Made by a program: the position numbers and the translations under genes. From the NCBI GenBank assembly GCA_050287085.1, contig JBNKBE010000020.1, positions 48,949 to 112,948 on the forward strand: 64,000 nt of DNA, in the 5' to 3' direction. Below are positions 1 through 64,000 of the stretch, in pieces. Position 1 is the stretch's first letter. Each line of letters starts with the position of its first letter. The stretch is from Polyangiaceae bacterium (GTDB taxonomy: Bacteria > Myxococcota_A > Polyangia > Polyangiales > Polyangiaceae). The notes beneath the pieces are model-generated. The model had not been told where the DNA came from. It did no database searches and saw nothing but the letters and a program-made list of their open reading frames with translations.

Positions 1-105
1 TCAGTGGCTACGCCCACATCGAGCGCTACGCAAACGAACTCGCGCAATCGCTCATCGGACTTTGAGGCCCCACTTTCATCGGCTCTTGCTGAAGACAGGA
101 AAAGC

Positions 106-1479
106 ATGGACTTTCACCGCCCTACGCGCGTACTCGCCCTCGCCGCATCCCTGTTTGGCTCGATGGTGGCGCCTGCTCTCGCAGACGTAGTCGACGAACT
201 TGAGCCGGGCCAGTGGTTGGAACTCCCCGGCACCCAACTCAATTCGGTCGCCCCGGCACCGCCACCGCCGGGCGTCCAAAGCGCAGCCGAGGGCGTTTTT
301 GCCTACAGTGGAGCAGCGTGGGATGACGCACGTGAGCGCCTGCTGATCTGGGGCGGAGGCCACAGCGACTACGCCGGAAACGAAGTGTACGCTTTCGATA
401 TGGCCACCCTGAGCTGGACCCGCACCTGGGGCCCTACGCCGAACTCCGACATCCCAGCTTGCGACAGCGGGTGCGAAAGCTACGACGACAACAATCCCGC
501 GTCGCGACACACGTACGACGCACTCGTATACGTAGGTCTCTCAGCCTCAACCCCAATCGATGCGCTCTATTCGCTGGGAGGCTCACGCTATCAAAACGGC
601 AATGGTAGTTCACAGGTCTGGCGCTTCGACTTTGGCGCCCTGTCCTGGCACAACCTCGGTGAGTATCCCGGCTCGGACATGCTCGGCAACAACGCGGTCT
701 TCGATCCGGTGAGCGGGCAGGTCATCCTGCGCAACAACACGCATATCGTACAATACGATCCAGTCGCCGACTCTTGGACGGTGCGCTACACGCAGGACGG
801 GATGTTTTGGGCGGGCGCTACGACAGCCGCACTCGATCCAGAACGCAACCTCATCGTCTTTGTCGGCGGCATCGCAGGGGTCTCCACCTTCGATCTTGTA
901 ACGGGCGAATACGCGGTACGTCCTACACGTGGCGGCGATTCGTTTGTTCATGGGGTGGCGCCAGGCTTCGCCTATGACAGCGCCACTCGCAAGATGGTGG
1001 CATGGCACGGCGGCAGCGACGTCTACAGTCTCGACCTAGACACCTGGACCTGGGCCCAGCACTCGGCGAGCAGCGCGACCGTGCCAACAGCTCCAGCAGA
1101 ACCTGGCACCTTCGGGCGCTTTCGTTACGCACCCTCCCGCAACGTGTTTGTACTGGTCAACGCCGCCGATGAGAATGTGTTCGTCTATCGCCTCTCGGCG
1201 GGTGAAGGCATCGAAGCGAAACCAGGGTTCTCGCTCGACGGGGGCGTCACCAACGTGGGCAAGAGCGGCGACGCGGGCACAACACTCGAAGAGGACACAG
1301 ACCTCGTCCCCGAACAACACGCGCCCGGCGCGGCCGGCTGCAAATGCCACGTGAAACGGTCGTCCCCAGGCGCCGCAGAAGCATTCTTAGTTGGGCTCGC
1401 CCTCATCCTGGTGCAACGACGCCGCGAACGCTCCGTGAATGCGACACCCCGTGCGCCGCAGAACGCGCGGCGCACGTAG
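106..1479 (+). CDS. Secreted beta-propeller (Kelch-like) protein with C-terminal MYXO-CTERM-like sorting tail
   Basis: ATG at 106 after AGGA gives a signal peptide (MDFHRPTRVLALAASLFGSMVAPALA). It has repeated W/YD-rich blades (IWGGGHSDYAGNEVYAFD, SRHTYD). The C-terminus GCKC...FLVGLALILVQRRRER has the Cys motif + TM helix + Arg cluster pattern. Confidence 0.7.
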   Translation: MDFHRPTRVLALAASLFGSMVAPALADVVDELEPGQWLELPGTQLNSVAPAPPPPGVQSAAEGVFAYSGAAWDDARERLLIWGGGHSDYAGNEVYAFDMATLSWTRTWGPTPNSDIPACDSGCESYDDNNPASRHTYDALVYVGLSASTPIDALYSLGGSRYQNGNGSSQVWRFDFGALSWHNLGEYPGSDMLGNNAVFDPVSGQVILRNNTHIVQYDPVADSWTVRYTQDGMFWAGATTAALDPERNLIVFVGGIAGVSTFDLVTGEYAVRPTRGGDSFVHGVAPGFAYDSATRKMVAWHGGSDVYSLDLDTWTWAQHSASSATVPTAPAEPGTFGRFRYAPSRNVFVLVNAADENVFVYRLSAGEGIEAKPGFSLDGGVTNVGKSGDAGTTLEEDTDLVPEQHAPGAAGCKCHVKRSSPGAAEAFLVGLALILVQRRRERSVNATPRAPQNARRT

Positions 1480-1647
1480 CGCTCGCTTCATGCTCGCCCT
1501 CAGCAGCTCGCTGCGATAGCCGTCCATAGCTAAACACACCGCCGCAGCGGCCGCACGTTCCCACATGGTAGCGTGCAGCGTCGGCACACCCGCCCCTCGC
1601 CGTTCGACCTGAGCGGCCGAATTCCATTCGCAATCGGTCGCACCGTG

Positions 1648-1676
1648 CTGGAAAATCGCGGACGTCGACCTATACT
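1648..1676 (+). promoter_or_regulatory. Possible sigma70-type promoter for the yqiJ-flotillin-ATPase operon
   Basis: TATACT at 1671-1676, 17 bp after a weak -35 CTGGAA. A GGGAG RBS-like sequence precedes ATG 1706. Confidence 0.3.
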
Positions 1677-1705
1677 GCTCATCTTCACGAGGGAGCAGGT
1701 AAGCA

Positions 1706-2440
1706 ATGAACGAGCTGTTGGCGACCAGTCTGGCATTTCCAACGGTTGTCTACAGCGTGGCCCTCGGCGTGTGTCTGCTGTACTGGGCGCTGGTATTCTT
1801 GGGCGCGTTGGGTGTCGACTTGACCGGCGACGGGGACGCCGATGTCGACGCCACAGATAGCACAGGATCGGCCCCGGCGGTTATGGGGCTCATTGGATTG
1901 AGTCACTTGGGCCAAGTCCCCATCACGGTGGCCTTCAGCCTGGTCTCCCTCTTCGGCTGGTTCGTCAGTGGCTTGCTAAGCCGTAGAGAGGCTCTACTCG
2001 GGGCGTTTGTCTCCGAATCCGTCCTACACATCCTTGTACTGTTGGTAGCCTTGCTCGTAGCCATACGCATTGCGGGGTGGGCCGCCCTTCCACTGGCTCC
2101 GCTGTTTGACGCCCACCACGCACCGTCGCGGCATAGCTTGGTTGGGCGTGTGGTCGAGGTCTCAACGGGCGAGGTCAATCGCCGCTTCGGTCAGGCACGC
2201 CTGGAGGACGGCGGCGCTGGACTGGTTCTGCAGGTCCGTTGTGACCCGAGTCGCGAACTACGGCGCGGTCAACAGGCGCTCATCATCGAACACAACGATG
2301 CGCTCGAATTCTACGAGGTCGAACCGATGGACGCACTGCTGCATGCAACCTCCAATGACCACCACCTCCCGAGTCTTTCAGCCCCCGAATCAACGGGGTT
2401 CAAACCAGGAAAGGCTACAACCCCAAATGAAGATACGTAG
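1706..2440 (+). CDS. yqiJ: YqiJ/NfeD-like membrane protein with C-terminal OB fold (flotillin partner)
   Basis: Pattern FPTVVYSVALGVCLLYW, acidic linker, LGQVPITV, three TM segments, then LVGRVVEVSTGEV..FGQARLEDGGAGLVLQVR. Located directly upstream of a flotillin. Confidence 0.8.
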   Translation: MNELLATSLAFPTVVYSVALGVCLLYWALVFLGALGVDLTGDGDADVDATDSTGSAPAVMGLIGLSHLGQVPITVAFSLVSLFGWFVSGLLSRREALLGAFVSESVLHILVLLVALLVAIRIAGWAALPLAPLFDAHHAPSRHSLVGRVVEVSTGEVNRRFGQARLEDGGAGLVLQVRCDPSRELRRGQQALIIEHNDALEFYEVEPMDALLHATSNDHHLPSLSAPESTGFKPGKATTPNEDT

Positions 2441-2569
2441 CCTGAGACGATAGGTGACTGAAGCGGAGTTCAAGACCCCGAGGCAGCTGTTGCGTGCAAA
2501 GAAGGACACGCAAGACGCGGAATGCCGGTGAGCAATGACCACCGGTCATCGCAGAAAGTAGTACGGATC

Positions 2570-4774
2570 ATGAGTGAAATAATGCAGGTGGACCTGCTCG
2601 GACTGGGAATCGCAGTAGGACTCATCTTCATCATCCTGGTCGGGTTGTTGACCCTGGTTGCGCGCTTCTATCGCAAGGTGGACCAAGGGCGAGCCCTCAT
2701 CGTGAACACGATGCGGCAGGAGCCGATTGTGACCTTCACTGGGCGCACGGTATTTCCGATTATTCACCGTGCTGAAGAGATGGATATTTCGGTCAAGACG
2801 ATCGAGATCGATCGTCGCGGAAAAGATGGCCTTATCTGCAAGGACAACATCCGAGCTGACATAAAGGTTACCTTCTTTGTCCGCGTCAACAAGACGACGG
2901 AAGATGTCATGAAGGTCGCGCAAGCCATTGGGTGCGCACGCGCCTCGGACCAAGACACATTGGAGACCATTTTCGTTGCGAAGTTCTCCGAAGGCCTGAA
3001 GACGGTAGGTAAGCGGCTTGAGTTCGAAGAACTCTATTCTAAGCGCGACGAATTTCGCGACGCGATCATTGATGTGATCGGCAAAGACCTCAATGGGTTC
3101 ATTCTCGACGACGCCGCGATCGACTATCTGGAACAGACGTCTCTTGCCGCGCTAGACCCGAGCAACATCCTGGACGCCCAGGGTATTCGCAAGATCACCG
3201 AGCTGACGGCAGCGCAGAACGTGCGCACCAACGATCTCAAACAGGAAGAGCGGAAGGCAATCCGCAAGAAGGACGTCGAGGCGGAGGAAGCGATCTTGGA
3301 ACTGGACCGCCAAGCCGCAGACGCAGCAGCCAAGCAGCAACGAGAGATCGCTGTCATTGTGGCGCGTGAAGCGGCGGAGACCCTCCGGGTGCAAGCTGAG
3401 GAACGCAAGAAGGCCGAGCTCGCGCGCCTCAAACAGGAAGAGGACGTCCAGGTTCAAGAACAAAGCAAGTTGCGGCAAATCGAAATCGCCCAGAAAGGGA
3501 GAGAGAGAGTTGTCGCGGTGGAGAATGAGCGAGTGGAGAAAGACCGCGCGCTCGAAGCCATTGCTCGGGAACGTGAAGTCGAACTGCAGCGCATCGACAA
3601 GGAAAAGGCGCTCGAGGTTGAGCGCAAGGCGATCGCCGAGGTCGTCGCGGGTCGCGTCAGCGTCGAGAAAGGCGTGGCTGAAGAAGAAGAACGCATCAAG
3701 GACGTACGGGTGGTCGCAGACGCCAAACGCAAGAAAGAAGCAAAGGTGATCGGCGCCGAGGCAGAGGCGCAAGAGAAGCTCGTTGTTCAGATAAAGTCTG
3801 CTGAAGCCTCGGAGCAGGTCGCTCGCCACAAGGCCAAAGAGGAGTTGGTCATCGCCGAGGCGAAACTTGAGGCATCCGATCGCCTGGCCCGTGCAAAGAT
3901 CCGTGAAGCAGACGGCGCACAAGCCGAGTATGCAGCTCAAGGACTCGCCGCGGCCAAGGTCAAGGAGGCCGATGCCCTGGCTGTTGAAAAGCTTGGCTCA
4001 GCAGAGGCCCGCATCGCGCTGGAAAAGGCTCAAGCCGAAGCCAAGGGAGAAGAAGAAACCGGCATGGCGCGCATTCGCGTACGCGAAGCCGAGGCCCATG
4101 CGATCGAGCGACAAGGGGCTGCGGAAGCCACCGCCACCAAGGACATGCTGGTCGCCCAGGCCGCAGGCGAGGAGTCCAAGGGACTGGCCGCGGCCAAGAT
4201 CAAAGAAGCGGACGCCGCAGCGACAGAAAAGCTCGCCGTTGCCGAGGCAGCAGGCATCAAGGAGCGTATGAGCGCGGAGGCCTCCGGCCTAAGCGAGAAA
4301 GCAAAGGCGCTCCAGGCACTGTCCGGCGAAGCGCGTGCCCACGAGGAATACCGACTGCAGCTCGAGCAGCAATTGCAGCTGGAAAAGGAGCGCCTCGCTG
4401 CGCGACGTGACATTGCATCCGACCAGGCCCAAGTGATGGCCACCGCGATGGGCCAAGCCAAGATCAATATCGTGGGCGGTGACGGCTCGTTTCTCAATCA
4501 ATTCTTCAAAGCGGTAAGCCTGGGACAAGCGGTCGATGGTGCCGTCGGCAGTAGCGAACTGCTGACATCCGCGACGGACGACTACAAGAGCGGCGCAGCT
4601 AGCCTCCGGCAGGACGTCAAAGACGTTCTGAGCGGAGCTGCGCTCAACTCGGAGAGCCTGAAGAACCTATCTATCGTAGCCGCTCTCAACCACGTGATGC
4701 AGGCGTCTGGCCCTGAGCAGCAGTCGAAGCTGACTCAGCTTATCGAGCACGCCCGAAGCTTGGGGCTGAAGTAG
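2570..4774 (+). CDS. yqiK: SPFH/flotillin-family membrane protein (YqiK-like)
   Basis: N-terminal TM helix, SPFH core (YRKVDQGRALI, GLICKDNIRADIKVTFFVRVN, LDDAAIDYLEQT) and long AEA/EKE coiled-coil repeats. Start could be 2522, 2570 or 2582. Confidence 0.9.
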   Translation: MSEIMQVDLLGLGIAVGLIFIILVGLLTLVARFYRKVDQGRALIVNTMRQEPIVTFTGRTVFPIIHRAEEMDISVKTIEIDRRGKDGLICKDNIRADIKVTFFVRVNKTTEDVMKVAQAIGCARASDQDTLETIFVAKFSEGLKTVGKRLEFEELYSKRDEFRDAIIDVIGKDLNGFILDDAAIDYLEQTSLAALDPSNILDAQGIRKITELTAAQNVRTNDLKQEERKAIRKKDVEAEEAILELDRQAADAAAKQQREIAVIVAREAAETLRVQAEERKKAELARLKQEEDVQVQEQSKLRQIEIAQKGRERVVAVENERVEKDRALEAIAREREVELQRIDKEKALEVERKAIAEVVAGRVSVEKGVAEEEERIKDVRVVADAKRKKEAKVIGAEAEAQEKLVVQIKSAEASEQVARHKAKEELVIAEAKLEASDRLARAKIREADGAQAEYAAQGLAAAKVKEADALAVEKLGSAEARIALEKAQAEAKGEEETGMARIRVREAEAHAIERQGAAEATATKDMLVAQAAGEESKGLAAAKIKEADAAATEKLAVAEAAGIKERMSAEASGLSEKAKALQALSGEARAHEEYRLQLEQQLQLEKERLAARRDIASDQAQVMATAMGQAKINIVGGDGSFLNQFFKAVSLGQAVDGAVGSSELLTSATDDYKSGAASLRQDVKDVLSGAALNSESLKNLSIVAALNHVMQASGPEQQSKLTQLIEHARSLGLK

Positions 4775-4785
4775 CAGTAGGCCCG

Positions 4786-7700
4786 ATGTCTGCAGAACTA
4801 GACGCCTCTGAGCGCAGCGGTGGCAGCTACGAGGTCATCCGTGCCCGTTTGCTCAAGCACGCCGCTGTGCTCCGCGAACGCGCACAGAAGCTCAACACGG
4901 AGCGCAGTGAACGGTTCGGCGGTCAGGAGCTACGCGCGGTAAAAAACCTGCGCGTGCGCACCGAGAACAACTGCATTCCGTGCGACATCGCCCAAGTCCA
5001 AGGGCATCTGCTCTTTGGCTTCAATGTGTTCATGGGACTTAAGCCGGAAACGACAGTGCCGGACGTCCTCACCCTGCACCATCTGGCAACAAGTGCCGAA
5101 GAAGTCGAACTTTCGCGCCTTTCCTCCGACTCCCCGAGCGCCGCGTTTTTGTCGGAGGGCGCGTTCGTCAATGAGTTCACGGAGCTGTATCGCTTCTACA
5201 AGGAAACGCGGCTCGCGCAGCTGGTACGACAAGAGAACAAGCTGCTAGCCATCTTCCGAATTGGACAGCGAGCTGAGGACAAGCGCGTCTTTCGCTGGGC
5301 CCTAGGTAGCGACGGCGCAGCTACATACATCGACAATCGCGGTGAACGCGACCATCTGCCCCCGCCCCAGCACGACTTCGAATGGACCCTGGCCACTCGC
5401 AACGACCAGGTTTCCGGACGACATCCCCATGTGTCGATTCTAGGTGAAGTCTTCGTGGAGACGGTGGGGGGAGATCTCACCATCAAGGTAGAAAACAACA
5501 CGGAAAGCGGCGAAGGCATCCTTTCGGAGCCCGTGGCGGAGCCGCGTCAAACCCTGGACGACGCAGAATACTCCTACGCCCGGCTGGGCGCTCTCATATT
5601 GCTGCGGATCCTTCCGTACAACGAGCAAAACCACCGCTACTTCGTCTTCGACATCCGTACGCGCAGGGTCGCTCGCATCGATGCTATCGGGCTGTCCTGT
5701 GTCCAACTACCGGAAGACCACGGCATCATCTTCCCTGGTGGCCATTTCCTTCCGGGCGGCGAAAGCAAAGTTTTCGACGGCGACTTTTCTGGGTTCACGT
5801 TCGAGCGCACGGTGCGTTCACCGAATGGCGAAGATGTACTCTACGTCTTTCATCGAGTTGTGGACGGCGCGTACCGGCTTCTGTCTTACAATCTGATCCG
5901 AAAAGAACTGCAGACCCCGCTCTTGTGCCACGGCTACTCCCTCTTTGAGGACGGCGCTATGGTCGTATTCAAGGCTGGTGACGAGCCCACCCGGGTGCAT
6001 GTGTTGCAGCTCTGGAGCACCCCATTCGTGTCTGCCGAGCATGCGGCAAAGCAGCCCGAGGACCACAGCCCTCTCGGCCGCATCGGCAACGCGGAGCTCG
6101 TGCGTGGCATCTCCGACGTGCTGACGATAGTGCGGGATTCGGAGGCAGCGAGCACGCGCCAAGGCTTCGAAGATCTCGTCGCCGGCTGCGTGCGAGCCCT
6201 GGACGGCTACTATTGGCTGGGGCAGGAAGAGGTCTTCAATCTTGCAGCCGAAGTCAAGGCCGTTCGCGAAAGCGCTGAACGGGTCTTGGACGAGTTTGAC
6301 AAGGTGGTCGAAGCGCGTCGCATAGCGAGCGAAGCCCTGGCACAAGCAAAGTCAGCTCAGGAAGCGTTGATAGCGTCACTTCGCTTGGACAGCTTCACAG
6401 GGGTGGCGCAGTTTATGAGTGCCCTTGCGGACCTTCGCCGCCAGCGTGGTCACCTCATCTCCCTCAAGGAAACGCGCTACATCGACCTCGAAGCGCTCTC
6501 GAAGCTCGAGCGACAGGTAGTCCATGCCTTCGAAGCGACCGGTAGCGCGACGGCTCAGTTTCTGCTCCGTCCGGACGCTCTAGCACCCGTCGTGTCGAAC
6601 TTGGAGGATATTCTCCAGCAGATCGAAACGGCGCAGAAGACACCCGTGCTGGTGCAGCAGTCCACACGACTCGAACGCGTCAGCGAGGGACTCAATGTGC
6701 TTTCCGACGTGGTTGCCAGCCTCCAAACGGATGACCCAACGGACCGTACACGGATCCTGCAGCATGTAAGCGAGGTGTTTGCTCATCTCAACCGGGTGCG
6801 TGCCACCGAGACAGCCCGCCGCAAAGAACTCATCACCGTGGAGGGCCAGGCCGAGTTCGGAGCCCAGTTCGCCCTGTTCGCACAAACGCTTGCAAGTGCA
6901 CTGACTGCCGCCACCACCGTGTCCAGCTGCGACGACCAGCTGTCGCGATTGCTTGTGCAATTGGAAGAGCTCGAGGCCCGATTCTCCGAGTTTGACGACT
7001 TCGTGGTGCAACTGGCCGTGAAACGCGACGAGGTCTATGAGACCTTCACCCAGCGCCGCCAGTCGCTGCTCGACCGACAGCAGGCGCGCGGGCGGAGCCT
7101 CGAACAAGCCGCCGCTCGCATCGTCCAGAGCATCGCGAGACGCGCCGATTCGTTCAAGAATGCCAGTGACCTCAATGCCTATTTCGCCAGCGACGCGATG
7201 GTGCTCAAAGTTCACCAAATCGCGGAGCAACTCAAGGAGCTGGGCGACGCCACGCGCAGCGACGAGGTGGAATCCAAACTGAAAACAGCGCGTCAGAACG
7301 CGCTCCGGGCCCTGCGCGACAAGAGCGAGCTGTTCGCCGCCGGTGAGAATGTTATTCAGCTGGGAGACCATCTATTCAACATCAACACTCAGGCTCTTGA
7401 GTTGACGCTCTTGCCTGAGGAGAAGCAGCTCGTGTTCTCACTCACGGGTACAGACTTCAGAGAGCCCGTCACGGACGCACGACTGACGGGTAGCGAGACG
7501 TTTTGGACGCAAAGCCTCGCGTCCGAGAATGCCACCGTTTATCGCGCCGAATACCTGGCCGCGAGCCTGCTATTTGCCGCCGAAGACGGAGCCCAGAAGC
7601 TCTCGCTTCAGGCGCTGCGCGATGCTCTGCGCGAAGAGCGGCTACTAACTCTGGTGCAGGCGTTCGCTGCAGACCGCTACTCCGAGGGCTACGAGCGGGG

Positions 7701-10014
7701 AGTGCACGACACTGACGCTGCCCGGATCCTAGAGCAATTGCTTCCCTTATACGAGGCCTCACCCGCACTCCGCTTCACGTCTGTAGACCGGGCCCTGGCA
7801 GGTGCCTGGTGGTGGCTTCACGGGCAGACCGACTTCGGTCAACGACTGCTGCGGCAAGCGCGAAGTTTCAAGCGCATGCATGAACACTTGGGAGGCCACT
7901 GGGCGGGCACAGAGTTGGAAGCGGAACTGACTTGCGTGCTGCAGAACGACCTCAAGCAGGCGGGGTTCACTTTGCAGGGCGGACTGCAGGGCAACTTGAG
8001 CGACGCCGCCCGCTTCTTGATTGGGCAGCTGGGCAAGGAACGCTTCGAGCTGGACACCGCGCGCGCCGCTGCGGAGCTCGCAACCGGGCTACGACAAGAA
8101 CTGGAACGCCGGAGCGCCCGCCGCGAACTGGAGCAGGAGCTAGCGGCCTTGGAAAAGGCACCAGCCCAGGCGCTCGAGCTCGCGACACATTGGTGCGCGC
8201 AGTTTGCAACGGCACACGCCCCAAGCCAGCGCGAGTTTGCTAGCGAAGCCGGGCTACTCCTCCTTTCTGAACGACAGGTGCCACGCTCCGTGACCAGCGC
8301 GCGCGTGGATACGACGGTCGCCGACCTGCTCGGCTCTCACCCGCGGATCATCGACCGCCAGCTAAACCTCCGATTGGACGAATTTCTAGCACGGCTGGGG
8401 CGCTTCGCGAAGGAGACGGTGCCGGCCTACAACACCTACCGCGCGCTGCGACAAGTGCTGATTGAGGAGAAGCGACACCAGCTGCGCCTGGAAGAGTTCA
8501 AGCCGCGAGTGCTTTCGTCCTTCGTGCGCAACCGGCTGGTGAGCGAGGTCTATCTCCCGCTCATTGGCGCAAACTTCGCCAAACAGCTCGGTGCTGCGGG
8601 CGCCAAGAAGCGCACCGATCTGATGGGGCTACTCCTACTCATCTCGCCCCCCGGCTACGGAAAAACCACTTTGATGGAATACGTGGCAAATAGACTTGGC
8701 CTCGTTTTCGTCAAGGTCAACGGCCCGGCCCTGGGCCATTCGGTCTTGTCGCTGGACCCATCAGAGGCGCCCAACAAGACTGCCCAGCAAGAAGTCGAAA
8801 AGCTGAACTTCGCGCTCGAGCTTGGCAACAATGTAATGCTGTATCTTGACGACATTCAGCACACCAACCCTGAGTTTCTGCAGAAGTTCATTTCGCTATG
8901 CGACGCTCAGCGCCGGATCGAAGGCGTTTGGAAGGGTCGGACGCGCACGTACGACCTGCGTGGCAAGAAGTTCTGCGTCGTCATGGCAGGAAACCCATAC
9001 ACCGAGTCCGGAGAGAAGTTCCAAATCCCCGACATGCTCTCAAACCGCGCAGACACCTACAACTTGGGCGACGTACTGGCAGGAAGGGACGATGTGTTTG
9101 CGCTGAGCTACCTGGAAAATGCCCTCACCTCCAACCCGGTACTCGCACCACTCTCGCTTCGGTCACCGCGCGACGTACACACCTTTCTGCGCATGGCTAG
9201 CGATCCGGTCGGACAAGAGCTCCCCGCTTTGGAACATGCCTATTCGGCAGCAGAGTCAGATGACATCACCCGGACGTTTCGTCTGCTCATGGCCGTGCAG
9301 CGTATCGTATTGCGAATAAACATGGAGTATATCGCCTCCGCGTCCATGGACGATTCGTTCCGAACGGAGCCGGCTTTCAAGCTGCAAGGAAGCTACCGTA
9401 ACATGGCCAAGCTGGCCGAAAAGGTGGCTCCAGCCATGAACGACGCAGAACTGCAGGCGCTGCTCGACGACCACTATACGTCAGAAGCACAAACGCTCAC
9501 AACGGGCGCAGAGCACAACCTGCTGAAGCTGGCGGAGCTACGGGGGCGTCTCACACCGGAGCAGACGCAGCGTTGGGAGGACATCAAGAGAAGCTATCAA
9601 CGCGAGCGTGCACTAGGAGGGCAAGGAGCGGACTCAGCGACGCGTCTGATAGGGCAGTTGGGACAGGTCGGCGAACAGATCGCAGGGATTCGCGAGGTGA
9701 TTGCACTCAGTGGCAAGCGTGAGCAGCCACCCTGGGTGGCCGCGCATATGCAGCGGCTAGAGTCCGCCATCGAGCAGCTGAGGGGCGCGCGCTTCGATAT
9801 CTTGGTCAAGAACGAGCCGCCGCCGGGGATCGGTGAGCTATTAACCCAGCAGGTTGATATCCTCGAGAAGACACTGGTACCCTTTCTGCGCGTCGCAACG
9901 GAGCGACTCGACGATAGTCTCGAGTTGCGCAAGCGTCTGGACACGTTCATCGCGGAGCTGAGAACGGTGGACGGGCTACTGCGCAGGCAATCGGATCTCG
10001 GGCCCAAGACGTGA
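4786..10014 (+). CDS. Large AAA+ ATPase ('DNA repair ATPase', DUF3686-type N-terminus)
   Basis: 1742 aa. N-terminal GGSYEVIRARL..RVRTENNC beta-rich region, central coiled coil, Walker A ISPPGYGKTT, Walker B MLYLDDIQH, and MAGNPYTESG. Confidence 0.85.
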   Translation: MSAELDASERSGGSYEVIRARLLKHAAVLRERAQKLNTERSERFGGQELRAVKNLRVRTENNCIPCDIAQVQGHLLFGFNVFMGLKPETTVPDVLTLHHLATSAEEVELSRLSSDSPSAAFLSEGAFVNEFTELYRFYKETRLAQLVRQENKLLAIFRIGQRAEDKRVFRWALGSDGAATYIDNRGERDHLPPPQHDFEWTLATRNDQVSGRHPHVSILGEVFVETVGGDLTIKVENNTESGEGILSEPVAEPRQTLDDAEYSYARLGALILLRILPYNEQNHRYFVFDIRTRRVARIDAIGLSCVQLPEDHGIIFPGGHFLPGGESKVFDGDFSGFTFERTVRSPNGEDVLYVFHRVVDGAYRLLSYNLIRKELQTPLLCHGYSLFEDGAMVVFKAGDEPTRVHVLQLWSTPFVSAEHAAKQPEDHSPLGRIGNAELVRGISDVLTIVRDSEAASTRQGFEDLVAGCVRALDGYYWLGQEEVFNLAAEVKAVRESAERVLDEFDKVVEARRIASEALAQAKSAQEALIASLRLDSFTGVAQFMSALADLRRQRGHLISLKETRYIDLEALSKLERQVVHAFEATGSATAQFLLRPDALAPVVSNLEDILQQIETAQKTPVLVQQSTRLERVSEGLNVLSDVVASLQTDDPTDRTRILQHVSEVFAHLNRVRATETARRKELITVEGQAEFGAQFALFAQTLASALTAATTVSSCDDQLSRLLVQLEELEARFSEFDDFVVQLAVKRDEVYETFTQRRQSLLDRQQARGRSLEQAAARIVQSIARRADSFKNASDLNAYFASDAMVLKVHQIAEQLKELGDATRSDEVESKLKTARQNALRALRDKSELFAAGENVIQLGDHLFNINTQALELTLLPEEKQLVFSLTGTDFREPVTDARLTGSETFWTQSLASENATVYRAEYLAASLLFAAEDGAQKLSLQALRDALREERLLTLVQAFAADRYSEGYERGVHDTDAARILEQLLPLYEASPALRFTSVDRALAGAWWWLHGQTDFGQRLLRQARSFKRMHEHLGGHWAGTELEAELTCVLQNDLKQAGFTLQGGLQGNLSDAARFLIGQLGKERFELDTARAAAELATGLRQELERRSARRELEQELAALEKAPAQALELATHWCAQFATAHAPSQREFASEAGLLLLSERQVPRSVTSARVDTTVADLLGSHPRIIDRQLNLRLDEFLARLGRFAKETVPAYNTYRALRQVLIEEKRHQLRLEEFKPRVLSSFVRNRLVSEVYLPLIGANFAKQLGAAGAKKRTDLMGLLLLISPPGYGKTTLMEYVANRLGLVFVKVNGPALGHSVLSLDPSEAPNKTAQQEVEKLNFALELGNNVMLYLDDIQHTNPEFLQKFISLCDAQRRIEGVWKGRTRTYDLRGKKFCVVMAGNPYTESGEKFQIPDMLSNRADTYNLGDVLAGRDDVFALSYLENALTSNPVLAPLSLRSPRDVHTFLRMASDPVGQELPALEHAYSAAESDDITRTFRLLMAVQRIVLRINMEYIASASMDDSFRTEPAFKLQGSYRNMAKLAEKVAPAMNDAELQALLDDHYTSEAQTLTTGAEHNLLKLAELRGRLTPEQTQRWEDIKRSYQRERALGGQGADSATRLIGQLGQVGEQIAGIREVIALSGKREQPPWVAAHMQRLESAIEQLRGARFDILVKNEPPPGIGELLTQQVDILEKTLVPFLRVATERLDDSLELRKRLDTFIAELRTVDGLLRRQSDLGPKT

Positions 10015-10223
10015 CCCACCTCGAGACGCGCACAGACATAACCTGTCCGGCCTGCGGTCATTCCGAGACCGAAGATATGCCCCTTGAGTATTGCCTGGTG
10101 CGCTACACCTGCGCGCACTGTGGGGAGCTGCTGCGCCCGCTCGCGGGCGACTGCTGTGTCTTCTGCTCCTACGCCAACAGGCCGTGTCCACCGATACAAC
10201 TATCAGGCAAGACCTGCTGCTGA
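10011..10223 (+). CDS. GDCCVxC-domain small Cys-rich (metal-binding) protein
   Basis: ITCPACGH..MP..C..Y.C..CG..L.P..GDCCVFCSY..CPP signature. The start overlaps the ATPase stop (GTGA). Confidence 0.85.
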   Translation: MTHLETRTDITCPACGHSETEDMPLEYCLVRYTCAHCGELLRPLAGDCCVFCSYANRPCPPIQLSGKTCC

Positions 10224-10257
10224 ACCATATGATGCCCGTTGGCTCTTGGCGAATTTC

Positions 10258-11820
10258 CTAGACGCCGCCCCAAACTCCGTCGACGGGAGCGGCGCCGTTC
10301 TTGTTGAACACCTCGTCCTGCAACTTGGACAGCGGATCCGCCCCCAGGAAGGGCTGCGCCGCCGTCAGCCAAATACTGTTGTGATGCCCATCGACTCGCT
10401 GGAAACCGCCGGGCTTCATCCCCAGCTTGGAGCCGCCAATGATGAGGGCCGAAGCGCCGTTGCGGTCGTGAGAGGGGTTGCCCACCTCGCTGACCATCGT
10501 GATGACGGTGCGATCCAACAAGCTCGCGCCGTCAGTCGCTAGCGGATCGGGCGTGGAGAGGAAGTCGTTAACGAACTTCGCCGTGTTTTCGAAGTACCAA
10601 CGCTGAACGCTGACCATCGCATCCCAGATGTAGGCATTGTTGCCAGGACGCGCACCCTGATAGAAAGACGAGTCCAGGTTGCGGTGGCTGAGTGGGTGAT
10701 GCATCCAGATGCGGTTCGGATCGTTCGGATCTGCACCCTTGAACGATACGTGATTGGTACCGGGTGACCATTCGAAAGTGCCGACGCGGATGATGTCACA
10801 CGCCATCGCCGAACGGATGATGCTCGCGTGAGCGGCGCCCACCTCCGCGTGCAGCGGAGCGTCGTCGGCACGAGCCTCAGGGTTACGGTAGTCACTGTTC
10901 GCATCCGAGTTGGCGCCCGTCAGGTTCGACTGCGGCAGCAAGGGCGCTTCACATACCGCGGCTTCCGGCGGGTTGTTGATCTGCTCCGAAAGCTGCATCT
11001 CCAACTTGCGAATTACGTCCGCATGAGCGTCGATCTTGGAGCGCTCGTTGGCCGGAGCCAGCGCCGACAGACGAGCCAGTTCACGCTGCGAATGGTCCAG
11101 CACGCTCTTGCGTTGCTTGAGCAAGCGCAACGCGTCCACGTCCGTCATCGCCCCTCCCGCCTGGAAGTCGCTGAACAAGTCGTTGTAAGCCGTTACGGGA
11201 CTCAACGTCGGGCGCAGCGGCTCGTTCTCCATGATCTGCCCACCGGGCACCGCCGCCTGAATCGACTGCTTGCGGTAGCCGTAGGATAGGCAACGCGTGG
11301 ACGTCTCGTAGGAGTCGACGCGCGAGTCGCAGATGACGTTGTAGTAGTCACGACCGCCGCTCTTGAGATCCTCGACGTGGTTGAGGAGGATCTGATCCCA
11401 AGAGGGGCCACCCGCGCAGCCATCGTCGGTTTCACCACCGTTGGCACGCGTTCCAGGACCGTTGGCGCCGGTCGTCGAAAACGGGGTTCCGGCTTCGTGA
11501 GCGCCGCCACCAGGACATTGCATGCCATTCATGTTGAAGCCCAACATGATGTGGGTGTGGGGCTTCAGCTCCGGCGTAGCAAAAGGAGCAATGATGTAGC
11601 CCGCGCCGCCGTGGGTATCCGATACGGTGTAGTCAGCCCCGGTACCGGTTGGAACGAAGGCTTGTTGGATCGACCCACAGGGCCAACTGACCATCAGAAA
11701 ACGCGGCGGCGAACCCGCGCCCTGGGCGGAGGCCTCCATATTGCGAAGGATAGCACCGTAACCAACGGCTCCGCCGACGGCGGCGAGAAATGAGCGTCGC
11801 GCAACTCGATAAGACTTCAT
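10258..11820 (-). CDS. DUF1552 domain protein, Tat-exported
   Basis: Twin-arginine ARRSFLAAVG, GGPSWDQ, P..AYNDLFS, RKSVLD, KIDAH...IR.LE, LLDRT...SE.G...H. Paired with a DUF1592 gene. Confidence 0.8.
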   Translation of the reverse strand: MKSYRVARRSFLAAVGGAVGYGAILRNMEASAQGAGSPPRFLMVSWPCGSIQQAFVPTGTGADYTVSDTHGGAGYIIAPFATPELKPHTHIMLGFNMNGMQCPGGGAHEAGTPFSTTGANGPGTRANGGETDDGCAGGPSWDQILLNHVEDLKSGGRDYYNVICDSRVDSYETSTRCLSYGYRKQSIQAAVPGGQIMENEPLRPTLSPVTAYNDLFSDFQAGGAMTDVDALRLLKQRKSVLDHSQRELARLSALAPANERSKIDAHADVIRKLEMQLSEQINNPPEAAVCEAPLLPQSNLTGANSDANSDYRNPEARADDAPLHAEVGAAHASIIRSAMACDIIRVGTFEWSPGTNHVSFKGADPNDPNRIWMHHPLSHRNLDSSFYQGARPGNNAYIWDAMVSVQRWYFENTAKFVNDFLSTPDPLATDGASLLDRTVITMVSEVGNPSHDRNGASALIIGGSKLGMKPGGFQRVDGHHNSIWLTAAQPFLGADPLSKLQDEVFNKNGAAPVDGVWGGV

Positions 11821-11825
11821 GGTTT

Positions 11826-13718
11826 TCAATTTCCTGGCGTGCGGATGGAAAGGGTATCCGAGGCAACAATCTCGGCAACAAGAGCACTGAAGCTCTTTTC
11901 CGGGAGCGCCTCGAAGGCGTTGGTGACCGCGCGAACCGCGCAGCTATTGGTGGGATGGTCCGGTTGTTCGGCGCGGGCGCTGCCTTGGCCTTCGTCAGCT
12001 AGCGCGTAGTTGATGAAGTTCATCGTCATGCACCGGGTGAGCGCGTTCGTCCCCCACGTGGGCTCCATCCGCAGCAACGCTTCGGCAAACTGCTCGGGTG
12101 TGCTCACCGTCGCGCGATCGGGAACCTGATCCCCATCCTGGTCGTAGCTGAAGGCCGTTGGCAACTTGGCCACCGTCCAGTTGGCGTCGATGGGATTGCC
12201 GTCCTTATCCGCGGTGCGATAACGTCCCACCGCATCGTAGTTCTCCAACACCATGCCCATCGCGTCGAACTGCCCATGGCAGCCAGCACAGACCGTGCCT
12301 CGCATCGGATCCGCACGGAAGTCCGCCTTCTCCTTCTCGGTCCAGCCTTCTTGATCCGCAATCACACCCAGAATGGCAGGGTCGGTGGGCGGCGGCGGAT
12401 TTTGGGAGCAAACCAGAGCTGCGTTTAGCGCAAGCCCGCGTCCCACAACCGACGTACCGTTGGGACGAGACTTTGACGTGAGGAACGCCGCCAGGGTGAG
12501 CAAGCCGGAACGCCCTTCGGGCAGCTCCACCTCGGTAAACGTATTCTGGTCGTCCGTGGGTGCGTCGATGCCATACACGTCGTTGGCCAGCATGTTGTTT
12601 ACCCAGCCCCGCCGCGTGGTGATGAGATCCCCGAGCGACCCTTCCCACAACACGTGGGAGAGGAACTCCTGAGCTTCTCGATACATCGAGTTCTTCAGGC
12701 CGGAAGTCACCTCAAAGCCAGGGGTGGCATCCTCGTCCAGAACGATGCCCGGAACGGTGGTCAACTGGAAGTAGCCCGTCATAGCCGCTTCTAGATTGGC
12801 CTTGGCCTCGGGGGTCGCTAGCAAGCGCATCGCATGAGCTCGCAGTGTGTTCTTGTCAGACAGCTGCCCCGCGTCCGCCGCAGCTCGAAGCTCAGCATCC
12901 GGCGGGCCGTCGGTGAGGAAGTACGAAACCTCGCTAGCGATTTCGTGTTGGCTCAAGCTGCCCTGAATTTCGAAGCCATCACCGATTTCCGTACGGTACA
13001 AGAACCCCGGCGAAAGCAAGACCGCGTCGTAGCCGAATTGAACGGCCTCCGCGACGCTGCCCCCGTTGGTCTCCGTGAGCTCCGTCCACAGGGTCTGATA
13101 TGAAGTCTTCTCCTCCTCAGACAAGGGACGTCGGTAAGCCTCCGTGGCAAACGACAAGACCTTCTCTAGACCACAACCTGCGTCACACGCAGCTTCACCT
13201 TCAAACTCGCTCGCGACCAGCGTCATGGCACCGCGCGCGGCGCGATCCCGCAGGTCAAACTCGCTTTGGCCGAGGGTGGTACCCAACGTGGCCAGCGGCG
13301 GGAATGCGCGCAACGTCGCATCTACAACGTCCTCGCCTGCAAACAACTCGGCCGCTGCCTCGCCGAAGAGGGCCATGTAGGTATTGACCAACTGGTTGTC
13401 GGTCAACTTCACGACACGCTTTTGGGTCGTGACCTGATTGCCCACACACTCCCCCTCGGGAGGAGGAGGCAACACCATGCCACCACCGTTGCTCGTCCCG
13501 GCCGAATTCCCGGCGGCGCCACCGGCTCCGGCCATATCCCCACCGCCACCGGCTGTTGCGCTTCCAGCGCTGCCCGCCTGCGAACCGGCCATATCGGGGG
13601 GGTTGGCGTCGCCAGAACAGGCCGCCAAGGAGCTTGCCCCGAGCACCACGAGCGCAGCGCTCAGGGGTGTCATGAATCTAAATTTTAGCTGTCGCTTCGT
13701 CATCGACTTCCTCGCCAA
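11826..13718 (-). CDS. DUF1592/DUF1588/DUF1595 (PSD-type) lipoprotein with a c-type heme motif
   Basis: Lipobox SLAAC, AYRRPL, VLLSPGFLYR, EIASEVSYFL..PPD.EL, RSGLLT, S.V.RG, CAGCH, and D.MG..LENYDAVGRYR. Start uncertain. Confidence 0.85.
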   Translation of the reverse strand: MARKSMTKRQLKFRFMTPLSAALVVLGASSLAACSGDANPPDMAGSQAGSAGSATAGGGGDMAGAGGAAGNSAGTSNGGGMVLPPPPEGECVGNQVTTQKRVVKLTDNQLVNTYMALFGEAAAELFAGEDVVDATLRAFPPLATLGTTLGQSEFDLRDRAARGAMTLVASEFEGEAACDAGCGLEKVLSFATEAYRRPLSEEEKTSYQTLWTELTETNGGSVAEAVQFGYDAVLLSPGFLYRTEIGDGFEIQGSLSQHEIASEVSYFLTDGPPDAELRAAADAGQLSDKNTLRAHAMRLLATPEAKANLEAAMTGYFQLTTVPGIVLDEDATPGFEVTSGLKNSMYREAQEFLSHVLWEGSLGDLITTRRGWVNNMLANDVYGIDAPTDDQNTFTEVELPEGRSGLLTLAAFLTSKSRPNGTSVVGRGLALNAALVCSQNPPPPTDPAILGVIADQEGWTEKEKADFRADPMRGTVCAGCHGQFDAMGMVLENYDAVGRYRTADKDGNPIDANWTVAKLPTAFSYDQDGDQVPDRATVSTPEQFAEALLRMEPTWGTNALTRCMTMNFINYALADEGQGSARAEQPDHPTNSCAVRAVTNAFEALPEKSFSALVAEIVASDTLSIRTPGN

Positions 13719-14101
13719 GGAGTTTAGAGCGAGAGCTCGGTTGTCGAGCGCTCTGGATGGTGCGCAGCGCGTTGGATGCGCCGAACATGCTTCTCAATCG
13801 TGATAACTACCCCTTCCGAAGGCAGAAATTCACTGAGTTCTCCACTGACAAGAGGGCGCTGCTAGCCATGGTGACATTATCCGTCATAGCGACAATTTGA
13901 AGAGGGCGATTGTGCGCTATCGTCCAGGAAGGAACCCCCGGACAACGATTTGAGGACACCACGAGAAACCAGCGTCTGGACTCCGGGCGGCAAAGAACAG
14001 GGTCCGCGCGCGCAGCTCGTCCGCGGTATCCACCCGGGCTGGGCAATTTCGACGGGGCAGGTTCGCGGGTACACAGCTCGTCCGCCCAATGCCCGTCGCC
14101 C

Positions 14102-15820
14102 TCAGACGTTCCCGGAAATTCCTGCGCGGTGGACGCCACCCGCGATCGCCTCGGCGAGGGCGTGGGTCACAGATAGGCTCCCAAGGTCCAACTCTAGCAG
14201 CAGGTGACCTATCGGCTCGCCGCACCACGTCAACGCCTGCACCGTGTAGGAGCGGCCGTCATGGCCCCCTGCGGTGGCCAGCTCTTTGGGAAGCAACTCG
14301 CGGCGTGAGAAGGTCTTGCCGTGAAATGCACTCAGATCCGCCTCCGCGTCGAACGCGCAGAGTAGCCGTGCCGCTTCGTCCTCCGCCGCCGCGTAGAGCG
14401 CGACGAAGGCGCCTTTGATACCCAAGACCGGCAGGTGCTCACGAAAAGCGCCTTGAAGCTCGCCAAGGTCCGTCGCACAGGAAAAGCGATTGCAGATGGT
14501 GGCCACGCTCCGATTCCAGCGCAGCAGGTCGATGCGATCGTTCTGGAGCGCCCGCTGTGACATCTCGAACAACATCGTACGCGCCACGTGCATCAACGCT
14601 TCCAGACGATCCCGCTCCGTCCGACTGTCCTCTCCGAATAGCGGTACGAGCTGGTGGCGGAGAACCCGAACGACCTCGTCCAGCCGTTTGAGCTCAGTGG
14701 TACCCGGCAGTACTCGCTCCGCAATGGCCTGAACGGTCTGCAAGAAGGCGCCGCCATCGCTCTGCTGCAAAGCGTCTACGACCGCGGCAAAGAGCCGCTG
14801 CTCCCAACCGCGCCCAGCCGCCCCCAGTGTGCCTTGCGAGCGCCGTGTTAACTCCAACTGAATGCGCTCGCGATTGATCAGCAACCCCCCGCCGAGACGG
14901 CCGAAGCTGGGCGCGCGAATCGAGTGCTGGTCCGCCGTGAAGCCGCTGCATCCGCAGGAGCGACGAACCACCAGCTCGACCTCCAGCACCTGGTTTTGTG
15001 GCTGGCTGCGGTGTTGAACCTGGGCGAGAACCAGTCGCATGGCTTCCTGCCCAAGGCGCGGCATCGGCTGCCGCAGGGTAGATAGGGGCGGGTAGGTCAA
15101 CTCCGCCTCGGTGATATCGTCAAATCCGGTGACAGCCACGTCGGCAGGAATGGCCACGCCCCGATCCTGAAGCGCCCGCATGACGCCTATGGCCATCCGA
15201 TCGTTGCACGCAACGACGGCATCGAGATCCGTCAGGCCCCCGCCCAGGGCGAGCGCGAGCTCCGAAACCGCTCGGACGCCGCTTTCGAAGCTGAAGTCCC
15301 CCGCCACCACGAGCTTCTCATCCACCGGCAGCTTGTGGCGCTGGAGCACGGAACGAAATGCGCGCTCGCGCAGATCCGCCTCGTCATTGTCTGTCGGGCC
15401 CCGCACGAGAGCTAGGCGCCGTGCGCCGTGGGACTCGATCAAATGTCGCACCATCCGCTCCATCCCACGCTCGTTGTCGGGCGTGACGGAAAGGGTGCTG
15501 CTGGAATCCCCGCCGACGCTGCAGCAGGGCGAGCCAACAAAACGCTGTTGGAACTGCCGTAGGCCGTCAACCCCGATTTCGTGATTCAAGCCCGTGCCGG
15601 AAAGCACGAAGCCATCGCAGACCGCCTGAGACGCGAGCTCGTAGACCCAATGACGACCGTCACCCAGCGTGGCCTCACGCGGCAACGCGCCGCCTACGAA
15701 ACACAGCAGATTGGCGCCCCCGGAGCGGGCTGTCTCGAGTAGGCCGCGAACGATTTCTACTTGATAGGGATCGGAGAAACCGTCGGCGAGGTAGCCAATG
15801 GTGTGGGCTTGAGCGCCCAT
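14102..15820 (-). CDS. LacI-type (Peripla_BP) ligand-binding domain protein lacking an N-terminal HTH
   Basis: TIGYL..DPYQ, DN..GM...V.HL, GP..N.EA..R, ACNDRMA.G, DVAVTGFDD, PPLSTLRQP and LVVRRSCGC, followed by a helical/GAF-like tail. Confidence 0.75.
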   Translation of the reverse strand: MGAQAHTIGYLADGFSDPYQVEIVRGLLETARSGGANLLCFVGGALPREATLGDGRHWVYELASQAVCDGFVLSGTGLNHEIGVDGLRQFQQRFVGSPCCSVGGDSSSTLSVTPDNERGMERMVRHLIESHGARRLALVRGPTDNDEADLRERAFRSVLQRHKLPVDEKLVVAGDFSFESGVRAVSELALALGGGLTDLDAVVACNDRMAIGVMRALQDRGVAIPADVAVTGFDDITEAELTYPPLSTLRQPMPRLGQEAMRLVLAQVQHRSQPQNQVLEVELVVRRSCGCSGFTADQHSIRAPSFGRLGGGLLINRERIQLELTRRSQGTLGAAGRGWEQRLFAAVVDALQQSDGGAFLQTVQAIAERVLPGTTELKRLDEVVRVLRHQLVPLFGEDSRTERDRLEALMHVARTMLFEMSQRALQNDRIDLLRWNRSVATICNRFSCATDLGELQGAFREHLPVLGIKGAFVALYAAAEDEAARLLCAFDAEADLSAFHGKTFSRRELLPKELATAGGHDGRSYTVQALTWCGEPIGHLLLELDLGSLSVTHALAEAIAGGVHRAGISGNV

Positions 15821-16152
15821 CTTGGTCAAAGAGCGAAACACTATCGATGCTTCCAGCCAGCGCAGAGAAAACGCGACCCTGCGAAACTGCTGGTTCCCCA
15901 CCGCCCAGCGCGGCGATGGATTTATGCCTCCAAATGCTCGCCCGCGCCAGGCGTACTCCACGCCGGCCCCCAAGACACATGCCCCTCTGCCAGGGGCAGG
16001 CTACAACCGCCCGGCCGGCGACGGGCCATCTACGCGCCTCGCAGGCCGAGGCGGCGCCCTCGGGCTTGCGGCACTCTGCTCCTCGGCGACGCTGCAGCCA
16101 AAGCGCGTGCCCCGCCGGAACCAGCGAGGCTGCGCCGCTCAACGAGGCCCTC

Positions 16153-17094
16153 TCACGGAAGCGAAACGCGAACCGCCGTGTACGGGGTGTCGGGCTCAGG
16201 CGGCGTCGCGAAACGCGCATTGGCTGCGTAGAGCGAATGCCCCACTGCGGCTATCGTGGCGGGAATGTCAAATCCGTCACTGGTGAGCACATGGGTCACC
16301 TCGCCGCTGGTGAAGTCGCGCGACAGCGAGACCTCTGCGATCTGATTGAAGAAATTCTGCACTACGTACAGCTTGCACCCGACGAATAGAATGCCGTCAC
16401 CGAAGCTCAAGTCCGCGCCGCCAAGATCGATTTCCTCGGCCACACCGGTGTCTGGGTCGACCTTGTAGAGCACCCCCAGCGTCGTGTGGACAATGACGAG
16501 CGAACCGCCAAAGTAGCGCGCTTCGATGCCATTGCTGTTGAACTGACCGTCGAGGTGCTGGTAGTCGCCACTCAGCGGGATTTCTTCAATTGCCGCATCC
16601 GGCGCCAGCCGACCAGAGTGACCGAGCGGCAATCGATAGACGACCGGACGAAATGAGTCCGTGATATAGACCGCGCGGCGAGTGACCACGACGTCGTTGA
16701 CGAGGGTAGCCGGCGAGTTGGTTGCCTCCAACACGGCAACCTCGGCGCCCGTGATGGCGTTGTAAACGAACACCTTGCCCGTTGGGCCACCCGCCACGTA
16801 CAGGTTGTTGGTGCGACGATCCCACTTCATGCCGAGAGCCGAGCGCCCCTCCATCGCGGGAACAAAGACGCTGCCGCTACCCGTACGCGGGTTAACACGG
16901 TAGATGCTACCCGTAGCGATGGACCCTACGAAGAGGGAACCCCGCGGTGCCACGGTAATACCTTCGGGCTGAAAGCCATCCGGCAAGTCCAGCGTGTCCT
17001 GCAGTCCGTAGTTGAAGTCGTGGGCTGCTGCTGGTTTCGAGACGGCAAATAACGAGATTGCCATCGCGAATGCGAACGAGATTAGAGATTTCAT
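16153..17094 (-). CDS. Secreted SMP-30/gluconolactonase-like six-bladed beta-propeller
   Basis: Strong GAGGAGG RBS, signal peptide, LPDGFQPEGI, LVNDVVV, NSNGIEA, FGDGI. Confidence 0.75.
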   Translation of the reverse strand: MKSLISFAFAMAISLFAVSKPAAAHDFNYGLQDTLDLPDGFQPEGITVAPRGSLFVGSIATGSIYRVNPRTGSGSVFVPAMEGRSALGMKWDRRTNNLYVAGGPTGKVFVYNAITGAEVAVLEATNSPATLVNDVVVTRRAVYITDSFRPVVYRLPLGHSGRLAPDAAIEEIPLSGDYQHLDGQFNSNGIEARYFGGSLVIVHTTLGVLYKVDPDTGVAEEIDLGGADLSFGDGILFVGCKLYVVQNFFNQIAEVSLSRDFTSGEVTHVLTSDGFDIPATIAAVGHSLYAANARFATPPEPDTPYTAVRVSLP

Positions 17095-17419
17095 TTTTTA
17101 CGGGTCCTCCTCTTTCGCTATTTTGCTAGATCAAGTCGTCATCAAGCGCCACCGCGCCGTTGCGCCTGCAGCCCTATTCAGTTTCCAGGCCGGCGCCCCT
17201 TGGTAGCGTGTTTCCAGGATCGTCACGGACGGCCCCGCTGCACGCAGGCACCCCTCCGCACCGGCACGGCACGACCTGCCCAGGCGATGGTCCGCACGCA
17301 CTAGCCCAGGCGCGAGCCCCAGCGCGCATTTCCGCGCAAACTGCACCCGGTGAACCATTCCGAACCCGAACGCGACGCGCCGCGTGCCCACGGGCAATCG
17401 TCGTGACCCGAAGCTCCGA

Positions 17420-19258
17420 CTACTGAACGAGCAAAATCCTGCAGCCATGACAAGCGCCGTCGACAGCGTCGTCACAATCTTCTCCATGAGTCACGAGACC
17501 GTCACCGCAGAACTCAGCGAGCATGCAGTCGGTGCCGCAATGATTGTACTCATCGGCATTGAGTTCGCCGTCGTCGCACTCCTCACCAAATTCGACGGTT
17601 CCGTTGCCACACTCACCCGCACACGCTGAGCGGATGGGAACAAAACCAGACAAAGTGAGGCGAAACGTTGAGCCCGTCGTGTGCCGCTCAGCGTGAAACA
17701 CCTTGATTGGATAGACGTTGCCGGGCGTCATGCCATGAGCACTCCCCGTCCCGCCTACGAAATGATCGTCAGAGCCGGAAACCATCACTTCGCCGCCAAC
17801 AGCTGAGTGAAGGCCTCCTAGGTCCAGTGCTAGGCGGCCATTGATGAAGACCCATACGTCATCGTCACCCGCAAAACGCAGAGTCGCCTGCGTCGAGTCT
17901 TCGAAGGGAAACCAGTATTCGACCTCCGATGTGAACGAGAAGTTATGCAGCGGACCTGAGCCGGTCAGCTCGAATTCGCTGTACAGCACCCCGTTCAAGC
18001 CGTACTCGGTGGTCGCGACTTGCGCGGTCGACACTGCGTCGCCACGAGCATCGTCAATGCCGTCGATGGGGAAGAAGAAAGGTGTCCCGTAGAACGGCCC
18101 GCAATGCGGAGCCGTCGCACAATCGGTGTTCTGGTAGCTACCCACCTTCGTGTACCAAGGCTCGCCGTTGGCGCCGTGACGATTGACGTAGTTGCCGTCT
18201 CCGTCGTCGTAGAGCACTAGCTCGGTCGGATAGGTGGTGCTGCTCGGGCCATCGTTGTACCAATCGGCAAAGCCGCCGGTGCACATCTCGCTGCCCGTGG
18301 CAATCGGCTTGCCATCGACCAAAGCGGGTTCTACCAAGCCCAGAGTGGGCGCGCTCCCGGAACACGTGGACTCGAAGTCGGGGTGAGTGAAATCGAAGTC
18401 GCGATAAACAACAGGCACGCGAAGCACACACTCATCGGTCGCCTCAGAGCGTTCGCACTCGAGCAGCCGTGCTTCGCATGAATAGCCCGGCTCGATCTGA
18501 CAGTTCGCGTCGCAGCCGTCACCGGGTAGCAGATTGCCGTCGTCACACGCTTCCCCAAGCACGATCCCGTCGCCGCAAGCGGACGTGCAGGGGCCGCTGC
18601 CGGAGCAGTCGGGCGCAAACTGACACTGCGACGTGCAACCCTGATCGCTATCAGGCTCACAACGCTCGGTGCCTTCGACCTTGCCATCGCCACAGACGGT
18701 GGGCTCACACTCGCTAGGCTGCCCGGAACACTTGAACCCAGACTCAAGCTGACACGCAGCATCGCAGCCATCACCCTCGTCTAGGGCGCCGTCATCACAC
18801 TGCTCAGGAAAGCCGACAACTCCGTCGCCGCAACGAGTGAAGGGGATACACTCCTGCGGCGCGCCAGCGCGAGGAGGCTTGCACACATAACCCGGCTCGA
18901 TGAGTAAGCAGTTCGCAGCACAGCCGTCGCCGTCGGCCTGATTGCCGTCGTCGCAAGCTTCGCTGTCGCCCAACAGACCATCGCCGCAAACGCCAAGCGT
19001 ATTCATGGGCGTCTGAATGAGGGTCTCCTCCGGACCGTCGTCCCCAGGGCCTCGATCCGGGACGCTTGCGACCGCCCCCGCGCCGGCACCGGCAGACGCA
19101 GAACTACCGGCGGAACCCTCCGACTCGGGCGACTCTCCACTGTTGGAACAGGCTATGAGACCCACGCCAGATACGAGGAGAAGGCTTGCCACAATGCCCG
19201 GGAAGGCGGCCGGAGTCGGTGACAGCGAGCGGGAACGAAGAGAGGAATGCGGTGCCAT
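17420..19258 (-). CDS. Fibro-slime (PA14-like) domain lipoprotein with myxobacterial Cys-rich repeats (DUF4215)
   Basis: Lipobox LIAC, repeated CGDG....E.CDDGN..GDGC, YRDF..HPDFE, HNFSFTSE, F.GDDDVWVFING.L.LDLGG.H, and FHAERHT.GS.F. Confidence 0.9.
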   Translation of the reverse strand: MAPHSSLRSRSLSPTPAAFPGIVASLLLVSGVGLIACSNSGESPESEGSAGSSASAGAGAGAVASVPDRGPGDDGPEETLIQTPMNTLGVCGDGLLGDSEACDDGNQADGDGCAANCLLIEPGYVCKPPRAGAPQECIPFTRCGDGVVGFPEQCDDGALDEGDGCDAACQLESGFKCSGQPSECEPTVCGDGKVEGTERCEPDSDQGCTSQCQFAPDCSGSGPCTSACGDGIVLGEACDDGNLLPGDGCDANCQIEPGYSCEARLLECERSEATDECVLRVPVVYRDFDFTHPDFESTCSGSAPTLGLVEPALVDGKPIATGSEMCTGGFADWYNDGPSSTTYPTELVLYDDGDGNYVNRHGANGEPWYTKVGSYQNTDCATAPHCGPFYGTPFFFPIDGIDDARGDAVSTAQVATTEYGLNGVLYSEFELTGSGPLHNFSFTSEVEYWFPFEDSTQATLRFAGDDDVWVFINGRLALDLGGLHSAVGGEVMVSGSDDHFVGGTGSAHGMTPGNVYPIKVFHAERHTTGSTFRLTLSGFVPIRSACAGECGNGTVEFGEECDDGELNADEYNHCGTDCMLAEFCGDGLVTHGEDCDDAVDGACHGCRILLVQ

Positions 19259-19536
19259 GGCGAATCGGGTGACTACACCTTACACGCAATCGTGGGCGCT
19301 CGCAGCGCTGCCGTGTGCAGGGCCCCCTAGCTCCCCCTAAATGCGTGCGTCCGGGCCATGCGACCCATCAAATGCGGAAACTCGGACAGACAGACGAGAA
19401 TATCCCGCCAGGGGTGAGGTCCACTTCGCCCTCTTCGGGCTGAATTCGCCGTGAAATTCGGCGTCGCTTTTCTCTCGCGCTGCCTCGCCGAAACACTCAC
19501 GACGCAAGGCGCCGCTACGCTCGCCAATCAAACCCA

Positions 19537-20043
19537 ATGCAGAGCCCAGCGATGCTAAAATTGGACCCTCTCCAGATCAAACGCCTCCGCGATGAATTGC
19601 AGCGGCGCGGCAGCGTTTCCCAAAGTCCCCGTCCCTACGATCGCGGGGACGGGCGTACAGCCGCCGCGTGGACTCGTCTACGTCCTTTGGTCGAGGGGAT
19701 GTTTCTGGTCATGGCGGCCGACGGAGAGATCTCAAATGCAGAACGGGACGTGCTGCGCGGAGCCGTGCGCACGCTCACGGGAGATCAACTGGGAACCGCG
19801 GCTGCCGACGATATGATCCTGGAGTGTGATGCTCTGCTGCACACCTACGGCCGAGATGCGCGCCTCGACGTAATCGCATCTGAGCTCTGGTCAGCGCGGC
19901 ACGATCAGCAGCTGGCCCTGTCATTGGTTCTAGCCATGGCCCGTGCCGACGACCACATCGATCCGGCGGAACGAGATGCCATTGTTGAACTGGCGGAACG
20001 CCTCAACGTACCGGAAGCGCTAGAAACGCTCGATAGTATCTAG
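19537..20043 (+). CDS. TerB-family (tellurite resistance/co-chaperone-like) protein
   Basis: Duplicated motif MAADGEISNAERDVL and MARADDHIDPAERDAI. Confidence 0.75.
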   Translation: MQSPAMLKLDPLQIKRLRDELQRRGSVSQSPRPYDRGDGRTAAAWTRLRPLVEGMFLVMAADGEISNAERDVLRGAVRTLTGDQLGTAAADDMILECDALLHTYGRDARLDVIASELWSARHDQQLALSLVLAMARADDHIDPAERDAIVELAERLNVPEALETLDSI

Positions 20044-20057
20044 GCACAGTCCGTGTC

Positions 20058-20813
20058 CTAGCGACCTTGATCACGACACAGTCCAGCGTGACGCTGAGGA
20101 CAGGCGATCCGTACGTGAAAGTGGTCGTCATGGGGCGATGCATTGTGCGGTTGGAGCATGAGCTCTGCCGCAGCGTCCACGAAAGGCGCGAAGGCCGGAC
20201 GCGAGCTGGCGAACGCCAGCAAGCGCCGCCGCAGGTGAGCGGCCACGAACACGTGACGAATATCGGCTCGCTCGTCCTGCAACCAGGTCTGAACCATCAG
20301 CCAGTTGCGGTAGTCATCAAAGCGTAGCCCGCTACCATCTCTCGCCTTCCCCTCGGCGTCGTAGGCCACGAAATGGTCCAAGCTCCGGGGCTGCCCCGCC
20401 TGGTCCAAGGCAAAGAAGCCGACGTCCGCATCGCGACCACTCTGATGCGAACGATGCCCGTACAAGGGCCCACCTTGCTCGGACGACAGATCTCCGACCA
20501 GAAGAGGTTCACTCTGGACGTTGCGCACCATCTGCTTGGCGGTGCGCTGCAGCATCAGAACTAGCGCGGGATGACCGAAAGCAACCGTCTCGCTCCGCTC
20601 TTTGATATGGAGATATTGGGTCGCTCTCAGCCTCTTGGCTCGAAGCTGCCAACCGCTCGCAGGACTGCCCACGGAAAGTGACATCACCGAGTAAGGAGCC
20701 GCGCGATACTGAGGCGGCAATTGCCGCCCCGAGCCTGCTGCGGCCACACTGCCCGCAAGCCCTACGAGGCCCCATGCCCCCACCAATACATACCCGACTA
20801 CCGCGCGAACCAT
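20058..20813 (-). CDS. mepA: Penicillin-insensitive murein endopeptidase (MepA family)
   Basis: SVG.P..G, FGHP.L, VGDLS..GG...GHRSHQSGRDADV, and HDDHFHVRI.C. Confidence 0.8.
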   Translation of the reverse strand: MVRAVVGYVLVGAWGLVGLAGSVAAAGSGRQLPPQYRAAPYSVMSLSVGSPASGWQLRAKRLRATQYLHIKERSETVAFGHPALVLMLQRTAKQMVRNVQSEPLLVGDLSSEQGGPLYGHRSHQSGRDADVGFFALDQAGQPRSLDHFVAYDAEGKARDGSGLRFDDYRNWLMVQTWLQDERADIRHVFVAAHLRRRLLAFASSRPAFAPFVDAAAELMLQPHNASPHDDHFHVRIACPQRHAGLCRDQGR

Positions 20814-21048
20814 CGATTTCGGTGACCCCTAGAGCAGTCCCTCCAGCGGGGCCAAGTCTTTGCCCAAGGAGTGCTTTTTCGTCGCTCTCCAAGGGCGTTC
20901 GAAGGCAGCGCCAGACCCGACCCTGACCACGACGGATACCAGACCTCTTGCTGCTCCTCGGACTCAGCGACCGTCGCCGCTGCCCTGGGGCTCACGGCCT
21001 GGGGCTTCTCGATCGGCGGCGACATCCGGCACCGGCTGGGTGCCGCAC

Positions 21049-22677
21049 TCAATCGCCAAGCAGACCTTCATACAAATAGGCCGCTCCGGCTTCCGGAGTG
21101 GCGTTGTCGTCCAGATCCCCTCCTAGGCCGGTCGATGAGCTCGCCTCTCGATCGGCCCCAACCGCCACCCAAGAGCCATCTCCGGAAAGCGAAAGCGACC
21201 ATCCGAAACGGTCCCCAATACCCGGCTTGGTAGCTTTGATGTACGCGCGCTGCGACCAAGTCGACTCGGCGACGCGGAATAGGTATGCGGCTCCCGACTC
21301 GCTCGCAGAATCATCGCCCTGCGCAGCGCCCGTATCGCGCAGCACGCTGTCCTCGAGGGCCGCACCGACTAGCGCGCTCTTTCCGTCTGCGGCCAGCGCA
21401 ACGCGAAAGCCAAACTCGTCCCCAACTCCCGAGTTGGAAGCTTTGAGGTACGCCGCATAGCTCCAAGTCTCACCCGCGCGCTCGATCACGTACGCAGCCC
21501 CCGCATATGGCGCGCTCGTATCGCTGGAATCACCATCGACGCCACTGGCCGCGCTAGCGTCGCCGGGAGCCCCAACGAGCAGCACTTGGCCATCACCAGA
21601 CAACGACACCGCCGTGCCGAAATTGTCATCACCGACGCCCCCGTTGGCGGGTGGCTTCAGGTACGCCTGCTGTTGCCACTCGCCCTCTCGCTGCGAAAAG
21701 ACGTAGACGGCTCCGGTGCGCGGCGCGGAATTATCCATCGGATCGCCATCGACACCATTGGCGACACTGTCCTCCCAATAGGCGCCGACGGCCAGCCACC
21801 GACCGTCTCCCGAGAGCGCAACCGTGCCCCCGAATTCATCACCCGCGTCCGGATTGGATGCCTTCAGATAGGCGGTGGGCGTCCAGCCATCGTTGGCGCG
21901 CGTGAAGGTGTATACCGCGCCGGCGCCGTACGCGAGAGGCTCTCCGGGCTCTGGGTCAACCCCGGTCGCCGCACTCGGCTCCCCCTGGGCGCCCACCGCC
22001 AAGACGTCGCCATCTGCAGAAAGCGAGAGCGAGATCCCGAAGAAGCTCCCCTCCGAAACATAAGAGGCCTTGACGTATGCCTGCTGTTCCCAGCCGGATG
22101 GGCCCCGAGCAAATACGTAGGCGGCGCCCGTGTCGGACGCCGAGTTATCACTCGCATCGCCGTCGACCCCGGTGGCCGCGCTTGCCTCAAACGGCGCGCC
22201 TACCGCCAGGGTCGAGCCATCCGCGGAAAGCGCCACCGCACTGCCGAACATGTCTCCGCCTTCGGCATTGGACGCCTTCAGATATGCGGTCTGCTCCCAG
22301 ACTCCCTCTTCACGTTGAAAAATGTAGACAGCTCCGGCTTCTTTGGCGCTGTCGTCCGCTTGATCACCATCAACGCCCGTGGCGGCACTGGCTTCACGAC
22401 TTGCCCCAACCGCCAACGTATTGCCGTCCGCTGATAGTGCCATCGCTACTCCGAATAGGTCACCGGCTCCGGCATTGGACGCCTTGAGATAAAGCGGACC
22501 GCCGGGAGCTTCGAGCGCCTCGCCTGCATCCGGCGCGCCGGCTTCCGCCATCCCCTGGCTGCCGCCCTCGGAACTCGGCTCGGGACCGAAACTGGACTCC
22601 TTGTCGGAACAGGCGAGAGCGAGAGACAATGCGCCCAACACAAGTGCAACGCGGCACGACGGGATCCGACACTTCAT
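21049..22677 (-). CDS. Integrin-like FG-GAP repeat lipoprotein
   Basis: Lipobox ALAC and seven repeats of YLKASN..GD.FG..ALS.DG..LAVGA..E.S...GAVY. Confidence 0.9.
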   Translation of the reverse strand: MKCRIPSCRVALVLGALSLALACSDKESSFGPEPSSEGGSQGMAEAGAPDAGEALEAPGGPLYLKASNAGAGDLFGVAMALSADGNTLAVGASREASAATGVDGDQADDSAKEAGAVYIFQREEGVWEQTAYLKASNAEGGDMFGSAVALSADGSTLAVGAPFEASAATGVDGDASDNSASDTGAAYVFARGPSGWEQQAYVKASYVSEGSFFGISLSLSADGDVLAVGAQGEPSAATGVDPEPGEPLAYGAGAVYTFTRANDGWTPTAYLKASNPDAGDEFGGTVALSGDGRWLAVGAYWEDSVANGVDGDPMDNSAPRTGAVYVFSQREGEWQQQAYLKPPANGGVGDDNFGTAVSLSGDGQVLLVGAPGDASAASGVDGDSSDTSAPYAGAAYVIERAGETWSYAAYLKASNSGVGDEFGFRVALAADGKSALVGAALEDSVLRDTGAAQGDDSASESGAAYLFRVAESTWSQRAYIKATKPGIGDRFGWSLSLSGDGSWVAVGADREASSSTGLGGDLDDNATPEAGAAYLYEGLLGD

Positions 22678-22901
22678 GACCCCTCAATCTACCCCGTCTG
22701 GGACGTTCGTGTCGCCCCTAGAGTCGCCGGTCGAAAGAACCCCACACGCGAGTACGCGAGGGAGGCCAAACGAAGTCGCACGGGTTGCAGTGCGACCGCC
22801 AACTTTCTCCCGTGGGGGGGCACGTTCCGTGTCGGGATGGCGTCTCCCGTGGCTCGGCAGAGCTCTCTCGGCGGGACCGTCTGATGTCGCTCGCATGAAG
22901 G

Positions 22902-24299
22902 CTAGGGCAAGGTAGCCCCAGCCGCACTCAACACCGACGCTTTCACGCACTCCGCCGGCTCCGGCGTATACTCATAGCCGAGTTCGTCTTCAGGGAACGC
23001 TGCGGTGCTCTTCCAATCGTCGGCATTGGCCAACGTGTCGGCGCTGACGGTCCAGCTGATACCCTCACCGACGAAGTTGTCCCGCAAGTCCCAATACCCC
23101 GCCTCTGCGCTATAGCGAGAAGTAATGGGGTTCGTCGCATGCTCGAAGTAGTTGCTCTCGATCAGCGCAACGGCTCCCATCCGCACGTTGATGCCACTGC
23201 TCTTGATGTGGCCGAAGTAGTTGTTGAACACGTGGATGTAGCCAAAGCGAACGAGCGGAGTCCGCGACGCGACATTTTCGTAGCGGTTGTGATGAAAGGT
23301 GACATAGCGCTCGGTATTCTCCGTGTCGCTGGACCCTAACAAGCCCGTCTTTTGATGGTCGTGCAGGTAGTTGTAAGAAACGGTGATGTAGCGTGCACCG
23401 CGCTTGATATCAATCAAGCCATCGAATTCGGTATCCCCCGCGCCAGGACAGTCGTCTTTGGTCGAACTGAAGAGCTCGTTGTGATCGATGAGCACATGCT
23501 CCACGTCCCCGTTGGTGTCGTTTCCCTCCAGCGTAATCGCGTCAGCGCTACCTCCGCCCGGAAGAAGGCCCAACGTCATGTTGCGGACGATGATGTTCTT
23601 CGCACGGCTGATCTTGATGCCAAAGTTTGCGCTGGACCCCGGCGCCCCTTCGAACGTGACGTTTTCCATCTCCTTGATTTGGAGCTGATTGGCGGCCTTC
23701 TCATGCTGGGCACAGACGTCCGATATCGTGGTGAAGTCGAATATTCCCGCGTAGCGGATCACGAGCGCCCCACGGTCTCCAGCTTTGAACGCGTCGCGAT
23801 AGGCCGCCAGGGCTGCCGCCGCCTCATCAAATGAGTTCACGACGATGGGCGTCTGATCGCCACCACCGGTCGCGGCCCGGCCATATCCAAGCGCCGCAGT
23901 CGAGGCCCCGGCGCGCGCAAGACACCCATCTTGCCCCTGCGCTGCACTGCCGCCGGCTGCCGCGGCGCCCCCTTCGCCGATATCATCCACATCGGGCGCA
24001 ACGGGGTTACTGCCCGCATCTCGGCTTTGCGCCGTCGCGCCCGCGCCACTTGCCGCAGTCTGCCCGCCCGCGCCACTTGCCGCAGTCTGCCCGCCCGCGC
24101 CACTTGCCGCAGTCTGCCCGCCCGCGCCGTTTCCAGAGGCCTCCGACGGCGCGCCGGGGCCCTGGCCCATAGTGCCCCCGACGCCCGCCGTCGCATCCGT
24201 GACAGCGTTTTCAGGCCCACTTCCCCCTTCCGTCCCACAGGACGCAGCAACAAGGCCGACCACCAGCCAACACGCGAAACTGAAGGAACGGAAGGTCAT
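22902..24299 (-). CDS. Polysaccharide lyase family 1 (pectate lyase) lipoprotein
   Basis: Lipobox AASC, ATGGG, NIIVRN, DAI, IDHNEL, DGLIDI, ITVSYN, VTFHHN, R.P.VRFG..HVFNNY, IESNYF. Confidence 0.9.
   Translation of the reverse strand: MTFRSFSFACWLVVGLVAASCGTEGGSGPENAVTDATAGVGGTMGQGPGAPSEASGNGAGGQTAASGAGGQTAASGAGGQTAASGAGATAQSRDAGSNPVAPDVDDIGEGGAAAAGGSAAQGQDGCLARAGASTAALGYGRAATGGGDQTPIVVNSFDEAAAALAAYRDAFKAGDRGALVIRYAGIFDFTTISDVCAQHEKAANQLQIKEMENVTFEGAPGSSANFGIKISRAKNIIVRNMTLGLLPGGGSADAITLEGNDTNGDVEHVLIDHNELFSSTKDDCPGAGDTEFDGLIDIKRGARYITVSYNYLHDHQKTGLLGSSDTENTERYVTFHHNRYENVASRTPLVRFGYIHVFNNYFGHIKSSGINVRMGAVALIESNYFEHATNPITSRYSAEAGYWDLRDNFVGEGISWTVSADTLANADDWKSTAAFPEDELGYEYTPEPAECVKASVLSAAGATLP
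24039..24128. repeat. 27-bp tandem repeat x3.3 (GAGGQTAAS linker)
   Basis: gcccgcgccacttgccgcagtctgccc occurs three times identically, followed by a partial copy. Confidence 0.95.
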
Positions 24300-24649
24300 C
24301 CCGAAGTGCATGCAACAACTGCGTGTGGCCGTCAATTCGCCGCCGCACGCAGCTTCCACACCGCAGTCAAATCGAGAAAATTGTGTCAGCACCACGGCGC
24401 CGTGGCCCGAGTTGTGCGCATGATCGGCGAACAACCCGCGGCCCGGCGGCTCTCTCGAATGCGCCAGCACTGGCTAAGATTCGGCAAGGATTGCACAAGC
24501 ACCTCCTTTCCGATCCGCTCCAGGCATTCTGTGCGCGCCGCGGACGGCTCGGGCCAAGCGCTTCCGAGTCCAGCTTGACGAACCGAGTCCAAAGGTGCTC
24601 GTGTGTCAGAAAGAGCCAGACACTCGTACTGACAAGGAAGGAGTCTCAG

Positions 24650-25468
24650 GTGAAACCAACAAGACTAGACCGAATGCTGTGGTGGGCGGTGCTGGCAGGA
24701 GTGGTGGGATGCGGCGGCTCCAAACCGGTGGCCACCTCGGCACAAGCTTCAACGGAAAGCACGGCTCCGTCCGAGGAAGTGGCCAGCACTAGCTCGGAAG
24801 GCGCCCCCACCGAGAGCGCTGAGCCCGAAGCCGTCGCCCCGCGTCCAGACGTTCCTCCGGAAGGTTCGTCGCTCGATCGCGTGATGCAGGCTCACTTCAA
24901 GGACGCCCTTCTGATACGGGAGGCCGTCATCGCAGGCAAACCGGAAGACGCCGCAATGCCAGCCGACGTCATCGCCAACCTGGAGAACCTCGATCGATTG
25001 CCCAAGGGCTGGCAACCGTTCGTGGAAAACATGAAGGCCACGGCACGACGTGTGAACAACAGTACAACGTCGGCTAGCGTCGCCGCAGCCGTCGCAGATC
25101 TCGGCGTATCTTGTGGGCTCTGTCATCGACAACATGGTGGACCCAGCGCCAGCGCAGAGGCACCGCCGGCCACTGGCACTACGCTGGAGGAGCGCATGCA
25201 GCATCACGCCTGGGCCACAGAGCGGCTGTGGGAAGGGCTCTCCGTGCCGTCGAGTGAAGCGTGGAACGCGGGTGCTAGTGCACTGGCCACAGCGACCTTT
25301 CCGAAAGAGCTATTGGAGAAAGGTGGCGTGGATGTTCGAACCTCAGCCGCTGATTTCACACACCTTGCGACGAAAGCTTCAAAGCAGAAGCACACGGAAG
25401 GGCGCGCCGCCGTATACGCTGAATTGCTCGTGACGTGTGGGACCTGTCACCAGGCTACCGCCCACTAG
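24650..25468 (+). CDS. Di-heme cytochrome c lipoprotein (two cytochrome c'-like helical bundles)
   Basis: AAGGAG RBS, GTG start and lipobox VVGC. Two similar halves (MQAHF...CGLCH and MQHHAW...CGTCH) each end in CxxCH. Confidence 0.8.
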   Translation: MKPTRLDRMLWWAVLAGVVGCGGSKPVATSAQASTESTAPSEEVASTSSEGAPTESAEPEAVAPRPDVPPEGSSLDRVMQAHFKDALLIREAVIAGKPEDAAMPADVIANLENLDRLPKGWQPFVENMKATARRVNNSTTSASVAAAVADLGVSCGLCHRQHGGPSASAEAPPATGTTLEERMQHHAWATERLWEGLSVPSSEAWNAGASALATATFPKELLEKGGVDVRTSAADFTHLATKASKQKHTEGRAAVYAELLVTCGTCHQATAH

Positions 25469-25475
25469 CGCTGGC

Positions 25476-25518
25476 GAGCGGGGCGGAGTCCAAACGAGCT
25501 CCGAAGGCCGCCCCGCTC
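25476..25518. terminator. Hairpin between convergent genes
   Basis: GAGCGGGGCGG...CCGCCCCGCTC forms an 11-bp perfect stem between two stop codons. No U-tract. Confidence 0.55.
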
Positions 25519-26393
25519 TAATCGCTGCGCGCGGGCGAACACATCAACTGACGAGCGTCCAATAGCAGGGTCATAACACCTCCCACGTCCGCGATACCCG
25601 TCGTGAGGCCATTTTGGCTGGCAAGCACATTGTTGATGGGTTGAATATGCTCCGCCTCAATGCTGCGGACCGCTTGCACTTCATCCACCAGAAAGCCACA
25701 CAATTCCCCGTCCAAGACCATAACCAGCACGACTTCACGGGACGCTCTGAGGATGTCAGCCACCTCGTCGAATAGCCCGATCAGTTCCGCCAGCTCCGTA
25801 TCACGGGTCTGCTTGACCAAAGACTGTGCTTGAGCAACCTGTCCGGCTTCGAGCAACGCTGCCGCCCGCTTTGCCACCGCATGGATACGCTGGTGGGGCG
25901 CGTCAAACTTCTTTAGGTGAAACGCAAGCTGGGTGTTGTCAGTCTCGTAGGTGTCATACCACTGGCCAAACGCGCACTGATGCGGGTCCGTCGTCAACTC
26001 GAAGGGGCGCCCCTCGTCTATCGAACGAGATAGCTCCTCCAACCATTCAATATGGTCTTGTTTGCGCTTCTGGATCAGAGCGTCGAATTCACGACGTTCC
26101 GTGTCGCTGGCAGTCATGCCTAGCCGACGCCTGAGGTCCAGAACAGGCACGGCCTTGTTCCTCACCATCGCGATGCCACGAATGTGGTCGGGGTAAGTAG
26201 CCGGTTTCACGAGCTCGTCGAGCACCACCATCTGGGCCAGGTTTTCGATCGGCAACGCGTACTGGCGCCCGCTCAGAAGTACGATCGCCCAACCGACTTC
26301 CGACCTGGTGTCGTTATCCACCTCAAGTGCCTCTTGTGCCATCACTTCGTCTTCTAGCCTCTGGCTCGCCTGGGACGCGTCGAACTTGAGCAT
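25518..26393 (-). CDS. cheW: CheW-like protein with inserted CZB (chemoreceptor zinc-binding) domain
   Basis: CheW N-half (QYALPI..IRGI..VR..VPVLDLRRRLG), CZB (HIEW..DPHQCAFGQWY..HQRIH), and CheW C-half (GFLVDEVQAV...LLLD). Confidence 0.85.
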   Translation of the reverse strand: MLKFDASQASQRLEDEVMAQEALEVDNDTRSEVGWAIVLLSGRQYALPIENLAQMVVLDELVKPATYPDHIRGIAMVRNKAVPVLDLRRRLGMTASDTERREFDALIQKRKQDHIEWLEELSRSIDEGRPFELTTDPHQCAFGQWYDTYETDNTQLAFHLKKFDAPHQRIHAVAKRAAALLEAGQVAQAQSLVKQTRDTELAELIGLFDEVADILRASREVVLVMVLDGELCGFLVDEVQAVRSIEAEHIQPINNVLASQNGLTTGIADVGGVMTLLLDARQLMCSPARSD

Positions 26394-26579
26394 CTCCAAC
26401 GCCGGAGTACGGCCGGGCGCGGCCGTTCTTTAGAAACGAATCGCACCGGGCCTAGGGTAGCGCCGCACGAACCGCGTACCTTCACACCCACCCCCTCACC
26501 TTGAGGCGAACCTCTTCGGGAAGCGGCAGGCGAAGTTACTGAAACAACACGCAATGCCCCAGACGACACCGAGAAGGAC

Positions 26580-26664
26580 TGGGTGCAACAAGGCTTGGTG
26601 CACTCAGTCTTGTTGCATCCACCCGTGCATTCCTGGTCTTGTTGCACCCACCCGTGCATTCCTG
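26580..26664. repeat. Palindrome plus 29-bp tandem duplication in a divergent intergenic region
   Basis: GTGCAACAAG-G-CTTGGTGCAC at 26583-26603. GTCTTGTTGCAYCCACCCGTGCATTCCTG at 26607-26635 and 26636-26664. 26580-26592 is the perfect reverse complement of 26638-26650. Confidence 0.85.
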
Positions 26665-26801
26665 ACTGTGCTCCGCCACAACCCGTGGTAAGTTTGCGTT
26701 TGCGCCTGCATCCATTTCCCCGGCATGGTTCTACAAGCAATCCACGCCGCCAGCAAAGCGCGACAGCTCAGGCAGCGCCCGACGGCTCAAAGGAGAAGAA
26801 C

Positions 26802-27236
26802 GTGGTCATTCCGCTCGACCTCGACCATTCGATTCAGCACCGACAGTTAGTCTCGCAAGGCGAGTGTACCACGCTCTGGTATTACGCTGAACTTCGGATC
26901 ATACACCATCAGATCTCGGCGCCCCCGTCGTCGCAGGAGTTTCGCGAGCTGTTGACTCGTGGTGCAGATGTGCTCGAGCGATTCCATGTTCAGAAATGGT
27001 TGTCGGACGATAGCGGCAACAACCTAATCCGCCCCGACGACGAGACATGGGCGCGCAACGAGTGGCTCCCGCGGGCTCTACGTGGAGGCTTCAAGTATTG
27101 GGCGATCGTGCGTCCCTCCACGGCGGTTGGTAAACTCTTGATGCACCGTCTCGCAGCTGAGCACGCGCAGATTGGAATCGTCTCCCACTTTGGCGCAACT
27201 CCAGATGATGCGCTTGAGTGGCTCATGTTGCAGTAG
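26802..27236 (+). CDS. STAS/SEC14-like (SpoIIAA-like) hypothetical protein
   Basis: AGGAG RBS + GTG. Pattern KWLSD...W...EW.PRA..GF.YWAIV.P.......A.EWL. Confidence 0.6.
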   Translation: MVIPLDLDHSIQHRQLVSQGECTTLWYYAELRIIHHQISAPPSSQEFRELLTRGADVLERFHVQKWLSDDSGNNLIRPDDETWARNEWLPRALRGGFKYWAIVRPSTAVGKLLMHRLAAEHAQIGIVSHFGATPDDALEWLMLQ

Positions 27237-27322
27237 GGTTGGGACCGCACGTGGACCGGGCAGCGAAGCCGCAACGCCTCACGCCGCTCCCCTGGAGTAC
27301 CCACTGCGGCGCGCGCCGCCCT

Positions 27323-28309
27323 TCAACGCGCGTCGAGAGTATGCTCGGTTAGTTCTTCGTTGCGATCGGTCGCGAGCGGCGGGGCTGGTGACAGAGCTGC
27401 GATCTCTCGATAGAGCGCATCTGACATAGTGTAGCTGGCAGCGGCCAGCGAGGGCTGCAGTTGCTCTGCCGTGCGCGCCCCAATGAGGGGCGCAGTGACC
27501 GCCGGGTGCGCCGCAACCCACGCGATGGCAAGCGTTACGGGGTGAACCCCTTCGCGCGCCGCAAGCGCCGTGAAGCGCGCCGCGATATCCAGATAGCTGG
27601 CCTCGCCATAGCGAGTTGCGTCCGCCTTCAGCTTCTGAAGACGCCCTTCACTATCCGCCGTTCCATACTTGCCGGTAAGCAATCCACCCGCAAGCGGACT
27701 ATAGGATATAACCCCGAGTCCTTCGGCCGCTGCCATGGGCAGCAGCTCGACCTCAGCTTGGCGCTTGACCAGGCTATACATGGGTTGAATTGCCACCATC
27801 GGCGCAAATCCGAGTCGCTCAGCGTGTCCTAACGCACGCGCCACCTGCCAAGCGGCAAAGTTGCTGACGGCCGGATACAAGACCTTGCCCGATCGGACCA
27901 AGTGTTCCAGCCCCCGCAAGGTCTCTTCGAGACTGGTCACGTCGTCGAAACGGTGCAGATACAGCACGTCGAGGCGATCGGTGCCCAGACGTTGCAGACT
28001 CGCCTCCACAGCGCGAACCAAATGGTAGCGAGACGTACCGCGCGCGTTGGGATCGGCGCTCGTCGGAAAGTAGGCCTTGCTGCACAACACCAGCTCATCG
28101 CGGCACGGAGCGATGAGCTCTCGCACGATCAGCTCCGATCGCCCCCCCGCATACACGTCGGCGCAGTCGACCAAGTTGATGCCCGCGTCTCGACACTGCG
28201 CAAACATGGCGGCGCAAGCTTGCTGATCCGATTCCCGGCCGAAAGTCATGGTACCGAGGCCCAGCCGCGACACTCGAACGCCAGTCTTGCCCAGGAAACG
28301 ATAGTCCAT
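27323..28309 (-). CDS. Aldo/keto reductase
   Basis: MDYRFLGKTGVRVSRLGLGTMTFG, DCADVY, SLQRLGTDRLDVLYLH, VSNF, YSPLAGGLLTGKY, PLIGART. Confidence 0.95.
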   Translation of the reverse strand: MDYRFLGKTGVRVSRLGLGTMTFGRESDQQACAAMFAQCRDAGINLVDCADVYAGGRSELIVRELIAPCRDELVLCSKAYFPTSADPNARGTSRYHLVRAVEASLQRLGTDRLDVLYLHRFDDVTSLEETLRGLEHLVRSGKVLYPAVSNFAAWQVARALGHAERLGFAPMVAIQPMYSLVKRQAEVELLPMAAAEGLGVISYSPLAGGLLTGKYGTADSEGRLQKLKADATRYGEASYLDIAARFTALAAREGVHPVTLAIAWVAAHPAVTAPLIGARTAEQLQPSLAAASYTMSDALYREIAALSPAPPLATDRNEELTEHTLDAR

Positions 28310-28506
28310 GACCCCATGGATGGCACACCCACGCCGTTGCTGGCAACCATGCTCCTGCCCGCCGAAACTTTGATCGGGGGAGCAAGAGCGAGCTTGCTCG
28401 GGCCCCGCGCTTCGGGCTTCGGCCCGTGGGAGGGGTTCGGCTTCGGGGCCCTCACTCGTTCGACCTCGAATCTCAGCGTCGTGGCGCGCCCGCACCTGCT
28501 GGCCCT

Positions 28507-29043
28507 CTAGTGCTCTGTGCGCCCGCACTCGGCCGCCATCTGAAGCAGCCTTGCGACAGTGTTGGCATTGCGTGCGGTCGCGCTTCCAGCCAGCGCCCGT
28601 CCCACCTTCTCTGCCAATTTCGAGCGACCTATACCGTCCGGCGCGTAGAGATAGAACACGTTGCCAACGCGGCGGAAGTCTTCGCGTTTTGATTTGACAG
28701 CATCCAGGGGCGCAGTGTCGAACACCACTGGCGACCCCGCCAGAAAGAAGTAGTGCAGCTGCTTGCCCTCCTCGGGCTGAAACGGATTGCGCTGCACTGC
28801 CGACGCCAACTCCTCATGGCTTAGGTAGACAATCTCTGGTCGAAACCCAAAGTGCTGCTCTACCAGCAGCGCCAATTGGCCCTTCGGGCGCTGAGCAGAG
28901 CGAAATACGATATTGCCGCTCTGGATATAGGTGCGCACGTCCTCGAAACCGTTGTCGGTCATCACCCGGGTCAACGCGCTCATCGGCAGGCGATTTTTAC
29001 CGCCAACGTTCACACCACGCAACAAGGCAATCCAAACTGTCAT
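28507..29043 (-). CDS. DUF1697 domain protein
   Basis: IALLRGVNVGGKN, VRTYIQSGNIVF, TARN..TV. Confidence 0.9.
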   Translation of the reverse strand: MTVWIALLRGVNVGGKNRLPMSALTRVMTDNGFEDVRTYIQSGNIVFRSAQRPKGQLALLVEQHFGFRPEIVYLSHEELASAVQRNPFQPEEGKQLHYFFLAGSPVVFDTAPLDAVKSKREDFRRVGNVFYLYAPDGIGRSKLAEKVGRALAGSATARNANTVARLLQMAAECGRTEH

Positions 29044-29089
29044 TGGCTCAGCCTCCACTTTGCTCACTCACTTCACATCCATTGGACCA

Positions 29090-29752
29090 CTAGGTCTGCT
29101 GCGCCACAAAGGTCAGCAGCAAACACCAGAAGCACAAGACGAGGTTGAAGAGGATCAGCTGCAGTGCCGACGGCAACGAATAAACAATACACACCGCCGG
29201 CACCCACACAACCCACGTGGACACCAGCACGACCAAGACGCGGCGAATGAACGCCCGAGGCCGAAGCTCCGGCGCCACCCTACGAAACGAGAAGCCAGCG
29301 TCTTTCCAGAGAAAGAAGAGGCACTGAGTTGGCGCTGCCCACAGCGGGTTATAGATGAACTGGTCGACCAGGACCTTCTTGACGATCACGTCAACCGATG
29401 CATCGGCGCCGAAGAGCCAAGCTTGCGCGCGGTAGAGCCCATCCACTTCGACGCCCTTGTAGCACCAGAAGACGAGGTAGAATGCGAGCTCGAGAAGCCC
29501 TCGTTCACGCTGAATCCGGCGCCCAAACCACAACACCAAGAAAGGCACCAGGCCTCCAAAGAACGCCGTGGAGGCCGCCGAAAAAGCATAACCCCATGCC
29601 GTCTTCAGGCGACCTATCGCATCGAGCCAATGGCCCACCGGCGCGCTGAGATAATACGCCCCAACAATGAGCAAGGCGAACACTGGAAGCACCAATCCGG
29701 GCACGAGATTGGCCCGAACACCACGCCAGATAACCGGGAGGATAGCCGTCAT
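29090..29752 (-). CDS. Mpv17/PMP22-like integral membrane protein
   Basis: Several TM helices. KVLVDQFIYNP and W.VW.P....YSLP..LQ..FN resemble Mpv17/PMP22. Confidence 0.6.
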   Translation of the reverse strand: MTAILPVIWRGVRANLVPGLVLPVFALLIVGAYYLSAPVGHWLDAIGRLKTAWGYAFSAASTAFFGGLVPFLVLWFGRRIQRERGLLELAFYLVFWCYKGVEVDGLYRAQAWLFGADASVDVIVKKVLVDQFIYNPLWAAPTQCLFFLWKDAGFSFRRVAPELRPRAFIRRVLVVLVSTWVVWVPAVCIVYSLPSALQLILFNLVLCFWCLLLTFVAQQT

Positions 29753-29753
29753 C

Positions 29754-30071
29754 CTATTCCAGCCCGGCGTCGCGACGAAACTCGTGGCACTGACGACTTC
29801 CCGCCTGAAAGTCGCGACACGTCGTACCCCTGACTTCGTAGATCTGGCAGGCGTGGGGGCTCTCAGCTGTCCCCAGCCAAACGCACGCCCCCTTCGAGTC
29901 GGTCGCGAAGGCCTGCAAACCGAAATGTCCGGGTTGCACTTGCTCAGCAATGTCCGCGCGCCCGATCCGGCGCCAACGGACCAGGTCTTCCGGTGGGATC
30001 AGGATGCGACCGTCGTGCCCAGTCCGGCAACACACGCCGCAGGCAAGGCAATCAGGAACTGCGGTGTTCAA
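29754..30071 (-). CDS. YkgJ-family (CxxCxxCC) cysteine cluster protein
   Basis: DCLACGVCC, C..L, CQIYEVR...CRDF..GS.QC. Confidence 0.85.
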   Translation of the reverse strand: MNTAVPDCLACGVCCRTGHDGRILIPPEDLVRWRRIGRADIAEQVQPGHFGLQAFATDSKGACVWLGTAESPHACQIYEVRGTTCRDFQAGSRQCHEFRRDAGLE

Positions 30072-30220
30072 GGCGCCACGCTTTCAAGAGGCCGCGACTG
30101 CGGAAGGAGCTCATGAGTAGAAACCAGCGACGCAGCCACGGGGTGATTGTAGGCAGCGGCGGAGACTTGGAGTATCGAAGCCTGGAAGCCCAACCGAGGT
30201 CGGCCGGCCCGGGGATGTGC

Positions 30221-31453
30221 TCAAAACCCTACGCCGAGTCCGAGGCGAGCGCCCGTACCCTCCGGCCCAAACAAATACAGCGCTGTATCGACCACAAGCG
30301 GCCCTCCGTGAACCCCGGCCGAGATCAGCAGACGCACCTGACTGTCCGACCGATGAAGCTCGTCTTCCACGATGCTGGTACCGGCCACCGTCGCCGTGCG
30401 GTCGACAATGGCATCCCATTGGCTAGCCACACCGACGCCCACGCCAACACCGCCTTCCGCGTCCCCCCGGTACGCCGACAGCTCAAGCTCCACCAGCCAA
30501 CGGTCTCGCTGACTGAGTTCGAAACTCGACACAACCTCGGTATCACCCCACAGGCGAGCGCCGCGAACAGCCACCCCCCAGACGTTTCCGAGTGCAACGC
30601 GGACTCCCGCAAGCACCCCGCTGAGCTGGTATTCCGCCGACGGTATCCACGCGAGCTGCCAGCTGAAGCGGCTGAACTCCGGCGCAAAGACCCCCTGCGA
30701 ATCGATACGCTTCGCCAACGCCTCCAATTTTGCCACGGACGTGGCAAAGGAGATCCCATCCGCCTCGGCAATGCGTACCACAACAACTCCCACCACATCG
30801 CCATCGGTCGTCAGCAGCGGCCCGCCTGAGTTTCCTGGGTTAACAGGCGCATCCGTCTGTACATAGTCAGCGGGTGGTGCGCTGACTACGCCCTGGCTGA
30901 TTGCCAGAACAGGCTTCTCGGAGCCCTTTCGGCGACGCTGCTCGGCGCCCCATGGATTGCCGATCGCGGCCACCGGATCTCCTACTTGTCCGAGCTCAGC
31001 AGAAACTGGCTGGAGCACAGGTGCCTCGAGCGACGCCTCGAGCTCCAAAATCGCAAGGTCCCATTCCGCGTCCCACGCAACCACCCGCGCCGCGAGCTTG
31101 CGCCCCTCGGTGGTCACGACGGTCAGCACGCCAGGGCGGTTCACAACGTGCAGCGCGGTGGCCACATGCCGGCTGGAGTGGAAGAGAAAGGCGGTGCCTT
31201 CCGCGTCTCCGCAACTCACGAGCACGATGCTCTTATTGACTTGGTTGTAAAGCCTGCGACCCCAACCTTCAGCTGCCGGGCGCGCCGCTGGCGCCGGCGC
31301 GGGCGTGGTCTCCTCATCCGGCTGCGCTGCGTGCGCCGGACCTGCCACCGCAACGCCCACCAAAGAAACCCCCAAGAGCCTGTGGCCAAGACCTGCTCGC
31401 CTAGCGCCCACGGCCTGCGGGACACGCGCCCCGTAACGTCGTTCGATGCTCAC
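30221..31453 (-). CDS. Secreted trypsin-like (S1C) serine protease, no PDZ, C-terminal beta-strand domain
   Basis: Catalytic triad motifs TALHVV, DLAIL and QTDAPVNPGNSGGP. The C-terminus ends ARLGLGVGF. Confidence 0.85.
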   Translation of the reverse strand: MSIERRYGARVPQAVGARRAGLGHRLLGVSLVGVAVAGPAHAAQPDEETTPAPAPAARPAAEGWGRRLYNQVNKSIVLVSCGDAEGTAFLFHSSRHVATALHVVNRPGVLTVVTTEGRKLAARVVAWDAEWDLAILELEASLEAPVLQPVSAELGQVGDPVAAIGNPWGAEQRRRKGSEKPVLAISQGVVSAPPADYVQTDAPVNPGNSGGPLLTTDGDVVGVVVVRIAEADGISFATSVAKLEALAKRIDSQGVFAPEFSRFSWQLAWIPSAEYQLSGVLAGVRVALGNVWGVAVRGARLWGDTEVVSSFELSQRDRWLVELELSAYRGDAEGGVGVGVGVASQWDAIVDRTATVAGTSIVEDELHRSDSQVRLLISAGVHGGPLVVDTALYLFGPEGTGARLGLGVGF

Positions 31454-31566
31454 AGATAGACTTGTGCCATGAAGTACACCTTCAGCACACCCTCCTGATC
31501 GCCGGGCGGCCGATTCACAGCACTCGCTTCTCTCGAGCGTTCCGAGAGTTTCGCTATAAGACGGGG

Positions 31567-32172
31567 ATGAACGTGTTCCTGGTGCGGCACGCGCAGACCG
31601 AGTGGAACGTCGCCTCGCGGCTACAGGGGCAACTGGACAGCCCCCTCACCCCGGACGGGACGCGGCAGGCCGAAGCGCTAGCTGCGCGTTTGCGCCATCG
31701 GGTAACACATATCGTCACCAGCCCGCTCGGCCGCTGCTTGCAGACGGCCCACATCATTGCCGAGGCCAGCCAGCTGCCAGCCCCAAGTCCAGAGCCCCGT
31801 TGGTCTGAACAACACCTCGGACGCCTACAAGGCAAAGCTATCGCGGAGCTTCGAGGCGCTGACTTTGCCCAATACCTCGAGTGGAAACAGGGTTCACCAG
31901 ACTTCCGTATCGAGGGTGGCGAGACCCGCAGAGACGTACTGGCCCGCAGCAGCGAGGCCCTGCAAGAGATGGCACGCGCCTGCCATGTGGAGTCCCTTTG
32001 TGTCATCACTCATGGCGGTGTACTGAGCGTCTTGCTTCGCGCCCTGCTCGGCATCTCGCTGGAAACACCCCGCCGCTTTCGCCTCGACAACTGCGCATTC
32101 AATCACCTGCGTTACGAACACGGTAGCTTCACCGTAGAGACGCTTGGGGACAGTTCGCATTTGCGCCCCTAG
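31567..32172 (+). CDS. Histidine phosphatase (phosphoglycerate mutase-like)
   Basis: LVRHAQTEWN...QGQLDSPLT, SPL.RC.QTA, GGE, ITHGG. Confidence 0.95.
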   Translation: MNVFLVRHAQTEWNVASRLQGQLDSPLTPDGTRQAEALAARLRHRVTHIVTSPLGRCLQTAHIIAEASQLPAPSPEPRWSEQHLGRLQGKAIAELRGADFAQYLEWKQGSPDFRIEGGETRRDVLARSSEALQEMARACHVESLCVITHGGVLSVLLRALLGISLETPRRFRLDNCAFNHLRYEHGSFTVETLGDSSHLRP

Positions 32173-32655
32173 CTGTCCCATACTCCAGGGGACGCGGCGG
32201 GCTCATCCGCCCCTTCGAACTTGCTCGAGACCCAACGGTCCGGGCAGCACTCCGGGGCACTTCGCATTTGCGCCGCCACCGCAACCCGACGTCCGGTCCG
32301 CAAGGGTCGCGTTTGGAGCCTGGGATCTGGAGGGTTTGGGTCGAGACGCGGCGCGACGCGGTCAGACGCCTCTCGCTCCGAGTGCGCTTTTACGCTGGAC
32401 TGACGTGCCGAAACGCTCCCTCTTTGCGGCCCAAGTGGAATCACCCTTGACGCACCACACGTCTAGAAACGGAGTGCTCCGTTCTGGATGCGGGCCAGAT
32501 CGCATGGCTTCCGTCGAACGCACAACAGCGATAACTCGCTACAGCAGCCGATAGCGCAGCTGATACGGTGCGCGGGTAGGCGCCACGAGCATAGCCACTG
32601 TGCCGGCACCCGAACACGCCCGCGCGACTCATCGCCCGGGGCGAGAGCGACTGAT

Positions 32656-35600
32656 ATGACAAAAGCACTTTGGACTTGGACCCTTGGATTCAGCGGAGCC
32701 CTCCTGCTGCTCCTGTCTTTGACCGGCTGCGCCGATAGCGCACCGGCCAACACAGGCAGGGTGGTCCTCGCACTGCAAGGCGACATGTCGTTCCCCGATG
32801 ACCTCGACACGTTGCGACTTCAAGCAACGATCGCGGGAGAAACAGTCGCCGACGAACACTACGACATCGCGCCTACAGGACGCACCCAACTGCCAGTCAC
32901 CCTCGAGCTCGGTGAAGGCTTCGGTCCCCGTTCAGAAGTCACGGCCACCCTCCTCGGTCTCTCCAAGGGCCGCACTCTCACTCTGGCCCGTGCTCAAACA
33001 ACCTTACCTGAACACGGAAAGCGACTGCTGCACCTTGCCGCGCAGTGGCTGTGCCGCGAGCCGCTAGAGGGCACGGATCCCAAGACTACTCGCGGCCAGT
33101 GTCGCGACGACGAAACATGTGTCGCTGGCAAATGCGCCAGCGCTCGGATCGACGTCGCATCGCTCCTTGAAACCGACGGGAGCGGCATCTTGGGTGACGG
33201 ATCGGAAGATGGCGGCACAAACACGTGCTTTCCGACGGTGGAGTGCTTCGCTGGAGGCGTCGATCTCGCGGTCGGCGGCGACTGTACGGTGGAGCTCAAC
33301 GTGCCGACGGAGGGAGCTCCAAACTTCGGTCTCGTGATGGCCCCAGGGCAGGGCGGCATCGGCGAAGGCGAAGGCGAAGGCGAAGGCGAGCACTACATCC
33401 CGCTGAATGAAGGCCAACTAGGATGGCTGCGCCTAACGCGGCGAGGGGCGACGCGAGTCAAAGCCCAACTCCCCACGGCCGTCTGTGATGAACTCAAAGC
33501 AGGTACCGTTGTGGCAGTGAGGGGGACTGCCACCTGCCCAACGAAGACACTGGCGCTGCCAACTTGTGGTCCATGGTCGAGCGTCGACGACAAAGTGGAG
33601 GTGGCCGTTTTGCACAACGCCCCCCCGCCTGAAGAGCCGCGGGACGCTGCGACTCCCACGGACGCTGGGGCTCCAGGCGACGCTGCCATTCCAGGCGACG
33701 CAAGCGCCCCCGCATCTCCCACCGACCCGCCCCCCCCTACGCTCATCATCGAATTTCCCACGGGTGAAGCGCCCGAAAACCTGCCGCCAGGCGCATCGAT
33801 CCAATTGGAGATCCCCGGCATTCCCCCGGCGGACGCAGCCTGGACTTCGGACGACGAGGCCGTGGCAACCGTCTCAAAGGACGGTGTCCTGACAACCCAC
33901 GCACCCGGAACGGCCATCATCCGAGTCACAAGTAGCGCAGGCTCCGGCACCGTGTTGATCACCGTTGCCGACTCGGGACTCGGCGTCGTCATCAGGTCCA
34001 AGCTGGTCGAGCTCACGATCGTGTTCGATGGGACAGGACAATCCTCGTTGCTTGTAGACGAGACGCTTCAACTGAGAGCGTCGGGCACCTACACAAACGG
34101 GGACGTTCGCGACGTGACCGCCCAAGCCACTTGGTCTTCGAGCGCAAGCGACGCGCTAGAGTTCACTAGCCCCGGAAATATACTGGGATTGAGCCCCGGC
34201 ACCGCACTGGTTCGGGCCGAGCTCGACGGCGTCGCAACAAGCCTGGTGGTGAGCGTGGGTGAGGCCGCGGAACCCAGCGCTGACGCTGGAAGCACGCCCC
34301 GTCCCATACCAGTTGCCCTGACAGCTAGCGGTCTGAACGGCCCCCTCTGGCCCGGAGAAAGCGCCTCCCTGATAGCGCAAGCCACCTACGACGACGACAG
34401 CGTCAGGATGGTTACCACCGACGTCGCTTGGCGCAGCGACAACGAGAGTGTCGTTCGCGTTTCCGCAGGCGGAATCGTTTCGGCGCTGAGCGTTGGCACG
34501 AGCACCATTCACGGCACCTGGAACAACCTGTCGCTAGCGCTCGAGGTAGATGTCGTGGCCGCCGAATTGGTCACGCTCACCCTGGCTCCGATCGAACCTT
34601 TGCCCGCTGGCCTCGGCGAACAGCTCTTGGTTGTGGGCAGCTACGGCGACGATACAGAACAGCCCCTGACCTCCGGACTGTCGTGGAATAGTAGTGACGA
34701 AGGTGTCGCGACCGTGTCACCCACCGGTTTGTTGACCGGCATCAACCCGGGCGCAGTGACGGTCGAGGTTGTGGACGAAGCAAGCGGACTATCCGACGCG
34801 ATCGACGTGATAGTCACCGACGTTGTCCCAGTGAAACTCTCAATCCCGGCGATTGAAGCCGTTCCAGCTGGCATGTCAACGTCGCTTGAAGCGCTCATGA
34901 CACTCAGCGACGGTAGCGAGCGCGTCGCGCCCCACGGTGGCGAAACCGGGGTGCAGTGGAGCAGTGGTGATACCACCGTGGTCTCTGTCACGAGTGCCGG
35001 GAGCGCAAAGGCGCTCATTCCCGGGACGGCCAAGGTCGTTGCAACCCTCGGCGACCTCTACGCCGACGCCGAGTTTCAAGTCACAAGCGCCATCCCGGTA
35101 GCACTGACCTTATCCCCCGCCCGCGCCCAAATGGCGGTTGGAGATAAGCTCAGCCTCACGGCCCAAGGCAGCTACAGCGACGGCAGCACCGAGGATGTTG
35201 GCAAGGCCGCCACGTGGACCACCGCCGACGATACTCTCGCCAGCGTAAGCGCAGGTGTGGTTACCGCCGTGAAGCCCGGCGCGACCTCCGTGACTGCCAG
35301 CTGGAACGGCTTCGTCGCCAAGTCCGAGCTCACGGTAGAGCAGGCGCCGTCTCCCTTTGAGCTGTTGATGGTCGACGATAGCGGCATGCATCAGCCAAGT
35401 CGCCCCTACCAGTACCAGTCCGTCCGCTACGCCCTCGTTCAGACCCGCTCGAACACCGTAGTGGCGTCAACGCTGAAGGTCGAAGGCGGAGAGCTGCTCT
35501 CGAGCAACCAGGGGATCCATACGGTGCGCTTCAACGCCCAATCGGCCTCATTGGTCGTTGGCTACCAAAGCGAAACCTACGTCCTCGATGTGCAGCCCCT

Positions 35601-37005
35601 TCCGGCACAGAAGCTACACTTCGCGACGGATGGCAGCCTCATTCCCGTCGCATGGACGGTTCCGTGGGGTACTCGCTATTCCCCGCAATTCGTGTTCGAA
35701 TACGAAGACGCAACCCACCACACGGCCCCCTCAGACCTCTCGGTCACGCTCAGCGTGGTCGGCGCGGGCTACGCGGCAGGAGTGGTTGCCTTCGATGAAG
35801 CCGCCAGCGCACGTCTGCAAGCGTCGTTCGGCAACCTGTCCACAACAACAGACGTCACCGTCGAGGCCGTAGCGCTCGCCCTCGACTTGGTGCTGCGCGA
35901 TCCTTCAGAAACGCTCTTGCCGCCGGAAGCCACCTTTCCGGTCGGCACGATTCTAGAAGTAAGCGTCCGCGCCTCGCTCCGCAATGAACCCGCGCGCGAC
36001 GTCACAGCCCAAGCCCGCTGGACGCCACAAGATGCGGTAGAAGGCGTTGCCGGAGCACCGCCCCTAGCCCGTTTGAGGCTCGCCACCGCAGGCTCAAAGA
36101 CCTTCGCGGTGGCTTGGGGCGGCATCGAGCGCAGCTACACCGTGACCGCTACGGCTCCGACGCCACCCCAAGTGGTGGTGACCCCGTCGCTCTTGGTGGC
36201 CGAGGTTGGAACTGACGCCGCATTCCGAGCCCAGTTGAAATCGGACAACGGAAGCGTCGACATCACGGATGACGCGACGTGGCCCACGATCCCGGGACTC
36301 ACCATGGGGGCTCCGGGATCCTACCGCATCGGATTGGCGACGACACTTCAAGACTATCCCATTACGGTCAAGTACGAAAAGGCTCCGTCCACCCCCGCAA
36401 CCGCGACGCTGCGCGTCGTCGCGCGGCAGCCCCAGCTGCTCATCGTCAACAAAGACGACGGGGCCCCCGGCCCACTCGCAGTCGACGCTGGTGAGACCTG
36501 GCACCTCTTGCTCGTAAACAACGATCAGTCGATACGAATCCCGGCATCCAAGGCGACCTGGAGCGTGAGCGACGGCATCACGTTCGAGGGACGGTCTGGT
36601 CACGCCGTTGGGAGGAGCGTCGGCGATTGGGTGATAAGTGCCACCTACACTTCCGACGCTGGCCCCCTCGTCGCCCAGGCCACCGTCAAGGTCGAACCCA
36701 CTTGGCGCTTCTCGCCCGATATCTCCCAGCTGCCGATGAAAGGGTCGACCACAATCTCCAGCGCCACGATGTTGGTAGCGCCAGGGGTCGCTGTCGAAGC
36801 ACACGTCCTCTCAGCCCAAGGGCAAGTCAGTCTCAGTCCCGATGACGACCGAACGCTCCTAACGCAGGACGCGGGCTCCGGTTCGGTGACCTTTGAGGCG
36901 ACCTACAACACCAAGGTGTACACCTACCTACAACCAGTCACAGTGCTGCCGATTCAGCTAGCAGCAACGGAACCTAGCACCAGCCCCGGGTCCGTCATCC
37001 CGTAA
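32656..37005 (+). CDS. Large surface lipoprotein with multiple Ig-like (Big_2/intimin-like) domains
   Basis: Lipobox LTGC, Cys-rich N-terminal region, and repeated G.Y.D....VT....W.S.D..VA.V...G......G...I units. Confidence 0.85.
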   Translation: MTKALWTWTLGFSGALLLLLSLTGCADSAPANTGRVVLALQGDMSFPDDLDTLRLQATIAGETVADEHYDIAPTGRTQLPVTLELGEGFGPRSEVTATLLGLSKGRTLTLARAQTTLPEHGKRLLHLAAQWLCREPLEGTDPKTTRGQCRDDETCVAGKCASARIDVASLLETDGSGILGDGSEDGGTNTCFPTVECFAGGVDLAVGGDCTVELNVPTEGAPNFGLVMAPGQGGIGEGEGEGEGEHYIPLNEGQLGWLRLTRRGATRVKAQLPTAVCDELKAGTVVAVRGTATCPTKTLALPTCGPWSSVDDKVEVAVLHNAPPPEEPRDAATPTDAGAPGDAAIPGDASAPASPTDPPPPTLIIEFPTGEAPENLPPGASIQLEIPGIPPADAAWTSDDEAVATVSKDGVLTTHAPGTAIIRVTSSAGSGTVLITVADSGLGVVIRSKLVELTIVFDGTGQSSLLVDETLQLRASGTYTNGDVRDVTAQATWSSSASDALEFTSPGNILGLSPGTALVRAELDGVATSLVVSVGEAAEPSADAGSTPRPIPVALTASGLNGPLWPGESASLIAQATYDDDSVRMVTTDVAWRSDNESVVRVSAGGIVSALSVGTSTIHGTWNNLSLALEVDVVAAELVTLTLAPIEPLPAGLGEQLLVVGSYGDDTEQPLTSGLSWNSSDEGVATVSPTGLLTGINPGAVTVEVVDEASGLSDAIDVIVTDVVPVKLSIPAIEAVPAGMSTSLEALMTLSDGSERVAPHGGETGVQWSSGDTTVVSVTSAGSAKALIPGTAKVVATLGDLYADAEFQVTSAIPVALTLSPARAQMAVGDKLSLTAQGSYSDGSTEDVGKAATWTTADDTLASVSAGVVTAVKPGATSVTASWNGFVAKSELTVEQAPSPFELLMVDDSGMHQPSRPYQYQSVRYALVQTRSNTVVASTLKVEGGELLSSNQGIHTVRFNAQSASLVVGYQSETYVLDVQPLPAQKLHFATDGSLIPVAWTVPWGTRYSPQFVFEYEDATHHTAPSDLSVTLSVVGAGYAAGVVAFDEAASARLQASFGNLSTTTDVTVEAVALALDLVLRDPSETLLPPEATFPVGTILEVSVRASLRNEPARDVTAQARWTPQDAVEGVAGAPPLARLRLATAGSKTFAVAWGGIERSYTVTATAPTPPQVVVTPSLLVAEVGTDAAFRAQLKSDNGSVDITDDATWPTIPGLTMGAPGSYRIGLATTLQDYPITVKYEKAPSTPATATLRVVARQPQLLIVNKDDGAPGPLAVDAGETWHLLLVNNDQSIRIPASKATWSVSDGITFEGRSGHAVGRSVGDWVISATYTSDAGPLVAQATVKVEPTWRFSPDISQLPMKGSTTISSATMLVAPGVAVEAHVLSAQGQVSLSPDDDRTLLTQDAGSGSVTFEATYNTKVYTYLQPVTVLPIQLAATEPSTSPGSVIP
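33361..33390 (+). repeat. (GGCGAA)4-GGCGAG in-frame microsatellite (GE repeat)
   Basis: Read directly from the sequence. Encodes GEGEGEGEGE. Confidence 0.9.
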
Positions 37006-37085
37006 AGAACAGCGCACAGTCCCGGTTCAGGTCTACCGATCACGACCCGCTACAGAAGGGTGGCAAGCAGCCCGTTCTGAGAGAG

Positions 37086-37529
37086 ATGCACCCGGCACCC
37101 ACCATCGTCTACGAGGTCATCAGCGAACCGAAGCTGGTCCTCACCGTGCAGCTTCAGGCCAGTCCACGGGACGACGAGTGGTCGAGGTATCTCGACGTGG
37201 TCTTCAGCCAGGGGCGCGAAAGACTGGCGTGGAGCACCCTCGTCGTCTCCCACGGTGGCCGCCCTTCCCGATCGCAGATCGCCCAGCTTCAGCAGCGCGC
37301 CGCGACAAGCAAGCCAGCCCCCGTCGCGATGGTAACCGATTCACCTGCCATTCGCTTCATCGTCTCGGCGCTCTCCTTATTGAACCCACGTCTCCGCGCT
37401 TTTCGGCTCAGCGATCTGGAACTGGCGCTAGAGTACATGCAGGTCCCATCCGCGCGCCGGCAATTAGTGCGCGACACTCTTGTTTGCCTCGAAACAGCTC
37501 TCAGAGACGCGCAAAACGTCGCGGCATAA
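37086..37529 (+). CDS. STAS/SEC14-like myxobacterial hypothetical protein
   Basis: P.D.EW..YL, LVVS.GG.P...Q, VA.VTDS...R..V.AL......AF....AL pattern. Confidence 0.55.
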   Translation: MHPAPTIVYEVISEPKLVLTVQLQASPRDDEWSRYLDVVFSQGRERLAWSTLVVSHGGRPSRSQIAQLQQRAATSKPAPVAMVTDSPAIRFIVSALSLLNPRLRAFRLSDLELALEYMQVPSARRQLVRDTLVCLETALRDAQNVAA

Positions 37530-37641
37530 TCTGCGTGGGTCCCTCACCCATGGTCACCGCTCAACCGCTGGGACGTGTCGGCCCAAGGCGCCCAAGAGCA
37601 AGAGACTTGCGCGAACACAGACGCTCACAGAAGCTCGCTTC

Positions 37642-38025
37642 ATGGTGTGCATCTATGGCTTGGCAGGCCGCCTCGACCCCATCAAGGCGCAACTCTCAGA
37701 CGTCGTCCATGGCGCGATCTGCGCCACGCTCGGGCTACCGGAGGACAAGCGGGCTCACCGCTTCTTCCCGATGGCAAGAGACGACTTCTATGCTCCTGCC
37801 GGGCGCAGCGACGCGTACACGGTGATCGAAATATCCATCATGCAGGGGCGCTCCGTCCAAGCGAAGAAGGCGCTCATCAAGCAGCTCTTCGAGGACCTGC
37901 GGTCGCGGCTAAACATCTCCCCGGTTGACGTTGAAATCACCCTCTTCGAGCAGCCTCCTCATTGCTGGGGCTTCCGAGGTATGACAGGCGACGAAGCCAA
38001 GCTGGGCTACAACGTCAACGTCTAG
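37642..38025 (+). CDS. Tautomerase-family protein
   Basis: IYGL, LSDVVH......LGLPEDKR.HRF, RSDAYT.IEI...GRS..AKK.LI, and WGFRG..GDE..L.Y.V.V. Confidence 0.85.
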   Translation: MVCIYGLAGRLDPIKAQLSDVVHGAICATLGLPEDKRAHRFFPMARDDFYAPAGRSDAYTVIEISIMQGRSVQAKKALIKQLFEDLRSRLNISPVDVEITLFEQPPHCWGFRGMTGDEAKLGYNVNV

Positions 38026-38064
38026 AGAGCTGCGACCGGGAGCTCGTGCCAGACTTCGCTTGGC

Positions 38065-39249
38065 TCAGCCAAAGCGAACGCTATAGATGGGGGGCAGGTT
38101 GTTGGCGAGCGTGCGCCAGGTCTCGCCGCGATCCTCGCTCAGGTAGAGGTTCCCGGTGGTGCTGCCAAACGCAACCCTATCGTCGCAGACACTCAGCGCA
38201 TGACGGTACACAACGTCATAGGCATTATCTTGGGGCAGTCCGGTGCGAAGCTGTTGCCAACTCTCACCACCGTCTTGAGTTCGAGCTACAAAGAGGCCCC
38301 CATCCAACGCCATACGCTTCTGGTCGGACACTCCAGGCACCACCCACGCCGTCCTGCCGTCTCTCGCGTCTGCCGCAATCGGGAACCCGAAGTGCACACC
38401 TTTTTCCGGCTGGCTCACCTTCTTCCAGGAAGTCGCCCCATCCGAGCTATAGAAGACACCGCAGTGGTTCTGCTGCCAGACGTGTTCCGGCGCCGCGGCA
38501 CAAGATTGCACATAGTGGGCGTCATGCCCCCACTCAGCATTAGGATCGGGCAAGTAGTCGTTGGTCATGCCGCGATTGCTGCCGCGCCAAGTCTGCCCGC
38601 CATCATCGCTGGACAACACGCCAGCGGTTGAGATGGCGACGCGGATTTTGTCGGGAGCCCCAGGGTGAATATCAATGGAGTGGATGCCAGGCGCGAACTC
38701 CCCCCCTTCCGAAGCCGGAGTACCAAACCAATGGGTGGCACGGTCGCGCAGCTCCTGCTCCGTCAACGCTCCAACGAATAGGTTCCCGCCGCGGCTGTAG
38801 TGATCCCATAGGGGGCGATTGAGCTCAAACGAAGCGCCTCCGTCGCGAGACACAAAAAGCCCGCCGGGGATAGTTCCCACGTAGACATGCCCCGGTGCAC
38901 CAAAAGCAATAACCCAGAGCTTGAGCAGAACTGCGTCCCGCAGTGTGAAACGCGTTGGCTCGTCTTCGCCCTCCTCACCTGGGTTCGGTGGCGCCAAGTA
39001 GCGAGCTCCCTCAGGGTACTTGACTTGGGCCGCATCGCTCCAGGTTTCTCCGTAGTCTGTCGAACGGGATAGTTTGGCACCCCAATGCCCAAACCCAAGC
39101 GCGGCCCAAAGATCACCGCTATTCGGATCGGCGACGAGAAAGTTGACGCTCGTACCAGCGTGCCCGATCAGGCGCGGCCGGTAGCCCGTCACACCGGACT
39201 CTGCGACGAAACTCCCCTTGCGGGTCCCAATCAGTATCCGAGCTGCCAT
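38065..39249 (-). CDS. BNR/Asp-box (sialidase-like, WD40/YVTN) beta-propeller
   Basis: LIGTRKG, repeated S.DGG.TW Asp boxes, QQNHCGVF, FGFPIA, FGSTTG, LPPIYSV. No signal peptide. Confidence 0.9.
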   Translation of the reverse strand: MAARILIGTRKGSFVAESGVTGYRPRLIGHAGTSVNFLVADPNSGDLWAALGFGHWGAKLSRSTDYGETWSDAAQVKYPEGARYLAPPNPGEEGEDEPTRFTLRDAVLLKLWVIAFGAPGHVYVGTIPGGLFVSRDGGASFELNRPLWDHYSRGGNLFVGALTEQELRDRATHWFGTPASEGGEFAPGIHSIDIHPGAPDKIRVAISTAGVLSSDDGGQTWRGSNRGMTNDYLPDPNAEWGHDAHYVQSCAAAPEHVWQQNHCGVFYSSDGATSWKKVSQPEKGVHFGFPIAADARDGRTAWVVPGVSDQKRMALDGGLFVARTQDGGESWQQLRTGLPQDNAYDVVYRHALSVCDDRVAFGSTTGNLYLSEDRGETWRTLANNLPPIYSVRFG

Positions 39250-39317
39250 AACAACCTCCGGCGTGTGACGCTAGCCTCCTCCGGATGTTGACGCAACGGG
39301 TTGTGTGCCTCCCGCCA

Positions 39318-39596
39318 TCAACCCCCACTCAAGGCCTGCGCGATGAATACGCGACTCGAGGGTGCCACCACGTCCCGCAGAGCGGTACGATCAACCACCA
39401 ATTGGTCATCCACGAAGATGTTGACATGGCGCCTCAGCCGGCCCCGTTCATCACAAATGTAAAAGCCGACGCCCGGAGCCAGCAACTCCAGTTCGGCCAC
39501 CAAGGCTGCAACCGTGGTGCCTTGCAGATGAAAAGGTCCCTCGCGGAGGGACGGAAAGAGCGCCGGCAAATGGCGAGTAAAACTCACTTCGGCCAC
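39318..39596 (-). CDS. MoaD/ThiS ubiquitin-like protein
   Basis: TVAALV..L, DE.GRLRRHVNIFVD, and C-terminal QALSGG. Confidence 0.9.
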   Translation of the reverse strand: MAEVSFTRHLPALFPSLREGPFHLQGTTVAALVAELELLAPGVGFYICDERGRLRRHVNIFVDDQLVVDRTALRDVVAPSSRVFIAQALSGG

Positions 39597-40045
39597 CGAC
39601 GGAGTCTGCGCTCCCCCCTCGTTCGGGGCAATACTTTTCCCTACTGGCAAGCTCGAGTGGGCCTACGACAACCTCGCGAGGCGCGTCTGCTGCGCTCACA
39701 GATGCTTTCTGGCGGCCTCACCGCTAAGCTCCGAGCGGCCGCGGGGGCCGTCGGAACAGCGCGACCGACTGCCCCCTGGCACAGCTGCATCCGCCCTATG
39801 CCACGCTCCGAACCCACGCGGGCCGCCGGGGCTTGTGTGACTCCCTAAGGCTACCAGCCCCGTTTCCGGGCAGACCATGCACTGCTCCCCCCCCCGTAGG
39901 ACCCCGCGGCAAGGCAAACGGCTCACGGTCGACTCATACCAGCCGGACCGCGTACCAGCCGAAACGCGGGCGACCGGCGGAGTCGGCGGAGACCTGCAAT
40001 GGACTTTTGAACGCCCGTCCGATCCTTGCTACGACTCGTTCAGTC

Positions 40046-41188
40046 GTGTCAAAAGCCGCCCTGCAAAACCGGATCGTAGCGCTGGACGGAGTGCGTGGGG
40101 TCGCAATCCTGATGGTGATGGCGCTGCACTTCTTGTGCAGCATGTCGCGCGGGGGAGACGCGCTGGATCGAATCCTCGGGAAGCTGGCGTCTTATGGCGT
40201 CTATGGCGTTGACCTCTTCTTCGTGCTGTCCGGATTCCTGATTACCGGGATTCTGGCGGACACGAAGGGTCGCCCCAACTACTTCAAGTCGTTCGTTCTT
40301 CGAAGAACGTTGCGCATCTTCCCATTGTACTACGGCGTCGTGGCCCTCGTGGTTGTCGCGCCACATATTGGGGTCACCGACGCCGTGGCCCCCCATCTCG
40401 CCGAGGTTGGGGCCGTGCAAGGCTGGCTGTGGTCGTACCTGACCAATTTCTACCTCGCGACAACAAACTCCTTCAGTATTCCCTACGTATCCCACTTCTG
40501 GTCGCTGGCCATTGAGGAGCAATTCTACCTGGGTTGGCCGCTCCTCATCGCCCTGCTCTCGCGACGGGCTGCGATGAATACCTGTCTGGTGTTGTGTCTG
40601 CTTGCGCTTGGCGCCCGACTCGGCATCGTCTGGGGCACAACCAACCCACCGCTTGCGCACGTCGTCCTGACCCCCTGCCGCCTCGACACCTTGTGCGCTG
40701 GCGCATGGTTTGCACTGCTGCTGCGAAGTGATCGCGGGATATCTCAAGCCGCCCGAGCCAGTCGGCTTGCCTTCTTTGGTGGAGGGGTTCTAGTCGTCGG
40801 CCTATCCGCAGCTCATCTGCTGCTAAGGGGTAGTCCCATAGCTCAGAGTTTCCGCGGACTAGCGCTCTCCGTCTTCTTCGCTGGGTTCATCTGCTACATC
40901 GCCATCTCGGACTCAGGCAATCCACTGCGCCGGTCGATGGAGCTCGGGTGGCTCGGGTGGCTCGGCAAGTACAGCTACGGACTCTACGTATTCCACGGCA
41001 TAGTAGCCTTCCTGATGGAAGAGCTCGATACACTCAGGGAGGTCGTTGCTATCGTAGGCGCCCCAGGGCTCGGACTGGTCGCGCATGCTCTGCTCGGCAC
41101 GGCACTGTCCGTCGGCATTGCGGTTGTCAGCTATGAGGTCTACGAGAAACCCTTCCTGCGCCTGAAGTCGCTCTTTCGTGCGGGGTAA
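40046..41188 (+). CDS. Acyltransferase family 3 (OafA-like O-acyltransferase)
   Basis: LDGVRGVAILMV..H, GVDLFFVLSGFLIT, RR.LRIFPLYY, HFWSLAIEEQFY, GKYSYGLYVFH, SY..YEKP. Start approximate. Confidence 0.9.
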   Translation: MSKAALQNRIVALDGVRGVAILMVMALHFLCSMSRGGDALDRILGKLASYGVYGVDLFFVLSGFLITGILADTKGRPNYFKSFVLRRTLRIFPLYYGVVALVVVAPHIGVTDAVAPHLAEVGAVQGWLWSYLTNFYLATTNSFSIPYVSHFWSLAIEEQFYLGWPLLIALLSRRAAMNTCLVLCLLALGARLGIVWGTTNPPLAHVVLTPCRLDTLCAGAWFALLLRSDRGISQAARASRLAFFGGGVLVVGLSAAHLLLRGSPIAQSFRGLALSVFFAGFICYIAISDSGNPLRRSMELGWLGWLGKYSYGLYVFHGIVAFLMEELDTLREVVAIVGAPGLGLVAHALLGTALSVGIAVVSYEVYEKPFLRLKSLFRAG

Positions 41189-41249
41189 CGCCAGACCTGC
41201 TAGCTCGGCCGGCTATGGCGCCACTTCGAACGACATCGAGGGTCCCGCA

Positions 41250-42167
41250 ATGATGAAGAACCGCCATACGCACTTCCCCGGCCGCCGACTGTCGCTTCTG
41301 CTCATATGCGCTATTCAGGGCACCACTCTCAGCAGCGCGGTGGCCGCTGAGAGTGACCGTGACGAGCCCTACCCGGCCATGTTGCCCGCTGCGCCAGCGG
41401 GTAGTGCCCATCCCGCCGCAGCCAGAGCCCTCGCCGATCTCGGGGTTTTCAGTATTGCTGCCGCTGGTCTGTGGGGAGCTGCCCTCACCATGGAAAGCGA
41501 TCGCAGTGGCAAGGGCAACACGCCCCATGCCCTCGATCTGACTGCGGCACGCTGGAGTAATCTGACGGCCGTGGGGGGTCCCGGACTGCTCGGCGCCACG
41601 GCTCTGCTATTGGACGGCTCTCGTCTCAACTGGAAAGCGGAATCTTGGAACTCCGTGGTCGTTGCGGCGGAAAGCATCGAGCTGGCTATGGGCCTCAATC
41701 AGATACTCAAGCGCACAGCGGGTCGCTGTCGTCCGGTAGCTTGGCGCCGCGATGCAAACGGGAATCGTCACTGTGACCCAGACGCCGTCCCATCCGCGCT
41801 CGATCCCGATCCAGACGCCGCCTATCTGTCGTGGCCCTCCGGTCACGTTACCGGTATTGCAGCTGCCACCGGCGCCTACCTGGGCCTAAGCGCAAAAGCG
41901 AGCTACTACGGAACCCCGGTGTGGCAGTACTGGCTCGCCTCGGGCATTGGGGGAGTGCTGACCCTGACGACAATGTGGCTTAGGGTACGTGCGGGAGCCC
42001 ACTCTTGGGACGATACGCTGGGGGCTGCGTCGATCGGCATATCTCTGGGGGCTGCTGTGGCGCTCATACACCCCCTCGCCGGTGGCCCCGCGCGCGAAAC
42101 GAGCGAGCCCGCGAGCTTGCGACTCGATGCGGCGCAGAACGGCATCACAGTGAGTGGTTCTTTCTGA
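41250..42167 (+). CDS. PAP2-family phosphatase
   Basis: K......RP, SWPSGH, RVRAGAH..D. Has a signal peptide and a C-terminal ITVSGSF. Confidence 0.85.
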   Translation: MMKNRHTHFPGRRLSLLLICAIQGTTLSSAVAAESDRDEPYPAMLPAAPAGSAHPAAARALADLGVFSIAAAGLWGAALTMESDRSGKGNTPHALDLTAARWSNLTAVGGPGLLGATALLLDGSRLNWKAESWNSVVVAAESIELAMGLNQILKRTAGRCRPVAWRRDANGNRHCDPDAVPSALDPDPDAAYLSWPSGHVTGIAAATGAYLGLSAKASYYGTPVWQYWLASGIGGVLTLTTMWLRVRAGAHSWDDTLGAASIGISLGAAVALIHPLAGGPARETSEPASLRLDAAQNGITVSGSF

Positions 42168-42233
42168 ATACGGATCCTTCATGGCTAGGATCTGAGTACA
42201 CGCCGCGGCGCGAGGCTGGCCAAGGGCCCCCGC

Positions 42234-42276
42234 ATGGGTAAGTCGGTCGCGAGCCGGTCGAGACCGCCTTACCCAT
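42234..42276. terminator. Intergenic hairpin
   Basis: ATGGGTAAG-t-CGGTC...GACCG-c-CTTACCCAT. Confidence 0.4.
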
Positions 42277-42337
42277 CAACGCTTCGCCCACAGGCTGGGG
42301 CCTTGTGTCCCCGACTGCGGCGCCCTAAGCTGAAGTC

Positions 42338-43093
42338 ATGATGCTTGACTGGGGTGACGGCGAATATGAAGTCACGGCAGCCCGATTGGAGCCCGTCGCT
42401 GAACAACTGGTCCTGCAGGCAGACATCGGACCTAGTAGCCGCGTGTTGGACGCAGGTTGCGGCACAGGCAACGTCGCACTTGCCGCAGCGCGCCGCGGAG
42501 CTCGGGTCGATGCGTTCGATCCGTCCCAGCGCCTGCTAGCGGAGGCCGCGAGACGCTGCACTGCCGAAGCGCTGGACTGCAGCTTCAGCGTCGGCAGCGT
42601 GGAAAGCATCGCTCAGCCTGACGAGACGTACGATCGTGTGCTGGCCGTCTTCTCCGTCATCTTCGCGGAAAACCCCCCAGTCGCGATAAAAGAACTACTC
42701 CGCGTAGCTAAGCACGGCGCTCGCATATTGATCACAAGCTGGCCCCCCGAGGGCGCTATTGAAGACCTGGTACAGCTGGCACTTCCTCCGGAAGCCAGGG
42801 GCGTCGTTTCTCCGTGGGCCACACGGGAGGGCATTGAGGGTCTGCTTTCCGATACCGGCGCAGACCTGCATCTAACACAGCACACGCTAACGCAAGAAGC
42901 CGCCTCCGCGGAAGAGTACTTTGCGGAGCTGGAGCGCACGCATCCCGCCTGGAGACGCATGCGACAGCTTCGTGCAGCGGAGTGGGACACAATTCACACG
43001 CAGTCGTGCGCCATTCTGGAGGCCGCCAATGAGCAGCCCGGTGGCCTTCGCATCAGCAGCCGCTACTGGCTTATCGATATTACACGACACTGA
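42338..43093 (+). CDS. Class I SAM-dependent methyltransferase
   Basis: VLDAGCGTGNVA, D.S..LL, YDRV, ELLRV.K.G. Confidence 0.9.
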   Translation: MMLDWGDGEYEVTAARLEPVAEQLVLQADIGPSSRVLDAGCGTGNVALAAARRGARVDAFDPSQRLLAEAARRCTAEALDCSFSVGSVESIAQPDETYDRVLAVFSVIFAENPPVAIKELLRVAKHGARILITSWPPEGAIEDLVQLALPPEARGVVSPWATREGIEGLLSDTGADLHLTQHTLTQEAASAEEYFAELERTHPAWRRMRQLRAAEWDTIHTQSCAILEAANEQPGGLRISSRYWLIDITRH

Positions 43094-43207
43094 CTGGGCG
43101 CTGGAGTTGACCGTCCGTCATTACGTCGGAGCAATCGAGCCCCCTTTGGCATGGCGCTTGGACGCGAAGCCAAAGCTCTTCCTTCGCTGTCGGCCTTTCG
43201 CGGCCAA

Positions 43208-44479
43208 CTAGGCAGCCACTCTTCGGCCATCCCAATAGCGCTTGAGCAACGTGTCGACACCAAATGCCGCCAACGTAGCGAGCAGCGGAATGATCGGAAC
43301 CGAATAGCGGCCGAGGGGGATGAGAGCGGCGACGAAAACGTTCATCAACAGAATCGGGGCTAGCACCAACCCGAATGGCCGCTTCTCTTCTCGCGCTCGG
43401 CGAAATCCAAATGCGGCCAACGTCCACGCCCCAACCGCCAATACAGCCGGTACGAGGGAGTTGATGAAGGACGTCATCTCGTACCAGAAGGTGAATAGAC
43501 CAACGACGAACTTGCGTACGGTGTCTAGCGGATGGGCTTTGATATACGCCATCATGTACCGCTTGTTATTCTGGTCGTCTACGATCTCGTCTTCTTCCCA
43601 AGTCGTGCCGGCCTCTTTTGCGATTCTACGGAAGAGCGCGTTCGATTCGTTTTCCGCGTCTGTATATGGAGGCTTCTGCAGCGTAGCAAACTCCAGGCGC
43701 GTGAAGATGTAGCCGCGAAGAAACGCGTCGGGAGTTCCCGGTGTGAAGGGAACGAAATGACCACCCGTCACCTGGTAGTTGCGGTATGCCCACGGCGTTA
43801 GGGTCAAACCCGCCGCCACACCCACCGCGAGAACCGCGACCAATTGCTGCATCCGTCGAGGCTCACGGCGTACTTCTTGCCACAGCCAGAAGGCGCAATA
43901 GCCGGCCAGAACGGGCAGCACCACGCCCTTGGTTAGTGCCCCCAACATCCCCACCACACCCAGCAAGATCCCGTTCGAAAACGTGCGCTCGAAGTGAAAG
44001 CGCACCGCGCAAACCACCGTGGCCATGGTCATGAACACGAGCATGGTCTCGTTGTGGAAGTCACCCACGTAGCGAATCACCATCGGATGCAACGTGGTAG
44101 CGAGGCCTGCAAGCAACGCAGTGCGCCGACCAAAGATGCGTTCCGCGACGTAGAACACCATGGCGCAACTTCCAACGTGGAACAGAACGTGGAATACCTG
44201 AATAATCGTCTCATTCCCCCCCAATTCGAAGATGAGCCACATCAGGTGCGGATACAGCATCGCTCCACGACGGGTGAGTTCCTGCATCCCATGTTCGGCG
44301 TATTCGACGGCGATCGCCTTGTACATGTAGGGGTCGCCCGGGTTGTGCACCATGCCGATCTTGAGCCCAACGAACACGAGGACGAGGGCCACGACGAACG
44401 CAACTCCCACGACAATCCAAAACTCCCTCGAGAACTCAAATCTATATGGCTGCGACTCAGCGTATGTCATGTGCACCAC
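43208..44479 (-). CDS. ArnT/PMT-like GT-C integral membrane glycosyltransferase
   Basis: D...Y...A in the first loop, YP, G...ALLAG.....HP, E, LTK, PW..RN..V.G, and RY..P. About 10 TM helices. Confidence 0.8.
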   Translation of the reverse strand: MVHMTYAESQPYRFEFSREFWIVVGVAFVVALVLVFVGLKIGMVHNPGDPYMYKAIAVEYAEHGMQELTRRGAMLYPHLMWLIFELGGNETIIQVFHVLFHVGSCAMVFYVAERIFGRRTALLAGLATTLHPMVIRYVGDFHNETMLVFMTMATVVCAVRFHFERTFSNGILLGVVGMLGALTKGVVLPVLAGYCAFWLWQEVRREPRRMQQLVAVLAVGVAAGLTLTPWAYRNYQVTGGHFVPFTPGTPDAFLRGYIFTRLEFATLQKPPYTDAENESNALFRRIAKEAGTTWEEDEIVDDQNNKRYMMAYIKAHPLDTVRKFVVGLFTFWYEMTSFINSLVPAVLAVGAWTLAAFGFRRAREEKRPFGLVLAPILLMNVFVAALIPLGRYSVPIIPLLATLAAFGVDTLLKRYWDGRRVAA

Positions 44480-44776
44480 GGCGTGTCTTTGGTGAAGAAT
44501 GCGTTGGCGACGATACTTCGTTCCCTAAGCTGAGTCGACCCGCAATCGGTCCCGGGCAGCGGCAACGAAAGACGACGCTCTTCCCAGATTGGAGCTGGAC
44601 CGCACTTGAACATCAAGCTGCCTCAGCCCGCGCATGAAGACACGCCGGGCCCAAGCTCCCACGATACACGGCGAAAACACGTCGACCCGGCGTCCGGGCA
44701 TGACGCAGACATTCAAGCGACGTTTGACGCGCCGAGCGTCTAGTGCGAAAGGGAAACAAACCCGTTTCCGCGCTCA

Positions 44777-46264
44777 ATGCCCGCCGAGACCGCGCTCGCT
44801 CACTTCGTCGCCACGGCCCTGGCCGAACGGCTCCCGCTCTGCATCTCATTGGAGGGCGGCTTGATGTTTAGCGACGCGGTATGGGAAGCGTGGTTGCTGC
44901 AGCTGCGAGACAGTCCATGGCTGCTGCCCCGCGCAACAGCGTGGCTGGCGCGCGGCCGCGCTGCAACCGAACAGCAACTGGCGAGCCGCGGCGCCTTCAA
45001 AGGCGGCAGGTTGCCCCTGCGGGCTGACGTCTGTGAAGCGCTGGCACGCTTCAGGGCGCAGGGTGGTCAGGTATGCCTGCTCGCCGAGAGCGACAGCCCG
45101 GTTACGTCCAGCGTCGTTCAGCACCTGGGCCTCGACGACAGTCAGCAACTGTTCGGCCACGCACGAGCTCAATGGGCCGAAGAGCTGCGCCGGCGCTTTC
45201 CAAACGGGTACGCAGCCCTCGGCGTCGCCCACGAAGAATCGGTCTACCCCAACGCGAAACGACTTTGCATCGTGGGAACCCGGCGCATGCAAGACCCAAC
45301 AGCAGAAGACAACGACGCGCAGCGCGTCCTTCGACTGCCCGGCGGACGCTCACTGGGTGGCGCGCTGCTCAAGGAGTTGCGCCCGCATCAATGGGCCAAG
45401 AACGGCCTGCTGCTCGTCCCGGTATTTCTCGCCCCGGGCGTGCCACCGCTCGGTCGCATCGGCACGGCCCTGCTCGCCGCGACCACGTTTTCGTTGTGTG
45501 CCTCGGCAGGCTACGTCCTCAACGATCTGCTCGACCTCGAGGCGGATCGCGGGCACCGGACAAAGCGCTATCGCCCCTTCGCGTCGGGTGACTTGCCAAT
45601 CGCATTCGGCCCTCCCCTCCTATTCGCTTTGCTCGCGGCTGGCTTCGGCCTGGCCTGGATGGCTCTACCCGCGCCGTTTCTAGCCCTGCTCGGCCTCTAC
45701 TTCATCGGTACGCTCGGCTATTCCCTCTGGCTCAAGAAGTTGCAGCTAATCGATGTGTTGGTGCTTGCAGGCCTATATGCGCATCGCATTCTTGCAGGCG
45801 GCGTGGCCACCACCACCCCGGTCAGCACTTGGTTGCTGGGCTTTTCGATGTTCCTGTTTACGAGTCTGGCATTCGCCAAGCGCTACGTCGAACTGGACGC
45901 CATGGTGGCGGATACCCGAGTCAAGAATCGTGGCTACTACAAGAGCGACATGCGGGTCGTGCTCGCCATGGGCACCTCGAGCGGCAATATCGCGGCCCTA
46001 GTGCTGGTCCTGTACGCCGATAGCAAAGCCGTACGCATCAACTACCATGAACCTGCGCTGCTCTGGTTGCTGCTACCCGTTCTGCTTTATTGGCTGGGTC
46101 GTCTGTGGTTGCTAACGGGTCGCGGAGAGCTGCAGGACGACCCCGTGAAGTTCGCGCTGAAAGACGGGCCGAGCCTGCTGTGCGGTGTCGTAGCCCTGCT
46201 GCTGCTCTTTCTGGCGCGCTTTCCGCCCAGCTACCTGACCGCATTTCTTTCGACGCTAACGTAG
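44777..46264 (+). CDS. UbiA-family polyprenyl-phosphate phosphoribosyltransferase with degenerate N-terminal HAD-like domain
   Basis: LRPHQWAKN, Y.LNDLLD.EADR.H..K..RP.ASG, YS..LK, AFAKRY.E, RGY, DDPV.FA.KD. Confidence 0.85.
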   Translation: MPAETALAHFVATALAERLPLCISLEGGLMFSDAVWEAWLLQLRDSPWLLPRATAWLARGRAATEQQLASRGAFKGGRLPLRADVCEALARFRAQGGQVCLLAESDSPVTSSVVQHLGLDDSQQLFGHARAQWAEELRRRFPNGYAALGVAHEESVYPNAKRLCIVGTRRMQDPTAEDNDAQRVLRLPGGRSLGGALLKELRPHQWAKNGLLLVPVFLAPGVPPLGRIGTALLAATTFSLCASAGYVLNDLLDLEADRGHRTKRYRPFASGDLPIAFGPPLLFALLAAGFGLAWMALPAPFLALLGLYFIGTLGYSLWLKKLQLIDVLVLAGLYAHRILAGGVATTTPVSTWLLGFSMFLFTSLAFAKRYVELDAMVADTRVKNRGYYKSDMRVVLAMGTSSGNIAALVLVLYADSKAVRINYHEPALLWLLLPVLLYWLGRLWLLTGRGELQDDPVKFALKDGPSLLCGVVALLLLFLARFPPSYLTAFLSTLT

Positions 46265-46269
46265 GGGCT

Positions 46270-47196
46270 TCAGCGTTGTGGCGCAGCGCCCGCAAGGCGC
46301 GATGCAAGGAGCTCCGCAAGAGCACGTCCCACGACGCGCGTACCCTCGGGACTCAGATGCAGTTGATCTGCAAACGGAGACTTGCCTTCTTCGGTCGCGC
46401 GGGCCAGGACCGCGCGCAGCTGAAATACCGGAACATGCAGAGACTGGAAGTGCCTTCGCAGCTCAGCCCCGTCGGGCTCTTGCTCGTCGCGCAATTCCTC
46501 GACGCTGTAGTGTTGGGCAACTACCAGAGGGATGCCACTCCGCTCAAGGTGAGCAACAAGCGCCTCGATCGCGGCGAGCGTTTGTTGGCGAGCGTCCCCG
46601 GGAGGCGGGGCAACTCGAGCCGTCTTGCGTCGCAGCAGATTCCACAAGTCCTGGAGCGCAAGTGCAAACGGTTCCTGAGGCAAGAGCGCTGAGGCAGCCG
46701 GGTTGGGAACGTCCCTGAGGTCGTGGCTCGACAAGATCCAAGCGACAATATCGGCGTCAAACGTTCCAACTTTTTGCAAGAATGCCCATTGATTGACCGG
46801 ACCCCAGCTACTCGTAGCCGCGTTGAGCACCTCGACCTGCTCAGCTCCATACCGCTTGCTCAGGCTCTCGGCCAGCGACGTAGAGATCAGCTCGTTTTGG
46901 TCTGTGCGGAAAGTCCCGTGAACAATACTGTCGCCCAGCAAGAGCACACGAAGCGGGGGCTTGGAACTCCGCACGTCATCACCGCGCATGTAGTGCTGAT
47001 TGATTCGAATCGTGCGATGAAAGCGCCGATACTCACCGGGACGGGTGAAGTACTCAATCGCCGGATCCAGGATCATGAGCGGAGGATCGCCAAACCCCCA
47101 AAGCCTGAGACCTATTTCGCCTAGGCACAGCACCCCAGCGATGCCAAGGCTCCAACGCCGCCAGCGCGACCCTGCTGCACCCAAGACCCAACCCAT
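46270..47196 (-). CDS. SGNH/GDSL hydrolase-like membrane-anchored protein
   Basis: EI.LR anchor, IN...RG, LLGDSIV.G, EVLNA..SWG, and D.LHLS..G. Confidence 0.8.
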   Translation of the reverse strand: MGWVLGAAGSRWRRWSLGIAGVLCLGEIGLRLWGFGDPPLMILDPAIEYFTRPGEYRRFHRTIRINQHYMRGDDVRSSKPPLRVLLLGDSIVHGTFRTDQNELISTSLAESLSKRYGAEQVEVLNAATSSWGPVNQWAFLQKVGTFDADIVAWILSSHDLRDVPNPAASALLPQEPFALALQDLWNLLRRKTARVAPPPGDARQQTLAAIEALVAHLERSGIPLVVAQHYSVEELRDEQEPDGAELRRHFQSLHVPVFQLRAVLARATEEGKSPFADQLHLSPEGTRVVGRALAELLASRLAGAAPQR

Positions 47197-47201
47197 CGAG
47201 C

Positions 47202-48260
47202 TCAGCGAAACCGCCGCCGCAAGCGCGCCACTGGCTTTTCCATGAATTGATAGCTCAATTCCGAAAGCGCGAGACTCGCGAGAAACGCCAACACGGCAAG
47301 AGGCGGAGCGCCCCAGCCGGGGAGCGCCTCATGAACCACATGGATCATGACGTGATGCACCAGATAGAACATGTAGCTGAGGACCCCGAGATGACGGATA
47401 GGTCCCCAATCCAGCCAGCGAAATAGCGGCCACCGACTGTCAGCTACTGCCACATAGAAAACCGGCAGGAGCGCTACGCCTTGCAGCGAGTAGCGATAGG
47501 TCTCACGAAACGCCGGATCCCGATACACGAAAGAAAACACCAGCGCCAAGAGCGAGCTTATGAGAAGCCCCAGTTTGACGGGTGTACCCACCTTGACTGG
47601 AGGATCCAGAACGGGATTGCAGGACATGGCGAGCAGGCAACCCCACAAGATGGAATCGACTCGGGTGTCCGTCCCAAGATAAGTGCGCGGTTCAGGCGCG
47701 CCGTGCCCAACGAGCCAGAGCCGCCACGCCAGTACGGCCGCGGCGAGACCGAAGATCACGAGGGCGCTCGTCGAACGACTGCCCTTGCGAAGGAGGTACC
47801 AAGCGACAAATGGATAGGTGAGGTAGAAGTGTTCTTCGACCGCCAATGACCAGTACACAGCTGTGCCCGGCGGGATGTCGCCCACTCCAAGGATCTGAGC
47901 GTAGTTGCCGGCGTGCAACGCGAGCCAGCTAACCCCCGTCCAGTCGATGCTGCCGGGAATGAGCCCGAGAAGAAGCAGGACTACCGAAAGGGTCAGAGCA
48001 CAGTAAAAGGGCGGAAAGATCCGAAGAAACCGCCGCATGTAGAAATGGCGAATACTGATCGCACCGGTCTTGGCGAACTCGCGCCGGAGCAAAGTGCTGA
48101 TTAGAAAGCCACTGAGAAAAAAGAAGACCGTGACCCCAAATCCGCCGGGAACGCGGTCAGCCCAGCCTGCATGGGCAATGTAGACGAGGATTATCGAGAC
48201 AGCCCGAACACCATCCAGTGAGGGAATGTGGAATGATTTTGGCGTCTCTTCGCGTTGCAT
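47202..48260 (-). CDS. Acyltransferase family 3
   Basis: IPSLDGVRAVSI, GVTVFFFLSGFLI, FYMRRFLRIFP, WSLAVEEHFY, TDTR.D, SY.FYL.H, SY..MEKP. Confidence 0.9.
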   Translation of the reverse strand: MQREETPKSFHIPSLDGVRAVSIILVYIAHAGWADRVPGGFGVTVFFFLSGFLISTLLRREFAKTGAISIRHFYMRRFLRIFPPFYCALTLSVVLLLLGLIPGSIDWTGVSWLALHAGNYAQILGVGDIPPGTAVYWSLAVEEHFYLTYPFVAWYLLRKGSRSTSALVIFGLAAAVLAWRLWLVGHGAPEPRTYLGTDTRVDSILWGCLLAMSCNPVLDPPVKVGTPVKLGLLISSLLALVFSFVYRDPAFRETYRYSLQGVALLPVFYVAVADSRWPLFRWLDWGPIRHLGVLSYMFYLVHHVMIHVVHEALPGWGAPPLAVLAFLASLALSELSYQFMEKPVARLRRRFR

Positions 48261-48584
48261 GAAAGTGCGGAAACCGCGGCACGGAGCAAGGGGCGCAGCG
48301 CGGCCGTGGGGGTTATACAGTGCCCGACGAGTAGCACGCGCACCGATCCACACCCGAACGAAGTCCAGCGCGGAACGGCCTACGCGCTGGCCTACCGGAT
48401 GAAAAACCGGCGACGTCGGCGACGAGCGCCCATCATCGCTTGATGGCTGTGCGAACGCGACTTGGCGTTCCCCCTAGCACCGAGGCGAACTAGCTCGTCG
48501 GGCTACACCTGACGACTGGCACGAAAGCTGCTTGCCACGCTTACGCCCGGCGCAGTCCGGCGCGGAGGAGCAACTCTCTCCGCC

Positions 48585-48866
48585 TCATGCGACTACGGTT
48601 TGAGTGCCGCGAGCAACACGAATAACCACCGGCAGCGGCTCCTTGTGGAAGATCCCCCCCACGGGCAAGCCCTGGCTGGACACGGTGACCTGCGTTATGG
48701 CCGCGTACGGAAAGTAGTGCGTGATCGCTGGCGTATCGGGCTCCTGGACCGCAATGTAGCGGCCTGTGACAGCCAGCAGCTTCGCCTTGACCAAGCGGTG
48801 CGGCGCACTCGGATCGAGATTGATTCCGATCTCACACTCCTGCCACCGAGCCAACAGCTCCTCCAT
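48585..48866 (-). CDS. Small hypothetical protein
   Basis: 93-aa ORF with ATG start and globular beta-rich composition. No family recognised. Confidence 0.45.
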   Translation of the reverse strand: MEELLARWQECEIGINLDPSAPHRLVKAKLLAVTGRYIAVQEPDTPAITHYFPYAAITQVTVSSQGLPVGGIFHKEPLPVVIRVARGTQTVVA

Positions 48867-49028
48867 GCGACAACTACTACCGCCCTAGCCGAGGAGCCGC
48901 AAGCGATCCACCCGAAGCAGCTCGTCACCAACAGGATGGGGCTATCGCCGTAGTACCCCGCACACGCTCGCGTACTGCCCGGCCCCCCGGACTACGGCTT
49001 GGAAAAAACGCGTCCCTCCGCGTGGCGC

Positions 49029-49055
49029 TGTCCCCCCTCGCCTTTCTCGATCGTC
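49029..49055 (+). promoter_or_regulatory. ECF41/ECF42-type promoter upstream of yciI
   Basis: TGTCCCC-N16-CGTC matches the TGTC(-35)/CGTC(-10) layout known for ECF sigma factors with C-terminal extensions. Confidence 0.6.
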
Positions 49056-49128
49056 CTTCCAGTATCCGCGGCAAGCGCGGTCTTACTGAGCGGCGTTCCA
49101 CACACCCGCTCTAGAAAAGGAATCGACG

Positions 49129-49473
49129 ATGAAAGAGTTCATGTTTCTGTACCGAGGTGGCGACCCCAACTGGGCCAAGGCCCCCAAAGAAGTTCGCGAA
49201 GCCGCCATGGCCCGATGGGGGAGTTGGATGGCGCAGTTGAGCGAGAAGGGCCAGCTCGTAACGGGCGGATCGCCATTGCGCTACGACGGCCAGGTCCTCA
49301 CCAAAGATGGCGTCATCACGGACGTGTCTGCAATCGAAATGAAAGAGCTGGTCTCCGGCTATTCGATTGTGAAGGCCAAAGACTACGCCGAGGCGACGGA
49401 ACTTGCGAAGTCCTGTCCAATCTTCGGTGTCGACGGAGCGCGGGTCGAGATCCGCGCCGTCGAAGCCATGTAG
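49129..49473 (+). CDS. YciI/DGPF-family protein
   Basis: AAAGGA RBS, MKEFMFLYRG, W..W...L...G, G.PL, KE.V.GY.IV.A....A...AK.CP, VEIR. Confidence 0.9.
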   Translation: MKEFMFLYRGGDPNWAKAPKEVREAAMARWGSWMAQLSEKGQLVTGGSPLRYDGQVLTKDGVITDVSAIEMKELVSGYSIVKAKDYAEATELAKSCPIFGVDGARVEIRAVEAM

Positions 49474-49612
49474 CAGCTCGCCGAGCAGAGGACTGCGGGC
49501 CCTGCAACGGGCCCTCAGCGTTCCGGGTGCGCGGCTGGCCCGCGTGGTCGCGAGGCAGCGCTCGCGTCGACTGCAACAGTGGCCTCCGACGCCGGCAGCC
49601 AGAGAGGGCCGT

Positions 49613-50905
49613 TCACGTGGCGCTCGGCCACGGTCCGGCTGACAGCCGACGGTCGATCTGTCGCATCAGGATCCGTTGCTCGCGGAGTGTTCCTCCGCGG
49701 GCAGCCGATCGGGCCGCATACTCCAGTGCCAGACCTGCTTCACCCCGCATCGCGTGAAGATGCGCCTGCACCGCAGACGGTAGATGCGACTTGGCAAGAG
49801 CAACGTGTCTCGCGGCGAACTCAGCAATCTGCAGGGCCGTGGTGACGTCTCCGGCATAAGCAAGCGCGACAGCCTGATTCAGACTCGCCACCGGTGAGCT
49901 CGTGGTCACAACGAGACGCTGGTACAAGCCAGCAATGAGAGACCAATCGGTGTCCTCAAAGGTCTCTGCAACACAGTGTTGTTCGGCGATCTGAGCTTCG
50001 ATGAAGAATCGGTCTGAAGCGCCTGCTGGTAGCACGACGGCGGCTTCGAGCAGTTCTTGCCCCTCCTGGATCGTCTTCCTATCCCAGTGCTCACGCGCTT
50101 GTCGGTCGATCGGAATGGTATCGCCGCTCTCGTCAACGCGGGTTGCTGCCCGCGCCAAGTGAAACCGCATGAGCGCCGCTAGACCGAGCGTATCGCGATT
50201 GACGATGCGCGCTTCGTCTCGCAACAAGTTCGCCAGATGCTCCGCCTCTCGGCACAGGTCAAGCTGCAAAGAGCCTCGGTCATCGACCCCGTGGAACCCC
50301 TCGTTGAACAGCAAGTAGATGACGGTATGGACGCTGTCCATCGCGCGCGGCAGGTGTTCAAGCTGGGGCAAGACGAAAGCATGGCCGCGCAGGCGCTCAC
50401 GCGAACGCGAGAGCCGCTTCTTCACGGTGTCAACCGGGATCAGAAGCGCCCGACTGATGGCCAACAAGGAGAAGCCACACAGCGTTCTCAAGATGAGCGG
50501 GATGCGGTTTTCTGGTGAGAGGCCGGCGCTGGCACACATGAAGATCATTCGCAACTGGTCGTCACGAATGCGCGCCGCAGTGAACTCCTGCTCAACCGTA
50601 TAGCGAAGGGTCCAATCGCTCTCGAGTTGCCATCGCAGGTCCTGAGCGTAACGCTCCTGAGTTCGGCTACGACGAATTACATCAATGGCCCGGTTGCGCG
50701 CCGCAGCCATCAGCCACGCCGCGGGCTCGTCTGGAACGCCGCTATGCTGCCACGTCGTCAGGGCGCGACGGAAGGCGTCTTGAAGTACGTCTTCCGCGAG
50801 TTCGAGCTGGTCCACCCCCAAGAGCCGCACCAACACCGCCAACAAGCGCGAAGCGTGAGCGCGATACAACTCGTCGAGCAGAGTCGGTAGATCGCCCTGG
50901 GACAT
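49613..50905 (-). CDS. ECF sigma-70 factor with long C-terminal TPR-like extension (ECF42/DUF6596-like)
   Basis: LAEDVLQDAF, P..PAAWL..AARNRAID, I.DDQLRMIF.C, YLLFNEG, QARE.WD, TDW..I..LY, LN.AVA. Confidence 0.9.
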   Translation of the reverse strand: MSQGDLPTLLDELYRAHASRLLAVLVRLLGVDQLELAEDVLQDAFRRALTTWQHSGVPDEPAAWLMAAARNRAIDVIRRSRTQERYAQDLRWQLESDWTLRYTVEQEFTAARIRDDQLRMIFMCASAGLSPENRIPLILRTLCGFSLLAISRALLIPVDTVKKRLSRSRERLRGHAFVLPQLEHLPRAMDSVHTVIYLLFNEGFHGVDDRGSLQLDLCREAEHLANLLRDEARIVNRDTLGLAALMRFHLARAATRVDESGDTIPIDRQAREHWDRKTIQEGQELLEAAVVLPAGASDRFFIEAQIAEQHCVAETFEDTDWSLIAGLYQRLVVTTSSPVASLNQAVALAYAGDVTTALQIAEFAARHVALAKSHLPSAVQAHLHAMRGEAGLALEYAARSAARGGTLREQRILMRQIDRRLSAGPWPSAT

Positions 50906-50975
50906 GAAGCCATTGTGCCGCCAGTAGACGCCTACCACCAGCATCAACCGTGGAAAGCGCGCCCCTCACTCTCGC

Positions 50976-52988
50976 TCAGTCGCTGATTGAGTTGCCATCC
51001 TGAACGGCTCGGGCCGCTTCGTAGTGTCGGCGTACCTCTTCGTCGCCCGAAACCGCGAGGGCAGTCGTGAGCAGTTTGACGGCACGGTCCAGATCGTCTG
51101 GCTGCCCCCGCTGCACCAAAGCCCAAGCCAAAGTATCCTGCACCGGCGCCAAATCCGGCTCCAACGCGAACGCTTGCTCGGCAATCGGCACAGCATCCTG
51201 CGCACGCCCAACTTCGGTGTAGAGGGCCGCAAGATTGTTCAGCACCTTCACGTCTCCTGGCAGCTCCGTCAGGAGCTGCTCGTAGTCGGCGATGGCAGAC
51301 GGCATGTCTTGCAACCGAATGAACGCTTCAGCCCGCTCAAGCCGAACCCCCAAGTTGCTCGGCTCTGCGGCTAGTCGCACGTTGAGCACCCCAAGTTCCA
51401 GCACCGTGTCGTTGCGCTTGCGAGCCTGCTCCGCGAGCGATCCAAGCAGCTCGGTCGTGGTGCTCAAAGCCGGCAGCGCCGCCAGTCCGCCGAGGCGCTC
51501 CTTGGCGGCGTCGAGTTGCCCATCTGCGATCAGAGCCTCCACGCTAAGAATGTGCAGCGCCGGACGATCGGGAAAGCGACTCATCAACAGCTGGCTCAGT
51601 TTCAGAGCTGCCGCGTACTTCTTCTGCCGAAGCAACTGCTGAATCGCTGCAGCACTCAGCTCTCCCTCCGCCCCCTGTGCGAGGAGATATTCGACGATCG
51701 ATTGGGTTGCGGCGGAGTCGGAACCGTCGTGAGTCAGTGCGAGAATCCAACTGCACAAGGCATCGCTGCGCTGGGTTGACGTCTCATCGAGCCACTGTCG
51801 AGCGGAGCGCACCGCTTCGGCGCGCCGGTCAAGCTCTAGCAGCGCGCGTATCTGGCTTGCACGGAGTCGACTATCGGTGAGCGTCTTGTCGGCGAGCTCC
51901 GCCAGCACCAAGTCGGGCTGTCCGCTTTGCAAGGCGGCTTCGGCATACCCTGCCAGGTAGTCGGCATTCTGCGGCTCAAGCGTGCGCAGCGCCTCGTACT
52001 GCGCCAGCGCCAGCGCAGGGCGCTTGGCTCCGAGTAGTGCCGCGGCCAGCGGCTGGCGGATAGCGCGCTCTTGCTCTGGGTCGCGGGTCGCCTCCAACGC
52101 GCGCGTCAAGAACTCGCTCGCCGCGCCGAAAGAGTTCTCCCGCAGATTGTATTCTCCGAAGAGCCGCTGCACCTCTGGCGCAGGATCACCCAGCGCTAGC
52201 TTCTCCAAGGCGCGATGGACCGTGGCTTGCTCGTTGAGCTCCAGACCCAAGCGCGCAAGTCTGAGGACAGCATCGCGTTCCAGCCCCTCAGCGGCGGCGC
52301 GAAATGCCAGCGCTCGAGCCAATTCTCGACTGCCGGTGGCAAACGCGGCCTGGGCCAGCAACAGAGCTCCACCCGGATCCTCGAGAGGTGCACTTTGCGC
52401 GGCTGCCAACGCCTTGAGAGCCGGGGCGGAGCCTGGGCCGTCAAGCTCCTGCTCGAGCCCAGCTTGTGCCAAATAGACTTCCGCCGGAAGGACCGCGCCT
52501 GGAAGCTGCTCAATCGCCTCTCGATATCGGGTGAGCAGCTCCAGCCCCGCCCTGCGGTCCTGCTCATTTGATACCAATACCGCGTTGAACAACAGACTCG
52601 GCAGGTCCATGGGCGTCTTTGACACCGCAGAAGCGGCCGTCTTTCGCGCCGCCGCCCAATCCCCCGCGAGCAACTCGGCGCGGGTCAGGGCTGCTAGATT
52701 GCGGGCGCTTGGCTCCAGCTCCACCGCGGATGAAAATGCGGCCACCGCAGGCCCGAAGCGTTTGAGCTCCGCAAGGGCAACGCCTCGAAGAAAGTGCGCC
52801 TCAGATGAAGCCTGCGTCCGCCCTTTCTCAAGGACAGATAGGGCCATTTCGGGATTCGTGAGCAAGACCCTACGAGCGACTTCGAGGTCCGCTTCCCGCT
52901 CTCCGCGACACCCCATGGCTGCGTGCAGCAGCACAAGGGCGACGAGGGGCCATCGTCGGAATTCGTTGGCGATACTGTTCCTTCCCAT
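50976..52988 (-). CDS. TPR-repeat lipoprotein (PrsT-like partner of an exosortase system)
   Basis: Lipobox AMGC, many TPRs, C-terminal LNNLA.LY...A...AE.A....P....DTLAW...G. Adjacent to exosortase and its substrate. Confidence 0.8.
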   Translation of the reverse strand: MGRNSIANEFRRWPLVALVLLHAAMGCRGEREADLEVARRVLLTNPEMALSVLEKGRTQASSEAHFLRGVALAELKRFGPAVAAFSSAVELEPSARNLAALTRAELLAGDWAAARKTAASAVSKTPMDLPSLLFNAVLVSNEQDRRAGLELLTRYREAIEQLPGAVLPAEVYLAQAGLEQELDGPGSAPALKALAAAQSAPLEDPGGALLLAQAAFATGSRELARALAFRAAAEGLERDAVLRLARLGLELNEQATVHRALEKLALGDPAPEVQRLFGEYNLRENSFGAASEFLTRALEATRDPEQERAIRQPLAAALLGAKRPALALAQYEALRTLEPQNADYLAGYAEAALQSGQPDLVLAELADKTLTDSRLRASQIRALLELDRRAEAVRSARQWLDETSTQRSDALCSWILALTHDGSDSAATQSIVEYLLAQGAEGELSAAAIQQLLRQKKYAAALKLSQLLMSRFPDRPALHILSVEALIADGQLDAAKERLGGLAALPALSTTTELLGSLAEQARKRNDTVLELGVLNVRLAAEPSNLGVRLERAEAFIRLQDMPSAIADYEQLLTELPGDVKVLNNLAALYTEVGRAQDAVPIAEQAFALEPDLAPVQDTLAWALVQRGQPDDLDRAVKLLTTALAVSGDEEVRRHYEAARAVQDGNSISD

Positions 52989-53131
52989 AGCCAGACGGTC
53001 TCCGGAACTTCGTTCAGAACGCAATCCCAATGCTGATACAAATACAGAAAGGCCACCCGGAGGCGGCCTTTCCACTTGTGCTCAGATCAAAGTCTGTGCG
53101 TTCGTCTGCTCATCCCCTCGCGAGTGACGTG

Positions 53132-53497
53132 TTAGCTCGCTGCGGCAACACCACGTCGGCGACGGTCCAGAAGGATCATGCCTGCGCCGAGCATGAGGGC
53201 CAGCGCCGTGGGTGCCAGAGAGCCGTCGAGCTCAGGAACCGCCGTGGGAGATCCGCTTCCTCCACCCGGAGTGCCGGGACCGGGGATCACTCCACCCCCC
53301 GAAGGCTTCTTGGGAAACCAGCAGCCGAAGCCGCCGCCGTAGGGGCTGAAGCCATGCGAAAAGTTGAAATAGTAGCTGAAGGTTGAAGGCTTCTGGGGGC
53401 CGTACATGACACCCGCCATGGCGTCGGTGCCGAACGCAACCATCGCCCCAGCAAACAACAAGACATTGAGCTTTTTGACCAGTGAACGCATCTTCAT
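53132..53497 (-). CDS. VPEID-CTERM sorting-domain protein (exosortase E substrate)
   Basis: Signal peptide, short aromatic/Gly-rich body, then AVPELDG-TM helix-DRRRR. Confidence 0.85.
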   Translation of the reverse strand: MKMRSLVKKLNVLLFAGAMVAFGTDAMAGVMYGPQKPSTFSYYFNFSHGFSPYGGGFGCWFPKKPSGGGVIPGPGTPGGGSGSPTAVPELDGSLAPTALALMLGAGMILLDRRRRGVAAAS

Positions 53498-53824
53498 AAC
53501 TCGGGAGCTAGAGGGAAACCGCATCGAAGCCTGCAGCCATCGACCGCAGGTTCGGAGCCTTTCACACACCTCTACGCTTTGCACGCGGATTTGCTTGCCT
53601 AGAGAGAGATTTGCGGGGGTGTGCGCAGAATCTGGCGAGGTGTAGACACGATTTCTCCCGGGGCTTTCATCTCCGCTCTCTAATTTCCACTCGTGCCGCA
53701 TGCGCTGAGGAGCCAGTCGCACCTGTCGTCGTGGATCGGCGCAGTGGCCGTCGTAAAACGACACATAGCGCGGAAGTGAACAAGGCGCGCACCTCGACCG
53801 AGAACGGGGACTGGCAGCGCAGCG

Positions 53825-55399
53825 CTACCACTCCGACAAGTCCCCCGTCGTGAGAGCCCAAAGCGAAATCACTGCGTTGGCGGCGACGTGGGCGGCTAAC
53901 GCGTCTGCGAAGCGGCCGCGGCGTATCTGGGCGACGGCAAAGACAAGACCCGCAAGACCCGCTGCCAGCCAACGGGCATGGAGAACGCCGAACAAGAGGG
54001 ACGAAACCAACACGCTAAGAAGCGTCCAACGCCGGAATGGAACCGCCTCAAAATCCGACGACTGCAAGCGACGCAGAACAAACCCGCGAAAGGCGAGTTC
54101 TTCCGCGAGCGGTACCACAAGCGTGGAGCCCAGAGCCCGAATGGCAAGCCAGGCGCCGCTCAGCTCGGGCTTCACCGGCACCATCTCAGGGGTCGGACGC
54201 ACCACCAACCACAAGACGCCCACCACGCCCCCCGAAAGCCACCCAAACCACCCGGGACGAGCCAGCAGTGCCGAGTAGTGCTGGCGGTAAGCCAGCAACA
54301 CGGCCAGGGCGATGGCGATCCGCAGTCCGTAATATGGGTCGTGCCCCGCAGCAAACAATCCCGTCAACTGAGACACCGTAAGCAAGCCAAGCAGGGGCAG
54401 AAGATAGGCTGCCGTCGCGTTGCCTCGAAACACTGCGGCTGGACGACCGCGCGTCTGAGCGAAGAGCGGAACACGTTGACCGAGATAAGCCATACCCAGC
54501 GTGGCAGCACAGAAGTAGATCCATCCAAGCTTGGAGTGGAACGCCCCTAGCGCCAAGGTAGGGCTTATCTCGATCGCTACCACCATCAGCGTCGCAATAC
54601 GAAAGGCGTTTGCCAGCCACACACCCAAGATTCCGAGCGGCACCATCAAGAGCGCGTTGGGAAAGCGCAGTTCGCGTCGGAACACCCACAGGTAAGCCGG
54701 TATCAGCACGGCCGCCAAGCCAACCCCCTCAATGCCGCTACACGGTGTATCGACCCATACGTCAAATCCGCCCGCCCCCAGAAGCGACGCGTCGGGATCC
54801 ATGGTTACGTCGTCGTAGAATAGGCGGAGCAAGGCGGCTGACACGAAAAGCGTGGCCCATAGAGCGTCGGCGCCATGAGCCTGAGCCCACATGCCGAACT
54901 CGATCGACACCATTGCGATGAGGACGGCAACACCTGCAACCGCCAGCGTACGCCGAGCAAAGAAGCGCCCGCCGAGAACAGCTCTCAGCAGCAGCAGCGT
55001 ACTCGCAGCTCCGGACGCGCCCCAAAGGGCCAGCCACCCGTCAGGGGGGCCCCAGGGTGGCTCCTCGCTGCCGAGGATAAGCCCGGTCAGGCCCAAGAAG
55101 ACGAGGTAGCCTGCCGCATGCGCGAGCACCCAGCCCCGCTCCAAGGACTGCGCTCGAACCGGCGCGCGTCCACGCGCCGCAACCCCGATACCGATCAGAA
55201 AGGCCACAAGCGCTACGACAGCCACGTCGCGGACGGGGCGCATGTGTTCCCAATCTCCACCGCGCTGAAGGGCAGGGCGTAGGTCAAATGCGAAAGCTAT
55301 TACCAAGTACTCGAGCACCAGCGCGGTAGCGACCAGCAGCGGACGGAAGCTCCAGTGCTGGCGACCCAGCGGTGCGGATGGTTTTCGTTCTTTATGCAT
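53825..55399 (-). CDS. xrtE: Exosortase E / CAAX-protease (Abi) fusion, VPEID-CTERM system
   Basis: Exosortase motifs PCSGIEG, N..RI and AFHS, followed by Abi motifs VVPLAEELAFRG, FG.LH and AH..AN. Confidence 0.9.
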   Translation of the reverse strand: MHKERKPSAPLGRQHWSFRPLLVATALVLEYLVIAFAFDLRPALQRGGDWEHMRPVRDVAVVALVAFLIGIGVAARGRAPVRAQSLERGWVLAHAAGYLVFLGLTGLILGSEEPPWGPPDGWLALWGASGAASTLLLLRAVLGGRFFARRTLAVAGVAVLIAMVSIEFGMWAQAHGADALWATLFVSAALLRLFYDDVTMDPDASLLGAGGFDVWVDTPCSGIEGVGLAAVLIPAYLWVFRRELRFPNALLMVPLGILGVWLANAFRIATLMVVAIEISPTLALGAFHSKLGWIYFCAATLGMAYLGQRVPLFAQTRGRPAAVFRGNATAAYLLPLLGLLTVSQLTGLFAAGHDPYYGLRIAIALAVLLAYRQHYSALLARPGWFGWLSGGVVGVLWLVVRPTPEMVPVKPELSGAWLAIRALGSTLVVPLAEELAFRGFVLRRLQSSDFEAVPFRRWTLLSVLVSSLLFGVLHARWLAAGLAGLVFAVAQIRRGRFADALAAHVAANAVISLWALTTGDLSEW

Positions 55400-55443
55400 G
55401 GGGGGTCTCGGGTCCAGGTCGCAACGCTACGCGGCAGCAATCG

Positions 55444-56337
55444 CTAGTGCGAAGCGCACAGCGCGCGGAGGCCCCGGGCCAGTTGAGCCCAGACGCAAGC
55501 CACACGTGGCGTCTGCCGAATGGCCTCATGGGCCGTGAGCCACACGGGAAGCTTGGGTAGGGCGAGCTCCAGCTGGAGCTCCACCAGTTCCGGATCAGCT
55601 TGGCCTACGATGCGTTGCCCAAAGCCGATACCCGCTCCCGCGCGGACCAACGCCCAGTAGGCGGCCTCATTATCGCAACGCACCTTGAACCACTCGTGGG
55701 GACGCGCAAAGCCGAGACGAGCAAATCCCTCGGCGATGGCCTTTCCCCGATCGAGACCCACCACGTCGTGGTCTTGTAAGTCCGCTGGCCTGCGCGGGAG
55801 GCCCCGCGCCTCGACGTAGGAGCGTGCGGCAAAGGCTCCCAGCTCGAGGTCCCCAAGATGCTGGGTAATCAGACCCAGCTGCTGAGGTCGGTACATGCGA
55901 ACCGCAATATCTGCCTGACGGAAGTGCAAGTTGGAGCTCTCGTCGCTTGGATCCAACTCAATGGCGAGGGTGGGATAGCGACGCCGCAAAGTCACGATGA
56001 TCGGCGGCAGGTGGTGAGTGGCCACCGCCACACTGGCGGTGATACGAACCGTGCCATCAAGCTGCTCGTGGCTGCCCGCCGCGCCAAGCTCCATTTCGTG
56101 CACGGCCTCCCTCATGAGGCGCGCCGGCCGCAGCAATGCGGCGCCCGCCTCGGTAAGGGCCAACCCCTTATCGTGCCGCCTGAACAGCTCGGCTCCAAGC
56201 TGCTGTTCCATCGCCTTGACTTTGCGTCCGATCGTCGGTTGCGTAACCCCCAACTCGCGAGCCGCCGCCGACAAGCTGCCGTGCTCAGCAACGGCGAGGA
56301 AGGCCTGCGCCAACGACCAATCTAGACTCGCACCCAT
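55444..56337 (-). CDS. LysR-family transcriptional regulator
   Basis: DW....FLAVAEHGSLSAAARELGVTQPTIGR, LF.R, LTEAG, G.VRITAS, ADIAVR. Confidence 0.95.
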   Translation of the reverse strand: MGASLDWSLAQAFLAVAEHGSLSAAARELGVTQPTIGRKVKAMEQQLGAELFRRHDKGLALTEAGAALLRPARLMREAVHEMELGAAGSHEQLDGTVRITASVAVATHHLPPIIVTLRRRYPTLAIELDPSDESSNLHFRQADIAVRMYRPQQLGLITQHLGDLELGAFAARSYVEARGLPRRPADLQDHDVVGLDRGKAIAEGFARLGFARPHEWFKVRCDNEAAYWALVRAGAGIGFGQRIVGQADPELVELQLELALPKLPVWLTAHEAIRQTPRVACVWAQLARGLRALCASH

Positions 56338-56340
56338 GCC

Positions 56341-56380
56341 CATTCGATTTCGAATACCCTTCATACGAACTTCGGGAATG
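56341..56380. promoter_or_regulatory. Putative LysR binding region between divergent genes
   Basis: AT-rich dyad ATTCGATTTCGAAT and a related CATACG...GAATG box right at the lysR start. Confidence 0.4.
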
Positions 56381-56468
56381 TCGCGCCACCACTGAAGGGC
56401 CCATCCTAGGCGGAAGAGAATTGCGCCGGGACGAATCGGAGCGGGGCGCCGACAAAAAGGAGTGAGAA

Positions 56469-57371
56469 GTGTCGAAAAGCGTATTAATATTGGGCAGTTC
56501 TGGGAAGCTCGGCAGCCACAGCGCGGACGCCTTTGCCGCCGCTGGCTGGAGCGTCAAACGCTACGACCGCAAGGCGGGCAATATGAACGCGGCGGCCCAA
56601 GACGTGGACGTCATCGTCAATGGGCAGAACCCTCCAGCGTACCACGACTGGGCAAAGCTCATTCCAGCCATCACGAGCGAGGTCATTGCCGCGGCGCGGA
56701 TGAACAACGCGACGGTCATCATTCCGGGCAACGTCTACAACATCGGCCCCGCAGGAGGCGAGTGGTCTGAACTCACGCCCCATCGCCCCAATACCCGCAA
56801 GGGGCAGATCCGGGAAGAGATGGAGCGCAGCTATGAGGCGAGCGGGGTGCAAACGATTGTGCTGCGCGCCGGCAACTTCATCGACCCCCACCGAACGGAC
56901 GACGTAATGGGCCTGTTGCACCTTCGCGCGTTGGCCCGCGGCAAAGTGATCACAGCGGGCGCGAGCGACGCGCTTCAAGCCTATTGCTACCTGCCCGACT
57001 GGGCCGCGGCGGCCGTGGGCCTGGCGGAAAGGCGTGGTACATTGTCTCAGTTTGAAGACGTGCCGTTTCCTGGGCATGCCTTCACCGCTGAGCAGTTGAG
57101 GGAATTTGTCTCCAACGAGCTCGCCCGCCCCATGGCGCTGGCGCCCTTTCCGTGGTGGGTCATGCGCCTGGCGGCTCCGTTCTGGGAGCTGGCGCGCGAG
57201 ATGCTTGAAATGCGATACCTCTACAGCACCCCACACCGACTGTCCCCGGTCAAGCTCGCCCGCCTCCTACCCGACTTTCGCGCGACGCCCCTCGACGTGG
57301 TCTTGCGCAGCAGCTTGCCGCCTGAGCTGCTCAAAAGCTCGACGGCTCAGCTGCGAACTCAGGCCGGATGA
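56469..57371 (+). CDS. NAD-dependent epimerase/dehydratase-family (atypical SDR) protein
   Basis: AAGGAG RBS, VLILGSSGKLG, NPP.Y..W, PGNVYN, P.T.KG.IR..ME, LRAGNF, YLPD.A. Confidence 0.85.
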   Translation: MSKSVLILGSSGKLGSHSADAFAAAGWSVKRYDRKAGNMNAAAQDVDVIVNGQNPPAYHDWAKLIPAITSEVIAAARMNNATVIIPGNVYNIGPAGGEWSELTPHRPNTRKGQIREEMERSYEASGVQTIVLRAGNFIDPHRTDDVMGLLHLRALARGKVITAGASDALQAYCYLPDWAAAAVGLAERRGTLSQFEDVPFPGHAFTAEQLREFVSNELARPMALAPFPWWVMRLAAPFWELAREMLEMRYLYSTPHRLSPVKLARLLPDFRATPLDVVLRSSLPPELLKSSTAQLRTQAG

Positions 57372-57424
57372 AGCGTCAGCGCCTTCTTTGCGACGCGTCC
57401 CCGCAAAGAAAGCGCTGACGGCTT
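57371..57424. terminator. Long hairpin between convergent genes (bidirectional terminator candidate)
   Basis: CGTCAGCGC-C-TTCTTTGCG...CGCAAAGAA-A-GCGCTGACG fills the gap between two stop codons. Confidence 0.7.
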
Positions 57425-57425
57425 C

Positions 57426-60400
57426 CTATAGGTGAACCTCAAATACGGTCGTGGTACCGCTCACCTCATTGGCCACGAGCAGAAGAGGCGTACCCGTTGG
57501 ACTGACCTCGGCGGGTACAAACTTCAAGCCTTCCGGGCCGAGATCGCCTGCCGCTTCACTCTCGGCGTCGGCTGCGAAGTTACGCGGGTTGACCCATGCC
57601 ACGTATTGGGGCGCGCTCGGCTCGGTGATGTCGAGCACAACCACACCTCCAACCCGTTCGAGTCCCACGAACGCATAGCTCTTGTCTCCAACGGTCCCGA
57701 CAACCACGGACTCGGGCTCGGGCCCCTTGGCGTCGCTGCGAGAGTCGAAAGACTGGTTGTCGTCATTGTCCGAGTTGAATCCGTTGGGCTCCTCTTCCCT
57801 CGCTATCGCCTCGAATAGATCACCGCTGTCCCAGACGAGATTGCCAAACGCATCCCAAAGGGTCACCGAACGCGCGCCGTAAGCATAAATGCGGTCATAG
57901 TCGCCATCACCGTCCAGATCTCCATCGAGCATAGAACACTGCAGGCGCCCAAGTTGCTCGTCCTGAAGCAGCGTCGCCTCACCAGGAAAGACGCCGTCGT
58001 CAAGATCCAGATCAGCAAGACGGCTCTCGTCATAGTCGCGGCTATCACCCTCGTTGGCCGAGAGATAATACGTGCGACCGTCTGCCGCCCGATAGCTCGC
58101 GACTCCATCCGGCATGTATTGGCCGTATACGTTCCAGTCCTGCAGATGGACTTCGTCGTCTTTGTCCGACGCGTCCAGGGAGTACCCTCCTTCAAACGAG
58201 ACGATGCCCAGCACTTCCTCCGTATGCTCGGTAGCCAAGACGATAGTTCCGTCTCCGGGCAGAGCCTCGGGCGCTAGACCGAAGTCATTGTCGTTGAGCA
58301 GGGCGATTCGCCCGTCATCCATCAGGGCCAACCCTTCCAGCTTGTCGCCCGCTACATAACCGAGAGAAGGTGGGTTGAAGAGCTTGAGCTTGTTCACCGG
58401 ACGAATCCCCTCCGCGGCGAGCTGCTCAGGACTGTGCTGTTCTAGCGTTCCCCCAGCAAATTCGCCGGCGAGCACGTCGCTTGCGCCCTTCAGGTCGACT
58501 TCGAATACCGACTTCTTCGCGGTGGGTTCAAAGGAAGAATCTCGCTCAACGACAAGGAACTTGCCATCACCCACGTAGGTCGCATCTCCAATCTTGTCGA
58601 CCTTGCTCTGACGTAGCGAGGGCGCTTCGAGCAGGTAAACATACTCGTGGACGGGTTGCCCGAACGTGGAATGTGTCTTGTCGGCGTCGATACCCAGCAT
58701 ACGGATGACCGAGGACGCATCGGAAGCGGCCCGATCGGGATTCGCAAGCGGAGTCTGTATGAACGCGTAGACGACCTGGTTGTCGGTATCGAGCGCGATC
58801 GCTTCGAAGCCACGGTTGGCTCGCCGGTTCCGGTATTGCGCCGGAAGGGTTTCCGTTCCGTAGGCGCCCGCGGCTGGACTACCAAGCGCCGCAGCGGCCG
58901 TGCCCGCGGGAACGAAACGACTCAGCATGACGCCATCAGCCTGGAAGTTGTAGATGGCCGGGCGGTACTCGTCACAAAGCCAGAACGAGTCGTCGGTGGG
59001 GTCGATCAGCAGACCTTCAAAATCACCTCCAAACGCGTCGTAGGGCAGGGCATGGCCCTCAGCATCCACCGGAAACTCGCTTGAATCGAGCTGCGGATCG
59101 TTGGGGCGTCCGCTTATCGGGGTCACCCCGTCCGGCCTCATCAGGGGGATGTCTCCCGCCTCGTCGACGACGAGCGTTTCGGCCTCTTCGTCGAGCACCA
59201 AACGCCGAATGACCGCCGCGTAGCCCGGCAATACGTGGGGACGTTCATCGCCGTCGTGTGTTGTGTTGATATCACTCGGATCGCCGTTGGGACCCCGGTC
59301 TGGAATGGTGTAGAAGATCTTGCGGCTTTCCGTGCTCTCGGATGCGGAAAACCACAGACCCGAGAAGCCACCCAGCAAGATGTCTTGCCCCGTCGCAGCC
59401 CCGGTTGGGGTGACAGTGCCGAGCACGGGACGCTCGGTGACGGTGAAGGTCTTCAGCACGGGACGGCCACGCGCATGATCCTTCAGCCCCAGGGGCACGA
59501 TGTCGACGATGCTCGCGGCACTCAGATCCTCGGGCAGCGCTACCACGGCAAAGGCGTTGTTTTCCTGGAGCGATACAAACGCCTGTGTGCCATCGGGCGA
59601 AACGGCCACGTACTCAGGTTCCAGATCTCCGCTGACGGTGATCTCTCCGGTCCCATCAGCAAAGAAGTCAGACGCGAGATTCGGAATACGAACCCCTTTG
59701 GCTCGCAGCTCCTCAATGCGAGCGTCGAACGCTCCAAAGCCTAGGTCGTACGCAAGCGGCGCCTCCGGCATGGAAACGTCGACGATCGTGATGGACCCCG
59801 GGGCGTCCGACAGGATTCGGTCGTTGTCGTCCCGGGCTTGCTCCCCTTCGCAGGCGACGACAACAGCGCTACGGCCTGCGACGAAGGTCAACATGTCCGG
59901 AAGTACCCCCACCACGACGCTGGAGACGAACTCCAGCGTTGTGGCATCGTAGAAAGCGACGCGACCTGCTGCCGTCGCATCTTTGGCAGCAACGGCAACA
60001 GCAACCAGCTCACCCCCCACCGCAACACTCGTCGTCACGTCCGCCGCAAAATCTCCGATGTCGGCAGCCGGATCGAGGGTCGCGCTCGCGGAGAGCGCTC
60101 CGCTCTGGCTCATTGTTAGCACGCGCACGTGGGCTGCGTTCGCATCGACCACAAATACGTGTCGCGACGACGCATGAAAGTCGACAATCTCGGCGGCCCC
60201 CTCGTCGAATACGCCGGAGCGGTCCACCGCCAGAAAGCGAAGCACTCCGTCGCTGGGGTAGGCTGAGTAGTCGGGCGCGTCGCCTGCGTCCGGATTCGAA
60301 ACACCGGCGTCCATCATCGCAGCATCGTCGTCCGCGCTCGCAGCGTCGTCGTCCGCGCCCGCAGCGTCATCGTCCGCGCTCGCGCCGTCGTCGTCCGCGC

Positions 60401-60632
60401 CCGCAGCGTCATCGTCCGCGCTCGCAGCGTCATCGTCCGCGCTCGCAGCATCGTCGTCCGCGCTCGCAGCGTCGTCGTCCGCGCTCGCGCCGTCGTCGTC
60501 CGCGCTCGCGCCGGCGGTCGGAACGCCACCATCCGGACCTGACTCCGCGGTCTTGTCATCGCCGCAAGCCCCTGTACCAAGGCCTGTAACGAGTAGCGGA
60601 AGCACAAGCTTCCAATAAGAAGGATTCTTCAT
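57426..60632 (-). CDS. Choice-of-anchor I / alkaline phosphatase-like lipoprotein with nested esterase-like-phytase domain
   Basis: Lipobox TGAC. ChoI N-half: FDEGAAEI, G.LPDM, EGE, DLEPEY, LQENNA, PLG.KDH. Insert: GGFSGL, DRGPN, D.EG, DEYRP, NRGFE, DKIGD, K.EG, NDNDFG. ChoI C-half: DASDKD, YMPD, ANEGD.R, KGPEPE, GLER.GG, GDLGPEG, NEVSGT. Confidence 0.85.
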   Translation of the reverse strand: MKNPSYWKLVLPLLVTGLGTGACGDDKTAESGPDGGVPTAGASADDDGASADDDAASADDDAASADDDAASADDDAAGADDDGASADDDAAGADDDAASADDDAAMMDAGVSNPDAGDAPDYSAYPSDGVLRFLAVDRSGVFDEGAAEIVDFHASSRHVFVVDANAAHVRVLTMSQSGALSASATLDPAADIGDFAADVTTSVAVGGELVAVAVAAKDATAAGRVAFYDATTLEFVSSVVVGVLPDMLTFVAGRSAVVVACEGEQARDDNDRILSDAPGSITIVDVSMPEAPLAYDLGFGAFDARIEELRAKGVRIPNLASDFFADGTGEITVSGDLEPEYVAVSPDGTQAFVSLQENNAFAVVALPEDLSAASIVDIVPLGLKDHARGRPVLKTFTVTERPVLGTVTPTGAATGQDILLGGFSGLWFSASESTESRKIFYTIPDRGPNGDPSDINTTHDGDERPHVLPGYAAVIRRLVLDEEAETLVVDEAGDIPLMRPDGVTPISGRPNDPQLDSSEFPVDAEGHALPYDAFGGDFEGLLIDPTDDSFWLCDEYRPAIYNFQADGVMLSRFVPAGTAAAALGSPAAGAYGTETLPAQYRNRRANRGFEAIALDTDNQVVYAFIQTPLANPDRAASDASSVIRMLGIDADKTHSTFGQPVHEYVYLLEAPSLRQSKVDKIGDATYVGDGKFLVVERDSSFEPTAKKSVFEVDLKGASDVLAGEFAGGTLEQHSPEQLAAEGIRPVNKLKLFNPPSLGYVAGDKLEGLALMDDGRIALLNDNDFGLAPEALPGDGTIVLATEHTEEVLGIVSFEGGYSLDASDKDDEVHLQDWNVYGQYMPDGVASYRAADGRTYYLSANEGDSRDYDESRLADLDLDDGVFPGEATLLQDEQLGRLQCSMLDGDLDGDGDYDRIYAYGARSVTLWDAFGNLVWDSGDLFEAIAREEEPNGFNSDNDDNQSFDSRSDAKGPEPESVVVGTVGDKSYAFVGLERVGGVVVLDITEPSAPQYVAWVNPRNFAADAESEAAGDLGPEGLKFVPAEVSPTGTPLLLVANEVSGTTTVFEVHL
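60324..60512. repeat. 21-bp tandem repeat x9 encoding (G/A)A(S/G)ADDD
   Basis: Nine near-identical units counted in the DNA and in the translation. Confidence 0.95.
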
Positions 60633-61328
60633 AGTTGGCTCCGCTTCGGGGCGTAGGTGGGGCCCCAATGCCCTGGTTCCAACGCTAGACCACCATCCAA
60701 TGCAGACGCTGAACCAACCCCGAAAGCGGCAACGTCATAGACGCTGGCGCTCCCCTTGGACCGACGTCCCGGTAGCAAGCTGTCAACGATTGTGTGAACA
60801 AGATGCGGTGGAGCCGAAGGGCCCGCAGGGCCTCCATCGCCGCGGGTGAGGCAGCTTGACGACCGAGAGCTCGGCCGTCGCTCATACGCGTGCCAAACCA
60901 GCCCGAGGAAATCGCTGGGGGCTTGGACTCTTGGACGGCTTCGGGGGGCTGCGCATCGCGACGGTCTGCGACTGCGTTCTGGCGCGCATACCCATTCGAG
61001 CTCAGCGTTCGACGGCTGGCCTGATGTTTACCTGTACGCGTCCGATGAGGGTCCGATGAGGCTTGCTCACGAGGCAAAACCAAGCGCGCAGTTCCGGAGG
61101 GCCAGCTTGATAAGCTATTAGCGGCGCACGCGGCGTTCGAGCGTGACGTTCTCGGTCTCACAAGTCACCCAACGTCCTCCGGGCTGGACCGGCATGGGTA
61201 GTCTGAGGGGGAGCTCACGGTCCTCCATCCGTGTTGGGGTTTGAGTCGAACGCGTCGAGACGTGCGCCGGCTACTCCCAGCGCCGTAGCGGCGGAGCGCG
61301 CCGTCAACCCCCCAGTCGTCACAATAGT

Positions 61329-61737
61329 TGTCGCCTTTTCTAAACCTCTCTCAGGGGCGAGAAGTGCGACCAGCAAGTGCAAATACAGAATCGACGTTAT
61401 CCCATCGAGTTGAAAGAGTCGGTGGTCAGGCGCTACCTCAGTACGGAGGCGAGTTTCCGCGAGCTAGCCGAAGAAATTGGCGCGAGCGTCTGGTCAGTCA
61501 GGTCTTGGGTGCGCGAGTATCAGGCCCAAGGCACCGTGGAAAAAAGAAGAAGCAAACAAGAACAGGTCCACTCCAGACGCGCGCAGCCCCGAGGAGAAGC
61601 TCCGATTGATTCTCACGGCCAAGGGACATTCCGAAGAGAAACGCGGGGAATTTCTGCGCCGGGAGGGCATTCGAGACGGCGACTTGGAGCGCTGGGAGCA
61701 GGACGCATTGACCGGGCTCAAGGGCGTGGTCACTTAG
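61329..61737 (+). pseudogene. Truncated, frameshifted IS3-like transposase orfA (HTH) with possible left end
   Basis: RYPIELKE.VVRR...LAEEIG.S..SV..W.R in frame 61377 continues in the +1 frame as RSPEEKLRLI......RGEFLRREG....L..W...AL. TGTCGC at 61329 is a possible terminus. No DDE domain follows. Confidence 0.7.
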
Positions 61738-61917
61738 TGCACCCGATGCAGGAGGTGCCGCCGCAGGAGCCAATCCGTCACTGGGTGTGTAGCTTCCCCT
61801 GAGGTATGCGCTCCGTTTTGGGCTACAGCCGAGAGCTATGCCGTGCCGCAGCGGCGGCGTGCTCACAAGAGCTGTCTCGCTCTGAAGCGTCGCCCCAAAA
61901 CGCGCCCGGGGCCGCCC
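61731..61917 (+). pseudogene. IS91/ISCR-like (Y2 HUH) transposase fragment
   Basis: Reading through TGA at 61800 gives HLV...EVPPQEPIRHWVCSFP*GMRSVLGYSRELC.......ELSRS. This resembles the HLVD.VLP..P.RQWV.S.PW.LR..L segment that follows the zinc-binding domain of IS91-family transposases. Confidence 0.6.
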
Positions 61918-62169
61918 TCAGCCGATCACCGGCCGGAGCCCCGTGATCCCTCACTCCCGCTCCGGCGGACCCACCTTTCGCCGTTCTTTCGCGCACAAAC
62001 CACAGCATCAACTACCTCCCCCTCGCGGCATAAGCAGCGCCCAGCGAGCAAACGGCAGCATAGCTCGATGCGCGCCGCACCCGTGCCGGAACCCCGAAAG
62101 AGCCTACCGCACGGCAAACCGTGATTCCGATTTCGCATACCGAAGAGCCGCAGTACGCTCACTGACAAC

Positions 62170-62214
62170 CGCGGCTTTGACAGCGACGTCCCGCGGGTGA
62201 ATTAGTAGTTGGGT
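62170..62214 (+). mobile_element. Candidate integron attI-like site / 5' cassette boundary
   Basis: Core GTTGGGT (GTTRRRY) at 62208-62214. It is preceded by AT-rich GAATTAGTA and TTGACA at 62177. No attC-type palindrome is seen upstream. Confidence 0.45.
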
Positions 62215-63951
62215 GGTCCGCAAATTTGTCCCGTCAGCCAGGAACAAGAACCTGAAGTCATCACAAGCGACCGCTCTCCTCGACAAACTTAGAGGCCACG
62301 ATTTCGCCGGCTTTCGGCTCGACAAGGCCATCGGTACCGGCGCGACAGCAGGTGTCTACCGCGCCGTGAACGATGACGGCGTCGTCGCGGCGGTCAAGAT
62401 CTACGAGGCCCAGTTCGCAGATGAGGAGCGGCTCCGGCGCGAGCTCTCGCTTCATGGGCACGATTGTCCCCACCTAGTTAGAATCTACGGCGGCGGGCGG
62501 ACTGCGTTGGAGGAGACGGAACTAAGATACCTTGTGATGGAGTTCATTGATGGCAAGGAGCTCGCGCAAGTTCGAAAGAGCAAGGCACCGATTCCGGACG
62601 CAGAGATTCGGAGACTTCTTCGCCAGCTCTGCATTGCCTGCCTGTACCTGCATGAACGCGACCTCTGCCACCGGGACATCAAACCGCAGAATATCAAGCT
62701 CCGCTCGAATGGCGAGCTGGTTCTCCTGGACATGGGGGTCCTGCGCCCCGCCGGCGACTCTGACTTAACCCAAGAAGGCAGGAACATTGCCACTCGCCGG
62801 TACTCGCCGCCTGAGCTGCAGCACCGACGTGAAGACTCCAGCCGTGATGGCCTAGAGGCCGTAACGGTGTATCAGGTGGGCGCAGTGCTGTATGAGTTGA
62901 TTCAACGCACCAAGCTCTTCGCCAACGTTCCGGATCATCCTGATGCAACGCTGTCACGCGCCATCGACACGGAGATTCCGCGCTTTGTCGGCGCGGAATC
63001 AACGGGGGCTGACCTCCGAGAAGCGACCCTTCGCTGCTTGGTGAAGCACCCTGCTGGTCGTCCCAAACTGAACGAGTTGCTTGCACTCGCCGAACTTGTG
63101 ACGACCCCCTCCACATCGCTGGTTGCGGCCCGCCGAGCGCGTGGCCTTCGAGCAGCAGCCGAGATCGGGTTCGCTGAGCGCACTACGGAGGCGCACCTTT
63201 CCGCGCTATCGAACGATAAGACAATTGCGATCACCACAGCGCAAGAGGCCATCACGTTGGCTAACCTTCCGGAGCCGAAGTTTGATCTCACAGAGCTAAT
63301 TGGCAACAAGTTGCTAGTTGCAACTTTCCCGCAAAGCATAGAGCACGGACTCCCTACTCTCCTGATGCTGGCACTCCTCTTCGAAACACAGCCTGTCGAT
63401 AGTGCGCTACTGATCCGTGGTTGTGGTCTGTATGGCAGTACCTTCGCGCCGGAACCGAAAGAGGTGCCTCATGTATTTATCCGTCGCGACAACAAGGGCC
63501 GAGTAGCGCATGAACCATCTACCCTGGCCATGTTGGAAGTCGTCTGGGAGCTCCCGCTCGACATAGGAACGTTCAAGGCGAAGGTTGCGACTTGGGCGGA
63601 CCAGCTCGCCAACATATACATGTCTCTCACGGAAGGCCCGTTCGAGGAATTGGTAGCGTACCGAAAGGAGGTTGCGGAAGCTCGCCGGCGAGGCGAGCGT
63701 TGCGCGCATCATCCGCGGTCGGTCGGGCCCCTCCTCTTCAACACGACAAAGCAACTTCCGATGAGCCCGCACAGCTGGAAGAACCGCTAGACAATCGGCC
63801 ACCCAACAAGGGTTTGAACCCGACCGGGCCCCTGAAGCGCCTCGCCAGCTGGTAGGTCATCGTCGGAAGGCAGCGAAGCGCCGCCTCTTCCTGAAGCTGA
63901 TGCCACCTGCTAGGTTGTCTTGAAAGGGCCCGGCAGGTTAAACCCGAGCCG
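62209..63951 (+). mobile_element. Integron gene cassette carrying a Ser/Thr kinase
   Basis: GTTGGGTGG at 62208-62216 is the exact reverse complement of CCACCCAAC at 63799-63807. A single ORF fills the interval and ends in an attC. Confidence 0.8.
62213..63790 (+). CDS. Hanks-type Ser/Thr protein kinase with unrecognised C-terminal domain
   Basis: IGTGATAGVY, AAVKIY, E in helix C, YLVMEFIDG, HRDIKPQNI, LLDMG, YSPPE, YQVGAVLYEL, P..RP. No TM helix evident. Start uncertain (GTG 62213 or CTG 62252). Confidence 0.9.
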   Translation: MVRKFVPSARNKNLKSSQATALLDKLRGHDFAGFRLDKAIGTGATAGVYRAVNDDGVVAAVKIYEAQFADEERLRRELSLHGHDCPHLVRIYGGGRTALEETELRYLVMEFIDGKELAQVRKSKAPIPDAEIRRLLRQLCIACLYLHERDLCHRDIKPQNIKLRSNGELVLLDMGVLRPAGDSDLTQEGRNIATRRYSPPELQHRREDSSRDGLEAVTVYQVGAVLYELIQRTKLFANVPDHPDATLSRAIDTEIPRFVGAESTGADLREATLRCLVKHPAGRPKLNELLALAELVTTPSTSLVAARRARGLRAAAEIGFAERTTEAHLSALSNDKTIAITTAQEAITLANLPEPKFDLTELIGNKLLVATFPQSIEHGLPTLLMLALLFETQPVDSALLIRGCGLYGSTFAPEPKEVPHVFIRRDNKGRVAHEPSTLAMLEVVWELPLDIGTFKAKVATWADQLANIYMSLTEGPFEELVAYRKEVAEARRRGERCAHHPRSVGPLLFNTTKQLPMSPHSWKNR

Positions 63952-63957
63952 TTGAGG
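63801..63957 (+). mobile_element. attC: Integron attC recombination site (~157 bp)
   Basis: R'' ACCCAAC at 63801-07, 5-bp spacer, L'' TTT(G)AACC at 63813-20. CG(A)CCGGGCCC pairs with GGGCCCGGCA. L' GGTTAAA at 63936-42 and R' GTTGAGG at 63951-57. Starts 11 bp after the kinase stop. Confidence 0.85.
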
Positions 63958-64000
63958 CCGTAGAAAAACCTACGAGACCCCTTGGATTGTAGCCTCGGGA

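Follow-up and report, generated by a model that had tools for sequence, protein, structure and literature searches.

The window, by which we mean the whole stretch of 64,000 nucleotides analysed here, carries close to its right end a gene for a Hanks-type Ser/Thr kinase. The gene lies between a copy of an attI site and an attC site and is a complete integron gene cassette. Table 1 lists the features of the locus. We describe the kinase and its cassette, then the distribution of related kinases, and conclude with the function that the gene may have.

Table 1. Features at the kinase locus (positions of the window)
Feature	Position	Strand	Details
Transposase helix-turn-helix remnant, orfA type	61377..61802	+	Pfam HTH_Tnp_1, E 1.3e-7
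Diverged copy of the intI-attI intervening region	62015..62210	+	compared with contig C15, 170755-170948
attI core	62190..62210	+	21/21 bases as in the attI on C15
Gene cassette	62209..63951	+	1743 bp crossover to crossover, G/TT at both ends; sequence, bracket control, attC model
Hanks-type Ser/Thr kinase	62213..63790	+	525 aa from GTG 62213; Pfam Pkinase 35-290, E 7e-31
C-terminal domain of the kinase	63113..63787	+	about residues 301-525; 44-residue helix, 4-5 stranded sheet, two helices (model)
attC	63799-63953	+	R'' 63799-63807, L'' 63813-63819, L' 63937-63943, R' 63951-63953
Putative IS1182-family element, left end	63954..64000	+	directly after the attC GTT; contig ends inside the element

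For the start of the kinase the CTG at 62252 (512 aa) appears to be the likelier codon; residue 14, encoded by this CTG, aligns with the first Met of the relatives and an AGGA lies 8 bases upstream. The protein shows the Hanks hallmarks (Gly loop, VAxK, helix C Glu, HRDxKxxN, DxG, xPE) with the catalytic residues K62, E77, H153-R154-D155, K157, N160 and D173-M-G175, and the model has a bilobal fold. An initial reading of the DNA from its letters alone (the sequence-only reading) had pointed to the variant motifs DMG and ATRRYSPPE, and we located them at residues 173-175 and 193-201, respectively. Thr186 in the activation segment (T186) is invariant in a 25-row alignment of the clade. At what we take to be the canonical position of the subdomain IX Asp this kinase has T218. 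The Asp is missing in 162 of the 163 readable family proteins (170 examined), and its absence is a family trait and not a sign of decay. The same reading had seen no evident transmembrane helix. This agrees with the hydropathy profile, as the highest 19-residue window reaches only 1.58 (residues 383-401) and is a beta strand in the model, and we predict a soluble kinase without membrane helix.

AlphaFold2 on a 28-row alignment gave a mean pLDDT of 91.3 and a pTM of 0.59 for the kinase, compared to a pLDDT of 34.8 for the single-sequence fold. The C-terminal domain, which had been described as unassignable, found no match in Pfam, NCBIfam, the atlas or the PDB sequences either (the PDB sequence profile gave one match at E 0.43). 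A word-based search with this domain returned only itself, and a comparison of its profile with the shorter tails seen in other clades gave only a weak match (best probability 27%, E 7e-4). In fold searches with the whole model the matches were taken up by kinase domains, and we therefore draw no conclusion on a new fold; among the high-ranking matches are AMPK and KA1-MARK1 chains, with 400-520 aligned columns at an rmsd near 30.

The kinase ORF is bracketed by GTTGGGTGG at 62208-62216 and by its exact complement CCACCCAAC at 63799-63807, as had been noticed from the letters. For all ORFs of the genome with at least 300 aa (n=3111) we looked for a 9-mer near the start and its complement near the stop. 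A GTT-led 9-mer with an exact complement was found for 3 of the 3111 ORFs including the kinase, and the other two belong to the cassette array on contig C35, where attC sites flank them. In the 5' core site the bases after GTT complement R'' at 9/9 positions. The cassette consists of a single ORF read towards the attC, and the observation that little extra DNA lies between the boundaries holds: the ORF starts 4 bases (GTG) or 43 bases (CTG) past the crossover and stops 8 bases ahead of R''. One contig of run X1, which may itself be the source of the assembly, covers 61512-63953 with zero differences. We rejected the joint 62210-63805 as a trace of the excised cassette, since it corresponds to a paralogue on C15 with the same attI core and a 94% identical attC.

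The complement at 63799-63807 was also proposed to open an attC, and both the hairpin and the covariance model bear this out. The boxes, with boundaries read by eye, are (CC)ACCCAAC for R'', TTTGAAC for L'', GTTAAAC for L' and GTT for R'. The bottom strand folds with -39 kcal/mol (z = -3.54), and none of 200 shuffles was as good. For the covariance-model check suggested by the sequence-only reading we built an independent model on six further attC sites, with this attC and its 94%, 81% and 69% look-alikes excluded. It matched 63801-63957 at 47.8 bits (E 1.8e-12), and the next best match in the window reached 12.8 bits. The site is among the 10 genome-wide matches of an arm-pairing scan and belongs to the genome's own family of 140-165 bp attC sites, of which we found at least 16. 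With the first cassette's attC in the C15 integron it shares 94% identity.

The interval given initially ended at 63957. Its last four bases, 63954-63957 (GAGG), lie outside the attC and are part of the insertion sequence. An identical end on C15 leads into the start of a transposase, and the transposase pieces, from copies that are only partly assembled, match NF033551 below its cut-off. The related left and right ends have GTT on both sides, and IS1182-type insertions in the attC GTT occur at five other attC sites as well. We rejected the element as a cassette itself, as GTT follows its right ends, which consist of inverted repeats and not of attC sites. Insertion sequences of the IS1111-attC group land in attC sites. 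The present element does the same, though with IS1182-type ends, GTT on both sides and a position exactly at R'.

The site at 62208 is not the end of an upstream attC; the identity to C15 and the covariance model indicate a copy of attI. The region 62015..62210 shows 67% identity to the C15 region over 198 columns (E 3e-5 to 4e-6), and the identity of the attI core stops exactly past the GTT at 62208-62210. The 21-base core has 2 copies in this genome and none in 17 same-genus genomes; the reversed control pattern did not occur. The 5' site of the kinase cassette is thus an attI by homology, with predicted activity. No intI adjoins this attI as in a complete integron, and tblastn found no similarity to IntI in the whole window. 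The place where the integrase gene would be expected is occupied by the helix-turn-helix remnant, which we take to be of IS3 type. The integrase on C15 is intact (TIGR02249: 437.9 bits with a cut-off of 265, no internal stop), and it is the only intact one, with no second IntI detected in the genome by tblastn. Given the attI copy here and the sole intact IntI on another contig, the kinase is probably a first-position cassette at an integrase-less platform, where IntI would have placed it in trans. The cassette reading has thereby become more precise than it was at the outset. If the promoter of the platform is still intact, a cassette in this position would be transcribed. Promoter calling gave no sigma-70 site upstream of the cassette, and by eye there is a TTGACA at 62177-62182 but no good -10 box. 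Together with the CTG start codon, this suggests that expression may be low.

The kinase belongs to a large and patchy family without the subdomain IX Asp. With only 3 candidates scored in each genome, it turned up in 2 of 401 genomes from the order and in 1 of 401 from the phylum, counts that include its own genome. It scored 563 bits compared to at most 104 for the other 69 of the 70 kinase-like matches in its own genome. The sparse spread, the gap in score and the lack of a membrane helix agree with the initial view that this is not a housekeeping myxobacterial kinase. In a quick tree with four kinases of the same genome as outgroup, it groups with the mobile family and within a well-supported long-tailed clade (27 rows, SH-aLRT 99). 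Two of six loci of this clade lie in cassettes, the second cassette-borne member (L091) being on a separate branch. The clade locus L016 has no attC and adjoins a metallo-beta-lactamase/rhodanese gene. Among solitary relatives, L089 lies beside toxin-antitoxin-type genes and L267 beside a YgjP peptidase.

Outside the clade, the gene neighbours follow a common pattern. At 25 of the 27 readable loci (at least 200 bases downstream) an SF1 helicase is next to the kinase (24) or fused to it (1), and 21 of these 25 carry an orphan third gene. Among the matches listed, three further genome scans gave generic kinases and one usable locus (L278). The family would mostly act from the head of a kinase-helicase-orphan trio, with a kinase of 455-480 aa, a helicase of 370-390 aa and a third protein of 450-500 aa. 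The third gene gave no match in PADLOC, Pfam, NCBIfam or the atlas and no fold; a phosphatase or nuclease partner was not detected in the trio, and the trio kinase had no match in the phage collection. The trio occurs on a Cupriavidus plasmid and on a Rhizobium plasmid; the Rhizobium copy lies directly beside Hachiman genes and near genes labelled DarT and RelA/SpoT. Other neighbours include a type I methyltransferase (type I RM), an Argonaute and PADLOC PDC-M41A. A defence match was found at 6 of 10 scanned loci, a hand-picked choice for which there is no control set. The long-tailed clade has the SF1 helicase at 0 of 4 readable loci, and its members have a longer tail and do without the trio partners. 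At the present locus the attC follows the kinase directly, and neither SF1 helicase nor orphan gene was found. As to the initial question of whether homologues are attC-flanked or lie in defence islands, some trio loci lie beside defence genes, and most relatives are not attC-flanked.

Stk2 of staphylococci acts by an abortive-infection mechanism. According to the available text of PMC11341870, this single kinase suffices for defence. Like Stk2, the present protein is encoded by a single gene on mobile DNA and is a soluble Hanks-type kinase whose C-terminal domain has no assigned fold. Unlike Stk2, it belongs to a family without the subdomain IX Asp, and no Stk2 model appeared among the best 25 of 34 PADLOC matches. 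The kinases of PD-T4-6 and MADS (MAD6) match in the kinase domain only, and the kinase reached 125-140 bits with these models, about half the score of four unrelated kinases (214-297 bits); NF047741 gave 83 bits with a cut-off of 460. The PADLOC kinase matches are generic, and the proposed check against defence models thus returned no specific support. The best structural match of the kinase domain is the housekeeping-type PknB (1mru_A: Z 27.2, rmsd 2.4, 253 aligned, residues 26-301). In contrast to PknB/Stk1, the present kinase has no membrane helix, no PASTA repeats and a sporadic spread, and it scores 102 bits with NF033483 (cut-off 450). Mokosh couples a kinase and a helicase, and P4 satellites may have a 'kinase-helicase' system. 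The latter was not found in the available text of PMC9122126 or by literature search. The trio resembles the multi-gene systems KKP, Mokosh (MkoA), BREX (PglW), Bandua and Aernus, as far as they are described in the available parts of PMC11341870 and PMC13586616, in that a kinase and its partners lie in defence loci, and differs from them in the composition and protein sizes given above. CapK was rejected as a relative, being an unrelated GHKL-type kinase in the accessible text of PMC13373217.

Integron cassettes often carry defence genes (PMC13434031 in its available part, summarising Darracq 2025 and Kieffer 2025). In the mobile-integron preprint a kinase is named only once (phage gp0.7); the Darracq paper and the supplements of both works may list kinase cassettes. 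The present cassette resembles the anti-phage cassettes of chromosomal integrons, with a single promoter-less ORF between GTT crossover and attC, and its genome has IntI and related attC sites as chromosomal integrons do. It differs from usual cassettes in its 1.7 kb cargo and in an attI copy without adjoining integrase.

Most readable relatives head a kinase-helicase-orphan trio and several lie beside defence genes, so the kinase is likely a stand-alone anti-phage switch. We estimate a probability of roughly 55% that this cassette at the attI copy encodes a stand-alone abortive-infection kinase. Judged from its context, a defence role as such is somewhat favoured. The role proposed initially has gained context support from the wider family, while protection itself is what we infer from that context. 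In this model the soluble kinase would be activated only when a phage product engages its C-terminal domain, and would be silent before. Kinase domains would be drawn together by the long helix and T186 would become phosphorylated, the step expected for an HRD kinase; the active kinase would then phosphorylate host proteins and thereby arrest the infected cell.

The kinase could also be an orphaned or regulatory part that needs the helicase and the third gene, or that regulates toxin-antitoxin genes or other cassettes; by itself it would then give no defence. Orthologues of both trio partners are missing from its own genome (best 57 and 21 bits; genome 96.8% complete), the helicase is kept at nearly all readable loci outside the clade, and L089/L090 carry a version cut to 311 aa. 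Against this, the long-tailed clade is well supported and lacks the helicase at its readable loci, and its catalytic residues and tail are conserved, which fits long selection as a single gene. We regard the orphaned part as unlikely. Quite unlikely, too, is a conflict toxin or stress kinase with no link to phages, serving cell-to-cell competition, dormancy or cassette-array stabilisation and travelling in cassettes by chance. The neighbours of L089 would fit, as would the other cassettes of the genome, which presumably include toxin-antitoxin-like and SMI1/KNR4-like genes; 1 of 12 scanned cassette proteins matches PADLOC (PDC-M40A). However, the present cassette holds no antitoxin gene or secretion signal, and the neighbours in the wider family are phage-defence genes. 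The reading as an ordinary signalling kinase of myxobacteria, which entered a cassette accidentally or was integrated at some random GTT of the genome (attG), is highly improbable and already weakened: the genome has its 70 kinase-like matches, the GC content of the ORF (0.59) is close to that of the neighbouring gene (0.62) and IntI can insert cassettes outside att sites (10.1101/2022.09.11.507474, available text), but the cassette sits at a site copied from the attI of this same genome, the kinase groups apart from the four outgroup kinases, 0 of 7 same-genus genomes carry it and no kinase of any sort adjoins the homologue of the neighbouring gene in the four same-genus genomes compared.

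Extending the stand-alone kinase to the whole family, we tentatively suggest that there is a widespread kinase defence family, present in no catalogue searched here, and that this kinase is its single-gene version carried by cassettes. Elsewhere the family would form the kinase-SF1 helicase-orphan trio across many bacterial groups. In the long-tailed clade, phage sensing may have passed to the tail, which would make the kinase a complete abortive-infection system by itself. Integrons would have captured it repeatedly, in this genome at a second platform that has no integrase and is served in trans.

Should a phage phenotype be absent, the locus would still be a well-formed cassette of the ordinary kind, carrying a kinase whose role is yet to be assigned. 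How cassette arrays are read in fragmented assemblies is affected by two features of the locus: the second attI platform, which lacks an integrase of its own, and the insertion sequence, which targets the crossover of the attC. In the sources as available, few kinase-based phage defences have been characterised (Stk2, PD-T4-6, KKP and a few others). With one-gene and three-gene versions of one kinase family, the transition from a multi-part to a self-contained system could be tested directly, and so could the signal that the tail senses.

The kinase gene of the window is a member of the class of integron gene cassettes, and the cassette is real. Both brackets were found in the sequence at 62208 and 63799-63807, where the sequence-only reading had placed them, and from crossover to crossover the cassette measures 1743 bp. 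The window closes contig C20 of the host genome (G000; 6.2 Mb, 96.8% complete), in which we observed the 9-base bracket at 3 of the 3111 ORFs of at least 300 aa, namely the window kinase and two cassettes of the array on contig C35. When the bracket is shortened to 7 bases the count rises to 22 of the same ORFs and thus the length of the match matters. The bottom-strand fold of 63799-63958 beats 200 of 200 shuffles (z = −3.54), and an arm-pairing scan of the genome gave 10 matches including the window attC, 7 of which are cassette sites. The proposed attC was borne out by an independent covariance model trained on six other attC sites, of which five lie in the genome and one at the metagenomic locus L091, with the window site and its closest copies left out: it scored the window attC at 47.8 bits (E = 1.8e-12) and the runner-up in the window at 12.8 bits. 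A covariance model trained with the window site identified 16 sites at E ≤ 2e-13 in the supplied stretches of the genome, 8 of them outside the training set. One contig of sequencing run X1 covers 61512-63953 with zero differences and about as deeply as the flank is covered, though the assembly may derive from X1, and this contig is hence not independent.

Coordinates of the cassette features in the window and of kinase-helicase-third gene (trio) operons at other loci
Feature	Coordinates	Strand	Basis or remark
Transposase helix-turn-helix remnant, in place of intI	61377-61802		upstream of attI copy
5' bracket GTTGGGTGG	62208-62216	+	sequence
Kinase ORF, 525 codons	62213-63790	+	ORF call
3' bracket CCACCCAAC	63799-63807	+	sequence; complement of 5' bracket
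Trio operon	L093:7929-11978
Trio operon	L018:7878-12248
Trio operon	L277:9001-12930
Trio operon	L276:9001-12935
Trio operon	L278:6890-10941
Trio operon	L020:7926-11236		kinase-helicase fusion

The sole intact integron integrase of the genome sits on contig C15 (TIGR02249, 437.9 bits, cut-off 265); tblastn detected no second IntI in the genome and there is no IntI similarity within the window. Window positions 62015-62210 share 67% identity over 198 columns with the C15 DNA between intI and the first cassette, the final 21 bases equal the C15 attI exactly and the identity stops right after GTT. This 21-mer has 2 copies in the genome and none in 17 same-genus genomes, and a 20-base version of the core had no match in the species collection. 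This homology marks the 5' site as a copy of attI, and the simplest reading would be a second platform whose integrase has been lost or was never there, with the kinase as its first cassette. Cassettes are also reported to insert at random attG sites (10.1101/2022.09.11.507474); such an insertion leaves the homology to the C15 attI region unexplained.

The C15 integron (L007:8989-12848) is complete: a long proline-rich stretch comes before IntI, and attI is followed by a two-ORF first cassette whose attC is 94% identical to the kinase attC. Its ORFs encode 213 aa without a match, which we take to be mannitol-repressor-like, and 357 aa (PIN_12). Two cassette clusters without adjacent integrase (L010, C35:1-11000; L011, C29:15000-33000) have 5-6 strong attC matches each, are broken by IS remnants and carry a GNAT-like gene, toxin-antitoxin-like pairs and a PDC-M40A match. 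The small contig C66 (L006:1080-1607) contains a 117-bp attC-like hairpin near the C-terminal fragment of a non-IntI tyrosine recombinase.

From 63954 (to 64000) the window holds the left end of an insertion element; pieces of its transposase match, below cut-off, the IS1182 model. Across the genome 7 of 8 left ends are preceded by CGTT, which in 6 of those 7 is an attC R' (C15, C20, C29, C58, C65, C68), and GTT comes next at 8 of 9 right ends (exact GTTRRRY in 6, GTTAGCC in one); a tenth row proved to be a reversed left end and is not counted. The element therefore lands on GTT, which is present on both sides, and the upstream attC keeps its core. GTT-flanked insertions at attC sites were noted for the window, C15, C29, C58, C65, C68, C19 and C38, and one copy (C18/C30 ends) at a GTT outside any attC. 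Near 19279 of C29 (L011:4160-4280) ∼70 bases of the left end are fused ahead of a GNAT-like cassette and the remaining element is gone. Cassette arrays are broken in the assembly, as two IS copies bound each of the short contigs C58, C65 and C68. We saw the junction pattern in none of 150 other genomes from the family, and among the paper titles listed in literature searches none concerned IS insertion at attC GTT.

Pfam Pkinase spans residues 35-290 of the protein and the catalytic motifs are complete (G41-G48, K62, E77, H153-R154-D155-x-K157-x-x-N160, D173-M-G175, P199-P-E201), including the variant DMG noticed earlier. By these motifs it is a Hanks-type kinase, with a deviation that its whole family shares. 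Among 168 readable motifs of the family we counted DLG in 136, DFG in 24 and DMG in 6, and the subdomain IX Asp is absent in 162 of 163 readable proteins (170 examined). The AlphaFold2 model from a 28-row alignment (mean pLDDT 91.3, pTM 0.59) matches PknB across residues 26-301 (Z 27.2, rmsd 2.4, 253 aligned) and predicts a tail of a 44-residue helix, a 4-5 stranded sheet and two helices. As the sequence-only reading had it, the protein shows no membrane helix, and its tail, which that reading could not assign, likewise had no family match in Pfam, NCBIfam, atlas, word-based and PDB-sequence searches. With the whole model Foldseek ranked AMPK and KA1-containing MARK1 chains high, in alignments extending beyond the kinase domain at rmsd near 30, which does no more than hint at a KA1-like fold of the tail. 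Relatives begin at residue 14 (CTG at 62252-62254, AGGA 8 bases upstream), and the crossover region overlaps the GTG start at 62213. A product of 512 aa from CTG, a weak start codon, would therefore be likelier; the start is possibly weakened.

An indexed search found eight relatives (35-54% identity over 72-97% of the length), and the labels of two, Polyangiaceae and Labilithrix, suggest a myxobacterial host. When 1.84 billion representatives were searched with a profile, at least 150 proteins matched at E ≤ 3e-70; most have 440-550 aa, and in many the alignment reaches the tail. We built a quick tree from 89 kinase domains (85 family rows and four kinases of the genome), where the window kinase falls within a 27-row long-tailed clade (SH-aLRT 99). 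This clade is rare: own genome counted, we found it in 2 of 401 order genomes, 1 of 401 phylum genomes and 0 of 7 same-genus genomes, in a survey that scored three candidates per genome so that misses are possible. In four same-genus genomes the homologue of the window's neighbouring gene has other neighbours, which differ among the four. At 57426-60668 the minus strand of the window encodes a protein of 1080 aa that has choice-of-anchor I and phytase-like domains and, close to its N-terminus, an acidic ADDD repeat. Of 17 same-genus genomes 5 have this protein, beside neighbours that differ.

With duplicates merged the clade has six distinct loci (window, L091, L016, L023, L089/L090 and L267; L023 placed by similarity, not tree), two of which, the window and L091, are cassettes. 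At L091 a same-family attC, which was in the training set of the attC model, ends 20 bases before the kinase start, and the 35 bases remaining past the stop begin attC-like by eye. Its kinase and that of the window occupy separate starred branches of the quick tree. Neither a covariance model tuned to the host genome nor the heuristic identified an attC at the other four loci. The kinase is followed by a metallo-beta-lactamase/rhodanese gene at L016, shortened to 311 aa between toxin-antitoxin-type genes at L089, and head to head with a short ORF and a YgjP peptidase at L267.

We favour, at a probability of about 0.55, a stand-alone, tail-triggered abortive kinase cassette served by IntI in trans, proposed by analogy with Stk2, in which phosphorylation of host proteins stops the infected cell. 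IntI encoded on C15 would act on the window attI copy, and the first position in the array would allow expression provided that the promoter is still intact; ahead of the ORF no sigma-70 site was called. The kinase would stay silent until its tail meets a phage product and then autophosphorylate, a step proposed because it is an HRD kinase with T186 of the activation segment invariant in the clade alignment. Once active it would phosphorylate host proteins and halt the infected cell.

A possible but doubtful alternative is an orphaned part that needs the helicase and third gene of the wider family. Of 33 loci outside the clade we dropped 6 with less than 200 bases downstream; in the 27 counted (three Pseudomonas loci are near copies and 11 were assigned by score rather than tree) an SF1 helicase of 370-390 aa lies next to the kinase in 24 and is fused to it in one (L020), and two are early-stopping kinases without helicase. 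A third gene of 450-500 aa occurs in 21 helicase loci, the other four being too short to show it. The partner profiles were built from 10 and 12 of the counted loci; L269, L276, L277 and L278 are independent matches. The genome has no orthologue of either partner, and the helicase was found at none of the four long-tailed clade loci with at least 200 bases downstream.

Against the favoured defence reading, most relatives lie outside cassettes and few other cassette proteins of the genome match PADLOC (1 of 12 scanned, and 0 of 2 from C15). The window kinase scored 125-140 bits with the PADLOC kinase models versus 214-297 for four unrelated kinases, and does not qualify as PD-T4-6 or MAD6; these matches are generic. 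No Stk2 model stood among the best 25 of its 34 PADLOC matches. The defence role suggested earlier is favoured by the family's neighbours, which include defence genes, and not by the kinase's own matches. A conflict or stress kinase unrelated to phage is unlikely, slightly more so than the orphaned part. An ordinary signalling kinase is improbable; the tree sets the family apart from the four genome kinases (SH-aLRT 100).

The trio forms a conserved operon in Proteobacteria, Acidobacteria and metagenomes, at variable loci, with integrases near the kinases at L018 and L021. Its third protein had no match in PADLOC, Pfam, NCBIfam or atlas. On the Rhizobium plasmid NZ_CP016292.1 the trio adjoins Hachiman hamA/hamB, with genes annotated DarT, RelA/SpoT and FRG nearby. 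Of 10 neighbours scanned in the wider family, hand-picked and without a control set, 6 match PADLOC (HamA, HamB, type I methyltransferase, Argonaute, PDC-M41A, C3a187). The literature searched, mostly non-subscription, holds no description of the kinase family, trio or a kinase cassette, and supplements may list kinase cassettes. The trio is a candidate defence system absent from PADLOC 2.0, and the wider trio is a better lead than the window cassette itself.
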